Assembly (NCBI GenBank): GCA_035221665.1
Contig: CM069160.1
Location: 15,190,001 to 15,254,000 of the forward strand
Source: Okamejei kenojei
Taxonomy: Eukaryota
Direction of reading: 5' to 3'
DNA length: 64,000 nt
Numbering within the stretch: position 1 is the stretch's first letter; every line of letters begins with the position of its first letter. The notes under the pieces were generated by a model. It was given only the letters and a program-made list of their open reading frames with translations. It had not been told where the DNA came from and made no database searches. Positions 1 to 64,000 of the stretch are shown here, piece after piece. Made by a program: the position numbers and the translations under genes.

Positions 1-2
1 AC

Positions 3-131
3 ACGGACACCAAGTCCCATCTCCACACCTTCACTGGGAATAAATTCACCGAGAAACTTTATCCTTTGTTCGGGCCTTGGGATGAAAACCACTGGCTGAG
101 AATCTGCTCCGATTCCGCTCCGGGTGTGTAA
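3..131 (+). CDS. 3' end of last exon of a TRIM-type B30.2/PRY-SPRY gene (A33/TRIM39-like), partial
   Basis: Frame 3 reads TDTKSHLHTFTGNKFTEKLYPLFGPWDENHWLRICSDSAPGV*, matching the SPRY C-terminal HLHTF...F.EKLYP.F pattern; TAA at 129-131. Confidence 0.85.
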   Translation, partial: TDTKSHLHTFTGNKFTEKLYPLFGPWDENHWLRICSDSAPGV

Positions 132-269
132 AAGGGTCGGGTCCCGGGACCGGCGTCAGGAGTGGGGCTCAGGGGCTGTGTGGCAGAAACCCGGTGGACA
201 ACAAGTCGGCGCTGTTCGGCTCCCATTTGATCCCTAAATTCCGCGTCGTCAAACCCCAGTAAGCGCGGA

Positions 270-312
270 AATAAAACCAGGGGGAATGTAAATGTGGGAA
301 GATTGAAATAAA
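270..312 (+). terminator. Candidate polyadenylation signals of the TRIM gene
   Basis: AATAAA at 270-275 and 307-312, 140-180 nt after the stop. Confidence 0.5.
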
Positions 313-559
313 CAGTAACTGAAATCAGAGCTGTCTGTCGATCCGTTCATTTAATGTGTTATCCGCGTCCGGCAACGGAACAGAAATTACTTTTGTGAAA
401 ATATAACGATTGAAACAATATCCCTTCCCGCGGGTTCAGCAGCAGCCGCGGGCAGCGGGTCCTGAGCTCCGGACTCTCCCAGGTCCTAATGTCCGCCGAC
501 GTTTTGTTTGTTGGGCCCTAATGTCTGCCAAATCTTGTTCCTTCCCAAGCAAACCACCT

Positions 560-1103
560 CCTCCTCTGGTACTTTGCCTTGCAACTGCAGGAAATGCTAC
601 ATTTGTCACTTTACCTCCCCCCTCGACTCCATCCAAGGACCCATGCAGTCTTTCCAGGTGAGGCAGAGGTTCACCTGCACCTCCTCTAACCTCAACTATT
701 GCATCCGCTGTTGCAGATGTCAACTGCTCGACATCGGTGAGACCAAGCGTAGGCTTAGCGATCGCTTCGCCCAACACCTCCGGTCAGTTCGCAATAACCA
801 ACCTGATCTCCCGGTGTCCCAGCACTTCAACTCCCCCTCCCATTCCAAATCCGACCTTATGTATGGAGGTATCCTGGAGAAGGTATGAACATTGCCTTCT
901 CCAATATCAGGTAGTCCATTCTTTCTTCCTCCTTCCCCTCCCCTTCCCAGCTCTTCCACAGGCTACTGTCTCCGCTTCTTCCTTTCTCTTTCCTGCCCAC
1001 ACACATAAGTCTGAAGAAGAGACTCGACCCAAAAAGTCACCTATATCTTCTCTCCATAGATGCAGCTTCATCCGCTGAGTTTCTCCAGCATTTTTGTCTA
1101 CCT
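560..1103 (+). mobile_element. Penelope-like element 3' fragment (GIY-YIG endonuclease remnant plus tail)
   Basis: ORF 508-888: PCNCRKCYIC...FTCTSSNLNYCIRC..CQLL(D)IGETKRRLSDRFAQHLRSV..HFN; degenerate CTGAAGA..GACCC motif near 1010. Confidence 0.85.
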
Positions 1104-1306
1104 GAGTTAAAATGTGTTTGCAACATTTGCTCTCATCATAACAGATTTGTTTTCTTCCGAACGGATCTTTGGAAGAATGGGTTCAAACTCGAGGAGGGAG
1201 GAAATTGGTGTAAACTTTGCTTTGACAGCCAATGAGTGGGTGCTTCGAGCTGCCCACGACATTAACATAGTTTGATGATTTAAAGGGCTATTGTAATACA
1301 ACAGTC

Positions 1307-1595
1307 GGTGCAAGGTGGAGCAGCGGTAGAGTTGCTGCCTCACAGCGCCAGAGACCCGGGTTCGATCCCGACTACAGGTGCTATCTGTACGGAGTTTGTA
1401 CGTTCTCCCCGTGACCTGCGTGGTTTTTCTCCGAGATCTTTGGTTTTCCTCCCACTCGCCAAAGACGTACAGGTTTGTAGGTCAATTGCCCCTGGTGTGA
1501 ATGTAAATTGTCCCCAGTGTGTGTAGGATAATGCTAATGTGCGGGAATCGCTGGTCGGCGCGGGCTCGGTGGGCCGAAGGCCTCTCTAAACTGGT
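1307..1595 (+). mobile_element. tRNA-derived V-SINE (HE1-like)
   Basis: A/B-box head (GGTGGAGCAGCGGTAG...GGTTCGATCCC), V-domain GGAGTTTGTACGTTCTCCCCGTGACC, tail GGGCCGAAGGCC..TAAACT. Confidence 0.8.
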
Positions 1596-1699
1596 TTCTC
1601 CAAACCAAATATTAGATTCAAGAGTGATTTATTGCCATATGTCCTGAAATAGTCTGGAGTGTATTTGAAGGTTGGAGAGTTTACTAGCCTGATGGATGT

Positions 1700-3460
1700 A
1701 TGGCCGATGCAGTTTTCAGGCTCCTGTACTTCTTCCCGATGGTAGCAGCGAGATGAGAGCGTGGCCAGGGTGGTGTGGGTCTCTGATGATGCCGGCTGCC
1801 TTTTTGTGACAGCGCCTCCTGTAGATCCCTCAGATTCCTATTCAATCTTTTCCCCTTCACCTTGAACTTATGTCCTCTGGTCCTTGATTCCCCTACTCTG
1901 GGCATGAGACTCTATGCATCTACCCGATCTGTTCCTCTCATGATTTTATACACTTCTATAAGATCAATCCACCTCTAGAAGATCAGATGTGCACACAGAT
2001 TTTTCCTGGGGAGGGAAAGAGAAACAGAGGGAGGGGAGGGGTGGGGAGATGTCTGGAAATTTGAGTGCACACATTTCTGTCTTCATCCCCAGTCACCCTG
2101 CTACTTTTCCCTCTTCCACACGCTCAGCTCCCATCTCCAAGACCCCATTTCACTGTTATCCACCCTGAGCCCCTGTTTTCAGTACCCATTCCTGCTTTCT
2201 CCCCAAATCCCTTGATTCCTTTAGTCCCAGGAGCTCTATCTAACTCTTTCTTGAATACATCCAGTGAATCAGCCTCCACTGCCTTCCGTGTCAGATAATT
2301 CCACAAATTTACAACTCTCTGGGTGAAAAAGGTTTTCCTCACCTCAGTCCTAAATGGCCTATCCCTTATTCTTAAACTATGCGACCCCTGTTTCTGGACT
2401 CCCCCAACACGGGGAACATGTTTCCTGCATCTAGCCTTCCCAATCCCTTGAAAACTTATGTATGTTACGGAGAAAATGGGGCAACTCACCAGCGTCAGGG
2501 CAGAGTTAACTCTCTCCAACACAATTGTCAACTAAACAATCCAACCTTCTGAAGAAAAGGTCTCGACCCGAAACATAGAAAATTGGTGCAGGAGTAGGCC
2601 ATTCGAGCCTGCACTGCCATTCAATATGATCATGGCTGATCATCCAACTCAGTATCCTGTACCTGCCTTCTCTCCATACCCCCTGATCCATTTAGCCACA
2701 AGGGCCACATCTAACTTAAATATAGCCAATGAACTGGCCTCAACTACCTTCTGTGGGAGAGAATTCCAGAGACTCACCACTCTCTGTGTCAAAAATGTTT
2801 TCCTCATCTCGGTCCAAAAGGAATTCCCCCTTATCCTTAGACTGTGACCCCTTGTTCTGGACCTCCCCAACATCGGGAACAGTCTTCCTGCATATAGCGC
2901 CCGCCTCTTCCCCTTGCCTATCCATCCCCACCTCCCACATTTTCCTTTTATCCCCCTTCCCCCCCCCCCCCCCCCTACGAGCCAGCACCGCCATTCAACA
3001 TCGTCACTGCTGGTAATCCTATATCAGAGTGAAAAGGATTTTCCTCATCACAGTCCTAAATGGCCCACCTCATATTCTTAAACTGTGACTCCCTGGATCT
3101 GGACTCTCCCCACCCCCCCCCCCCCCCCCCAACATTGGGAACACTTTTCCTGCATCTAACCTTTTTCACACTGAGAGTTGTGAGTCTGTGGAAGTTGTGA
3201 GGCGGTGGAGGCCGGTTCTCTGGATCCTTTCAAGAGAGAGCTAGATAGGGCTCTTAAAGATAGCGGAGTCGGGGGTATGGGGTGAAGACAGGAACGGGGT
3301 ACTGATTGGGGAAGATCAGCCATGATCACATTGAATGGCGGTGCTGGCTCGAAGGGTCGAATGGCCTACTCCTGCATCTATTGTCTATAGCCTGTTTTAC
3401 ACGTTTCTATAAGATGCCCTTTCATCCTTCTAAATTCCAGTGAATACAAGCCCAGTCGAT
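1700..3460 (-). mobile_element. Cluster of short CR1 3'-end fragments (mostly minus; one plus near 3160-3390) and a Rex1 3' fragment (about 1700-1825)
   Basis: Repeated SRTRGHSLRI / FFTQRVVNLWNSLP CR1 ORF2 C-terminal peptides in ORFs 1684-1905, 2124-2531 and 2649-2873. Confidence 0.8.
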
Positions 3461-5720
3461 CCATTAGAAGAGAATGCTTTACTGCCATTGCATGTGTCAC
3501 ATGCAACGTGATTACTGAGTCTCTCCATTGAAAAGAGCTTCAAACATTCACATACTCAAACTTTTTACACTCCCTCCCTCCCCAAACCCACCCATGGATT
3601 CACATTTACATAAATTAACACTATCTCCCACCCACCCCCTCCTTCCCCATAACCCACTCTCGAGACAGAGTTCAGTTCCAAGATTGCCGATGGGTAAAAG
3701 CTGTTCTTGAGTCTGGCAGTGCGTGACTTTAACGACCTGCACCTTTTCCCTGAGGGCAGCAGTGTGAAAAGGTGGTGACAAGGGTGTGTAATGTCTTTCA
3801 CGATATTACAGGTCCTGTTGCGGCATCTAGAGTGGTAAATGTCCTCCAGAGGGGGCAGGGGGAGTCCAATGATAACCTGGGCAGTTTTTATCACCCTCTG
3901 GAGAGCTGCTCTGTCAGCTGCTGAACAGTTCCCAAACCAGGCAGTTATGCAGTAAGTCAGTATGCTTTCTACCGAACAGCGGTAGAAAGACTCCAGCAGT
4001 TTAGCAGACAGATGGGCCCTCCTCAGTGTTCTGAGGAAGTAAAGTCTCTGTTGCACCTTTTTTACAACTACAGCAGAGTTCACAGACCATTTAAGATCCT
4101 CAGTGATTTTGATCCCCAGAAATTTAAAACTAGGCACCCTCTCCACCTCCTCGCCCCCTATCTCCAGTGGCCTGAGCTCCGCTCTATTTCGCCTGAAATC
4201 AGTGATGATCTCCTTTGTCTTTTTAGTGTTCAGAGAGAGATTGTTGTGAGCACACCACTCAGAAAGTCTGTGCACCTCCTCTCTATAGGCGACCTCGTTC
4301 CCATTTGAGATGAGCCCCACCACAGTTGTATCGTCCTCAAATTTTATGATCCTATTTGCAGGGTGATGGGGCAAGCAGTCATGTGTGTATAGGGCATAGA
4401 GGAGCGGACTGAGCACACAGCCCTGCGGTGCTCCTGTGCTGAGGGTCAGGGATGTCGAAGTGTAGGGTCCAAGTCTCACCGTCTGTGGGCGTTCACTGAG
4501 AAAGTACAATATCCACCGACACAGTTGACTGCTGAGGCCAAGGTCTGGCATTTTTGTAATCAGCTTTCTGGGTATGATTGTATTAAAAGCTGAGCTATAA
4601 TCAACAAAAAGCATCCTGCATATGACCCCTTCTCCTCTTGGTGTTGTAGTGCAGCATGGAGGACAGTGTTTATGGCATCCTGTGTAGATCTATTAGCCCT
4701 ATATGCATACTGGTGTGGGTCGAGTGAGGGGGGGAGAGATAATTTAAGGTGACCTAGGACCAGCCTTTCAAAGCACTTGGAGACTACAGATGTAAGACAA
4801 CGGGCCTGTAGTCATTGAGGGAGTTGATGTTTGTCTGCTTGGGCACCGGGATGATAGTGGTGGTTTTCAGGCATGTTGGCACGGAGGAGTGTGCTAGGGA
4901 AAGGTTAAAATGTCTGTGAATACCCCAGCGAGCTGGTGAGCACAGTCCCGGAGCACCCTGCCTGGGATCTCATCCGGGCCAGCAGCCTTACTAGCATTAA
5001 CAGTTCTCAGGGCCCGCTTTTACCTCCTCTAACTGGAGGGTAAGTGGCTGGTCAGCAGGGTCCAGTTGGAGAGAGGTTCTTTCATTCGGACCTCTCTCGA
5101 AACGGGCAAAAAAGTGGTTGAGCTCCTCTGCCAGCGATGTATTTGCAGCGGTTGGTGGGTCCCTGCTGCCCCTGAGGTTTGTTAGGTGATGTATTCCCTC
5201 CCACATGCGTGCTGTATCCCTGGAGTTGAAATGGTCCTCGATCTTCTCCTTGTAGGACATTTTAGCTGATTTAATGCCCCGCTTAAGATTGTGTGTGGCA
5301 GCGTTGTACAATTCTTTGTTGCCAGATTTGTGGGCCAAGTCCCGCTCCTTCAGAAGACGCTGGACCTCCGTAGTCATCCATGGTTTCCTGCTCGGAAAGA
5401 CACGGATGCACTTGTTGATGGTGACACATTCCACACAACATCTGATGTAGAAGAGTACTGCTGCTGCGTACTCTTCTAGGTCCTGGTTATAAAATAGACT
5501 CCAGTCTGTGCTCTGAAAGCAGTCCTGCAGTTGTAAGGTTGCATCCTCTGACCAAGCTTTAATGATCCTGGTAGTGGGGTTCTGCTTTCAACTGATGGGG
5601 ATTTAGGCTGGGATTAACAACAATGACTGGTGGTCTGACTGTCCAGGGGGGAGGGGGAGGGGTAAGGCTCTGTAACCTTTAGGAATGTTAGAATAAACAC
5701 AGTCTAGTGTGTTTTCCCCT
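3440..5720 (-). mobile_element. Rex1/Babar-clade LINE, degenerate RT and end of APE
   Basis: ORF 3565-4614 [36 protein letters not shown] (F-A-DD box altered); ORF 4997-5434 KPWMT; RGENTLDCVYSN near 5700. Confidence 0.9.
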
Positions 5721-6161
5721 CAAGGTGGACCCCCACGTACAGCGGCCCGCACTCTGCAACTCACCCGGTCACACACCATTCCACTCCTTGTTCCTGCGAG
5801 AGAGAGAGACCCCACAATGTTAGCCGAGAGAGACGGGGGTGCGGGGAGAGGGAGACAGGGAGGGAGAGGAGGGGGGAAGGAGGAAGAGGGGAGGGGGAGA
5901 GGGGAGGTGGAGAGGGGAGGGGGGGGCGTCGGGAGGAAGACAGGGGGTGTAGGAAGAGGGGGGGGCAGGTGGGGAAAAGGGGGAGAGGGCGGAGGGATGG
6001 GTTAAAGAGGGGGGGGGGGAGAGTGAGGGAGAGTTGTGAAGGTGAGGAGGACACTCATGGCACGGTTTATGTGGAGATTCGATGCCCGGATTCCCAGCAA
6101 CTCAACAACGAGAAGGATCACAGCGAGAAGGATCACGGAGAGAACGATCGCTCAACAACTC

Positions 6162-6815
6162 CTGTCCCAGGTGTGGGAGGGGGAGGGCTTTGTATGCTTC
6201 ATTAATATTGGTGTATACTAGGTCCAGAGTCTTGTTTCCTCTGGTTGGGCAGGAGACATGTTGGTGGAATCTGGGGAGTACAGTTTTAAGGTTGGAGTGG
6301 ATAAAATCACCCGCAACAATAAAAGCCCCCTCTGGGTGTGCAGTTAGTTGTTTGCTTATAGCAGCTTGCAGCTCTTCCATTGCTAGCCTGGCATTTGCGT
6401 CTGGGGGTACATAGACTGCAGTGATAACAATCGATGTAAATTCCCTGGGCAGATAGAAGGGCCTGCACTTTATCATCAGGTATTCCAGGTCAGCAGAGTA
6501 GTAGCTACTAATCCTGACAGCATCTGTACACCATGAGATGTTCACATAAATGCACAGTCCGCCGCCCTTGGTCTTACCGGAGTCCTCTGCTGTTCTATCA
6601 GCCCTGAAGACAGTGCGCCCCTCCAGCTCGATGGCGTTGTCCGGGATGTTGTCGGTGAGCCATGTTTCGGTGAAGACCATGGCGTTGCAGTCGGCGATCC
6701 GGTTATGTGTGGTGATCCGCAGCCGCAGTTCATCGATTTTACTCACCAGGGACCGGACATTTGCGAGGAAAATGCTGGGCAGAGCTGGCTGGTGCGGGTT
6801 TGATTCAGCCTAGCA
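6162..6815 (-). mobile_element. Second Rex1-type LINE fragment (APE endonuclease only)
   Basis: ORF 6102-6746 FTETWL..GGGLCIYVN..YVPP..AGDF..TRGNKTLDLVYTN. Confidence 0.85.
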
Positions 6816-6829
6816 GTTGCCCGGTCAAT

Positions 6830-7105
6830 CACCCTCCCCCCCCCCTCACCCCTCAACCACCCCTCCACGCCCTCAACCCCCCCCCCCAACCCCCTCCCCC
6901 TCAACCACCCCTCCCCCCCCGCCCACCCCCCCCCTCAACCACCCTTCCCCCTCAACCTCCCCTCCCCCCTCAACACCCCTCCCCCTCAACCACCCCCCCC
7001 CTCAACCCCCCCTCCCCCTCAACCCTCCCTCCCCCCTCAAACCACCCTCACCCCCTCCACCCTCAAACACCCCTCCACCCTCAAACACTCCCTCCCCCTC
7101 AACCA
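6830..7105. repeat. C-rich minisatellite (CCCCCTCAACCA-like units)
   Basis: Visible degenerate tandem repeat. Confidence 0.8.
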
Positions 7106-7668
7106 CTAAAATGTTATAAAGGAGCATGCAAAAAATATAATTCTTGATTTTGATTCCATAACATAAAATGATATAATAACATGACATAAACTTCACAAGA
7201 GAGACAGTCCTTCAAAATGGCGCCTGAAATCCACCCCCCGCGCGTGCGCGTTCCCAGCGGCCGCCCGTTACTCCCGCTGTCTGTCTCCGTCTCCCTCCTC
7301 CTGTGCCCCCCCCTCTGTCTGTCTGTCTCTCTGTCTCCGTCTCCCTCGTCCTGTGCCCGCTCCCCCCCCTCTGTCTGTCTGTCTCCGTCTCCCTCAGAGA
7401 CTGACTTGGCAGCCGTTCCCCCCGCTAAACTTCCCTTCGGTGAACGCGAGTCCGAACCCAGAACATTCCGGCCCTGACCCCCCCCCCCTTCTCCTCTTTC
7501 TCCCCCCTTTCCTCTAACCGCTCATCGCCGCTGATCATCGCTCCCGCCGCTGTCTCACCGCCTCTGACGTTGACACCGCGCGCTCGCTCGCGCTCTCTCC
7601 ACCCGAGATCCGACCAACTGTCGACGCTCGCGCTTGTTCCCGCCCGATCCGCGGCCCCTGAGCCGTTG

Positions 7669-7933
7669 GCCAGTAGTTAAGATGGCCGCTATTGCATCAA
7701 TCGCATTGACTTCAATGGGGGACTGCCAGTAGTTATGCATTGCCTGCCAGTAGTTAAGATGGCCGCCTGTGGCATCAATCGCATTGACTTCAATGGGGGA
7801 CTGCCAGTAGTTAAGATGGCCGCCTATGGCATCAATCGCATTGACTTCAATGGGGACTGCCAGTAGTTAAGATGGCCGCCTACTGCATCAATCGCATTGA
7901 CTTTAACGGGGGACTGCCAGTAGTTAAGATGGC
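7669..7933. repeat. Tandem array of about 57-bp units (4 full plus partials)
   Basis: Unit GCCAGTAGTTAAGATGGCCGCCTATGGCATCAATCGCATTGACTTCAATGGGGGACT. Confidence 0.9.
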
Positions 7934-8357
7934 ACCCGAGATCCGACCAACTGTCGACGCTCGCGCTCCCTCAGCCGTCGCCGCCCGTTATTTCCCGCCC
8001 GCCGGTCGCGTTGCCCGCTGGGAAGAAGCCGTTTGGTTTCCAGAAGGTTCTTCACCAACGGTCGGTCATTGGGAGTTCGCTTCTCCACAACGACGTTCAC
8101 ATTCCCACGGTGGGGGGGGGGGAAGGAAGGAGGGGGGAAGGGAAGGGAAAGGCCTGTTTGCATACTGTGCCTCTGAACGATGAATGCTAAACCTGAACTT
8201 AAAGTGTGAGAATAATTCAAGTTTAATGTCACAACGGTGTATTCTGTCAAAAGGTGTCGACATCGTGTCCATCCAGAAGCAAGAAGAGAATGCACCCGTG
8301 GGATTGAACAGTGGGAGAGGGACAATTGTTGTGATTTAGTGCATTGTTTAGATGCTG

Positions 8358-9636
8358 CCCTTCCACCCTCACTCCTCCCCCCTCTCTCCTCCCCCCTCTC
8401 TCCTCCCCCTCTACCCTCCCACCTCCATCTCCCTCCTATCCCTCCATTTTCCCCCCTCTATCCCCCCGCCTATCCTTCCCCCTCTATCACCCTCCTTTCT
8501 CCCCCCCCTCTCTCTCCCCCCTCTCTACTCCCAACCTCTCTCCTCCCACCTCCATCTCCCTCCTCTCCCCTCTATCCTCCCCCCTCTATCCTCCCCCTCT
8601 ATCCTCCACCCTCACTCCTCCACCCCTCTCTCCTCCCCCTTACCCTCCCACCTCCATCTCCTCCTCATCCCTCCATTTTCCCCCTCTATCCCCCGTCTAT
8701 CCTCCCCCGCCTATCCTTCCCCCCTCTATCACCCTCCCTTTCTCCTCCCCCCCTTCTCCTCCCCCCTCTCTACTCCCAACCTCTCTCCTCCCACCTCCAT
8801 CTTCTCCCCTATCCTCCCCCTCAATCCTCCCCCTCAATCTCCCCCCTCTATCCTCCCCTCTATCTCCCCCCTCTATCCTCCCCCCTCTATCCTCCCAACT
8901 CTATCCTCCCCCCTCTATCCTCACCCCTCTATCCTCCCCCCCTTTATTCTCCCCCCTCTATCCTCCCCCTTCTCCATCTCTCTTCTCACCCCTCTCCCCA
9001 TCTCCTCCCCCTCTGCTCTCTCCTCCTCCTTCCTCCCTCCCCGTCACTCCACCCCTCCCCCTTCTCGCTCTCCTCCCCTCCCCACCCTGTTCTGCCCTTC
9101 CACCTCTCCCTTACCCCTTCACCGTTCCCTCACCACTCTATCTCCCCATCTCGCCCTTCCCCACTCTCTCCCCCTCTCCATCCCCCCTCCTCCTCCATCC
9201 CCCTCTCTCCCTTTCCCACCTCCCCCTCTCCCATCCCCTCCCCGCTCTCTAACCCATCCCTGTCTCACTCCATCTCCCCCTCCTCTCCGCCCCACTCTCT
9301 CCCTCCTCCCCCCTCCTCGCCTCTCCTCTCTCCTCTGCCCCCCTTCCCTCCCCCTGTTTCTCCCCCTGCTCTCCCCCTCCTCTCCCCCTCTCCACTATCT
9401 CCCCCACCCCCTGTCACTCCCCCTCCTCTCCTCCCGCACTCTATCTGCCCCCCTCCCCCCTCCTCTCTTCTCTCCCCCTCCCTCTTCTCTCCCCCTCCCT
9501 CTCTTCTCTCCCCCCTCTCCTCTCTTCTCTCCCCCCCTCCTCCACTCTTCCTGCCTCTCTCCCTTTCCCCTCCTCTCCCCCTCTCCCCACCCCTTCTCCC
9601 TCTACCCTCCCCTCATCTCTCTCCCCTTCTCCCCCT
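8358..9636. repeat. 1.3-kb polypyrimidine (C/T) low-complexity tract
   Basis: Almost exclusively C and T, with CCCCTCTATCCT units. Confidence 0.95.
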
Positions 9637-9699
9637 GAGTGTGTGGGAGGTGGTTAGTGTACGTGTGAAGTCGCAGCCCCCCCGCCCCCTACAGCCGCA

Positions 9700-10160
9700 A
9701 TTTTGCATTTCTGTTTCAAGCACTGGGCAGGCCAAACAACTCATTGCATTTTCATTTAGGGCTAACAAGTCATTTATTGCAAGTACATTGCAGACTCACA
9801 GTTCAGTTGATTCACAACTTAGATTCACAGTTGTGGCCCTCTCCCTCATGATCTTTCCGAGTGACTGACTCACGTCCAGGCATCCGGGGCTTTATATTCC
9901 TGCCCCCCACCCCCCGGAAAGGGCATTACCTTCAATATGGTGACCGACAGGCGAGAGGACCAATCAGCTGATCTCAAGATTTTTTAAACATTCATAACTT
10001 TTTTATTTTTCATCGATGGGAAAAATCTTTGGGACTGCTGCAGTGGAGGAGAACTGTGAGTAAGATGGCCAGAATTCATAGTGCTATGGGGTAGCGTTTT
10101 TTCTAAAATCAAGTAACAGCGCAGACAGGAAGTGGTCAAGATGAGACTTTGTTATATAGA
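9700..10160 (-). mobile_element. Non-autonomous Helitron-like 5' region
   Basis: Minus strand starts A|TCTATATAACAAAGTCTCATC at 10160 (Helitron 5'-TC after A); 9700-9755 recurs inverted at 45695-45755 next to a hairpin+CTAG end. Confidence 0.5.
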
Positions 10161-10287
10161 TTTCATTGCTGACATTGGTTTTTCTCTGAAACTATCGCTA
10201 CATGTTGAGAAAACTATATTCAGCACTCTCTTCACTCTACCTGCTGTACTGGTGCTTGGCTTGGTCGTATTTATGTATAGTATTATC

Positions 10288-11387
10288 TAGATATGTTACA
10301 AAACTTATCTTCAGCGGCACTGCAGTTCTGTCACTGGCTGTGTGCGCGACTTTGGCGCCTTTGAGGCGGGGGCGGGATTAAAATGCCGTTTTCTCCTGCC
10401 TGTCCAATCAGCCGTGATCACAATGAATGGCAGTGCTGGCTCGAAAGGTCGAATGGCCTCATCCTGCACCTATTTTCTATGTTTCTATATTTTCTCGGGC
10501 TTCTACCTGATGCTGAATAATTGTTCTGACTGCCATTCTCAGAATTTTTTTTTTTAAACCGCGGGACAATTTAATGGCTTGAGCGAAATAAAAAAGCGAC
10601 TTCTAACGCCGACAACGGGACGGATCTCACGTACGGGACAAAACATAAGGTAAGTCATTTATTTCACGTATAAACTTGCTTCTTAGGATTACTTTAATCA
10701 AATTTTAATCTGCGAAAATGTCATTATGTAAATATACGAACCGGCAGTGTTTTTCCTGCCGATATGGGGTTTAAATTCACCGCAAACCACAACATTCCAA
10801 TCGATTACGTTCCACAAAAACCCACTCGCAAGATGATTAAAATGGCCATTAATTTACGGGAATTAAACACTAAATTCCCTCCATTTGGCCTATAAATTCA
10901 TGACAATGAGATTTAAAAATCATGTTATATTGTGAATTCTTGTGTGAATGCTATTTGGACACTTAGGCTTTTAAAAAATGTTAACCCTTTCTTAAGAAAT
11001 GGATAGATGTTTAGATCTAGTAATTGAATTTTGTAATTAACTACTAACTCATTATATGCTTTAGTTTCGGGTCATCCAAGTAAGATTGTTTCATATTTGG
11101 TTCAGAATGCTTCAATCTATAATAACTGAAAATTTCTTTCAGGTCTCTTAATTTTTAAGAAAGTTATGGGCTTTTGACTGTCCTCGATCACAGCTTTTGA
11201 GTTAAGTCAATGGAAAAGCAATAGGGAACAAGATGCTAATTTCAGAGTATGAAAATGGCCATAACTTTTTTAACATTGAAGATATGAAAGTGAATTAGGT
11301 GTCAAATTAAACTTCTTTTTATGCTTTATCTGATGGGATAAATTGCAAACTTGATTTTTTAAATCTCAAAATTTTGTAACATTGCTA
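10288..11387. mobile_element. 1.1-kb non-autonomous DNA transposon (MITE) with TIRs and a 7-bp TSD
   Basis: Ends TAGATATGTTACAAAA / TTTTGTAACATTGCTA; TATTATC at 10281-10287 and 11388-11394; nested CR1 tail at about 10405-10490. Confidence 0.75.
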
Positions 11388-11462
11388 TATTATCAGATTA
11401 GATTGGATAGGATGCAAACAAAATATTTTCACTGTTTCTCAGTACATGTGACAATAATAAGT

Positions 11463-11745
11463 GTCAGCACAATAGTGCAGCAGATAGAACCGCTGCCTCA
11501 CTGCGCCGGAGACTCTGGATCGATTCTAACCACGTGCATGGAGTGTGCACGTTTTTCTTATGACGGCCTGTGTTTCCTTCCACATACCTATGGCATGCTG
11601 GCATAAAAGCCAATTGCCCTCTGTAAATGTGCGTCTAATATGCAGAACGCGAGATAACATAAAACTAGTGTGAGTGGGTGATCGATTGATGATTGCATGG
11701 ACTTGCTGGGCCTGTTTGAATACTGTGCCTCTGAACTCTGAATGC
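11463..11745 (+). mobile_element. Degenerate V-SINE
   Basis: Same head, V-domain and tail layout as 1307-1595. Confidence 0.65.
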
Positions 11746-12163
11746 TAAACCTAATGCTAAAGTGCAAGAATAAGTCGAGTTTAACGTCGCAACGGTGTAT
11801 TTTGTCAAAACGGTTGACATTGTGTCCATCCAGAATCAAGAAGAGAATGCACCCGTGGGATTGAACAGTGGGAGAGGGACAATGGTTGTGAGTTAACGCA
11901 TTGTTTAGATGCCACAGAGAACAAGTTACAGCAACAGCCTGGGGACCATTGTCAGGGTAAGCCGAGGATCGCAGCCAGGTCTCCCTCCGTGCAGTGTGCG
12001 GGGAGATCCGGCACGTGGCCTGACAGCAACCCGCTGATCGGAGCGCTTCATCTCTGTCATGTGGTCTGCCTTTTAGCAGAGTGGGGTGGTGACACTCCAA
12101 GTGGAGCTATCGGTGGAGGAAACAGACAACCCTTGATAATTCCATTATTTTTTTTCATCACAG

Positions 12164-12333
12164 CGCCTCCAATGTCTTCAATGACGGAGCTCCTGGAAAG
12201 GTGAGATGATTCTCAGCTGCTGGATTTGACAAATCATTACCGCCAGAGGCTGGAAGAGGCGATTCAAGAGGCGGTGGAGAATGTCGTCTTCGTTCTAGCA
12301 TACAAGAGATATTTCAGTGAGCAAGAGTACAAG
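12164..12333 (+). pseudogene. NLR N-terminal (death-fold/CARD-like) exon with in-frame stop
   Basis: Acceptor tttttcatcacag and donor AAG|gtagg; reads PMSSMTELLER*DDSQLLDLTNHYRQRLEEAIQEAVENVVFVLAYKRYFSEQEYK, resembling cartilaginous-fish NLR N-termini; TGA 12202-12204 where W is expected. Confidence 0.7.
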
Positions 12334-12744
12334 GTAGGCAGAGGAATGGATGAGTGGGTAACTTCAGCTGATGCTCAAATGTTTTCATGCGCAAATATTG
12401 TGGGCCGAAGGGTCCATTCTTGTGCTGTACTGCTTGTAATGAGTCGAGTCGTATGCACGTCAATGTACAACACATGTTTATTAAAGTCCACTCACTCACA
12501 GCATTCATCTGCATGGTGTTACAGTAACTAGCAGCTTCTCAAATTACCAATAAACATAATATTACATAGTGTCCAAGCAAAGATACTATAAACATACTAT
12601 AAACATAGTAAACACAACTTGTTCCCCCGCAACGCTGATTACATTGCGAGAGGCATAACTGAAATCGGGTCAGGCTTACTGAAATGGAGGAAGTTACGCT
12701 CCGTCGCGTACTACACGTCAGTCCAATGGTTTTTGCAGGAGTTA

Positions 12745-15264
12745 AGTCAAGTCACATTTATTTATATAACACATTTAAAAAACAACTCTCGTTGACCAAA
12801 ATGCTTTACATTTGTTATAATAGCAGTATACACAAGCAGGCTACATACATATATACAAATAGCCCTCGCTCAGAGGACATCAGGAAAGGCTTGGGAGAAC
12901 AGATACGTTTTTAGACTTGACTTAAAGGAGTCGATGGAGGGGGCAGTTCTAATGGGGAGGGGGATGCTGTTCCACAGTCTAGGAGCTGCGTTCGCCCATG
13001 AGCTTATGCCTAGACCGCGGGACATTCAGCAACCCCAAGTCGGCTGATCTGAGGGACCTGGAGGTGGTGTAGTGGGTGAGAAGACTTTTAATGTAGGTGG
13101 GTGCAAGCCCATTGAGGGCTTTGTAGACAAAGAGGAGGGTCTTGAAATTTATTCGGAACTGCACAGGGAGCCAGTGGAGAGAGGCCAGGATCGGGGTGAT
13201 GTGGTCCCTTTTTCGGGTGCCCGTCAGGAGTCTCGCTGCGGCATTTTGGACCAGTTGCAGGTGGGACAGGGAAGATTGGCTGATGCCAGTGTAAAGGGAG
13301 TTGCAGTAATCTAGGCAGGAGGAGATAAATGTATGGATGATCTTTTCGAGGTCATCAAAGTGGAGGAATTTTATTTTAGCTATCATCCGAATCTGAAAGA
13401 AGCTAGCTTTTACCACGGCATTGACTTGTTTGTCAAACTTCAGTGCTGAGTCAAATATCACGCCAAGGTTTTTGACGTGTGGTTTGAGTAGTGGGCTAAG
13501 GCTTCCAAGGCTGCCTGCTATCATTTTGATTGAGTCCGAGGGGCCGAGAAGGATGACCTCAGACTTACTCTTGTGTAGTTGGAGGAAGTTCTGGGCCATC
13601 CAGCACTTTATATCCTCAAGGTAGTAAGTAAGGTTAAGCAGATTTGATTGTTTTTTGGGCTTCAGGGGGAGATACAGTTGTGTATCGTCTGCGTAGCAAT
13701 GGAAGGAAATGCCGTGCCTTTCAATGACTTGGCCTAAGGGGAGCATATACAGGGAGAAGAGAATGGGGCCAAGGATGGAACCTTGTCGAACCCCACAGCA
13801 GAGACTAGCTGGGGAGGAGAAAGTTTCCTATGTTGGTAGAGAAACTCCTACCTTTTGAGGAAGGAGATGAACCAGCTCAGGACAGTGCTGTCAATAACAA
13901 CCCCATACCGGAGACTGTCAATTAGGATGGTGTGGTCGACAGTGTCAAATGCTGCGCTGAGGTCAAGAAGTAGCAGGATTGCACAGTCGCCGGAGTCGAC
14001 GGTGAGCAGTAAGTCATTATTTACCTTCAACAAGGCAGACTGTGCTGCGCTGGGCCCTGAAACCTGATTGGAAAGTTTCCAAAATAATATTTTGGTGAAC
14101 GCAAGGCATAAGTTGACTTAAGATTACCTTTTCAAGGGCATTTGAGAGGAAAGGCAGTTTAGAAATGGGTCTGTAGTTGCTTGGCAAGGTGGGGTCGAGG
14201 TTAGGTTTTTTCAGGAGTGGCTGGACCACCGCATGCTTGAAGCAGGTAGGAACAGTGCCAGTGGCCAGAGAACTGTTGAAGATGGCGAGGATACTGGGAC
14301 CGGCTATTATGATGACGACCATTAGGAGGGCAGAGCGGACAGTGTCGAGGGGCAGGTGGTAGGTTTCATGGTGGTGACCAGTTTTACAAGGGAGGGTAGA
14401 GTAACGGGTTGGAAAAATTCTAATTTTGAAGAACAGACCAATGAGACAGCCAGGTCACGGGTGGGAGGGGAAATATTCGTTCTTAGGTTCTTTACCTTGG
14501 TGGTGCAAAATGTAGTAAATTCCTCGCACTTAGTCGGGGACCCGGTTAAGCTGGTGCTGGGGGCAGGAGAAATGATGGAGGTGGTGCTATAAAGGACCTT
14601 GGAATTATGAGCATTTTTGGAGATAAGGGTGGAAAAGTAATTTGTTCTTGTGGATTTTACTGCTTCCTGGTATTTGAAGGTTGTTTTTCAGGAGTTCGAA
14701 GGAAATTTGAAGCTTATCAGATTTGTACTTCCGTTCTGATTTTCTGCATTCTCTTCTTAGAGCTCTGCTGGTGTAATTGAGCCAGGCTTAGGCTTTTTCA
14801 TTTTAAGAGGAGCAACAGAATCCAGGATGGAAGAGCAAGTAGTATTGAATAGAGAAATGAGGTCGTCGGTGCTGAGGTGGGGGGTAGACGCCTCAATAGT
14901 GCAGATGTCGGGGGCAGCTATGAGAGCCTCAGAGAACTTACTGGCCGTTGTCGAGTTAACATAGCGGGAGTAGCGACCAGGGAGATGGGACTTTGAGGGA
15001 GAGAAAGACAGAGATATATCGAATATAATAGCATTGATCATCAATATATCTGTGTTACAAGTTGGGAGACCAGACGACAGCACTAGGTCTAGTGTATGGC
15101 CAAGCTTGTGCGTGGGTCCAATGGTGAGTAGAGACAGACTGACGGACTCAACCAGGTTCATAAATTCACTCACTAGAGGCTTTGTGCGACAGCAGACATG
15201 AATGTTAAAGTCACCAAGAATCAGGACCAGGTCAAATTTGGGCAACAAGCTAGCGATAAGATCA
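12745..15264 (-). mobile_element. L2-clade LINE, 3' part (RT and part of APE), degenerate
   Basis: FHCYADDTQLY, LLDLSAAFDTVDH, NYRPISKLPF, ILGDFNIH; continues at 22933-23184 beyond the nested L1. Confidence 0.9.
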
Positions 15265-17013
15265 CCAAATTGTGAGATTTAAAAAAAAATTAAATTTATT
15301 TATTAGAAGTACATTTAATGGTACCTTTTTACAGGTTCCCAGAATTATTAAAACATTCTTTGTACAACTTCATTTTTTGTTTTAGAAAGAAATAAGAAAG
15401 AAAGAAGTAGAAGAGTAAATAATAGTCTAGTGAGTGTAGTGTCAAGAAAGAAATAAGTGAGAAAGTGAAGCAGAAAGGAGATTCTCCCATGCCACAAGTC
15501 GATGTTTTTTTAAAAATATTCTTTATCATTTTTCACTCAAATCCAGAATTTTTAATTTTACGATGCTATAGCACCACATGAATCCACAAGGTCAATAAAT
15601 GGAGATCAACTCGTTAAGAATTGGTCTTTTTTTTCTATTAGGAGGAATCTCATTTCTTCCGAATGGCCCGTTTCCAACATATTACCAATCCACATTTTGA
15701 GTGTTGGTATAGTAGCCTTTTCCCAGAATTTAAGTATGAGTTTTTTCGCGATTATTAAACCATAATTAAAAAAATGAGATTTGGGATATATTTAATTTGT
15801 TTCCATCTCCTATTACTCCAAAGATAATAATTTCCATGCTAGGTTCCATTTTTATCTTAAATAAACTAGTGAATATATCAAATATATCACACAAATCTTT
15901 GAAGTTTTGTGCAAGAAACGAAAGAATGTGTGAAATTGGCATTTTGAGAAAGTCATTTATCACAGATGGGAGAAATATTTGAATAACATTTATTCAACCT
16001 AACTTTTGAATATAATCTGTGTAATATTTTAAATTGAATTAAATTATGTCTAGTGTTAATCGAACATTTATGTATATATAAAATACCTCTCCCATGTTTC
16101 TTTAGAAATTTTTATCATTAAATCTTTTTCCCAGTCTTCTCTAATTGCCTCTGTTGATGGCAATTCTCCATTAAGAATACTGTTATATAGATATGATATT
16201 AATTTTTGTGAGTCTGCCTTAATGTTCATTGCTTCTTCCGGTGGGTCTATCGTTATATTCTGTAATCTTGGTATATATTTTTTTTATAAAGTCACATACC
16301 TGTAAATATTTAAAGTATTGGTTATTATTCAGATTAAATTTTGATTTTAATTGTTGAAATGATAATAAATTTCCCATTTCATAGATGTCACCCAACTTTT
16401 TAATTCCCAATCTTTCCCATTGTCTATATGTTTTATCCATAAAAGATGGTTTAAATACCGGATTATTCACTATTGGTGTTAATGATGATAAGTGTCTTAA
16501 TTTTAAAGTTAATTTTATTTGTTTCCAAATTAGAATTATATTGTGTATGATTGGAATCTTCTTATATAATATATTATTCAATTTTATCGGGGAGAAGAGG
16601 ATCGCTCCTAAATCGTAAGGAAAACAATTCTCTTTCTCTATTCTTATCCATTCCATCTGTTGAGAAGGACAATCCAACCAATAAATAATATTCTTAATAT
16701 GCACTGCCCATTAATAATATAAAAAATTAGGCAGTGCAAGTCCCCCTACATCTTTAGGTTTACACAAATGATTTCTTTTAATTCTATGTGCTTTGTAGTC
16801 CCATATAAAATTAGAGTCTAGTTTAAAAAAATAGTTTAAAAAAAAATATTTTGGTATATATATTGGTATGGATTTAAATAAATATATTATTGTGGTAGCA
16901 CTATCATTTTTATAGCATTTATTCTGCCAATTAATGATAGTGGGAGCGTTTCCCAAAATCTAATCAGAGCGTTCAATTTATTTAACAAAGGACTAAAATT
17001 AGCGTTAAATAAT

Positions 17014-17553
17014 AATATAATATTGACTGGCCTTGAGGGAGACACCAGGAATATTGCCCAAACTGAAATCATATTGCCCGAGTCAAAGACGAGGGCAATA
17101 TGATTTCAGTGCGGGCAATATTCCTGGTGTCTCCCGAAAGAAGCCAGTCAATATTATAATTATTACCTATCCCCACGTAAATTAAAATAATTCTGTCGTC
17201 GTCAAGAGACGCGAATCTCGCACTGCTGGAGGCAGCCATGTTTGTTTAGATGCCGTGACCTGATTCTTCGCGATTGGCCGCCGCTCCCCTTTAGCAACAG
17301 GCGCTGATTGGCCTCACCGTGTGAGATTCCTCTGATTGGCCGCCGCTCGCTTAACAACAGGCGCTGATTGGCCTCCCCGTGAAACTGGATAAATCCTCTG
17401 ATTGGCCGCTGCTCCCCTTTAGCAAAAGTCAATGGCGAAAACCGGAAGAAGAAAAATATCAAGTAATATTGCCCGCCGGAAACTGCGCGTTTTTGGACCT
17501 GTCAAAATACCAACTAATATTGCCCGGTAAAACTACCTGGTATAGGTAATAAT
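17014..17553. mobile_element. 540-bp non-autonomous element with a 143-nt terminal palindrome, inserted in L1 ORF2
   Basis: Interrupts L1 peptide RYKSL|FNANF; imperfect palindrome 17016-17158; AATAAT at both junctions. Confidence 0.75.
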
Positions 17554-19781
17554 GATTTATATCTTCTGGTAACTTGAATACCTAAATACTTACATTTTTC
17601 CGTTGCAATTTTAAATGGAAATTTTAATAGATGATTCGCTTTCTGGGGCTGTAATGACATAATTTCACTTTTATTCCGATTTATTCTATATCCAGAAAAG
17701 GAGCCAAATTCCTCTGTTACATTTAATAAATTCGGGATACTCGCTTCTGAATTTCTAATATATAAAAGTATATCATCCGCGTATAATGAAATTTTGTTAT
17801 TCGAGTCCTTAGTATTATATCCCTGAATATTCGGATGTGTTCTTATCCTTTCAGCCAGAGGCTCTATCATAAGGGCAAATAGCAGGGGTGTTAAAACACA
17901 TCCCTGCCTATTGCCCCGTGATAATTGGAATTTTGGTGACAACATATTATTAGTTAATATTCTTGCCGTTGGATTATCATATAATAATTTTACCCATCTA
18001 ATAAAATTATCTCCCATATTAAATTTTTGGAGTACTATGTATAAATACTGCCAATCTACCTGATCAAATGCTTTCTCTGCATCCAAAGATATAACTGATA
18101 AGTTCCTTTTCCCCTTTATGTGAACACATTATATTAAAAAGTCGTCTCAAATTGTTAAATGATTGTCTTTTGGGTATAAACCCCGTATGGTCCTGGTTTA
18201 TCAATTTATTAATATATTTGCTCAATTTTCTCGCTAAAATCTTTGCAACATATTTTGATCTGTATTTAAAAGTGATATAGCTCTATACGAGCCCGGATCT
18301 TCTAGATCTTTACCTTTTTTTGGTATAAGTGTAATTGTAGATTCTGCTAAAGTTTCTGGTAATTTCTTTTCGGTAAAAGCATAACCGTATAATTTAAATA
18401 ATCGTGGGACCATTAACTCCTGAAATCTTTTATAGAATTCATTATTAAAACCATCAGGCCCTGGTGTCTTCCCATTTTTCAGTTCTTTTATTGTTTCTCT
18501 TATTTTTTCACTTGTAATCTGAGCTCCTAATTCCTCTTGTTCGAAGATATCCAATTTTGGCAAGTTACTCTTATCTAAAAAATTTATAATTTTATTGTCT
18601 TCAATGTTAGTGTTAGATGTATATAAATTTTGATAAAATTGAGCAACCCTTTTGTTAATGTCCTTAGAGTTAATAGTTCCCCGTTCTTTGATTTAATTTT
18701 ACTAATTGTTTTTTCCTTTTCTTGCTTCTTCAATTGTCGTGCTAGAAGTTTATGTGGTTTATCCACAAATTCAAACTGTACTTGTTTTGTGATCTGAAAT
18801 AATCTTATTACTCCTGCCGATAATATTTGATTAAGTTTAAATTTCAATAATGTTATCTTATTATGTTTGTCTATGGTTGGGTCTTTTGCGTTTCCTAATT
18901 CTAATAATTTAATTTTCCTTTCTAATGTCCATTGTTCTGACCTGTTTTTATTATTTCGAAAACTTTGATACGAAATTATAACTCCACGAATGAATGCCTT
19001 AAAAGATTCCCATAATAGAAATGGTGAAATACCTGGTGTCTCGTTTGTTTCAAAAAAAAAAAAATTAATTTGTTGTTTTAAATACTTGTACCCTTGTGAG
19101 TGATTAGCTATTTGTGTGTTAAATCTCCAAAATAATTTTATACCTGGCATTCCCTCAATTTTAAAGTAAAGGTCAGCGGGGAGTGATCAGAAATAATACT
19201 ATTGTGGTATTTAGGATTAATCGTATATGGTATTAATTTTGTGTCCACTAAACAATAATCAATTCTTGAATAAGTTTTGTGTACTGTTGAGTAAAACGAA
19301 TATTCCCTTCCAGTTGGATTAACTATTCTCCATACATCTGTTACGTTAGTGTTTTTTTATTTTTTTTTTTTTTTTTAAGTGTTTAAGAATTCACTAGACT
19401 TGGATTTAGCACTTTAACCTTCCTTAATTTTATTGATTTGTCCAAGTATGGAAATCTATAAACACAGTTAAAGTTCCCTAGTATATATCAAAATAGATTG
19501 TGTACTAAATAAATAAAACTCAAAAAATATACAAACACGTAAAAAAAAAAAATAGACATTTTTATTTTGAAAATTATACTCATCTATTTTATCCATAATT
19601 TTCTTTAAAAATTGGGAATTATCAAAATTTGGTGCATAAATATTTATCAGAGGTGGTGGAGTGGAATAAATTTCTCCCGCCACTATCGTGTATCTTCCTT
19701 CTTTATCAGATATTGTATTCTTTAATATAAACGGTATACCTTTCCGAATAATAATAGCCGTTCCTCTAGCTTTAGCAGTAA

Positions 19782-20030
19782 ATCACACAGAGTGGTGAGT
19801 TTCTGGAATTCTCTGCCACAGAAGGTAGTTGAGGCCAGTTCATTGGCTATATTTAAGAGGGAGTTAGATGTGGCCCTTGTGGCTAAAGGGATCAGGGGGT
19901 ATGGAGAGAAGGCAGGTACAGGATATCGAGTTGGATGATCAGCCATGATTATATTGAATGGCGGTGCAGGGTCGCCAGTTTGGCAGGCCGAATGGCCTAC
20001 TCCTGCACCTATTTTCTATGTTTCTATGAC
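19782..20030 (+). mobile_element. CR1 3' fragment nested in the L1 endonuclease region
   Basis: ACACAGAGTGGTGAGT...GAATGGCCTACTCCTGCACC..TTCTATGTTTCTATG tail. Confidence 0.8.
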
Positions 20031-22932
20031 GAGTGATACGTTTGGCCTATCCAGTTTGCCCTTGTCTCATCTGTGTTTGTAGTTTTGTATGCGTTTCTTG
20101 CAGATGAATGTTATATTTCGGCGTCCTGAGATAAAGATTTTAAAATGGGCCATAATCTTGCCCGTTTTAATTGTTTCATTCGCTGCCCAGCCCTAATATT
20201 CCAACTACAAAATGTGACTCCTCCATTCGCGCTTTTTCCTTATTACCTGCATTATAAAAGGATTTTAGTGATGTTTCATTCATGTGTAAAATGTTACGGT
20301 CCCTCAGACTTTTGGGTATATGGGTATCATCCCACCTTCTGACGTCATTTTTACTTCTCCTCCGTATATTGAACACCTCCATAAGAAAAAGAGAACGAGT
20401 GTGTTGAACTCTCATCTTAGTGAGGAAAAAAAGATAAAATTGTTAAATATTTAGCCACAAATAGAAAAGTAAATACAACAACAAAAAACAAGGGAGTTAG
20501 AAAGGTTGGTATAAAATTGGTGTGACCATAATTCAGGACCTAGAAGCCTGCTATTGGGCTAAAAAATTGTTTAGATGGATTTGTACATCACAGCTTAAAG
20601 GATGTTATGTGTTACTGGTGAGGATGTTGAGGCCAGCCCCCTATTGGGATGGGTGGTAGGTATGGAATGGATGAGTTTGTGATTGATTGTTTGAGTGGAT
20701 GGCTTTCAAGAGTGATTTTCATATATATTCTTAAAATGTTTAATATATCTAAAGGAAAAAAAGTCATCTTTACTGTTTCGAGAACGTATTCTCTTTGCTA
20801 CCCCCAATATTTAAACCTTCGTATGTTACTTCTTCGGTATCCCCGAGTCATGGAAATTATAAAATCACAGGAGAAACACATGCACCCTGTCCCTGTTGAC
20901 ATATACAGTATTCACTTCATGCGTGTACCTTTAATATGTACCAGCCTGTTTCACAAGGGTTACATTTCTTATCTTAAATTACCAACCATCTTCCAGCCTC
21001 CAAAACCTCTGGAACTTTTCCTGATTCCATTAACGTCGCCTCTTCCTTCCCACAAAGTTTATGATGTATAGAATAATTAGTTCTTAATACCCCCTTTTTC
21101 ATTAATTGTAGGTGTTAGTGTAACATCCTGGAAATTGATATTTCATTTCATTTTTCTTTCGAGGAAGGAAATTAACCTTAATATATCTGTTAATAATAAT
21201 CATCTCTATATGACACCTTATCCATAAATCCATTAGGTTAATTACCTTGGTTTAATATTAGCTTATAAAATTAATATAATAGGCATAACACATTTAATTA
21301 GTATATTAGAGCTGATATAGTTAGCTAATTTCTTTTCGGTTATAATGTGTGTATATTATGTATTAATTAATACATTCTTTCTTAAGGTCCATTATTTTTC
21401 CTTGATTTTCTTTCCAAATCTGGATCGCGTTACTTCAAAATGTTCTCCTTTCAATTATTTCTCTTCCCCTTATCTGTTCAAGGTTGAAACCAGGGCATGT
21501 TCATTGCATACACATTCCTGACAGAAAGCCTGTCTGGTTAATGTCTAGAGCAGTTCCACCATCTTAATTTACAGCACAGTTTCCCAATAAAAATTTATTC
21601 ATCAACCTTTAACTTCTCTTTTTTCTATTTTCTTTACAAATTTCTTGTGCGTAATTTAAATGCCGAATCCGGGTCCGTAAAGGCGCGTTGAAAAGAGTTG
21701 TAATTAATTTCATCTTCGCTGGAAACACAACTCATATTTCACCTCTGATTTACCTTGCAGAATGCTGCTTGCTCTTTTAAAACTTATTCCTTTTCTCCAA
21801 TATTTACGCGTGGATAGTCCCTGTATGAATCTGACAGTCTCTCCATCAAATGTGAGCAGCCTCTCTCCCATGTCGGTATCATCTTCCTTTAAGGTTTATC
21901 CAGACTTGAAATGTCAAAAATTTCACAATAATCTGTCTTGGGGAAGCATTTGTTTCTCTTCTGAAGCGGGACCTACCCGATGTGGCCACATCGGAATCTC
22001 GGGTTTTCCTTCACACTTAAAGACATCTTTGAGTTTTTTTAGTAACAAGTTCGGTCAATAAAATTCCTTAACTCCTATTTGTCCCTCCTTTACTCTACAA
22101 TCCTCAAGTTCTGTCTCCTGTTGATATAGCTTCCAAAATCTTGAAAATTTATCTGTCGAATTTATTTAATTGCTCCCGATTAACCCTTATTCTTCTTTCA
22201 GGGTCGATCATTTCCCGAGACGATCTCACATATTTCAACCTTCATATCTTCTATTCGACTTATCAACTCCTTCAGTCAGTTCATCAAGTTTCTTATTTTA
22301 TCTCATGTTCCATTCTCGCAAAATTCCTGAGTGTGTCCTCTGATCAGATCGCGACAGCTGTTGCTTCAAAAAGTCAAAACTGTACCTTTGATGCGTCATC
22401 ACGCGCAGCATCTATTTTCTTGGAGAGATTAGCCTTCTGTTTTAGATAGCTTGTTCTCCACGTGTGTCTTTATTCATGTTAGTGAGAATTTTGGAGAATT
22501 CCTTAGTGAGATCTGTGGTAAGATCTTTAGTAAGATTAGCTCTTACCGTTTGTTTCCACTGCTTCATCTCTTTCTCCTTTTGTCCCTTTTGTCTCTCCTT
22601 TTGTAGCCATTTCAGATACTGCTTGTTGAGAATCAAATTCTTCGTCTAAGCTTTCAGTTGCTGTTTGGAGGGCTGCCAAATCTTCTTCCAGCAGGAATCT
22701 GATAGTTCCCGTTGATGTTTTCCCTTTTTCATCTAAAAGTCCTATTAAAACTCAAATTTTCTCGACACTGTCTGCTGATATCACTCCCACGACACCAAGC
22801 AGCCGCCAGTGGATGTTTTTAAAATCGGTCCCAACTTTAGAAACAGCTTTTTACACGATTTTAGCAGGAGCTGAATTCAATGCTGCACCTTCACCATTTC
22901 ATGATGCCACCGGAAGTCCCAAATTGTGAGAT

Positions 22933-23184
22933 AAAGTCCTTATTTGTTTTTGGGGGGGCGATACACCAGAACAATTAAAAGCGGACAGAATAGACCAACT
23001 ATGATAAGTTGATGTTCAAAACTGGAGACGTGATCAGCGTTTAGAAGGCGGCAGTTGAAATTCTGCTTAAACACAGTGGCTAGGCCCCCACCGCGACCTG
23101 AGAGCCTAGGCGAGCTGAAAAAGTTACAGGTATCAGGGCAGAGTTCCACGAGTGGAGCAAGCTCACCAGGATTAAGCCAGGTAT
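22933..23184 (-). mobile_element. 5' part of the split L2 (APE), 5'-truncated
   Basis: TWLNPGELAPLVELCP..GRGGGLATVF..VYRPPK; abuts the L1 TSD. Confidence 0.8.
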
Positions 23185-23564
23185 AGTTGTCTATTTTGCT
23201 CTGCTCTAGTATCTTTGCTAATTACTTAAGCAGACCTGATAATATAAACCGCATAGTAGGCGGAGCTTCTACTAACAAGCACTACAATTGGTTAGTAAGA
23301 AGTAACCAATCTACACTTCTCTCTATAATTACAGCGCAGTCACAAAGAATATCCCATACAGTGGTGGTGAGTTTCTCAAACACGGCATTATATTCAGGAT
23401 GTGGTGCAATACACTGACACAACCCAAACGTTTCAATGATTCACATCGCTAGCAAATTTTCAAAACACTCGCGACACTATATTTATAAGCACATTTTACA
23501 TTTTTGGCATAATTAATAGGTGATCAACTTCTCTTTGCAGTCTTATATCCTTGCTTTCCACCAG

Positions 23565-24815
23565 GTAGACAAAAATGCTGGAGAAACTGTGGATGTTGTC
23601 TATAAGCAGTGGATGTTGTCTATATGGATTTCAGTAAGGCCTTTGACAAGGTTCCCCATGGAAGGTTGGTTAAGAAGGTTCAATCTTTGGGTGTTAATGG
23701 CAGAGTAGCAAGATGGATTCAACAGTGGCTGAATGGGAGATGTCAGAGTAATGGTGGATGGCTGTTTGTCAGGTTGGAAGCCGGTGACCAGTGGGGTGCC
23801 TCAGGGATCTGTGTTGGGTCCACTGTTGTTTGTCATGTACATCAATGATCTGGAGGATGGGGTGGAAAATTGGATAAGTAAGTATGCAGATGATACTAAG
23901 ATAGGTGGTGTTGTGGATAATGAAGTAGATTTTAAAAGTCTAGAGAGAGAGATTTGGGCCATTTGGAAAGTGGGTCTGAAAGATGGCAGATGGAGTTTAA
24001 TGCTGATAAGTGTGAAGTGCTACATCTTGCAGGGACAAATCAAAAATAGGACGTACATGGTAAATGGTAGGGAATTGAGGAATGCTGTGGAACAGAGGGA
24101 TCTAGGAATAACTGTGCATAGTTCCCTGAAGGTGGAATCTTGCATGTAGATAGGGTGGTAAAGAAAGCTTTTGGTGTGCTGGCCTTTATAAATCAGGAGC
24201 ATTGAATATAGGAGTAGGGAAGTAATGTTAAAATTGTACAAGGATTGGTAAGACCAATTCTGGAGTATGGTGTACAATTTTGGTCGCCTAATTATAGGAA
24301 GGATGTCAACAAAATAGTGAGAGTACAGAGGAGATTTACTAGAATGTTGCCTGGGTTCAGCAAACTAAGTTACAGAGAAAGGTTGAACAAGTTAGGTCTT
24401 TATTCTTTGGAGCGCAGAATAATTAAGGGGGGACTTGATTGAGGTCTTTAAAATGATGAAAGGATAGACAGAGTTGACGTGGATAAGCTTTTCCCATGGG
24501 AGGGTAGGGAAAGATTCAAAAACAAGAGGGCATGACATGAGAATTAAGGGACAGAAGTTTAGGGGTAACATGAGGGGGATCTTCTTTACTCAGAGAGTGG
24601 TGGCTGTGTGGAATAAGCTTCCAGCAGAAGTGGTGGAGGCAGGATCGATTTTAACATTTAAAAGTAAAGTGGATAGGTATATGGACGGGGAGGGAATGGA
24701 GGGGTATGGTCTGAGTGCAGGTAGATGGGACTAGGGGAAAATAAATGGTCGGCACGGACTGGAAGGGCCGACAGGGCCTGTTTCCGTGCTGTAATTGTTA
24801 TATGGTTATATGGTT
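23565..24815 (+). mobile_element. CR1 LINE, 5'-truncated, frameshifted RT
   Basis: DFSKAFDKVPH, SGVPQGSVLGP, KYADDTK, FFTQRVVAVWNKLP; TATATGGT tail. Confidence 0.9.
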
Positions 24816-25703
24816 GAACTCAGCGGGTGAGGCAGCATCTATGGAGTGAAGGAAATAGGCAACGTTTCGGGTCGAGACCCTGCTTCAGACTGATGTAAGG
24901 GTGGGGGGGAAGAAGGAAAGAAAAGGCGGAGACAGTGGGCTGAGGGAGAGCTGGGAAGGGGAGGAGAATGCAAGGACTATCCGAAATTGGAGAAGTCAAT
25001 GTTCATACCGCTGGGGTGTAAACTGCCCAATCAAAATATGAGGTGCTGCTCCTCCAATTTGCGGTGGGCCTCACTCTGGCCAAGGAGGAGGCCCAGGACA
25101 GAAATGTTGGATTGGGAATGGGAGAGGGCGTTGAAGTGCTGAGCCACCGGGAGATCAGGTTGGTTTTTTGCGAACCGAGCGGAGGTGTTGGACGAAGTGA
25201 TCGCCAAGCCTATGCTTGGTTTCACCGATGTAGAGCAGCTGACACCTAGAGCAGCGGATGCAATAGATGAGGTTGGAGGAGGTGCAGGTGAACCTCTGCC
25301 GCACCTGGAAAGACTGCTTGCGACAAGTGTAGCATTTCCTGCGGTTGCAAGGTAAAGTACCAGGGGAGAGGGTGGTTTGGGTGGGAAGGGACGAATTGAC
25401 CAGGGTGTTACGGAGGGAGCGGTCTTTGCGGAAAGCCGACGGGAGGAGATGGGAACTTGTGGCCAGTGGTGGGATCACGTTGGAGCTGGTGAAAATGTCG
25501 GAGGATTATCTGTGGTATGTGACGGCTGGTAGGGTGGAAGGTGAGGACTAGGGGGACTCTGCCCTTGTTACAAGTGGGGGGGGGTGGGGAGTGAGAGCAG
25601 AGTTACGGGGTATAGAAGGGACCCTGGTGAGAGCCTCATCTACAGTAGAAGAGGGGAACCCCCGTTCCCTGAAGAATGAGGACATTTCCGATGCCCTGGT
25701 CTG
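24816..25703 (-). mobile_element. Penelope-like element 3' part
   Basis: ORF 25155-25478 AFRKDRSLR..YIGETKHRLGDHF; ERGFPSS..; hammerhead-like motif 24861-24888. Confidence 0.85.
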
Positions 25704-26065
25704 GAATCCACCAGAGTCATGGTTAATCTTCTCCGCTAAATGGATACAGTTTTCACCATCAACCCGCAGCAAGAGTGGGGGCCGCTGATGATAAAGTCAC
25801 ATCCGGGATCCTGCAGGTCCCCCCCGCTGCAATTCCCTCGTCCCCCACTGCAAGGCAGGCAGCACCGGATATCCGGCATCCGCAGCAGCACCGCGTGCCC
25901 AGGTCACGTGACAGCGGGCAGGGCCTCCTCTGACGTCACCGCCCGGCCGGCCTGGGAAGCGTCGGGGTTTAAAGTGGAGGTAGGGCGGCCGTTTAAAGGG
26001 GAGGGCGGGGAATCGACCAACAATATTCCGGTCCTCAAGGCGGTGACGTTTACACCCCGAGATGT

Positions 26066-26153
26066 TCACACGTCCATTCTCAGTCCGGGTCTGGGTTCCT
26101 GCAGCGACCTCAGTTCCTTCTTCCCGGACAGACTGAACTTATTCCACCACAGC
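26066..26153 (-). pseudogene. NLR terminal coding exon
   Basis: gtttcag|G then LWWNKFSLSGKKELRSLQEPRPGLRMDV*; phase matches the preceding LRR exon. Confidence 0.75.
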
Positions 26154-26313
26154 CTGAAACAAGTCGAGGAATAAAGAGGAAATAAACAGATGAAACAACA
26201 GTGTCAATAACAGGGACTGGGGTTAATATTTCAACAACAGTTACAGAACAAAATCACAGGAGAAGCCGGCGGATCCCCTGATATTTTATCACATTAAACA
26301 TTAACACAAACAC

Positions 26314-26481
26314 ACGATCTGCTGCAGACTTGGGTGGTTCAGTATGAGGCGGCAGAGAGCGGGGACAGATCAATCTGTGAGGGAGTTGCGTCCCAGGTCC
26401 AGCTCTGTCAGTGAAGGGTTTGTACTGAGAGCGGAGACGAGATCCTCGGCTCCAGAATCTGTGAGACTGACACGTTGCAGC
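26314..26481 (-). pseudogene. NLR 168-nt ribonuclease-inhibitor-type LRR exon with premature stop
   Basis: LQRVSLTDSGAEDLVSALSTNPSLTELDLGRNSLTD*SVPALCRLILNHPSLQQI; TGA 26370-26372; weak donor GTGTTT. Confidence 0.85.
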
Positions 26482-27941
26482 CTGGAGATGAGTGAGAGTG
26501 AGGGACACATAGAGACAGGAGACGGTGCAAATCCCCAGTGTTTATCAGTGACACAATTACTGATCATATTTTACTTTGGAGGCATTGCGAAGCGATAGGC
26601 AGAGGGAGCCCGCTCCTCCAGCGTAAGTTTAAAAACGGCCCGCAGGTAAGTACTTACCATTCTGAGGTCGTTTGTTTGGCTCTGTGTGCTGTTGTTTTAC
26701 AGAGTGCACCATGGAGTCCAGAAAGTCAAGAAGAGCCGCTACTAAAGTTGCTGCTGAGGAAGGAGGCAGCCAGCGGCGTCCGAGATCTCCTGAGCTGGTG
26801 GTTCAAACCGCAGCCCCCGACTTCACGCCGCTACAGGCCACAGGTGTTCCTGGGACTGGCGGCAAAACAACCCGGAAGTCGGGCAGGTCCGCTGACTCGG
26901 CTGAGTCCGGACTGGAGGACACCCCACTCGCGTGAAGCGACGGCGGTCGACTGTCCCGCATGGAGCGGATGGTGGAGCAATTGCTCCAGCGTGACCTGCT
27001 ACAGCAGGGGCAGAGTCACAGTGGGTCTCCTAGCAGACCCACGGCAGCTTCCTTTTCAGGACTGCCAAATGTCTCACCCTCTTCGCAGGGGAGCATTAGG
27101 AGTCAAAACTGGGCTGACTCTGAAGATGGGGGCATGGCTGAAGATACGACAATGCTAGGGGTGCCAGAAGAGGAGCTTTTGGGTATGGTCACTAAATTTG
27201 CATTGCCTACCCAAAAAGGGCTGCTGTTACATCCTAAGTTGGCAGCCAGTATAAATTACATGGCGACAAACCAACTACAAGAACAAGCCATCAATGATAC
27301 GGCAGCAAAGTACCTAGCTCCGGAGAATTGCATCTCCCTCAATGTGCCTGCTGTTAACAACCCCGTTTGGGGTAACATGAGCCCTGGGATAAGGAGCCAA
27401 GAAGTCAAACTCCTAAAAATCCTTAAACTGCTGGCTGCTGGGATTACGGCAGTTGCCTGAACAGTGGATGGAGTTGATATGCCGGAGGAGCTGCAGGACG
27501 CGCTAGCTCTCTTATGTAACACTCAATATGAGATCAACAGTTACAGGAAGAGCGTCATCCGGACTGCACTCAACCCCAAGTTTGCGGGGTTGTGCAGACC
27601 CAGCAGTGCACAGCCGCCAACATTGCTATTTGGGGACAACCTGCCAAAACAGGTCAAAGACCTCGACGAGGAGGCGAAAGCTATTGGCATGATTAAGATG
27701 CCAGCTGCCACCAAGTCCCCATACCAGTGGCGGCAGCACCCCTATGCATCCACCAGCAGACAACGCTTCGGCGATAGACCAACTGCTGGTGAAAGCTCGA
27801 AGGCCGGACAACCTGCTCAACGTTCTTTTTTAGACCATGGCCCAGCACGGCCTTCTTGGAAGATGCGCCAACCCCACACCACAGCGCCTCCACACCACAA
27901 GAAACAAGGACAGAGGCAACCAACGCAGCACCGCCGGTAAC

Positions 27942-29829
27942 CATGGAGGTAGGTGGGTCTGGTTGCCCCATGAACATCGCATGTCTAGACTCCTCACGGG
28001 TTGGTGGACGGTTGCACTTGTTTTGGGATGCATGGAGCACTTTGACAATTGATCCTTTCATACTGGAAAGTATTCAGGAATATAAAATTGAATTTGTACT
28101 TTCACAGAAAAAAAAGACAGAAGGTCATGCTGAACTTCTAAGACTAAATTCAAAAGGGGTAATTGAGAAAACTAAAACAGAGTCTCATGAGTTCGTATCG
28201 AACATTTTCACTAAAAATAAAAAAGACGGTGGATGCCGCATCATCATTGATTTGACTGAACTGAATACTTTCGTGCAGTATGCCCATTTCAAAATGGAAA
28301 ACTTTGTCACAGCCAAACAACTAATTTCCAATAGGTACTTCATGGCTTGCATCGACCTAAAGGATGCATACTATTCAGTACCAATAGACAAGGATCATCG
28401 CAGATATTTGAAATTTGTCTGGATGGGGCAGCTCTGGCAGCACAAAGCACTACCTAATGGATTGTCATCAGCGCCCAGACTGTTTGCCAAATTATTAAAA
28501 CGAGCTTTAGCATGTCTCAGAAAACAAAATCATATTGTTATGGCTTACCTCGATGATATTTTAATCGTGGGAAAAACTTTGGAGTTGGCCAAACTGGCCA
28601 TCTCAGCCACCGAGCACCTATTTCAAAAGCTGGGATTTGTCATTCATCCAGATAAATCAAAATTGATGCCTTCTACTACTATGAACTATTTGGGTTTCAC
28701 AATTGATTCTGTTCATATGTCTGTCACTTTGCCACCAAACAAAGCGTCAGACTTGATAAAAGCATGCAACAGCCTTACTGGCACCAGGAAACCATCTATT
28801 CGGCAAGTAGCCAGAGTGATTGGGAAGTTAGTGGCTGCCTTTCCAGCCGCACAATTTGGCCCACTACATTACCAAAACCTACAAAGGGCAAAAATAGCAG
28901 CTCTCAAGCACCATGCAGGCCATTTTGACAGGCCAATGCAATTACCAGGGAAAGCGAAATTAGAATTACAATGGTGGATAGACAATGCACGACATTGCTC
29001 TAACCCCATCACTATCATAAATCCCTCGGTTATACTACAAACTGATGCCAGCGCAAAAGCTTGGCGAGCAACTAATACCTCCTCCAGTTGTGGTGGTAGA
29101 TGGAGTGCACATGAATTAACTCTACTTCCGGCACTAGGAATTAATTATCTAGAAATGCTGGGAGCATTTCATGGACTCCGAGCTTACTGTTCGGACATGC
29201 ACCATCTGCAAGTACGTTTACAGATTGACAATACCACTGTGGTGGCTTATATCAATCATATGGGTGCAATAAAGTCGATATCCTGTGACGAATTGGTCAA
29301 TACAATCTGGCACTGGTGCCTAGAAAGGAACATTTGGATATCAGCCACTTACCTTCCAGGTAGGCTAAATACAGTGGCGGACACCAGGTCACGCAAATTT
29401 AATGACAACACCGAATGGATGTTTGACCGAAAAGTGTTTGCCGACATTGTAGTTCGGAATGGAACACCTGATATCGACCTTTTTGCATCCAGACTCAATC
29501 ACCAAATATCAACATATGCTGCATGGGAACCAGACCCTGGGGCAGTAGTGATGGATGCTTTCTCGCTACACTGGGGGGGATTTGTTTTTCTATGCATTTC
29601 CCCCTTCTGCCTCATCAGTCGGATCTTGCAAAAAATTAGACAAGACTCCGCATCGGGTATTCTGGTTGTTCCCGACTGGCCGACTCAACCGTGGTTCCCT
29701 GTGGTACAAGACATGGCCACAGAACCTTGCATCCCAATAAATAAACGTCCGAGTCTATTGGTACACCCTGTGACAGGGGAGAGTCACCCGTGCCATGACC
29801 GGATAAACCTGTTGGTTTGCAGGATTTGA
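27942..29829 (+). CDS. DIRS pol: reverse transcriptase, RNase H and Dam-like methyltransferase remnant
   Basis: IDLKDAYY, LPNGLSSAPRLF, AYLDDIL, QTDAS, INYLE, DNTTVVAYINHMG, DLFASRLN; the YAFPP motif is shifted into another frame (ORF 29555-29740). Confidence 0.85.
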
Positions 29830-30170
29830 AAAGGCCACTTCTGGATTATGGACTCTCCGACCGAACAATTAATGTCATCACAGCATCGTGCAGGGAGTCC
29901 ACCAGTAGACAATACCTCACATACGTGAAGAAATGGGAGGTGTTTTGCTCAAAAACGAACACCACATATGGCACAGCCACCATGACGGAAGTGCTGGAGT
30001 TCCTGGCAAGCCTTCATTTCGATGGGGTTTGAGCTACAGTGCCATCAACTGTGCCAGGAGTGCCCTATCTAACTATCTTGGGCGAGGGTGCGGTGACCTT
30101 GCAGTGGGATCTCACCCTTTGGTGTCAGAATTAATGAGGGGAATATTTAATTCAAATACCCCCAGGCCCA

Positions 30171-33100
30171 TGAACAACGGCAGCTACAGGAACAAATTAG
30201 ACAATTGGATATAGATAATGCTAAAGACCCGTCCATGGATAAACACAATAAAATATTAATACTAAAATTCAAATTAAATAAATTACTATCAGAGAAACTT
30301 ATAAGATTACTCCAAATTACAAGACAGGAACAGTTTGAATTTGGGGAGAAGCCTCACAAACATCTCGCACGCCAATTAAAAAAACGAGAAAAGGAACACA
30401 CGATTTCAAAGATTAAATCAGACAAAGGGGAAGTATTAACATTACCGAATGAAATTAATAATAGATTTGTGCAATTTTATTAGAATTTGTATCCATCCAA
30501 AACGACAACGGACACCAACGTAATCAATGAGTTTCTGGATAATTGCAATCTTCCCAAACTAGAATTGCAGGAACAAGAGGAATTGGGAGCACAAATCTCA
30601 AATAAGGAAATAGAAGAAACAATATTCTCATTAAAAAATGGAAAAACACCAGGTCCCGACGGATTTAGTAATGAATTCTATAAAAGTTTTTACGATATAT
30701 TTAGTCCTCGTCTACAGAAAATGTACACACACGCTTTCAGAGAACAAATATTACCTGATACACTAGCTGAATCTACGATTACATTAATACTTAAGAAAGA
30801 AAAAGATGAGGAAGAACCTGGATCCTATAGAGCTATCGCGTTGTTAAATACAGATAAAAAAATATTAGCAAAAATATTAGCAAGAAGATTAAGTAAGTAC
30901 GCCACTAAACTAATACATCCAGGTCAAAACGGGGTTTATCCCTAAGAGACATTCATTTAATAATTTGAGACGACTGCTTAATATAAAGCACTCACACCAA
31001 ACTAAAGATCCAAATCTCGCAATTATTTCGCAGGATGCAGAGAAAGCATTCGATCAGGTTGAATGGAAGTATATGGTTAAGGTATTGCAAAAATTTCAAC
31101 TGGGAGAGAATTTCATTCAATGGATTAAATTAATATATAATAAGCCAACGGCCAGAATATTAACTAATAATATTTTATCCACGAAATTTCAACTGTCAAG
31201 GGGTAATAGACAAGGTTGTTCATTATCACCATTGTTATTTGCCCTCATAATTGAACCACTAGCGGAAAGTATTAGAACTCATCCGAATATCCACGGATAT
31301 AAGACAAAATATTCATACAATAAATTATCATTATACGCTGATGGTGTACTTTTGTACATCACAAAGCCTCATATCACTATACCCAATTATTTTTAAATTT
31401 AATTGAGGATTTTGGTTCATTTTCAGGTTACAGAATAAACTGGAATAAAAGTGAAATCATGTCAATAAAACCGAAAGATTCTATACATCTCGTACAATTT
31501 CCTTTTAAAATAGCTGGGGGGAAATTTAAATACTTGGGCATTGAAATTACTAGAAGATACCAAGACATGTTTAAAGCAAACTATAACCCTGTACTTAAGA
31601 AATTACATAATTTAATTAAATTCTGGAAAACGCTCCCGATGTCCTTAATAGGTCGAAATAAAATGCCATAAAAATGATTTTTCTACCACAAATTCTATAC
31701 TTGTTCCAATCAATCCCACTATATCTACCCAAAAAGTTTTTTTTTTAAATTGGACTCAGATATTACAAATTTTATTTGGGATTATAAGACCCATAGAATA
31801 CAAAGACCACACCTGAATAAACCCAAAGTAGTAGGGGGATTAGCACTCCCTAATTTTATGTATTATTATTGGTCGGTAAATATTAGAAACATGATTCAAT
31901 TGTTGGATAATGCTCTTCATCAACCGGAATGGATCATTATGGAAAAAGAGGATTGCTCCCATTTAATATTGGTGCAATCCTTCTCTCACCAATGACGGTG
32001 AATAATACAAACTACAACAAAACCCCAATTATACATAGTACAATCAGAATTTGGAAATAAATAAAATACAATTTAAAATTAAGAAACTTATCTCTCCTAT
32101 CTCCTATTGCTAAAAACCCTCTTTTTCAACCCTCGATTATAGACAAAGCATTCATACAATGGGAAAGAGCAGGAATTAAAACTTTGGGAGATTTGTATGA
32201 TACGGGAAAACTATTATCATTTAAACAATTACAACTAAAATACAATCTGGGTAGCAATCAGTATTTTAAATATTTCCAAATATGTGATTATTTGAAAAAA
32301 CACGCACGTGAATTTCACAAAATGCCATTAGACTTACTAGATGAAGTAATGAATACAAAGGCGGAATCACCAAATTTAATTTCACATATATATAATATTA
32401 TACTAAATGCAGTAATACCAACAACGGAAGGTATTAGAGGTGAGTGGGAAAACGAACTAAGCATAAAAATTTCCACTGAAAGGTGGAAAGAATACTTATT
32501 AAATGTGCACAAATGCTCAATTAACGTAAGACACACTTTAATACAATTTAAAATCATACATAGATTATACTACTCAAAAACTAAATTAAATAAATTTTTC
32601 CCTAACGTTTCACCAATTTGTGATAAATGCCATTGTCAAGAACCTACTATAGCGCACTCATTCATCTTTTGTACAAAAATTCAAAAGTTTTGGATTGAAA
32701 TCTTTGAAATTTTCACAAAAGTGTTTAAAATAAAAATGACACCAAAGCCAGAATGAATTATTTTCGGAATGACAGAAGGTAGTTCGGAATTAAAAGCGTA
32801 TCAAAATAATTTATTTGATTACGGCTTAATAATAGGAAAAAAACTCATCTTAAAATTCTGGAAAAATGCTCCTATACCAACATTAAATATGTGGATTTCA
32901 ACTATGTTTGAAACACTACATCTGGAAGATATGAGACTCCACCTGGAAGGAAAATCAGAACGCTTCTATCAGATGTGGTCTGCATTTATAGAATTATTAC
33001 AAAGATAGGGCCTTGGTAGAGGGGGGATGAAAAATTATCGAGTTGGTGGATTCCTTTTGCGTGATATATATATAACATAGTAACTGGCTTTTTTTAAAAT

Positions 33101-33328
33101 TATTTTTAGGGTCTATCTCTTAACCCCCTTTCTCTAATTCTTTGACCAAGGGTTTCTTCTCCCCTTTGGCACGCTCTTTCACTATCACAACTCTCTTCAC
33201 CTATTTCACTCTCTTTCTTTTTATTCTTTTTCTTTAAAAGCCATAAAATTATGGGGTACAATGACTGTAACAATATATATGTGAAGTACATTGATGTATT
33301 TACCTCTAATAAATAAAATTTAAAAAAA
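30171..33328 (+). mobile_element. 5'-truncated L1 nested in the DIRS recombinase
   Basis: TSD AAATACCCCCAGGCCCA at 30154-30170 and 33329-33345; AATAAA plus polyA; GKTPGPDGF, DAEKAFD, C-terminal CDKC..H...C. Confidence 0.92.
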
Positions 33329-33502
33329 AAATACCCCCAGGCCCAGATATTCCCAGACTTGGGATATCAGCATTGTATTAACCATGCTCTGAGGGTGGGC
33401 ACCACTAACGGGTCTTTCATTGGATAAACTGACCTACAAAATGGTTATGCTGATGGCACTCGTAACGGCACAACAGGTCCAGGCCCTACATAAGCTAAGG
33501 AT

Positions 33503-36500
33503 AGAAACATAGAAATTAGGTGCAGGAGTAGGCCATTCAGCCTTCGAGCCTGAACCGCCATTCAATATGATCATGGCTGATCATCCAACTCAGTATCCCG
33601 TACCTGCCTTCTCTCCATACCCTCTGATCCCCTTAGCCACAAGGGCCACATCCAACTCACTCTTAAATATAGCCAATGAACTGGCCTCAACTACCCTCTG
33701 TGGCAGAGAGTTCAAAGACTCACCACTCTCTGTGTGAAAAAAAGTCTTTCTCATCTCGGTCTTAAAGGATTTCCCCCTTTATCCTTAAGCTGTGACCCCT
33801 TGTCCTGGACTTCCCCAACATCGGGAACAATCTTCCTGCATCTAGCCTGTCCAACCCCTTAAGAATTTTGTAAGTTTCTATAAGATCCCCTCTCAATCTC
33901 CTAAATTCCAGAGAGTATAAACCGAGTCTATCCAGTCTTTCTTCATAAGACAGTCCTGACATCCAGGAATCAGTCTGGTGAACCTTCTCTGCACTCCCTC
34001 TATGGCAATAATGTCCTTCCTCAGATTTGGAGACCAAAACTGTACGCAATACTCCAGGTGTGGTCTCACCAAGACCCTGTACAACTGAAGTAGAACCTCC
34101 CTGCTCCTGTACTCAAATCCTTTTACTATGAAAGCTAACATACCATTCGCTTTTTTCACTGCCTGCTGCACCTGCATGCTACTTTCAATGACTGGTGTAC
34201 CATGACACCCAGGTCTCGCTGCATCTCCCCTTTTCCTAATCGGCCACCATTTAAATAATAGTCTGCTTTCCTGTTTTTTGCCACCAAAGTGGATAACCTC
34301 ACATTTATCCACATTATACTGCATCTGCCAAACATTTGCCCACTCACCAGCCTATCCAAGTCACCTTGCAGTCTCCTAGCATCCTCCTCACAGAGAACAC
34401 TGCCCCCAAGCTTAGTGTCATCCGCAAACTTGGAGATATTGCCTTCAATTCCCTCATCCAGATCATTAATATATATTGTAAATAGCTGGGGTCCCAGCAC
34501 TGAGCCCTGCGGTACCCCACTAGTTACTGCCTGCCATTGTGAAAAGGACCCGTTTACTCCTACTCTTTGCTTCCTGTTTGCCAGCCAGTTCTCTATCCAC
34601 ATCAATACTGAACCCCTAATACCGTATGCTTTAAGTTTGTATACTAATCTCTTATGTGGGACCTTGTTGAAAGCCTTCTGGAAGTCCAGATATACCACAT
34701 CCACTGGTTCTCCCTTATCCATGCTACTAGTTACATCCTCGAAAAAATTCCACAAGATTCGTCAGACATGATTTACCTTTTGTAAATCCATGCTGACTTT
34801 GTCCAATGATTTCACCACTTTCCAAATGTGCTGCTATCCCATCTTTAATAACTGACTCTAGCAGTTTCCCCACTACCGATGTTAGACTAACTGGTCTGTA
34901 ATTCCCCGTTTTCTCTCTCCCTCCCTTCTTAAAAAGAGGGGTTACATTTGCTACCCGCCAATCCTCAGGAACTACTCCAGAATCTAAAGAGTTTTGAAAG
35001 ATTATCACTAATGCATCCACTATTTCCTGAGCTACTTCCTTAAGTACTCTGGGATGCAGCCTATCTGGCCCTGGGGATTTATCGGCCTTTAATCTATTCC
35101 AGACATGTCCAAAGTCCGGCCCCCGGGCCAATTGCGGCCCGTGGACAAATTTTTACCGGCCCGCGGCCTCTATCATGAAATCAATAATATGCGGCCCGCC
35201 AGCATGTTGACCACAGTATAAAGTACATGTGTACAAAAAGCTATTTTTCATATTTTTCATTTCACCAGAAGATGGCAGTAGCCCTGTGGCCGCACTCTGG
35301 CCGCCGTGACCCTTGACCTTGCGTGATCGTTTCAGCCCAGCCATTTCTAACATGGCGTCTGTAAACAAAAAAAGGAAAGTTGACCGCGAGGGCCGCCGCT
35401 TCCAGGACAAGTGGAAATTTGAGTATTTTTTCACTGAAATACGAAACAACTGTGTCTGCCTAATTTGCCAAGAGACTGTGGCTGTTTTCAAGGAATTCAA
35501 CATCATTAGGCACTACCAGACGAAACATGCTAGCTACGACAAGCTAACTGGGAACAAACGCGGTGAAAAAGTGAAGCAACTGGAAGCTGTTTTAACGGCA
35601 CAGCAAAAGCTTTTTCACAAGAGTCCGTGAGTCAAATGAAAATGCCACAGAGGCAAGCTACGAAGTGGCAACGCTGATTGCAAAGCACTGCAAACCTTTC
35701 GCATCAAAACCACTGCTCTTGAGCCAGACATGGACTACATACTGCCAGTCAAGATCCCAGTATCACCCTTCACATTAGTGCAGGCAAGACCTTTGTTAAG
35801 TCCTCTGAGTTGAATAAATTCTTAAAATCTCAGTTAATTAATTTTTTGTGATGGTCAAATCACAGTTTGAATATGCAGTGATCATTGTTTTGTTTTCAGC
35901 ACTTTTCCTACAGTGAGCATATAATAGTGAATAATATGTAATGTTTCACATGAACTTAGATATCCTTTATAGTTTTCTTAATTTTTTTGTGGTTTGTGAT
36001 TTCGGTTAAAAACCTAAATGTAAAAAAAAAATGTAAAAGTAAAGTATGCCATTTGTAATTAAAAAAAAATCCCAAAAAGTTAATTTGTATTTAATGTTAA
36101 TGGTTCAAGAATGTCAGGCTAAATAGTCGGCCCCCACACATTTTCACCTTACCAAATCTGGCCCCTCTTTGCAAAAAGTTTGGACACCCTGATCTATTCA
36201 ATTTACCCAACACCACTTCCCGACTGACCTGGATTTCACTCAATTCCTCCTTTGACCCACAGTCCCCTGCTATTTCAGGCAGATTATTTATGTCTTCCTT
36301 AGTGAAGACGGAACCAAAGTAGTTATTCAATTGTTCCGCCATATCCTTGTTCCCCATGATCAACTCACCTGTTTCTGACTGCAAGGGACCTACATTTGTT
36401 TTAACTAACCTCTTTTCTCTTCACATATCTATAAAAATCTTTTGCAGTCAGTTTTTATGTTTCCTGCAGTTTTCTTTCACAATCTATTTTTCCTTTCCTA

Positions 36501-37679
36501 ATTAAGCCCTTTGTCCTCCTCTGCTGGTCTCTGAATTTCTCCCAGTCTCTGGTATGCTGCTTTTTCTGGCTACTTTGTACGCATCATCCTTTGCTTTGAT
36601 ACTATCCCTGATTTCCCTTATTATCCATGGATGCACTAACTTCCCCGATTTATTCTTTTGCCAAACTGGGATGAACAATTTTTGTAGTTCATCCATGCAG
36701 TCTTTAAATGTCTTCCATTGTATATCCACCGTCAACCCTTTTGAATTAATTGCCAGTCAATCTTGGCCAATTCACGTCTCATACCCTCAAAGTTACCTTT
36801 CTTTAAGTTCAGAAGCATTGTTTCTGAATTAACAATGTCACTCTCCATCCTAATGAAGAACTCAACCATATTATGGTCACTCTTGCCCAAGGGGGCACGT
36901 ACAACAAGACGGCTAATTACCCTTCCTCATTACTCAAAACCCAGTCTAAAATAGCCTGCTCTCTCGTTGGTTCCTCTACATGTTGATTTAGATAACTATC
37001 CCGCATACATTCCAAAAAATCCTCTTCCTCAGCACCCCTGCCAATTTGATTAACCCAATCTATATGTAGATTGAAGTCACCCATACATATAAACTGTTTT
37101 GCCTTGTCGTCGCACGCATTTCTAATTTCCTGTTTTGATACCATCCCCAACTTCTCTGCTACTGTTAGGTGGCCTGAACACAACACCCACCAGCGTTTTC
37201 TGCCCCTTAGTGTTTTGTAGCTCTACCCATTACCGATTCCACATCCTCCAAGCTAATGTCCTTCCCTTTCCATTGCGTTAATCTCCTCTCTAACCAGCAA
37301 CGCTACCCCACCTCCTTTTCCTTTCTCTCTATCCCTCCTGAATATTGAATATCCCTGGATGTTCAGCTCCCAGCCTACGTCACCCTGGAGCCATGTCTCC
37401 GTGATTCCCAACTATATCATAATCATTAATATCTATCTGCACGTTCAACTCGTCCACCTTATTACGAATACTCCTTGCATTGAGACACAAAGCCTTCAGG
37501 CTTGTCTTTACAACGGCACTTACCCCTTTATACAATTTTGCTGAAAAGTGGCCCTTTTGATTTTTTGCCCTGGTTTTGTCTGCCTGCCACTTTTACTTTT
37601 CCTTGCTACCTAATGCTTCTACCCTCATTTTTACAAAAAAAAAACCCTCCTGCCTCTCTGCACTTGTACCCATAAGCAT
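33503..37679 (-). mobile_element. CR1 LINE (APE+RT, frameshifted) nested in the DIRS recombinase
   Basis: TSD TACATAAGCTAAGGAT at 33487-33502 and 37680-37695; GDFNLHID, KSPGPD, NYRPVSLTS, KFADDTK. Confidence 0.92.
35100..36191 (+). mobile_element. Internally deleted hAT (Charlie/SPIN, GTF2IRD2-like) transposon nested in CR1
   Basis: 8-bp TSD ATCTATTC at 35092-35099 and 36192-36199; imperfect TIRs CAGACATGTCCAAAGT / AGTTTGGACACCCTG; MASVNKKRKVD..CVCLICQETVAVFKEFNIIRHYQTKH zinc-finger N-terminus. Confidence 0.9.
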
Positions 37680-38723
37680 TACATAAGCTAAGGATGGACG
37701 CCATGAACATATCCAATAGCAAAGTAACTTTCTTTATACAGGGGTTACTCAAGCAAGACAGGCCTGGTATACCTGGCCAAAAATTGGATTTCCTGGCCTA
37801 TCCCGTAGATTGCCGTCTATGTATCATGACCCACATTTTACGCTACATAGAGGTCACTAAGAGTCTCAGGGGCACGGAGAGGGCTTTGCTCATCAGCCAC
37901 AAATGCCCTCACCATAGAGTCACCGTGCAAACCATTTCCAGATGGTTAAGGGTGGTATTGGGTGCAGCGGGGGTGGACACTAATGTGTTTAAATCTCACT
38001 CCACCAGGGCTGCATCCACATCAGTGGCAAGGATGATGGAAGTTCTAATGGACCACATCCTTGCAACAGTGGTTTGGAGTAATGAAAAAACCTTTCAGCT
38101 GTTTTACAATAAACCTGTGGCCGCACCTGAGACATTTGCGGAAAAAATATTAAGTTCTGTTTTATAATTTCCCCGATGTAGGGGCATTATTGTTTGGTAT
38201 TGTGGAATAAATACCTTTTGTTTTTCAGCATAGTTTCATGTCTGAAATACGTTAACATACTCCTCCATTTCTCGTAATGGCAGTGTGTGAGCATGGATTC
38301 GTTCCAGGGCATGAAATCACAGAGCTTTGAAATCTTCACGTAGTCACTCACGTGACTCCGAAGTAAAATAGTAAGATTAAATGAGAACTTACCAGTTTGA
38401 AGTTTGATCTTTATTTTATGAGGAGTTACGATGAGGGATTACGTGCCCTCCGCTCCCAAACCCTCTATTATAAAGGTCAACTGGTATGCTAGTTCTCTTA
38501 TCTTACTATGTTAGTCAACTCTGGTATCTGTGATTTCACAACGTTGCTTTGAAGAATGTCGCGCATGCGTGCTGGCGGGGTCTTCACGTAATCCCTCATC
38601 GTAACTCCTCATAAAATAAAGATCAAACTTCAAACTGGTAAGTTCTCATTTAATCTTACTATTAATGTTCAGTGTCAGACACCCAGTGAGTATAAACACA
38701 AGCTCTCACAGTCTGGGACTTAC

Positions 38724-38810
38724 CCCAGTATCTGTATTTTACAGTTCGAGTTCTTCAGAGCCTCAGACACCAGTTTCCCTCCGGAATCTCCCAGGTCATT
38801 GTGTCCCAGT
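38724..38810 (-). pseudogene. NLR 87-nt LRR exon
   Basis: gtttag|A..LGHNDLGDSGGKLVSEALKNSNCKIQIL GG|gtaagt; phase 2-2. Confidence 0.85.
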
Positions 38811-39089
38811 CTAAACAAAAACAGACAGAGTAATAAAGAAACGGATACAAACCCCGGCGAGGCTGAGATAGATAACTTCTCCCAAATGGATATTTCTGGA
38901 AACACCTCAGCACATTATTGAACAAATCTCTGTGGTTGTGGTGTTTGGTGACTTTCACCATTTATTCTCATTCCCCGACCGGCGACAGGGAAATATTCCC
39001 CGTGCAGAGAGCGGCGGCAGGGCAGCAGGCAACATGCGTGACCCGGGGGAAGGGGTCGACCACCGGTGACCCAGTAAAATAGTAGGGAG

Positions 39090-40410
39090 AAAACGGAGAA
39101 ATACTTCAAATCGCCCGTCTGAATTGCCATGGGCTTCAATGAGGAGTGTCTTGATATCCCCGTGATATGGAGTCAGGAATTGTGCGAGTGTGGCTACAAA
39201 CTCTTGGATGGTGAGGTGCGGGAAGGTGTACACCATGCTCCGGGCTGAATCCTCTCTCTCCAAAAGTTCCATCAGGAACCCGGACAGGAACTGGGAATGT
39301 ATTTGATCAAATCTCCATCTGTGAACACAATGTTCTTCTCAGCCACTCCAGTGAAGGCCATCTGACCAACCCTCAGTAACACCTCACAGGGGCTCCCAAT
39401 CTCACGGCCGTGGTTTTTCAGGATGTTGTAAATACAGTAGCAATATAGTTGGGTGATGGTCTTGGGAACTCGCTGCGGGTCCCGATGTGTTTGTGTGAAG
39501 AAGGGGCTCAGGCCGAGGATCCAGCAGTAGGAGGGGTTGTAGCTCATGGTGTACACGATCTCGTTCTCCACATGTTTGAAAACAGCTGCTGCCACCGTCT
39601 CATTTTAACATACCTGGTGAAATATTCCTTCCGTTCCTCACCAACAAATCCCAGGATTTCAGCTCAGACACTGATCTCTGCCTTTTCCAGTAAATGTAAT
39701 GCAGTGGGGCGGGAGGTCACTAGCACTGAACACCCTGGGAGCAGCTTGTGCTAGATTAAACTGTACACAATGTCAGACACTTCACACCACAACTCAGAAT
39801 CTGGGCACTGGTGCTTAGGTTCTGTGTCTCTCCGACTGTTAGCAAAATCGATTCTGCCCTTGAATTCATCCAGACCGTCGAATATAAACAACAATCCCTC
39901 TGGGTTCTTCCAGACCTCTCCCAGCATATTCCCAAAGTAAGGATACTGAGCCAGAATCAGCTCCCTCAGGGTTATTCTGTCTTTAATCTTGTTTAAATCC
40001 CAGAATTTGAAACTGAAGACAAATTGGAATTGTTGGAATATTTTCCCTGTGGCCCAGTCATGAACAATTTTTTGCACCATTGTTGTTTTTCCGATCCCCG
40101 GGACTCCGGCCACGGCAGACGAACTCCCAGATTTGAATTTGCTCGCCGAAATGTTCTGGAATAACTGATCAGTTCGGATTTTTTCAAACTCTCCCCCGAG
40201 ATGTTCCCCTCTCCACTCTTCATGGTCCCGGCCACTTGCCAGCAGCTTATGTTTCACCAGTGTCCGATCTCGGACAGTGGAGATGACCGTGAGCTCAGCG
40301 TGTCGATCAAGCAGCTGGAAAACCTTAACCTTCTCATTCATCAGGATGGTGTTCACACTCAGTGTTTCAGTCTGTGCCTTCAGTGTCTCCATGAGCTTCT
40401 GCTAAATATC
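39090..40410 (-). pseudogene. NACHT-domain exon of an NLR, pseudogenised and 3'-deleted
   Basis: Walker A GVPGIGKTT, Walker B LLFIFDGLDE, VLVTSRP, YNPSYCWI, FPHLTIQEFVA; stops at 40402-40404, 39751-39753 and 39664-39666 plus frameshifts; homology ends after GRFEVFLRF. Confidence 0.92.
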
Positions 40411-40515
40411 CTTTATCAGATGAGATAAACAAGAGGTCCTGAATTAGATTCATCACCCAAAGAAAAGCGCATTCACAAATTCTAATATTACGGTTATTAG
40501 CTGACAGTGTTATTG

Positions 40516-43500
40516 ATAGTAAGATTAAACGAGAACTTACCAGTTTGAAGTTTGATCTTGATTTTATGAGGAGTTACGTTGGTGATTACGTGAAGAAGAC
40601 CCGCCAGGCCGCATGCGCACCAATCTTCAAAGCAACGGTATGAAATCACAAATAAACAACACCGAAGTAAACAGTAAGATCAGTGACTCGAGAACTACCA
40701 GATGATCTTTCATGAGAGAGGGATGGGTGTGGAGGACACGTAATCACCAACGTAACTTCTCATAAAATCAAGATCAAACTTCAATCTGGTAAGTTCTCGT
40801 TTAATCTTACTATTTTACTTCGGAGTCACGTGAGTGATTCCGTGAAGAGTTCAAGGTTTTGTGATTTCATGCCGCAGATTACAAACTCGGCATCCCACTG
40901 CATTGATTGACTCTAATGAGAAATAATGCATTAGTAGTACCATTGTATTCAATGTAGTAATAGGGTTTATTTAATAATATAAACAAACAATAGTTTTTCT
41001 TTAATACCAGGGCATTTAAACAGAACTTAAAATGGCATTAGCAAACAACCCTGGATCAACAATCGGGTGATGATAAAAATTCTGAAACATCAGCTCATTT
41101 GCCCATAATATGGTTGAAGGGCACGTCCTTCGCTTTGGCCGCCGTAGTGGCTGCTGCCCTAGTGGAATGAGATGTAAACATACCTGTGTTAATACCTGCA
41201 TCAATCAAAACTTGTTTAAGCCACCTGGAGATAGTGTTAACTGACACTGTTTTATGTGTTTTTTTATAACTGATAAACAATCTTTTCTCCATATTATGTA
41301 AATTCTCTGTCACTGCAATGTATTGCATCAAATGTGTTTTTACGCATAAAGCTGGATCCGTAGGATATGCTGCAAATATTATTTTAAAACCTGTGACACC
41401 TGGCCTGCTCTGTTTGAGGAGGTCGTAAATGTAAAATGTAACATTGTCCACAGCAGTTTCCATTCTGTCTAACTGTAATATTTGTAACGTCTGTACCCTT
41501 TCTGCTGAAACCAATGCCATAAGCATGGCCAATTTAATGGTAATTTTGGTCAACGTCAAAGATGATAAACAAAACCACTCACGTAGTTTCTTAAGGACTA
41601 TACTTGCATCCCAAATAGCCATATATCTAGGTTTGGGAGGTCTGGAATTAAAAATGCCTTTCATAAATCAAACCACAAGAGGGTGAGATCCAATTGCATG
41701 ATTGCCTGATTTCATCACTAAATATGATGACAAAGAACTTCTTGATGTATTGATTGCACTATAATTTAGTCCTTCATCATAGTAAAGAGTTGGGTATTAC
41801 CAGTACCCCTGAAGCATTGTCCTGCTTGATTTTAAGCAGACATCGGTTTATGACAGAAAGGTGGAAATGCATAAATATACATACCACCCCAATTCAGCGA
41901 GAAACGTCAATCGCTACTGCCCCAGAATCTGGTTCCCATGACACATATTTGGGAAGCTGGTGGTTTAGTCTAGATGCGAACAAGTCAACATCTGGTGTTC
42001 CATATTTGGCAATGATGTCTTTGAACACATCGTGATTCGCCATCCATTCTATGTTGTCATGGAATTTCCGTGACCTGGTGTCTGCCACTGTATTAAGTTT
42101 TCCTGGCAGATAAATAGCTGAGAGCCTAATGTGTTATCAATGCACCAGATCCAGATTTGGTTTACCAGACTGTCACAAGATACCACTCATGTGATTGACA
42201 TATGCCACTGCCGTGGTGTTATCGATCTGGAGCTGAACATGCAGACTGCTTTTGTTAGAACAATAAGCTTTGAGCCCATTAAATGCTCCTAAAAGCTCTA
42301 AATGGTTAATTCCCCATGTCTGCAGAAGCCCAGCTTCTTCTGAACTCCATCTTCCACCACAACTTTAGTTTATGTCTGTGGCACCCCATCCAAGTGTACT
42401 TACATCAGTCTGCAAAACCATGGAAGGTTGTTCCAGCTCTATCATGCTAAAACTACTGGCGACATGTTGAATCCACCATAAAAATATCAGTAATTGCTTC
42501 AGCTGATAACTGCATGGGCCTATCATAAATGCCCAAATTTGTACCTTAAGTGCCTGTTCTTTTGCTCTTTGTAACTGCTGATAATGCAAAGGCCCAAATT
42601 GGACTGCTGGAAAGGCTGCTACCATTTTCCCCGGAAGTCTCACCACTTGCCTAATTGAAGTTTACACTTGTTTAAAAGTGTTACGCAATCCTCAAGTAGT
42701 TCTGTACTTTTTCCAATTGGCAAGGTAATTACCATTTTGATAAGTTAATTGAAAACCCCAAATAGTCAATTGTGGTAATTGGCATAAGTTTGGATTTTCC
42801 CAAATGAATGACAAACCTCAGTTTTTCAAATGTGGATTTGACTACTGCCACTGATGTTTCGGCTAAAGCTTGAGTTTGCCCAATTATTAAAATATCATCC
42901 AAATAGGCCATAATCACATGGCCCTGGCCTCTAAGCAACTCCAAAATTGGTTTTAAACAATTTGGTGAATACTCTAGGGGGCTGAGGTCAATCCGTTTGG
43001 CAGTGCTTTATACTGCATAATTGATTCATCCAATTGAATTTAAAAATACCTTCTATGCTCTGCAATGAACAGGCACTGAATAATAAGCATCCTGCAGATC
43101 TATCGTGGCCCATATAACAACCTTTATAAAATGAGTTGCTTGGCCGTAACCAATGTTTCCATTTTAAAGTGTCTATATAGTACAAATGTATTTAATTTTG
43201 TCAGATCCAAAATGATTCTACATTCCTCCGTCCCTCTTAGGACGGGGAAAAATATTTGACATAACAATTTGATGGACTTGATGTCCGTCTTTTCAATTAC
43301 ACCTTTGTAATATAAATTTTGTGATTTTTCAGCTTGAACCTGTATTACTCGTTTGTGAAAAATAAAGTGTTTCTAACAGGAACATGTTGGAAAGGTAAGT
43401 AACATTTGGAATAAATTCAATCCGAAACCCTGTGAATTACACTGATAAATAGATCTGAAGTAAGCTGCTTCCATTCGTTATAAAAAAAAGCAGTAATCTA

Positions 43501-44914
43501 CCACCAATATTCTCTTGAGCTCTATATTTAATATGTTTTTATGAGAAACCAGGTCCACTTACCTCCCTGGTGACTGGTACAAACCCTGCTGACTCCAGCC
43601 TCTGGCAGTAGCTCCCATAGTCGCTCGTGCTCCCATCGAGGGATACCATCCACGTCCCTGTGCTGAGGCCCGGCTTGTCCCTGGAGTAGCTCCGGATGCT
43701 GAGGTGGTTTTGTAGGGATACTTTCTCTTCAGCTGTCTGCCGGGCATCATTGGTCTCATCAGACTCATTGTTTTAGCATCTTCATTTATTTCTTTAACTT
43801 GTTTGGTTAGATCTGCGCCAAACAACAGATCGGGTGGTTGAACACTTGCTGCCTTGCAAAGCGCAGCGTATCTGGGATTAATGGTGGGCCTAATAGTCCT
43901 TTTCCTGAGATCATTGATCTCAAAATGAGTGTTACATAACATCCCTAGAGCCTCTTGGTGTGTTCTGGTCATATAACCACCATCCATTGTTCTTGCGAAC
44001 GCTGTAATGCCAGCAGCCAATAATTTTAGAATTCTTTGCATTTTTATTGCTTGTGAACTTATTCGCATACCGGGTCCCATCTGACCCCAGATGACCTGAT
44101 TCACCGTTGGAACTCTTAATACTTCACAGTTGCTTGGAGGCTCGTGTTTTTTGGCTGTCTCATCCATAGTAAGCTCCTGAAGCTGATGAGACACCATGTA
44201 ATTATTGTGGTAGCCAGCGCTTTACCTAGTGGCTCACCTGCTCCTGATGGTACAGCAAAAGGAAGTGTAACATTTGGCAATTCACTTTCTCCTGGCTGAA
44301 CTTCCCCATCAGAATCGGCCTCAGGACTATTCTGGCCTATTGCACTCTCCTCAAATTGATAAGGAGTTTCTGGCAGCATTGTTGCTGCTGGCGTTTCTTT
44401 TCCTAAGCACTGACACTCCTTCTCTTGGAGTGAAGTTCTTTGGAGGACTGTATGCAACAGTTCCTCCACTTGGGATAGGCGTGTGCACACTCTATCCAGC
44501 CCCGGTGAGGAATCAACCCCGAACTCCCTGGGCCTAGCAGACTTATCTGTTGCCTTGTGCCCTAATGGCGGCGGCTCTGTGCTGTGTAGCACTAAGTCTG
44601 CAGTCGCTGTATCTGTACTAAGCGACTGAACAGGGGTATGAGGCAGGGCTTCCAAGCCTGAACTGCCGCGGGCGGTTGAAACGCGCCGCTTTCCCTTCCC
44701 TGTTTTTTCCATGCTAGCACTCGGTATAGCGTACCGGCCAGCACGGATTCAAACTCCAGTGGAAAGTTTTCAACTTACCTGGAGTCTGTATACTTACCGC
44801 TGAAGGAGCTCCGTTCCTCGCAGCCTCCGTGTGTCAATGCGGCTGATGTACTGGTGCGCATGCGGCTTGGCGGGTCTTCTTCACGGAATCACTCACGTGA
44901 CTCTGAAGTAAAAT
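40516..44914 (-). mobile_element. DIRS retrotransposon 2, structurally complete but frameshifted
   Basis: Both termini and ICR present (ATTTTACTTCGGAGTCACGTGAGTGA near 40812 mirrors 44890-44914); gag 43559-44712, AYLDDIL, DLFASRLN, YR HSTRAAATT. Confidence 0.92.
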
Positions 44915-45144
44915 TACATGTTATCTGATTGTTATTGTTGTTTATTGGTCAACTAAGCGGAACAAAATTGGAAAAATAATATTTGGACAAGTACATTGAT
45001 TGGAAAGGTTTAGAGAAATATTGGGCAATCACAGCTGGTCGGGAAAACTTAAATGGGGCATTTTGGTCGGTATGGACAAATTCGATAGAAGATCCTGTTT
45101 CCGTGCTGTGTGATAGTATAAATCTATCGCTAGAACTCTAAATT

Positions 45145-45696
45145 CGGCTTTCCGCAAAGACCGCTCCGTCTGTAACACCCTGGTCAATTTGACCCTTCCC
45201 ACCTAAAGCACCCCCTCCCCTGTACTTTCCCTTGCAACCACAGGAAATGCTACACTTGTCGCAAGTAGTCTTTCCAAGTGTGGCAGAGGTTCACCTGCCC
45301 TCCTCCAACCTCATCTATTGCATCCACTGCTCTAGGTGTCCGCTGCTCTACATCGGTGAGACCAAGCGTAGGCTTGGCGATTGCTTCGCCCAACACCTCT
45401 GCGCGGTTCACAACAACCAACCTGATCTCCCGGTGACTCAGCACTTAAACTCCCCCTCCCATTCCGACCTTTCTGTCCTGGGCCTCCTACATGGCCAGAG
45501 TGAGGCCCAAATTGGAGGAGCAGCACCTCATATTTCGCTTGGGCAGTTTACACCCCAGCGGTATGAACATTGACTTCTCCAATTTCGGGTAGTCCTTGCA
45601 TTCTCCTCCCCTTCCCAGCTCTCCCGCAGCCCACTGTATCCGCCTCTTCCTTCCTTCCTTCCTTCTCCCCCCCCCCCCCCCTTACATCAGTCTGAA
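45145..45696 (+). mobile_element. Penelope-like GIY-YIG fragment
   Basis: SSNLIYCIHCSRCPLLYIGETKRRLGD; ends at CAGTCTGAA. Confidence 0.85.
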
Positions 45697-45842
45697 TGCA
45701 ATGCAATGATTTGTTTGGCCTTGCCCTGTGCTTGAAACTGAAATGGCAATGGAAATGCCTTATATTGTATTATATTATATTATATTGTATATTATTGTAT
45801 TATACTGTTTTATATTGTATAATATTGCATTATATTGTATTA

Positions 45843-45940
45843 CTAGACCAAGCGCAGGCCCACTGGGTCTGTTCCCCCACCACGTGGGGGGGGGTGGTGC
45901 TGCAGCTTCACTACGCACACTAACCACCTCCCACACACAG
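45843..45940 (-). mobile_element. Helitron-like 3' terminus
   Basis: GC hairpin 45855-45871 (CAGGCCC-ACT-GGGTCTG) 8 nt from CTAG|T read on the minus strand. Confidence 0.6.
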
Positions 45941-48900
45941 TGGGAGAGGGATGGGGAGGGGGATGAGGGGAGGGTAGGGGAGGGGGAGGGGGATGAGGGA
46001 GGGTAGGGGAGACGGGGTGGGGAGAGGGGGGAAGAGGGGGTGAGGAGGAGGGGGGAAGAGAGTAGAGGTGAGAGAGGAGGTGGGAAGAGCAGGAAAGGAG
46101 GGGGTGGAGAGGGGGTAGATGGAGGGGGGGGAGATGGAGTGAGAGGGAAATGGGGAGAGTGTGGGGAGGGGATGGGGAGAAGGGGGAAAGAGAGAGGGGG
46201 GGATGGGGAGGGGGCGGAGAGAGGGTGAGGGAGGGAGAAGGAGAGATGGAGGGGGGAGGAGATGGAGAGGGGGAGATGGAGAGTAGGGGGATTGAGAGTG
46301 GGGAGAGGGGGAGAGAGTGGGGAAGGGGGGAGAGAGTGGGGAGGGGAAGGGAGAGAGAGATTGGGGAGGGAAAGGGTACGGGGTAAAGGGAAAGTAGGGA
46401 GAGGGAGAGGGAAGGGGAGAGGGAGAGGGGGGGGGGAGGGAGAGGGAGAAGGGGGGAAAGGGGGAGGGGGGGGAAGTGGGGAGGGAGAGGGGAATAGGGG
46501 GGACGGGGGGGGGAGGAGAGGGGACGGGAAGGGAGGAGAGGGGAAAAGGGGGACGGGGAAGGGGAGGAGAGGGGAAAGGGGACGGGGAAGAGGAGGAGAA
46601 TGGGAAGGGGAGGGGCAGAGAAAGGGATGAGGGAGGAGGAGGGGAGGGAGAGAAGGGGTGGGGTGGGGGAGGAGAGCGGGAAGGGAGAGGGGCGGGGAGA
46701 AAGGGGGGAGGGAGGAGGAGGGAGGAAAGAGGGGGAGCGAGGAGGGGGAGGTAGATGGGTGAGGAGAGGGGGGGAGAATAGAGGGTGTGAGGAGAGAGGG
46801 GGATAGAGGGGGGGAGAGGGGAAGGAGTAAGGGTGAAGATGGGGGAGAGATTGGGGAAGGGGGAGGAGAGGGGGAAGGAAGAGAGCGGAGGGTGGGGAGG
46901 GGGGGAGGAGAGTGGTGGAGGGGGAAGAGAGGGGTAGCAGAGGGTGGGGATGTGAGAGTGGTTGTGGGAGATGAATGGACAGGGGAAGAGAAGGGAGAGG
47001 GGGGACAGATGGGTGGGGAGGAGGACAAAGTGGAAGAGTGGGGAGGGAGGGTAGAGGGGTAGGTGGAGAGGGGGGAAGGGAGAGGTGGAGAGAGATTGGA
47101 GGGGTAGAGAGAGAGAGAGAAGGGGGGAGGGAGGGAGTGGGGGAAATGCAGGGGTGGAAGGGAGGGGGGTAGAGATTAGAGGAAGTAGAGAGAGTATAGG
47201 GGAGAGGGGGAGAGAGAGGAGGGGAGTGAGTGAGGTGGAAGGAGGAGAGGGGGAGAGTTCGAAGGAAGGAAGGAGGGGATGTGAGCTTTTGAGGTGGAGG
47301 GAGTGGGGGAGGTAAAGAGAGATTTGAGTAGGGAGAGGTGAGAGTGAAGTTCTTTGTGGAGAGAGATTGGAGGAGAGAGGAAAGGGAGATAGTGAGAGGG
47401 GGAGATTGGAGAGAAGAGTGAGGGGGGGAGAGAAGAAGTGGGGGAGAAAAGGGGGAGAGAGGTATAGAGAGAGAGAGGAGTAGAGGGGGATATTTATAAG
47501 GAGGGGATTTGGAAAAGGGTGGGGGGGATGTGGGGGGAGGGGGGATGGAGGGGGGAGGGCAGGGGTAAAGAAGAGGGAGAGAGAGAAGAGGAGGGGAGAG
47601 TGGACGAGAGTGTGGAGGTGGAGGGGGTGTGGGGAGGAAGAGGGGTGGGGAGAGGAGGGGGGGGAGAGGAGGGGTAGCAGGAGAGAGGGGGAGGGGGGTA
47701 GATCAGAGGAGGAGAGAGGGAGGAGAAGAGAGGGGGGATAGAGAGGAGGTTAGAGGGGGGTAGAGAGAGGGGGTTAAAATTCAAAAATAAGCAATTTTGT
47801 AAAAAATAATTGTTCAATGCAAATTAAAGAAAAGCAATTTCAGTCTAAATCAACGGATCAAATAAGCGTGACGTTTTAAACAGTCATGCAATAATCTTTT
47901 CAAAAATAATTATCCAAGTATAAATAAATATTGAAAAGAATCATTTACGTTTGAAAAAAGTGAAAAAGATTTACCTTTTTAAATGGTATCTCAAGGGGCA
48001 GAGAGAGAGAGATGGGGAGGAGAGAGAGGGTAGAGAGAGATGGAGAGAGAGAGAGAGATGAGGGGAGGGGAGAGAGAGGAAGGGAGAGGAGTGGAGGGAG
48101 GGGGGGTTGTTAGGGGGGTAGGGGAGGGGAGGAGTGGGTAGAGAGAGGGGAGGGGAGGTGGGAGGAGGAGGAGGGGGTAGACGGAGAGGGGTTTTAGGGG
48201 GATGGGGAAAGGGGGGGGAGGGGGGTTAGGGGGGTGGGGAGAGAGATAGGAGGGGAGGGGGGTTTAGGGGGGTAGGGGAGAGAGTGGAGGGGGAAGAGTT
48301 TTAGGGGGTGGGGGGAGAGAGAGAGTGGGGGAATGGGGAGAGCGGAGGGGAGAGAGAGGGAGTGGAGGGGGAAGGGGGTGAGGGGGGAAGGGGGGAAGGG
48401 GGGAGAGAGAGGAGTGGAGGGAGAGAGAGGAGTGGAGGGGGGAAGGGGATTAGGGGGAGGAGGGGGAGGAGGGGGAGAGGGGGAGAGAGAGGAGTGGAGG
48501 GAGAGAGAGGAGAGAGAAGAGTGGAAGGGGATTAGGGGGGAGGAGGGGAGGGGAAGGGGAGAGAGGAGGAGTGGAGGGAGAGAGAGGAGTGGAGAGGGGG
48601 AAGGGGTTTAGGGGGGGGAGGGGGAGAGGGGGTGAGGGGAGGGAGAGGGAAGAGAGAGAGGAGTGGAGAGGGGGAAGGGGATTAGGGGGGGAGGGGAGAG
48701 GGGAGGGAGAGAGAGAGCGACGTTTTGAAACAGTTATGCAAAAAGAATTATTCAAATATAAATAAATATTTGAAAAGATCGAAATAATGATTGTGATCAA
48801 ACATAAAAATATTTTCTACACAAACAAGAACAAAAGGCGGTGTTTTTGTGGCCCAGTGTTGTGATAGTCGCTGTAGAGCGGTGACTTATTGCCGTCAGTG

Positions 48901-49630
48901 ATGAGCTGACAACCTCCTGGCCCGCTCTGTCTACTAGATGTTGTGATTCAAGATGATTTAGACTTCACACCTGTGTTTATTGAGTCATCTACAGTCGGAA
49001 TCCCAACGTCGTTGTGGAGAAGCGAACTCCGAATGAATGACCGTTGGTGAAGAACCTTCTGGAAACCAAACGGCTTCTTCCCAGCGGGCAACGCGAGCAG
49101 CGCGGGCGGGAAACAACGGGCGGCGACGGCTGAGGGAGCGCGAGCGCGAGCGGCGTCTGCGGTTCCTCCAGCACTTTGCGCCTTGTTTTTGTAAAGCAGC
49201 ATCTGCGGTTCCTCCAGCACTTTGCGCCTTGTTTTGAGGGGCGGGGGGAGGGGAGCGGGGGCAAATCTAGTGATAAATCCCAAAACAATAGGGGGGAGAG
49301 GTGGATGGAGTAAGGGGAGAGGGGAGGAGGAGAGTGGGAGAGAAAGGGAGGGGTGGTTAGAAGGAGGGGTGGGCGAGAGGGTGGGGGGAGAAGGGGAGAG
49401 AGGTGGGGGGAAAGAGGAGGGGCGGATGAGGAGTGATGGGGAGAGGGGTAGAGGAGGAGAGGGGAGAGTGGAGGGGAAGGGGTGGGGGGTGGGAAAGGAG
49501 GAGGGGTGGGGAGAGGTGGTGGGGGAGAGAAGTGGAAGGGAGGGGAGGGAGGTGGGCGGTAGAGGAGGGAGGTGGGCGGTAGAGGAGGGAGGTGGGGAGG
49601 GGAGGGGTGGGGGAGGGGAGGGGTAGGGGG
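45941..49630. repeat. Multi-kb polypurine (G/A) low-complexity tracts with short AT-rich and GC-rich inserts
   Basis: Direct composition. Confidence 0.9.
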
Positions 49631-50877
49631 TGGTGCAGGGGGATGCTCTCCTCTAAACCGTGACGTGACTGCTGGGTGCGCTCCTCTACACTAGGGGGGG
49701 GGGAGGGTGTGTGGTTGGGTCGGGTGGGCTGGGGATGGGTGGTGTTGGTGCTTCAGACACACGTGTGTAGGGGGAGGTGTGAGGGTGAATAATTTGTATT
49801 GAACGTCATCTGCGGTTCCTCCAGCACTTTGTGCCTTGTTTTTGTAAAGCAGCATCTGCGGTTCCTCCAGCACTTTGCGCCTTGTTTTTGTAAAGCAGCG
49901 TCTGCGGTTCCTTGTGCCTACATTGACCTTAATCCCCTGTATTTACAGCTGTGAGCGGGCAAATGTGGAGCGGATTAGGCCACATCACCACCAGGTAGAC
50001 GCGGGCTGTTGATGCCAGCAGTGGGTGGGTGGGTGTGTAACAGAGCGGTAAATGATGACCCCTTTCAGACTAGAGTTACTGACGTATGTACGAGTGACGA
50101 TTCTCACAGTGCTCTGAAACGCTTGTGGCCGGGTCTCTGTGCTACCCTGTGACTGTAGACATCTGTCTGACCCACTTTATCTTCTCTCTGGCACAGGAAG
50201 GGGGGGGGGGGGGGTCACGTGGGCATGAGTCTGGCACACCACACCAGGCTGGCAGACGATGCAGAGAGGGTGTGTGCCAACCTCACTCACCGTGGCAACG
50301 CTGCCTCACCCACAGCTCCCAGTGTGTCCGTGCCACCAGATGCCAGAGGTGGGTACAAGTGCGATTTAATACAATTTAAATAACTGTGTCAAATCGTGCA
50401 GCGTGGAAACAGGCCCTTCAGCCCAACTTGCCCACGCCCACCAACATGCCCCATCTACACTAGTCCCACCTGCCTGTGTTTGGTCTCCACCCGAAACGTC
50501 CACGTTCTCCACAGATGCTGCCTGACCCGCTGAGTTACTCCAGCACTCTGTGTCTATCTTTAGTATAAACCAGCATCTGCAATTCTTTATGTGCAGGAAG
50601 GAACTGCAGATGCTAACTTACACTGAAGAGCCGCCGAGTTACTCCAGCACCCTGTGTCTACCGTGGCCCTGTTTCTACCGTGGCCCTGTTTCCGCGCTAT
50701 ATATCGCTCTAATAATACTCTCGCTTAATGATCTGAAATAGCCACTTCTGACTTCGGCTGCTCGCTAGCGCGCTCGGCCTGATCTGTTCACGCTGACATG
50801 GAAATAGAGCCAGTGCTAGTCCTTCAAACCGCGACCCAAGCGCACGAAGTCTACTTATTCTTGTACAGGCGGTCAGA

Positions 50878-50900
50878 GGGAGCGAGAGAGAGTGAGAGGC

Positions 50901-50942
<42 letters not shown>

Positions 50943-51320
50943 GGGGGAGAGAGTGAGTGAGAGAGAGATTGAGAGAAACTGAAACAGAGAGAGAGAGACA
51001 GAGAGCGAGGAGAGACTGAGCGAGAGAGACAGAGAGCGAGAGAGAGAGTGAGAGAGATGAGGGAGTGACAGACAGATGAAGAGACAACCAGAGAGAGAGA
51101 GAAACTAAAACAGAGAGAGAGAGAGAGAGACAGACACAGAGACAAAGAGAGAGAGAGAGAGAGAGAGAGACACACACACAGAGAGAGTGAGAGGGAGACA
51201 CAGAGAGAGTGAGAGAGAGAGATAGAGAGAGACACACACACACAGAGCGAGTGAGAGACACAGAGACAGAGAGAGAGATAGAGAGTGAGAGTGAGGGAGA
51301 GACACAGAGAGAGTGAGATA
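50878..51320. repeat. (GA)n-rich microsatellite
   Basis: Direct. Confidence 0.95.
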
Positions 51321-51525
51321 GCGATTCTGAGAGACGCGATTAGTTCAGTTGAGAGATACAGCGTGGAAACAGGTCCCTCATGTTATCTCGCTTTGTCGAC
51401 CACTATCTTCTCACTCGGGAGCAATTTTACTGCAGGGACAATTAACCTACAAGCCCACACGTGTTCTGTGATGTGAGATTGGATGGAGAGAGAGAGGGGA
51501 GGCTGGAGAGAGGACGGTTTTAGCG

Positions 51526-51568
51526 CAGTTGGCATCTGGTTGCTGAATTTCCACTTCCACTTGTGGTT
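51526..51568 (+). promoter_or_regulatory. Candidate lymphocyte promoter: E-boxes plus ETS-RUNX composite
   Basis: CAGTTG 51526, CATCTG 51533, ACTTCC 51553-51558, TGTGGTT 51562-51568, 10 nt before the leader ATG. Confidence 0.5.
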
Positions 51569-51577
51569 TATCCAGTG

Positions 51578-51623
51578 ATGATGGGGCCAGGGGCCATTGT
51601 GTGGATCCTGTCTGTGGCCGCAG
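51578..51623 (+). CDS. Leader (signal peptide) exon of NKp30/NCR3-like receptor
   Basis: MMGPGAIVWILSVAA G|gtgagt; the phase-1 donor joins the V exon to give ...VAAGVVA/EKI. Confidence 0.7.
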
Positions 51624-52214
51624 GTGAGTTGGCTTTCTGATTCTCAGTGGGGTCGCTCTTGGGAAGAGAGGGAGGTGGGGGTGATGAGGGACCCGCCTCA
51701 CCCAGTCCCGACGTAGTGCAGCCCATGGAGTGCAGCAGCAGCGCCTCGCCCGTGGCCCCGTCGGTCGGTCGGCAGCCCGGCCAGCTGTCCGACCTTTGGA
51801 CCTTCACTTATCGCTGACACCACCACCTTCTCACGGCCGATCGTCGGTTCGTGAGTTGGACGGGGCGCCGGACTTTGCGCGCAGCCAAAACTCCTCAGCT
51901 GGCCCGCCAGCTGGGCTTTGTGTGCAGTCCAGCACCCCGGCCAACTCATCATTCACCCACCCACGGCCGAGTCGGTCAACGGATTGCCGTCGGGAATTTG
52001 TCCCGTATTTTGACCTTTTGTCCCTTATTTGGGAGTGAGGATAGTTGGCGACCCACGGAGACAATAGACAATAGGTGCAGGAGTAGGCCATTTGGCCCTT
52101 AGAGCCAGCACCGCCATTCAATGTGATCACGGCTGATCATCCCCAATCAGTACCCCGTTCCTGCCTTCTTCCCATATCCCCTGACTCTGCTATCTTTAAG
52201 AGCCCTATCCTAGA

Positions 52215-55200
52215 GCCCTAAGGGGAGACTTTAAACTAGATCGGTTGGGAGGAGGGACTCAAATAGAGAAAGCAAGTGGACCGTGTGTGAGGCAGGAGGC
52301 AGAGAAGGGAAGCAGTCAGACGCAACATGTAGGGGGGAAAGAAGAAAAACATAATAAACAGAGAATAAGAGGTGGTGGGTTTCTTAACTGTGTGAGCAGA
52401 GAGACAGAGGGGTGTAAAATGAGGATAGAAGCAATAGGTAGCAAGGTGAAAAGTGGCAGGCATACAAATCCAGGGCAAAAATCAAAAAGGGCCACCTTTC
52501 AACATAAATGTAAAAGGGGCAAGAGCGTTGTAAAAACAAGCCTGAAGGCTTTGTGTCTCAATGCGAGGAGCATTCGTAATGAGGTGGATGAGTTGAATGT
52601 GCAGATAGCTATTAATGATTATGATATAGTTGGGACCACGGAGACATGGCTCCAGAGTGACCAAGGCTGGGAGCTGAACATCCAGGAATATTCAATATTC
52701 AGGATAGACAGAGAGGAAAAGGAGGTGGGGTAGCGTTGCTGGTTAGAGAGGATATTAACGCAATAGAAAGGAAGGACATTAGCTTGGAGGATGTGGAATC
52801 GATATGGGTGGAGCTGCGAAACACCAAGGGGCAGAAAATGCTAGTGGGTGTTGTGTACAGGCCACCTAACAGTAGTAGTGGAGTTGTGGATGGCATCAAA
52901 CAGGAAATTAGAAATGCGTGCAACAAAGGTAAAACCGTTATAATGGGTGACTTCAATCTACATATAGATTGGGTGAATCAAATTGGCAGGGGTGCTGAGG
53001 AAGAGGATTTCTTGGAATGTATGCGGGATAGTTTTTTAAACCAACATGTAGAGGAACCAACGAGAGAGCAGGCTATTCTAGACTGGGTATTGAGTAATGA
53101 GGAAGGGTTAGTTAGCAGCCTTGGGCAAGAGTGAACATAATATGGTTGAGTTCTTCATTAGGGTGGAGAGTGACATTGTTAATTCAGAAACACGGGTCCT
53201 GAACTTAAAGAAAGGTAACTTTGAGGGTATGAGACATGAATTGGCCAAGATAGACTGGCAATTGATTCTTGAAGGGTTGACGGTGGATATGCAATGGAAG
53301 GCATTTAAAGACTGCATGGATGAACTACAACAATTGTTCATCCCAGTATGGCAAAAGAATAAATCAGGGAAGGTAATGCATCCGTGGATAACAAGGGAAA
53401 TCAGGGATAGTATCAAAGCAAAAGATGAAGCGTACAAATTAGCCAGAAAAAGCAGCCTACCAGAGGACTGGGAGAAATTCAGAGACCAGCAGAGGAGGAC
53501 AAAGGGCTTAATTAGGAAAGGGAAAATGGATTATGAAAGAAAACTGGCAGGAAACATAAAAACTGACTGCAAAACCTTCTATAGATATGTGAAGCGAAAA
53601 AGATTAGTTAAAACACATGTAGGTCCCTTGCAGTCAGAAACAGGTGAGTTGATCATGGGGAACAAGGACATGGCAGACCAATTGAATAACTACATTGGTT
53701 CTGTCTTCACTAAGGAAGACATAAATAATTTGCCGGAAATAGCAGGGGATCGCGGGTCAAATGAGATGGAGGAACTGAGTGAAATCCAGGTTAGCTGGAA
53801 AGTGGTGTTAGGTAAATTGAATGGATTAAAGGCCGATAAATCCCCAGGACCAGATAGGCTGGATCCCAGGGTACTTAAGGAAGTAGCCCCAGAAATAGTG
53901 GATGCCTTAGTGATAATTTTTCAAAACTCTTTAGATTCTGGAGTAGTTCCTGAGGATTGGAAGGTAGCTAATATAACCCCACTTTTTAAAAAGGGAGGAA
54001 GAGAGAAAACGGGGAATTACAGACCAGTTAGTCTAACATCGGTAGTGGGGAAACTGCTAGTCAGTTATTAAAGATGGGATAGCAGCGCATTTGGAAAGTG
54101 GTGAAATAATTGGACAAAGTCAGCATGGATTTACGAAAGGTAAATCATGTCTGACGAATCTTATTGAATTTTTTGAGGATGTAACTAGTAGAGTGGATAA
54201 GGGAGAAGCAGTGGATGTGTTATATCTGGACTTTCAGAAGGCTTTCGACAAAGTCCCACACAAGAGATTAGTATACAAACTTAAAGCACACGGTATTGGC
54301 GGTTCAGTATTGATGTGGATAGAGAACTGGCTGGCAGACAAGAAGCAAAGAATAGGAGTGAACGGGTCTTTTTCAGGATGGCAGGCAGTGACTAGTGGGG
54401 TGCCGCAAGGCTCAGTGCTGGGACCCCAGCTATTTACAATATATATTAATGATTTGGATAAGGGAATTAACTGCAACATCTCGAAGTTTGCGGATGACAC
54501 GAAGCTGGGGGGCAGTGTTAGCTGTGAGGAGGATGCTAGGAGGCTGCAAGGTGATTTGGATAGACTGGGTGAGTGGGCAAATGCATGGCAGATGCAGTAT
54601 AATGTGGATAAATGTGAAGTTATCCGCTTTGGCGGCAAAAGCAGGAAAGTAGACTATTATTTGAATGATGACCGATTAGGAAAAGGGGAGATGCAACGAG
54701 ACCTGGGTGTCATGGTACACCAGTCATTGAAAGTAGGCATGCAGGTGCTGTGAAGAAAGCTAATAGTATGTTGGCATTCATAGCAAAAGGATTTGAGTAC
54801 AAGAGCAGGGAGGTTCTACTGCAGTTGTACAGGGTCTTGGTGAGGCCACACCTGGAGTATTATGTACAGTTTTGGTCTCCTAATGTGAGGAAAGACATTC
54901 TTGCCATAGAGGGAGTACAGAGAAGGTTCACCAGACTGATTCCTGGGATGGCAGGTCCTCCATATGAAGAAAGACTGGATAGACTCGGCTTGTACTCACT
55001 GGAATTTAGAAGATTGAGGGGGGATCTCATAGAGACTTACAAAATTCTTAAGGGGTTGGACAGGCTAGATGCAGGAAGATTGTTCCCGATGTTGGGGAAG
55101 TCCAGGACAAGGGGTCACAGTTTAAGGATAAGGGGGAAGTCTTTTAGGACCGAGATGAGAAAATCATTTTTCACACCGAGAGTGGTGAATCTGTGGAATT

Positions 55201-55320
55201 CTCTGCCACAGAAGGTAGCTCTTTTGGCTAAAGGGATCAGGGGGTATGGAGAGAAGGAAGGTACAGGATACTGAGTTGGATGATCAGCCATGATCATATT
55301 GAATGGCAGTGCAGGCTCGA
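52215..55320 (+). mobile_element. CR1 LINE with near-complete ORF2 (few frameshifts) in the leader-V intron
   Basis: ORFs 52245-55274: LNARSI, TETWL, YRPP, GDFN, KSPGPD, QHGF, PQGSVLGP, FADD; same subfamily as 33503-37679. Confidence 0.92.
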
Positions 55321-56235
55321 ATTTATCTGCAGTTAGAGAAGTCAATGTTCATACCACTGGGGTGTAAACTACCCAAGCAAAATATGAGGTGCTGTTCCTC
55401 AAATTTGCGCTGGGCCTCACTGACAATGGAGGAGGCCCAGGACAGAAAGGTAGGATTGGGAATGGGAGGGGAAGTTGAAGTGCTGAGCCACTGGGAGATC
55501 AGATAGGTTAAGACGGACTGAGTGGAGGTATTCAGCGAAACGATCGCCGAAGTAGAGAACTTTACACCCCAGCGGTATGAACATTGACTTCTCTAACTTC
55601 AGATAGGCCTTGCTTTCCCTCTCTCTCCACCACCTTCCCCCTCCCAGTTCTCCCACTAGTCTTACTGTTTCCGACTACATTCTATCTTTGTCCCGCCCCC
55701 TCCCCCGACATCAGTCTGAAGAAGGGTCTTGACCCGATATGTCGCCCATTCCTTCTCTCCAGAGATTCTGCCTCACCCGCTGTGATACTCCAGCATTTTG
55801 TGTCTACCTTGGACAGGTACATGGACAGGTTCCTGTCTTCTCCCCATATTCCCTGACTCCGCTATCTTTAAGAGCCCGATCTAGCTCTCTCTTGAAAGCC
55901 AGTCAGCATCTCTTGAGAACATAAACAGGCGAGGTTTCGGGTCGTGCCCGTGAGGGTCCATGTAACCAGCGGGTCCCAAGTACCAAGTATGGGCCAAGTG
56001 GGACTAGTGGAAATGCGACATGTTGGTTGTGGACAAGTTGGGCGAGGGGGGGGGGGCTGTTTCCACGCTGTGCCACTGTGACTGTACACAAATGGACTCA
56101 AAGTGCTGGAGTAGCTCAGCAGGCCAGTCAGCATCTCTGGAGAACATGGACAGGCGAGGTCTCAGGTCGGGCCCGTGAGGGACCGTGTAACCAGCGGGTC
56201 CCAAGTACCAAGTAGACTTTGCTTGCCGCCCCCAG

Positions 56236-56574
56236 GTGTTGTCGCTGAGAAGATCGCAGTCATTCAGGACCCGTCCCCCATTGCGGCCACTGAAGGTGAC
56301 ACGGTGATTCTCCCGTGTAGTCACAATGCCACGGATCAAGTATGGGCCAACCATTGGTTCAAGGGAGCCACAAACGGGATGTATGTTTCCAATTATACCA
56401 GAGAATACAGAGGTCGTGTCTTCAGATTCAAAGTGCCGGATGCACCAACTACAGACATGGACGCTTCTATACAATTGAATAACGTGCAGATTAACGATTC
56501 CGGTCTGTATGTCTGTCAGGTGAAAACTCTGTGGAGCGAGGCATATGGGACAGGGACGTATCTCACGGTGAACG
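56236..56574 (+). CDS. Ig V-set exon with germline-joined J-like strand, NKp30/NCR3-like
   Basis: cccag|GT; VILPCSHN..NHWFKG..YRGRV..ASIQLNNVQINDSGLYVCQV..YGTGTYLTVN G|gtaagt; open, 339 nt, phase 1-1. Confidence 0.88.
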
Positions 56575-56654
56575 GTAAGTGATCACTCCGCTATCTCCAG
56601 TGAATCAGACCCACAGCCCCCGAAAGAAGTTCATCAAAACTGGACAACATTGGA

Positions 56655-56900
56655 AGAGTGAGTGAGTGTGACTGAGAGAGTGAGTGTGAGTGAGTGAGTG
56701 TTTGTGAGTGAATGAGCGAGTGAGTGGGTGAGTGTTAGTGAGTGGGTGAGTGTTAGTGAGAGAGTGAGTGAGTGAATGAGTGAGTGAGTGTGTGAATGGG
56801 TGAGTGAGTGAATGTGGGTGAGAGAGTGAATGAGTGAGTGGGTGTTAGTGAGTGTGAGTGAGTGAATGCATGAATGAATGGATGAGTGATTGAATGAATG
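56655..56900. repeat. (GAGT)n/(GAAT)n microsatellite
   Basis: Direct. Confidence 0.9.
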
Positions 56901-57193
56901 AAACGTTATTGTCAAATGCCCTAACTAACTAGATTTCCATGCTGTACCTTTCAATCAATCAAATCGAGTGAGAGAATTATGTCACTGATCCATAAAACTG
57001 GGTTATATAAAAACAATGCATTTCTTCAGGCAACCACATCCAAACAAAGAGTGTAGAAAAGAAATGCAGATGCTGGTTTACACCGAAGATAGACACAAAA
57101 AGCTGGAGTAACTCAACGGGTCAGGCAGCGTCTATGGAGAGAAGCAATTGGCGACATTTCGAGTCAAGACCCTCCTTGAAACTGACCTTCAGA

Positions 57194-57221
57194 CTGAAGA
57201 AGGGTCTCGGCCCGAAACGTC
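57194..57221 (+). ncRNA. Minimal hammerhead ribozyme motif (Penelope-derived)
   Basis: CUGAAGA-A-GGGUC-UC-GGCCC-GAAAC-GUC: intact core boxes, 5-bp stem II, self-complementary ACGU stem III. Confidence 0.6.
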
Positions 57222-57762
57222 ACCACTTCCTTCTCTCCATAGATGCTGCCTGACCTGCTGAGACTTCTCTAATATCAGATAGCCCTTGCTTTCTCTCTCC
57301 ATCTTCTCCCCCTTCCCAGTTCTCACACTAGTCTTATGTCTCCTACTGTTTGTGAGTGAGTGAGATACTCCAGCATTTTGTGTCTACCTTGGACACATAC
57401 ATGGGCATGATAGGTTTGGAGGGATATGAATCAGTTGGGACTAGTGTAGATGCACCATGTTGGTCGGTGTGGGCAAGTTGGGCTGGGGGGGGACGTTTTT
57501 CCCATGTCCCTAGTGTGTGTAGGATAGTGTTAGTGTGCGGGGATCGCTGGTCTGTGTGGGCCGAAGGGCCTGTCTTTGTGCTGTTCCTCTAAACTAAACT
57601 ACACCAAGCTAAACTAAACTAAACTAAATCTGAAGAAGGGTCTCAACCAGAAACGTCACCTATTCCTTCACTCCATACAATGATAAACGGTTCAGATCTG
57701 CCAGCAAGTAGCTGTGTGCTGGATTAACCTAAAGGGGCCGAATGGCCTGTTGCTGTTGGCAG

Positions 57763-57897
57763 GTTCTGAGCAGCGCTCCACAGGGATGATAAAAAGTGCC
57801 ACCATTCGCTTGCTGATCCTGGCATTGTTGGTCGTGTTGGAAGGCTGCATCGTTCTAGTCATCATCCACCTCGTCAGGCAATCCCGCAGAGACAAAT
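57763..57897 (+). CDS. Stalk/transmembrane exon of the NKp30-like receptor
   Basis: ggcag|GT..SEQRSTGMIKSATIRLLILALLVVLEGCIVLVIIHLVRQSRRDK T|gtaagg; 135 nt, phase 1-1. Confidence 0.8.
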
Positions 57898-58012
57898 GTA
57901 AGGAGTATTTAACTCTGACCAGTCGAACTGGGTGGGTCAGTGTGTCACACACTATCCATCCCCCCTCTGGGACTGGATGGGACAGTGTGTCACACACTAT
58001 GGTTTCTGTAAC

Positions 58013-58465
58013 TAGAGGATGTGAGCTGTAAGGAGAGGTTGAGCAGGCTGGGACTCTATTCCTTGGAGTGCAGGAGGATGAGGGGTGATCTTATAGAGGT
58101 GTATAAAATCATGAGAGGAATAGATCGGGTAGATGCACAGAGTCTCTTGCCCAGAGTAGGGGAATCGAGTACCAGAGGACACGGGTTCAAGGTGGAGGAA
58201 AAACGGTTTAACAGGAATCTGAGGGGTAGCTTTTTCACACAGAGGGTGGTGGGTGTATGGAACAAGCTGCCAGAGGAGGTAGTTGAGGCTGGGACTATAG
58301 CAACATTTAAGAAACAGTTAGACAGGTACATGGATAGGACAGGTTTGGAGGGATATGGACCAAGCGCAGGCAGGTGGGACCAGTGTAGCTGGGACATGTT
58401 GGCCGGTCTGGGCAAGGTGAGCCAAAGGGCCTGTTTCCACATTGTATCACTCTATGACTCTAATA
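58013..58465 (+). mobile_element. CR1 3' fragment
   Basis: ERLSRLGLYSLECRRMRGDLIEVYKI..FFTQRVVGVWNKLP read on plus; CTATGACT tail. Confidence 0.85.
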
Positions 58466-59399
58466 TGATTCTAATTAAGATTTTTTGTTTTCTCTAGAAT
58501 GCCAGAAATTGAGGGGAGACCTTATGGGGCATAGAACAGAGAAGAATTTAGCACATGAATGGGCCCTTAGTTCGGCCCACAATCTTTGTGACAAGTATGA
58601 TGCCTGGTTAAACTGGTTTCATCTGCCTGTTCCTTGTGTCTCTAATAGTATATTTTCTCTTTTTATCTCCATTCTTTCACAGGTACTATTCAGGATCAAA
58701 GGTGGGTGGTTGCTACACACTTTAACATTCAGTGTAACATTCCCTCTTCTCCCCTCTCCCATCAGGCAAGAGGTACAGAAGTGTGAACACGTACACCTCC
58801 AGATTCAGGGACCGTTTCTTCCCAGATGCTCAGGCAACTGAATCATCCTACCACAACCAGAGAGCAGTGCTGAACTCCTATCTACCCCATTGGCAACACT
58901 CGGACAAGCCTTGAGCGGACTTTGCTGGCTTTACTTTGCACTGAACTCCACTCCATTACCATGTATCTGTATACTGTACATGGGTTGATTGTAATCATGT
59001 ATTGCCTTTCTGCTGACTGGTTAGCAGGCGGCAAAAAGCTTTTCACTGTACCTCGGTACATGTGACAATAAACTGAACTGAACTAAACTAAGAGATGAGT
59101 ATAATTGTTGTGTAAAAGGGCACATGCAAAGATAATTGTTCTCTCTTTGACACCAGCTGCTGGAGTAACCCAACGGGTCAGGCAGCATCTAAGGAGAAAA
59201 GGAATAGGTGACATTTAGGGATGCGATCCATCTTTGACCCAAAACGTCACCCATTCCTTTTCTCCGGAGATACTGGCTGGCCCGCTGAGTTACTCCAGCA
59301 TTTGGTGTCTGTCTTCAGTGTAAACCGGATATCTAATGTGCCAAGCAACCCGTTGGATTGCCTTGGAATTTGTGGACATATTGGTTACTGCTGACCAGA

Positions 59400-62310
59400 T
59401 CATTACGTGAAGAACCGCCAGCCCGCATGCACGTCAATCTTCAAAGCAGCGGTGTGAAATCACAGATAACAGTTGTTGACCTGAATATAGTAAGATTGGA
59501 GAGAATTTTAGAACTACCAGATGACCTTTATGAAACGAGGGTTGGGAGCAGTGGGCTCGTAATCGCTCCTCTTAACTCCTCATAAAATAAAGATCAAACT
59601 TCAAACTGGTAAGTTCTTGTTTAATCTTACTATTCTTACCACTAATGGAATGATCTGGTCAGCAGTAACCAAAATGTCCACAAAATCCAAGGCAAAGACT
59701 AACGCCATGAGCATAAACACTTTGTAAGTGAGTTTGACCAGGGATAGAGATGTAGCTGGGCCCTACTGGCGAAACAGTTTAAGAACAATGTTAACATCCC
59801 ACATCTCCAAGTACCTGGGCCTGAGAGAATTATGTTAAAGATATCCTTATAAATCTGGATATCAGAGTGAGACCCGACAGAGTGTGTCCTGATCGCTGCA
59901 GCAACTATGATGCGAAAGCACGTTAGCACAATTAATGGTACTATAACTTAATTGATTGTCAAAGACCCATCTGAAATGAACTCCGAGACGTTAGTTATCT
60001 GTGCCGTATTATATGGAACATTGGTATTAAAACCAAAACACTTTCCATCTCCTGATGAGGAAAAATGTGCTGCTTTCTCGGTGCTATCCCTGCATTCTGC
60101 AGTGAGCACGTACATGGATCGGTCTAGCAACCCGTGTCGCCAAATGGTCTTCTCAGAGGCTCCAAGTCTATAAATTGATTTTATCATGCAGAGGATGGTT
60201 TCCTCAGTCACGGGGTGAACCACCAAATTTTTGAGTTTAGGACAACCATATAAGGTCCTATAATCATCCCCAACATTTAGCAGGAACCATGGCTGCATAG
60301 GCCAATCAGGCAGTACGAAATGCCTGAGGCGAGATCTGGCTGTTTTTTTTTGTGCAAGACCTGACCGATGAGGCAAAATGGAGGAAAGACATAAAGAACA
60401 TTCCTCCTCAGTGTAGCGAGAATACATCTATTGCCACTGTGCCACATATTTTTGCAATGGTGATAGAGCCTGGATGCAAACATTGATATTCGGTGTTCCA
60501 TCAAGCCACAATGCCATTAAATACGTTATGATGCAACATCCATACTGTGTTGTCATAGATTCTTACATGATGATACACCAGCGTCAAATGCCCCCACCAT
60601 GGCGTATCAAGTTGGAGTTGAGAATCCCATCCGCCTCCGTAACTAGAGATGGTATTCGTAATTTTTCATCTTTGAGTACTAGTATCAGTTTGTAATATAA
60701 CTGAAGAGTTACTGAGCAAAAGTACAGGAGCAATATAGAATACACCATTGTGACTTTGATAGCTTCAGCTGGTAATAGGAATAGGGCTGTTAATAACGAC
60801 CCACATGGCACTGAAAATGCAAAGGTCCAAATGTACAGCTGAAAACACAGCCACTGTATTGCCAATACTCTTGATGAATAGAGGCTGCTTCATAACAACA
60901 AGGTTGTTACAGGCTTTTACAAGTGTTTCCAAGTTGTAAATGGACAACATACCCCATGTTTCGGAAAGAACCAGACCCACCTACCTTCATGGTTACCAGT
61001 GGTCTTATGGTAAGCCCAAAGGCCCCTCATGCGGGTTCTATTTCCTTCCTTGATTGGAGAGGACTGGTAGGGTATGTGAATTCCATATTTTTCCTGAGAC
61101 CGGCTTGGGCCTTGGCCTAAAGTCCTCTGCGCAGCTTGCTGGCTGCCACCAGCTTCAGTGAACCGCTTGCTGCCGATGGAGGTGTGGGGTGTATTGTCGC
61201 CGAAACGATGAGGCTGTACTTGTAGTGCGACAGCTTTAGCTCCCTTATGCAGGTCTCACCTGTTGAATAGGTTTTACCTGAATAGCAAACCTGGGGTACC
61301 ATTCCCCTCCAACGTCACCCCTGATAGTGCTGTTCACTGCCGGCACTTTCAGGAACTCCAGTATGTGCCACGGACATACTTCCGAGTTTGGAGTCAGTTA
61401 CACACTGACCCCGACTGCCCTCCTGCTCATAGAGGGAGACAGTGTGCAGCCCTGTACACCGGTGCTGTTTCCGCAGGCCCCGTGGAGACCTGCGCTGATG
61501 TGGCCCCTCCACGGACCTTATCCTTCTTGCCTCGTGGTATGCTCCCGGCAATACCTCCGAACTCCGAGTCAGACAGAACTGACCCCGACTGCTCCCCTCT
61601 TCAGAGAAGGAGACAGTGTGCAGCCCTGTACACAGGTGCTGTTGCCGTGGGCCCCGCAGAGACCCGCGGTGATATAACTCCCTCCTTGGAGCATATCATT
61701 ATGGAGCACCTCTCCATTAGGTGCTCCGTGTGGATTTGAAGTCCAAAGAACGTTGCCCATTGAAAGAGGGGATCCTCTCCATCTGGAATCCTCCTGGCCC
61801 GAATCGTTTGAGTCAACGGGCCGTATCGACTTTCCCCGTGGCTGCCCTCCAAGCGGGTTTGCCAAGGTGCTGTCGGCACCAGTCTGAAGCCGCTAGCTCG
61901 ACCGCCAGCGGCTCAGAAAGCAAAGTTGACCGCCGCCGCTACCCGCACTTCCGCGGTCTCCGTAGCGGGTTCCCTGCGGTCCGTAGCCGGGATTCTCTGA
62001 GGTCATGACTGGGATTCTCTGAAGTCATGACTGGGATTCCACACAGTCCGTGACTGGGACGCGGTCCATAAAGGTTTCCCCACGGCCCGTCCCAACTTCG
62101 CCCCGAAATCCAGCAGGAAACTCTGTAAGAAGAGATTCCTGCAATGGAAACCTAACCTGAAAAGTTTAAAAACTTACCTTCAGGTTTAAACTTACCGCTG
62201 GCAGGAGCAGCGCACCTGCCAGTCAGCATTGCGCCATGCGTCGACGTATTGACGCGCATGCGGGCTGGCGGGTTCATCACGGAATCACTCATGTGACTCC
62301 AAAATGAAAT
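59400..62310 (-). mobile_element. DIRS retrotransposon 3, heavily deleted and degenerate
   Basis: Termini shared with DIRS 1 and 2 (CATAAAATAAAGATCAAACTTCAAACTGGTAAG; GGAATCACTCATGTGACTCC); FASRL, YVFPPF, PDWPMQPWF. Confidence 0.8.
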
Positions 62311-62324
62311 TTGCTTTCATTCGT

Positions 62325-62635
62325 TCATAAGTTGCAAAAAGTTGTAAACACTGCCCAGACCATCATCGGTTCTGACCTCCCCACCATCGAGGGGATCTAT
62401 CGCAGTCGCTGCCTCAAAAAGGCTGGCAGCATCGTCAAGGACCCACACCATCCTGGCCACTCACTCATCTCCCCGCTGCCTTCAGGTAGAAGGTACAGGA
62501 GCCTGAAATCTGCAACATCCAGGTTCAGGAACAGCTGCTTCCCCACAGCCATCAGGCTATTAAACTTAACTCAAAAAAAACCTCTGAATTATAATTGCCT
62601 AATGCAGGTTATCTGCTTATTTACGTGTGTATATA
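62325..62635 (+). mobile_element. Rex1-type LINE 3' fragment
   Basis: LQKVVNTAQTIIG..KDPHHPGH..LPSGRRYRSL..FPTAIRLLN. Confidence 0.8.
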
Positions 62636-62637
62636 TA

Positions 62638-64000
62638 CAATGGCTTGCAAAAGTTTTCATACTCCTTGAACTTTTCCACATTTTGTCACATTACAACCAC
62701 AAACGTAAATGTATTTTATGTGATAGACCAACACAAAGTGGTGCATAATTGTGAAGTGGAAAGAAAATGATACATAGTTTCCAAATTTTATTACAAATAA
62801 AAAACTGAAAAGTGTGGCGTGCAAAAGTATTCTGCCCCCCCTGAGTCAATACTTTGTAGAACCACCTTTCGCTGCAATTACAGCTGCAAGTCTTTTGGGG
62901 TATGTCTCTACCAGCTTTGCACATCTGAAATCTTTGCCCATTCTTCTTTGCAAAATAGCTCAAGCTCAGCCAGATTGGATGGAGAGCGTCTGTGAACAGC
63001 AATTTTCAAGTTTTGCCAGAGATTCTCAATTGGATTTAGGTCTGGACTTTGACTGTCATTCTAACACATGAATATGCTTTGATCTAAACCATTCCATTGT
63101 AGCTCTGGTTGTATGTTTAGGGTCGTTGTCCTGCTGGAAGGTGAACCTCTGCCCCAGTCTCAAGTCTTTTGCAGACTCTAACAGGTTTTCTTCCTAGATT
63201 GCTCTGTATTTCGCTCCATACATCTTCCCATCAACTCTGACCAGCTTCCCTGTCCCTGCTGAAGAAAAGGATCCCCGCAGCATGATGCTATCACCACCAT
63301 GTTTCACAGTGGGGATGGTGTGTTCAGGGTGATGTGCAGTGTTAGTTTTCCGCCACACAGTGTTTTGCATTTAGGCCAAAAACCTCAATTTTGGTCTCAT
63401 CAGACCAGAGCACCTTCCTCCACATGTTTACTGTGTCCCCCCACATGGCTTATGGCAAACTGCAAACGGGCCTTCTTATGGCTTTGTTTCAACAATGGCT
63501 TTCTTCTTGCCACTCTTCCATAAAGGCCCGATTTGTGGAATGCACGACTAATAGTTGTCCTGTGGACAGATTCTCCCACCTGAGCTGTGGATCTCTGCAG
63601 CTCCTCCAGAGTTACCATGCGCCTCTTGGCTGCTTCTCTGATCAATGCTCTCCTTGCCCGGCCTGTCAGTTTAGGTGGACGGCCATGTCTTGGTAGGTTT
63701 GCCTTTGTGCCATACTCTTTCCATTTTCAGATGATGGATTGAACAGTGCTCCGTGAGATGTTCAAAGCTTGGGATATTTTTTTATAACTTAACCCTGCTT
63801 TAAACTTCTCCACAACTTTATCCCTGACCTGTCTGGTGTGTTACTTGGGTTTCATGATGCTGTTTGTTCACTAATGATCTCTAACAAACCTCTGAGGCCT
63901 TCACAGAACAGCTGTATTTACACTGAGATTAGATTACACACAAGTGGACTCTATTTGCTAATTAGGTGACTTCTGAAGGCAATTGGTTGCACTGGATTTT
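62638..64000 (-). mobile_element. Tc1/mariner transposon (IR/DR type), degenerate, running off the window
   Basis: TA|CAATGGCTTGCAAAAGT terminus with inner repeat GTGGCGTGCAAAAGTATTC near 62814; transposase about 63855 to 62846 with GLYGRVARRKPLL, stops and frameshifts. Confidence 0.88.

Follow-up and report, generated by a model that had tools for sequence, protein, structure and literature searches.

Few NK receptors can be traced to sharks, and NKp30 (NCR3) is among them. Eight shark NCR3 genes have been described (MT914154-914161, cited in PMC12227049), and this multigene family and the gene analysed here, designated g1, have the location on the MHC contig and the arrangement in a tandem cluster in common. 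The nurse shark proteins QTT61898.1 and QTT61904.1 likewise possess a VJ domain encoded by a single exon, which is 40-42% identical to that of g1; neither, however, is orthologous to g1, and QTT61904.1 carries a lysine in its transmembrane (TM) segment, unlike g1. With QTT61904.1 as query, the best matches in the genome were those of the g1 cluster. The receptor XP_062903900.1 of Mobula hypostoma consists of two V domains, a TM segment and a long tail with the motifs IYTPM, IQYAVI and GYDEL, and its V1 domain is orthologous to that of g1 (50%). This protein and XP_067865378.1 and XP_067865773.1 of Heterodontus share with g1 the frame of the TM segment, the Gln/Glu site within it and a homologous first cytoplasmic exon, but these relatives have retained V2 or additional V domains as well as tyrosine-containing tails, both of which g1 lacks. 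In the following, positions refer to the window, i.e. the whole stretch of 64,000 nucleotides that was analysed. According to our analysis, g1 is a genuine immune-receptor gene that is spliced in a skate- or ray-like fish and belongs to the known NKp30 family, of which it is a modest variant.

Gene structure and family membership

The candidate gene comprises a leader exon on the forward strand (51578-51623; 46 nt, phase 1) which encodes a split leader and whose first ATG is kept in the paralogues, a single V exon of 339 nt on the same strand (V1, 56236-56574) which encodes a VJ-type Ig domain with three N-glycosylation sequons, and a likewise forward-oriented exon of 135 nt for the stalk and TM segment (57763-57897), both ends of which are confirmed by spliced contigs of the public runs X2 and X4. 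All three exons are in phase 1, are flanked by GT donors and AG acceptors and are free of stops and frameshifts. As an earlier note on this DNA had proposed, they join into a single open frame that includes YGTGTYLTV, ATIRLL and VLEGCIV. The exon set is not a product of chance, because the V domain matches the Pfam V-set (E 1.3e-11) and leader, V and TM exons recur as a set in neighbouring paralogous units.

The assignment to the NCR3/NKp30 family, also put forward earlier, was borne out by sequence, tree, fold and the MHC contig. The V domain of g1 is of the non-rearranging type, encoded in one exon, with YGTGTYLTV as a J-like G strand. A single-sequence search returned NKp30 at ranks 2-5, behind one scFv, and a profile search, the profile of which held NCR3-named rows, at ranks 1-4 with 1e-27 versus 1e-20 for SIRP. 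Structural comparison by VIA-align favoured NKp30 (Z 15.0) over PILRA (13.9) and SIRP (13.8), while SIRP and NKp30 tied for the V domain in Foldseek. In trees that contained neither human NKp30 nor CD28/CTLA4 nor named TCR V sequences, the domain grouped with shark NCR3 at moderate support, once in a group of 35 rows that included QTT61898.1 of nurse shark and NCR3 of elephant shark (82/88), and again in a 31-row tree (81/91). V1 grouped with domain 1 of Mobula XP_062903900.1 (P0005) at 100/94 and, in a second tree, at 98/92. All 17 of 17 MHC class I matches reside on the contig of g1, at 1.1-8.5 Mb, with g1 at 15.2 Mb; a search for MHC class II gave no match anywhere and is uninformative.

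Other immunoglobulin families were considered and did not fit. SIRP genes encode a V followed by C1 domains, or a SIRP-type V, and no C1 exon is present in the 1.2-kb intron between the V and TM exons of g1; the SIRP rows form a tree group of their own (97/88), though a forced grouping of g1 with SIRP-like rows was not rejected (p-AU 0.27). CD300 and TREM possess a second disulphide within the V domain, which in g1 contains two cysteines only. The CDR3 loop of CD28/CTLA4/CD28H family members contains a PPP or EIP motif (PMC11599192), and the corresponding loop of g1 reads YVCQVKTLWSEAYGTG, without either motif. Membership in the activating subtype with a charged TM segment was rejected, as an AU test excludes a single clade with nurse-shark QTT61904.1 (p-AU 0.011). 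A TM segment of the lysine type occurs in three other, separate NCR3-like genes of the same genome at 14.2-14.6 Mb.

Transcripts and the cytoplasmic exon

The RNA evidence consists of contigs from the public runs X2 and X4, representing two samples of one study at a depth of 2.6-4.2; none of the public runs matching g1 is recorded as RNA, and minor forms are dropped from such contigs. The X4 contig is identical to the genome from 57763 to 57847 (0 differences), including the codons for Arg and Glu, and the TM haplotype in other samples shows one listed difference, which is synonymous. Downstream, the joint 57897^58766 was seen in both runs and is in frame. It leads into a terminal exon on the forward strand (58766-59072) which consists of LINE retrotransposon 3' sequence (homology to the LINE ORF at E 5e-9; within 860 kb each position has 15-27 hits) and encodes a tail of 49 amino acids without an ITIM, with a stop at 58912-58914 and AATAAA at 59067-59072. 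Thus, the cytoplasmic exon that the earlier note had failed to find in the window is present there from 58766 onward and spliced in X2 and X4. The ancestral first cytoplasmic exon, a forward-strand mini-exon of 19 nt (58683-58701, phase 1 to 2), was found in all six of the six TM-bearing units and is skipped in the g1 contigs. Another candidate exon at 58499 was discarded due to an immediate stop and an AG that is not conserved among the paralogues. In the literature, we found no skate NCR3 tail or LINE-derived tail in the NCR3 family; the texts or supplements of Kinlein 2021, Flajnik 2012 and Ohta & Flajnik 2015 may describe ITIM-tailed or Glu-bearing subtypes.

On the V side, 56657^57763 is the sole joint recovered. 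Loose contig ends in X2 and X4 show that the V exon is thereby extended on the forward strand by 83 nt (56575-56657) to a cryptic donor whose GT at 56658-9 is the first unit of a GAGT repeat. The extension contains an in-frame TGA (56580-56582), 75 nt upstream of the joint and with a second joint lying downstream, which results in a product of 130 amino acids (leader-V-GK-stop). The transcripts seen would, hence, end the protein before the membrane anchor. The canonical joint 56574^57763 was not seen in the contigs of X2 and X4 (depth 2.6-4.2), nor was a spliced contig for the leader-V joint 51623^56236 among those of the public runs. The canonical V donor (ACG/GTAAGT) is nearer to the consensus than the cryptic one (AGA/GTGAGT), and the flank of the latter occurs once in 860 kb, solely in the g1 copy, so that the cryptic donor is recent. 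A V contig of run X1 starts at 56214 and runs to 56576, covering the two bases that the canonical joint has in common, with one non-matching base added at its end. Both positions fit splice branch points, which proves nothing, and for the canonical joint this end is a weak hint only. Taken together, the description of the gene as an apparently intact NKp30-like activating receptor holds only in part: the family is supported, but g1 is not of the charged-TM activating subtype (p 0.011), it descends from an ITIM receptor, as outlined below, and the sole upstream splice seen truncates it before the TM segment.

Transmembrane residues, cluster and possible origin

The TM exon encodes a derived Arg (57807-57809, Leu to Arg) and an ancestral Glu (57840-57842). 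The latter had been suggested to be a peculiarity of g1 that could change adaptor choice; however, it is found in six of six paralogous TM exons, those of inhibitory, ITIM-tailed units included, and is therefore no sign of altered adaptor choice. At the same place, Glu or Gln occurs in relatives from Heterodontus and Mobula (Gln in the latter) that lack the Arg. Judged by the codons, the informative residue is rather the Arg, which is newly gained in tail-less copies: CGC is present in all four tail-less TM exons and CTC (Leu) in both tailed ones, with Leu or Val at this position in Mobula and Heterodontus. As far as sequence can tell, Arg with tail loss versus Leu with an ITIM tail is the pattern of paired receptors. 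Duplication copied a single event, so that the four copies are not independent cases of the link between Arg and tail loss. The Arg lies just outside the best hydrophobic windows of 19 and 21 residues and inside that of 23 residues alone, with 22 residues following, and may be located at the membrane surface. An Arg close to the outer TM end is a known FcR-gamma/zeta motif (PMC13107469, PMC8102735), and TM exons with Asp resembling those of FcR-gamma and CD3-zeta are present in the genome. Compared to g6, 16 of 78 nt differ in the TM codons versus 74 of 899 in the flanking introns (Fisher p 0.0015). Nine of ten replacements stay hydrophobic, the tenth being the Arg; the probability of such retention under random mutation is 0.005-0.008 for all 16 changes and 0.13-0.18 for half of them. 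Gene conversion of introns could also give rise to the TM excess, and the TM exon of g7 is a mosaic. Three cleanly reading paralogues, g2 and g6 among them, have an in-frame TM acceptor 21 nt further on, corresponding to 57784; in g1 this acceptor suffered a 5-nt deletion in the pyrimidine tract, and the upstream AG is used instead. At this acceptor g4 and g5 have indels, and g7 has lost it.

An HMM search of the cluster DNA (660 kb) located the three tail exons searched for behind g5 and g6 only, and not behind g1, g2, g4 or g7. A genome search with the Mobula tail and word-seeded protein searches with the g1 V domain gave no match, and related exons are absent from the 200 kb upstream of g1. 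Both g5 and g6 have ITIM tails; g6 is open from V2 to the stop, with SIYLPM, IQYAII and GYDEL and one uncertain donor, and V1 of g5 is 83% identical to that of g1, while the V1 exons of both are frameshifted in the assembly. Many indels in neighbouring units are close to gaps in the assembly and might stem from consensus errors. Of the copies, g7 is nearest to g1 and is broken: the 5' part of its TM exon has been replaced, and it has an in-frame stop. Compared to g2, g3, g4, g5 and another leader copy, g1 has a deletion of about 3.2 kb with its junction at 51517-51536, past which homology resumes 42 nt before the ATG; the V2 exon, kept in g2 to g6, is deleted at approximately 57262-57496. For V1, pN/pS between g1 and three paralogues was uninformative (0.47-0.98). 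By sequence comparison with the Mobula orthologue and the paralogue g6, g1 derives from a two-V receptor with an ITIM tail, of which one V domain is left and the tail is gone.

We tentatively favour, at somewhat below even chances, that g1 is a partial (5') duplicate of such an inhibitory receptor of the NCR3/NKp30 family and likely its activating partner. The sequence shows that V2 and the exons of the tyrosine-motif tail are gone from g1, that the gene ends in an ITIM-less, LINE-derived exon and that, like all tail-less copies, it has Arg in place of Leu at the outer TM end. Use of the consensus V donor (56575) would yield a type I protein of 222 amino acids, the Arg of which would, like that of CD89 and KIR2DL4, pair with the two Asp residues of an FcR-gamma or CD3-zeta dimer; a ligand braking cells via the ITIM paralogue would therefore activate them via g1. 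Through the cryptic donor at 56657, part or most of the transcripts would instead give a V-only form, secreted or decayed, and the Glu would be an older subfamily feature, likely a helix-packing (self-association) site instead of an adaptor switch. We favour this scenario because V1 groups with a Mobula receptor bearing a long tyrosine tail and tails lie only behind g5 and g6, and because of the Arg in all tail-less copies, the constraint on the TM segment, the in-frame TM-tail joint, the adaptors in the genome and the consensus V donor. It is weakened by the cryptic nature of the sole V-side joint seen, the Arg at the edge of the hydrophobic window, the upstream loss of 3.2 kb, the damaged TM acceptor, the broken g7, the frameshifted V1 exons of g5 and g6 and the three separate NCR3-like TM-Lys genes already in the genome. 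It is possible, if doubtful, that alternative splicing lets the ITIM-derived g1 switch from a membrane activator to a secreted decoy and back and that an NKp30-type activator was born a second time in this family. Partial duplication would then have been followed by recruitment of the LINE 3' end as cytoplasmic exon and poly(A) site, and by a one-base gain of the Arg with accelerated TM evolution.

The splicing pattern is also compatible with a main product that is a secreted single V domain or a target of NMD, i.e. a decoy or a silenced gene in which the TM charges are irrelevant. Both runs covering the TM exon join it to 56657, past the TGA, and the stop lies 75 nt ahead of this joint with another one downstream; yet the low depth, the loss of minor forms from contigs, the unrecorded tissue, the recent, g1-specific donor as opposed to a TM segment that changed under hydrophobic constraint and, as a weak hint, the X1 contig end near the canonical joint render this rather unlikely. 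Less probable still is that g1 is a young pseudogene with its frame still open, which arose without a tail as a by-product of tandem duplication, is transcribed at noise level and decays like its neighbours: three deletions (3.2 kb upstream, V2, tail), the damaged acceptor, the LINE origin of both the terminal exon and the poly(A) signal, the broken sister copy and the very low depth would fit, whereas every exon is free of stops and frameshifts, the TM haplotype recurs in other samples, the TM segment is constrained and the indels of the neighbours are often near assembly gaps, perhaps as consensus errors. That Arg and the mid-membrane Glu-Gly-Cys bring about an unusual adaptor choice or a disulphide or polar dimer appears improbable. 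The two residues share a helical face (11 apart, 20 degrees), but 11 residues exceed the reach of an Arg-Glu salt bridge within one helix, and the site is Glu in all six paralogues and in ITIM-tailed horn-shark relatives and Gln in Mobula. CD16A binds zeta/gamma by means of an FxxDT motif that has an Asp in the TM segment (PMC13107469); against such an acidic mode, g1 lacks the motif. Finally, the tail-less units might, in a protocadherin-like fashion, splice from their mini-exon into the one ITIM tail of g5, which is encoded about 150 kb further downstream on the strand they share. The phases fit, with phase 2 both at the end of the mini-exon and at the start of the tail exon that comes next in g6, and tail-less units lie upstream of a tailed one in both cluster arms; this is nevertheless hardly conceivable, as the joint seen is to the local LINE exon with the mini-exon skipped, many acceptors lie in between and 5' partial duplication yields the same layout.

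The cluster holds an ancestral ITIM gene beside derivatives with V loss, tail loss, LINE exon capture and the Leu to Arg change, and thus displays possible steps from an inhibitory member to an NKp30-like activating or decoy form. Given these changes, g1 is likely to act as 'on-switch' or decoy partner of an 'off-switch' receptor, and the cluster allows a direct test of paired-receptor evolution in cartilaginous fish. If an activator was indeed born here, the NKp30 design of Arg plus short tail arose convergently, more than once, from ITIM-bearing members; if g1 is merely decaying, this is ordinary birth-and-death evolution.

Comparison with NKp30 and paired receptors

Human NKp30 (NCR3) and g1 have in common a single V domain, a short stalk, an Arg near the start of the TM segment and a short tail without an ITIM, and the human structure (PDB 3noi) is the best VIA-align match to g1 (Z 15.0, rmsd 2.8, 109 aligned residues, 32% identity). 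They differ in that g1 appears to have obtained its Arg independently and recently from an inhibitory ancestor and possesses a central TM Glu and a LINE-derived tail. The activating role of g1, which we propose from its sequence, would resemble that of paired receptors from other families (SIRP-alpha/beta, KIR and LILR), in which, as stated for macaque activating KIR (PMC8102735), an inhibitory relative gave rise to an activating form by loss of the tail and gain of a basic TM residue.

Gene structure and transcripts

The window corresponds to G000:C30:15190001-15254000. The three exons of the window gene (g1) described in the earlier note, a leader (51578-51623), a V exon (V1, 56236-56574) and a transmembrane (TM) exon (57763-57897), all on the forward strand, hold at these coordinates and carry GT-AG sites. 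All three are in phase 1, and once joined they read through 173 codons as a single open frame. The V exon is a Pfam V-set domain (E 1.3e-11), and the proteins most closely related to g1 come from elasmobranchs, with one of the ray Mobula nearest. Compared to its paralogues in this 2.76-Gb genome, g1 is missing approximately 3.2 kb of upstream DNA, homology restarting 42 nt 5' of the ATG, and the second V exon (V2) is absent. The retained 42 nt (51536-51577) contain a RUNX-like TGTGGTT, common to most paralogues, and an ETS-like ACTTCC, present in g1 only. The window also holds a NACHT-domain (NLR-like) gene fragment (38958-40401, reverse strand; Pfam NACHT E 4e-24) with frameshifts and stops, a forward-strand retroelement (26666-30211) of DIRS-like layout, in which further frames overlap a reverse-transcriptase frame of 678 codons on its upstream side, and numerous LINE and Tc1-like pieces elsewhere.

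Four sequencing runs of one study, none of them recorded as RNA, contain part of the V exon, and their contigs were compared over positions 57700-57995. In two of the four (X2 and X4, two samples) the TM exon is covered at a depth of 2.6-4.2, starting exactly at 57763 and exiting at 57897; the loose ends of these contigs correspond to 56628-56657 and 58771-58800, each occurring once in 860 kb. Two GT-AG joints, 56657^57763 and 57897^58766, lie within one 339-nt contig, which we read as spliced RNA. The TM exon of g1 is spliced, and the cytoplasmic exon that the earlier note could not find downstream in the window is supplied by the second joint. This tail exon, starting at 58766, encodes 49 residues up to a stop at 58912, with an AATAAA at 59067. 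It recurs in the region and shares homology with the C-terminal end of a reverse-transcriptase ORF of a LINE (E 5e-9); it encodes four tyrosines, none of which fits the ITIM consensus. At the first joint, splicing starts from a cryptic donor 83 nt beyond the V donor and retains a TGA at 56580, and the transcript is predicted to encode a leader-V product of 130 aa. The sequence read from the left part of the contig comprises its last 30 bases, downstream of the canonical V donor. Among the RNA junctions proposed earlier, only the exon after 57897 was recovered; neither 51623^56236 nor 56574^57763 was seen in the run contigs, which lose minor forms.

The paralogue cluster and the charged transmembrane residues

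Across 660 kb from the window start, containing five assembly gaps, 7 leader, 11 V1 (one partial), 6 V2, 6 TM and 6 mini-exon (short first cytoplasmic exon) matches were found. A search for three tail exons with tyrosine motifs found the set only twice, behind the paralogous units g5 (G000:C30:15386500-15425000, forward) and g6 (G000:C30:15515000-15550000, reverse), each of which has two V domains and a tail of nine exons (SIYLPM, IQYAII, GYDEL); none of the three lies behind g1, g2, g4 or g7. The near-identical inverted pair g5 and g6 may reflect either a genuine duplication in inverted orientation or an error of the assembly; both V1 exons are frameshifted in this assembly, and g6 is open from V2 to the stop, with one donor uncertain. 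Several neighbours of g1 also carry frameshifts, often close to assembly gaps, which may be consensus errors. The TM exon of g7 is disrupted and contains a stop; its sequence is partly of the tail-less and partly of the ITIM type, a mosaic that points to gene conversion. Just downstream of g7, approximately 30 kb (G000:C30:15770000-15799300) consist of evenly spaced copies of one short repeat.

Glu-Gly-Cys is present in all six TM exons (in g5 in a shifted frame). In ungapped alignments its Glu position is Gln in Mobula and Glu in two horn-shark proteins, whereas the Arg position is Leu or Val in these relatives; thus, the Glu is ancestral and common to ITIM-tailed receptors, and the Arg (ATIRLL) is derived by one base (CTC>CGC). 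The Arg codon occurs in 4/4 tail-less versus 0/2 tailed TM exons, an association that is one evolutionary event; g2, g4 and g7 (G000:C30:15272576-15272784, 15362121-15362343 and 15810980-15811112) carry a second Arg two residues further at the TM start (IRLR). The analysis shows that g1 originated from an ITIM-bearing two-V gene, lost V2 and the tail, captured a LINE exon and gained the TM Arg.

In CD89 and KIR2DL4, FcR-gamma/zeta is contacted by an Arg close to where the TM begins on the outer side, and the same is assumed for NKp30 (PMC13107469, PMC8102735, PMC6514059). Of the best hydrophobic windows in g1, the one of 23 residues includes the Arg and those of 19 and 21 residues exclude it. 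FcR-gamma-like and CD3-zeta-like TM exons, each with an Asp, were found in the Okamejei kenojei genome. We tentatively favour a 222-aa membrane form that would pair with FcR-gamma/CD3-zeta and act as an activating partner. A mainly secreted or decayed V-only product, to which the cryptic-donor transcript would correspond, seems somewhat unlikely. It is less likely still that g1 is an early pseudogene. Its 26 TM codons differ from those of g6 at 16/78 nt, compared with 74/899 for a pair of intron blocks on either side (p 0.0015), with no such excess against g2 (p 0.27), and 9/10 replacements between g1 and g6 remain hydrophobic, for which P is 0.005-0.008 under random mutation and 0.13-0.18 with half of the changes on one branch. 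The earlier idea that the Glu (VLEGCIV) could change adaptor choice loses ground, as this residue is also present in ITIM-tailed receptors, and a Glu-based adaptor mode in g1 is improbable; that tail-less units use another unit's ITIM tail is hardly conceivable.

Family assignment and relation to known receptors

Human NKp30 ranks 2-5 in a single-sequence search of solved structures, with one scFv ahead, and first with a 22-row profile that contained NCR3-named rows (1e-27; SIRP 1e-20). For an AlphaFold model (pLDDT 89), NKp30 is best in VIA-align (Z 15.0, rmsd 2.8, 109 aligned; PILRA 13.9, SIRP 13.8) and ties with SIRP in Foldseek. A tree of 94 domains, its rows lacking human NKp30, CD28 and named TCR V, groups g1 V with nurse-shark QTT61898.1 and elephant-shark NCR3 (82/88), separate from SIRP-like rows (97/88). 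The NCR3 affinity proposed in the earlier note is thus recovered, also in a 31-row subset (81/91), although the test on that subset does not reject a topology constrained to unite g1 V and the SIRP rows (p-AU 0.27). MHC class I gave 17 matches, every one of them on the contig of g1 and at a distance of at least 6.8 Mb. Kinlein et al. 2021 reportedly described the NCR3 family, its expansion in sharks and MHC linkage. Published accounts include PMC12227049 and PMC10751288. The CDR3 motifs PPP/EIP of the CD28 family (PMC11599192) are absent from g1 V. ITIM-type members of the NCR3 family are already among database models; our literature search, the text of Kinlein et al. being outside it, returned neither a LINE-derived tail nor a Leu>Arg gain in tail-less copies.

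Judged by the 94-domain tree, g1 V is orthologous to domain 1 of Mobula XP_062903900.1 (100/94), a receptor that has two V domains and a long tail with IYTPM, IQYAVI and GYDEL. A placement of g1 V together with QTT61904.1, the nurse-shark NCR3 that carries a Lys, was rejected (p-AU 0.011). Single-exon VJ domains at G000:C8:22.28 and 22.55 Mb (L019, L021) fall outside the NCR3 group, with the whale-shark two-V proteins P0144/P0150. Three reverse-strand NCR3-like genes with a TM Lys (GVKLA; WQLLIMGVKLATF) lie at G000:C30:14242788, 14352791 and 14579237 (14.24, 14.35 and 14.58 Mb); neighbours at G000:C30:14559715 and 14608574 have uncharged TMs. The V domains of the three do not group with QTT61904.1 either; their TM resembles that of this nurse-shark protein, and they likely represent the standard activating subtype of the Okamejei kenojei genome.
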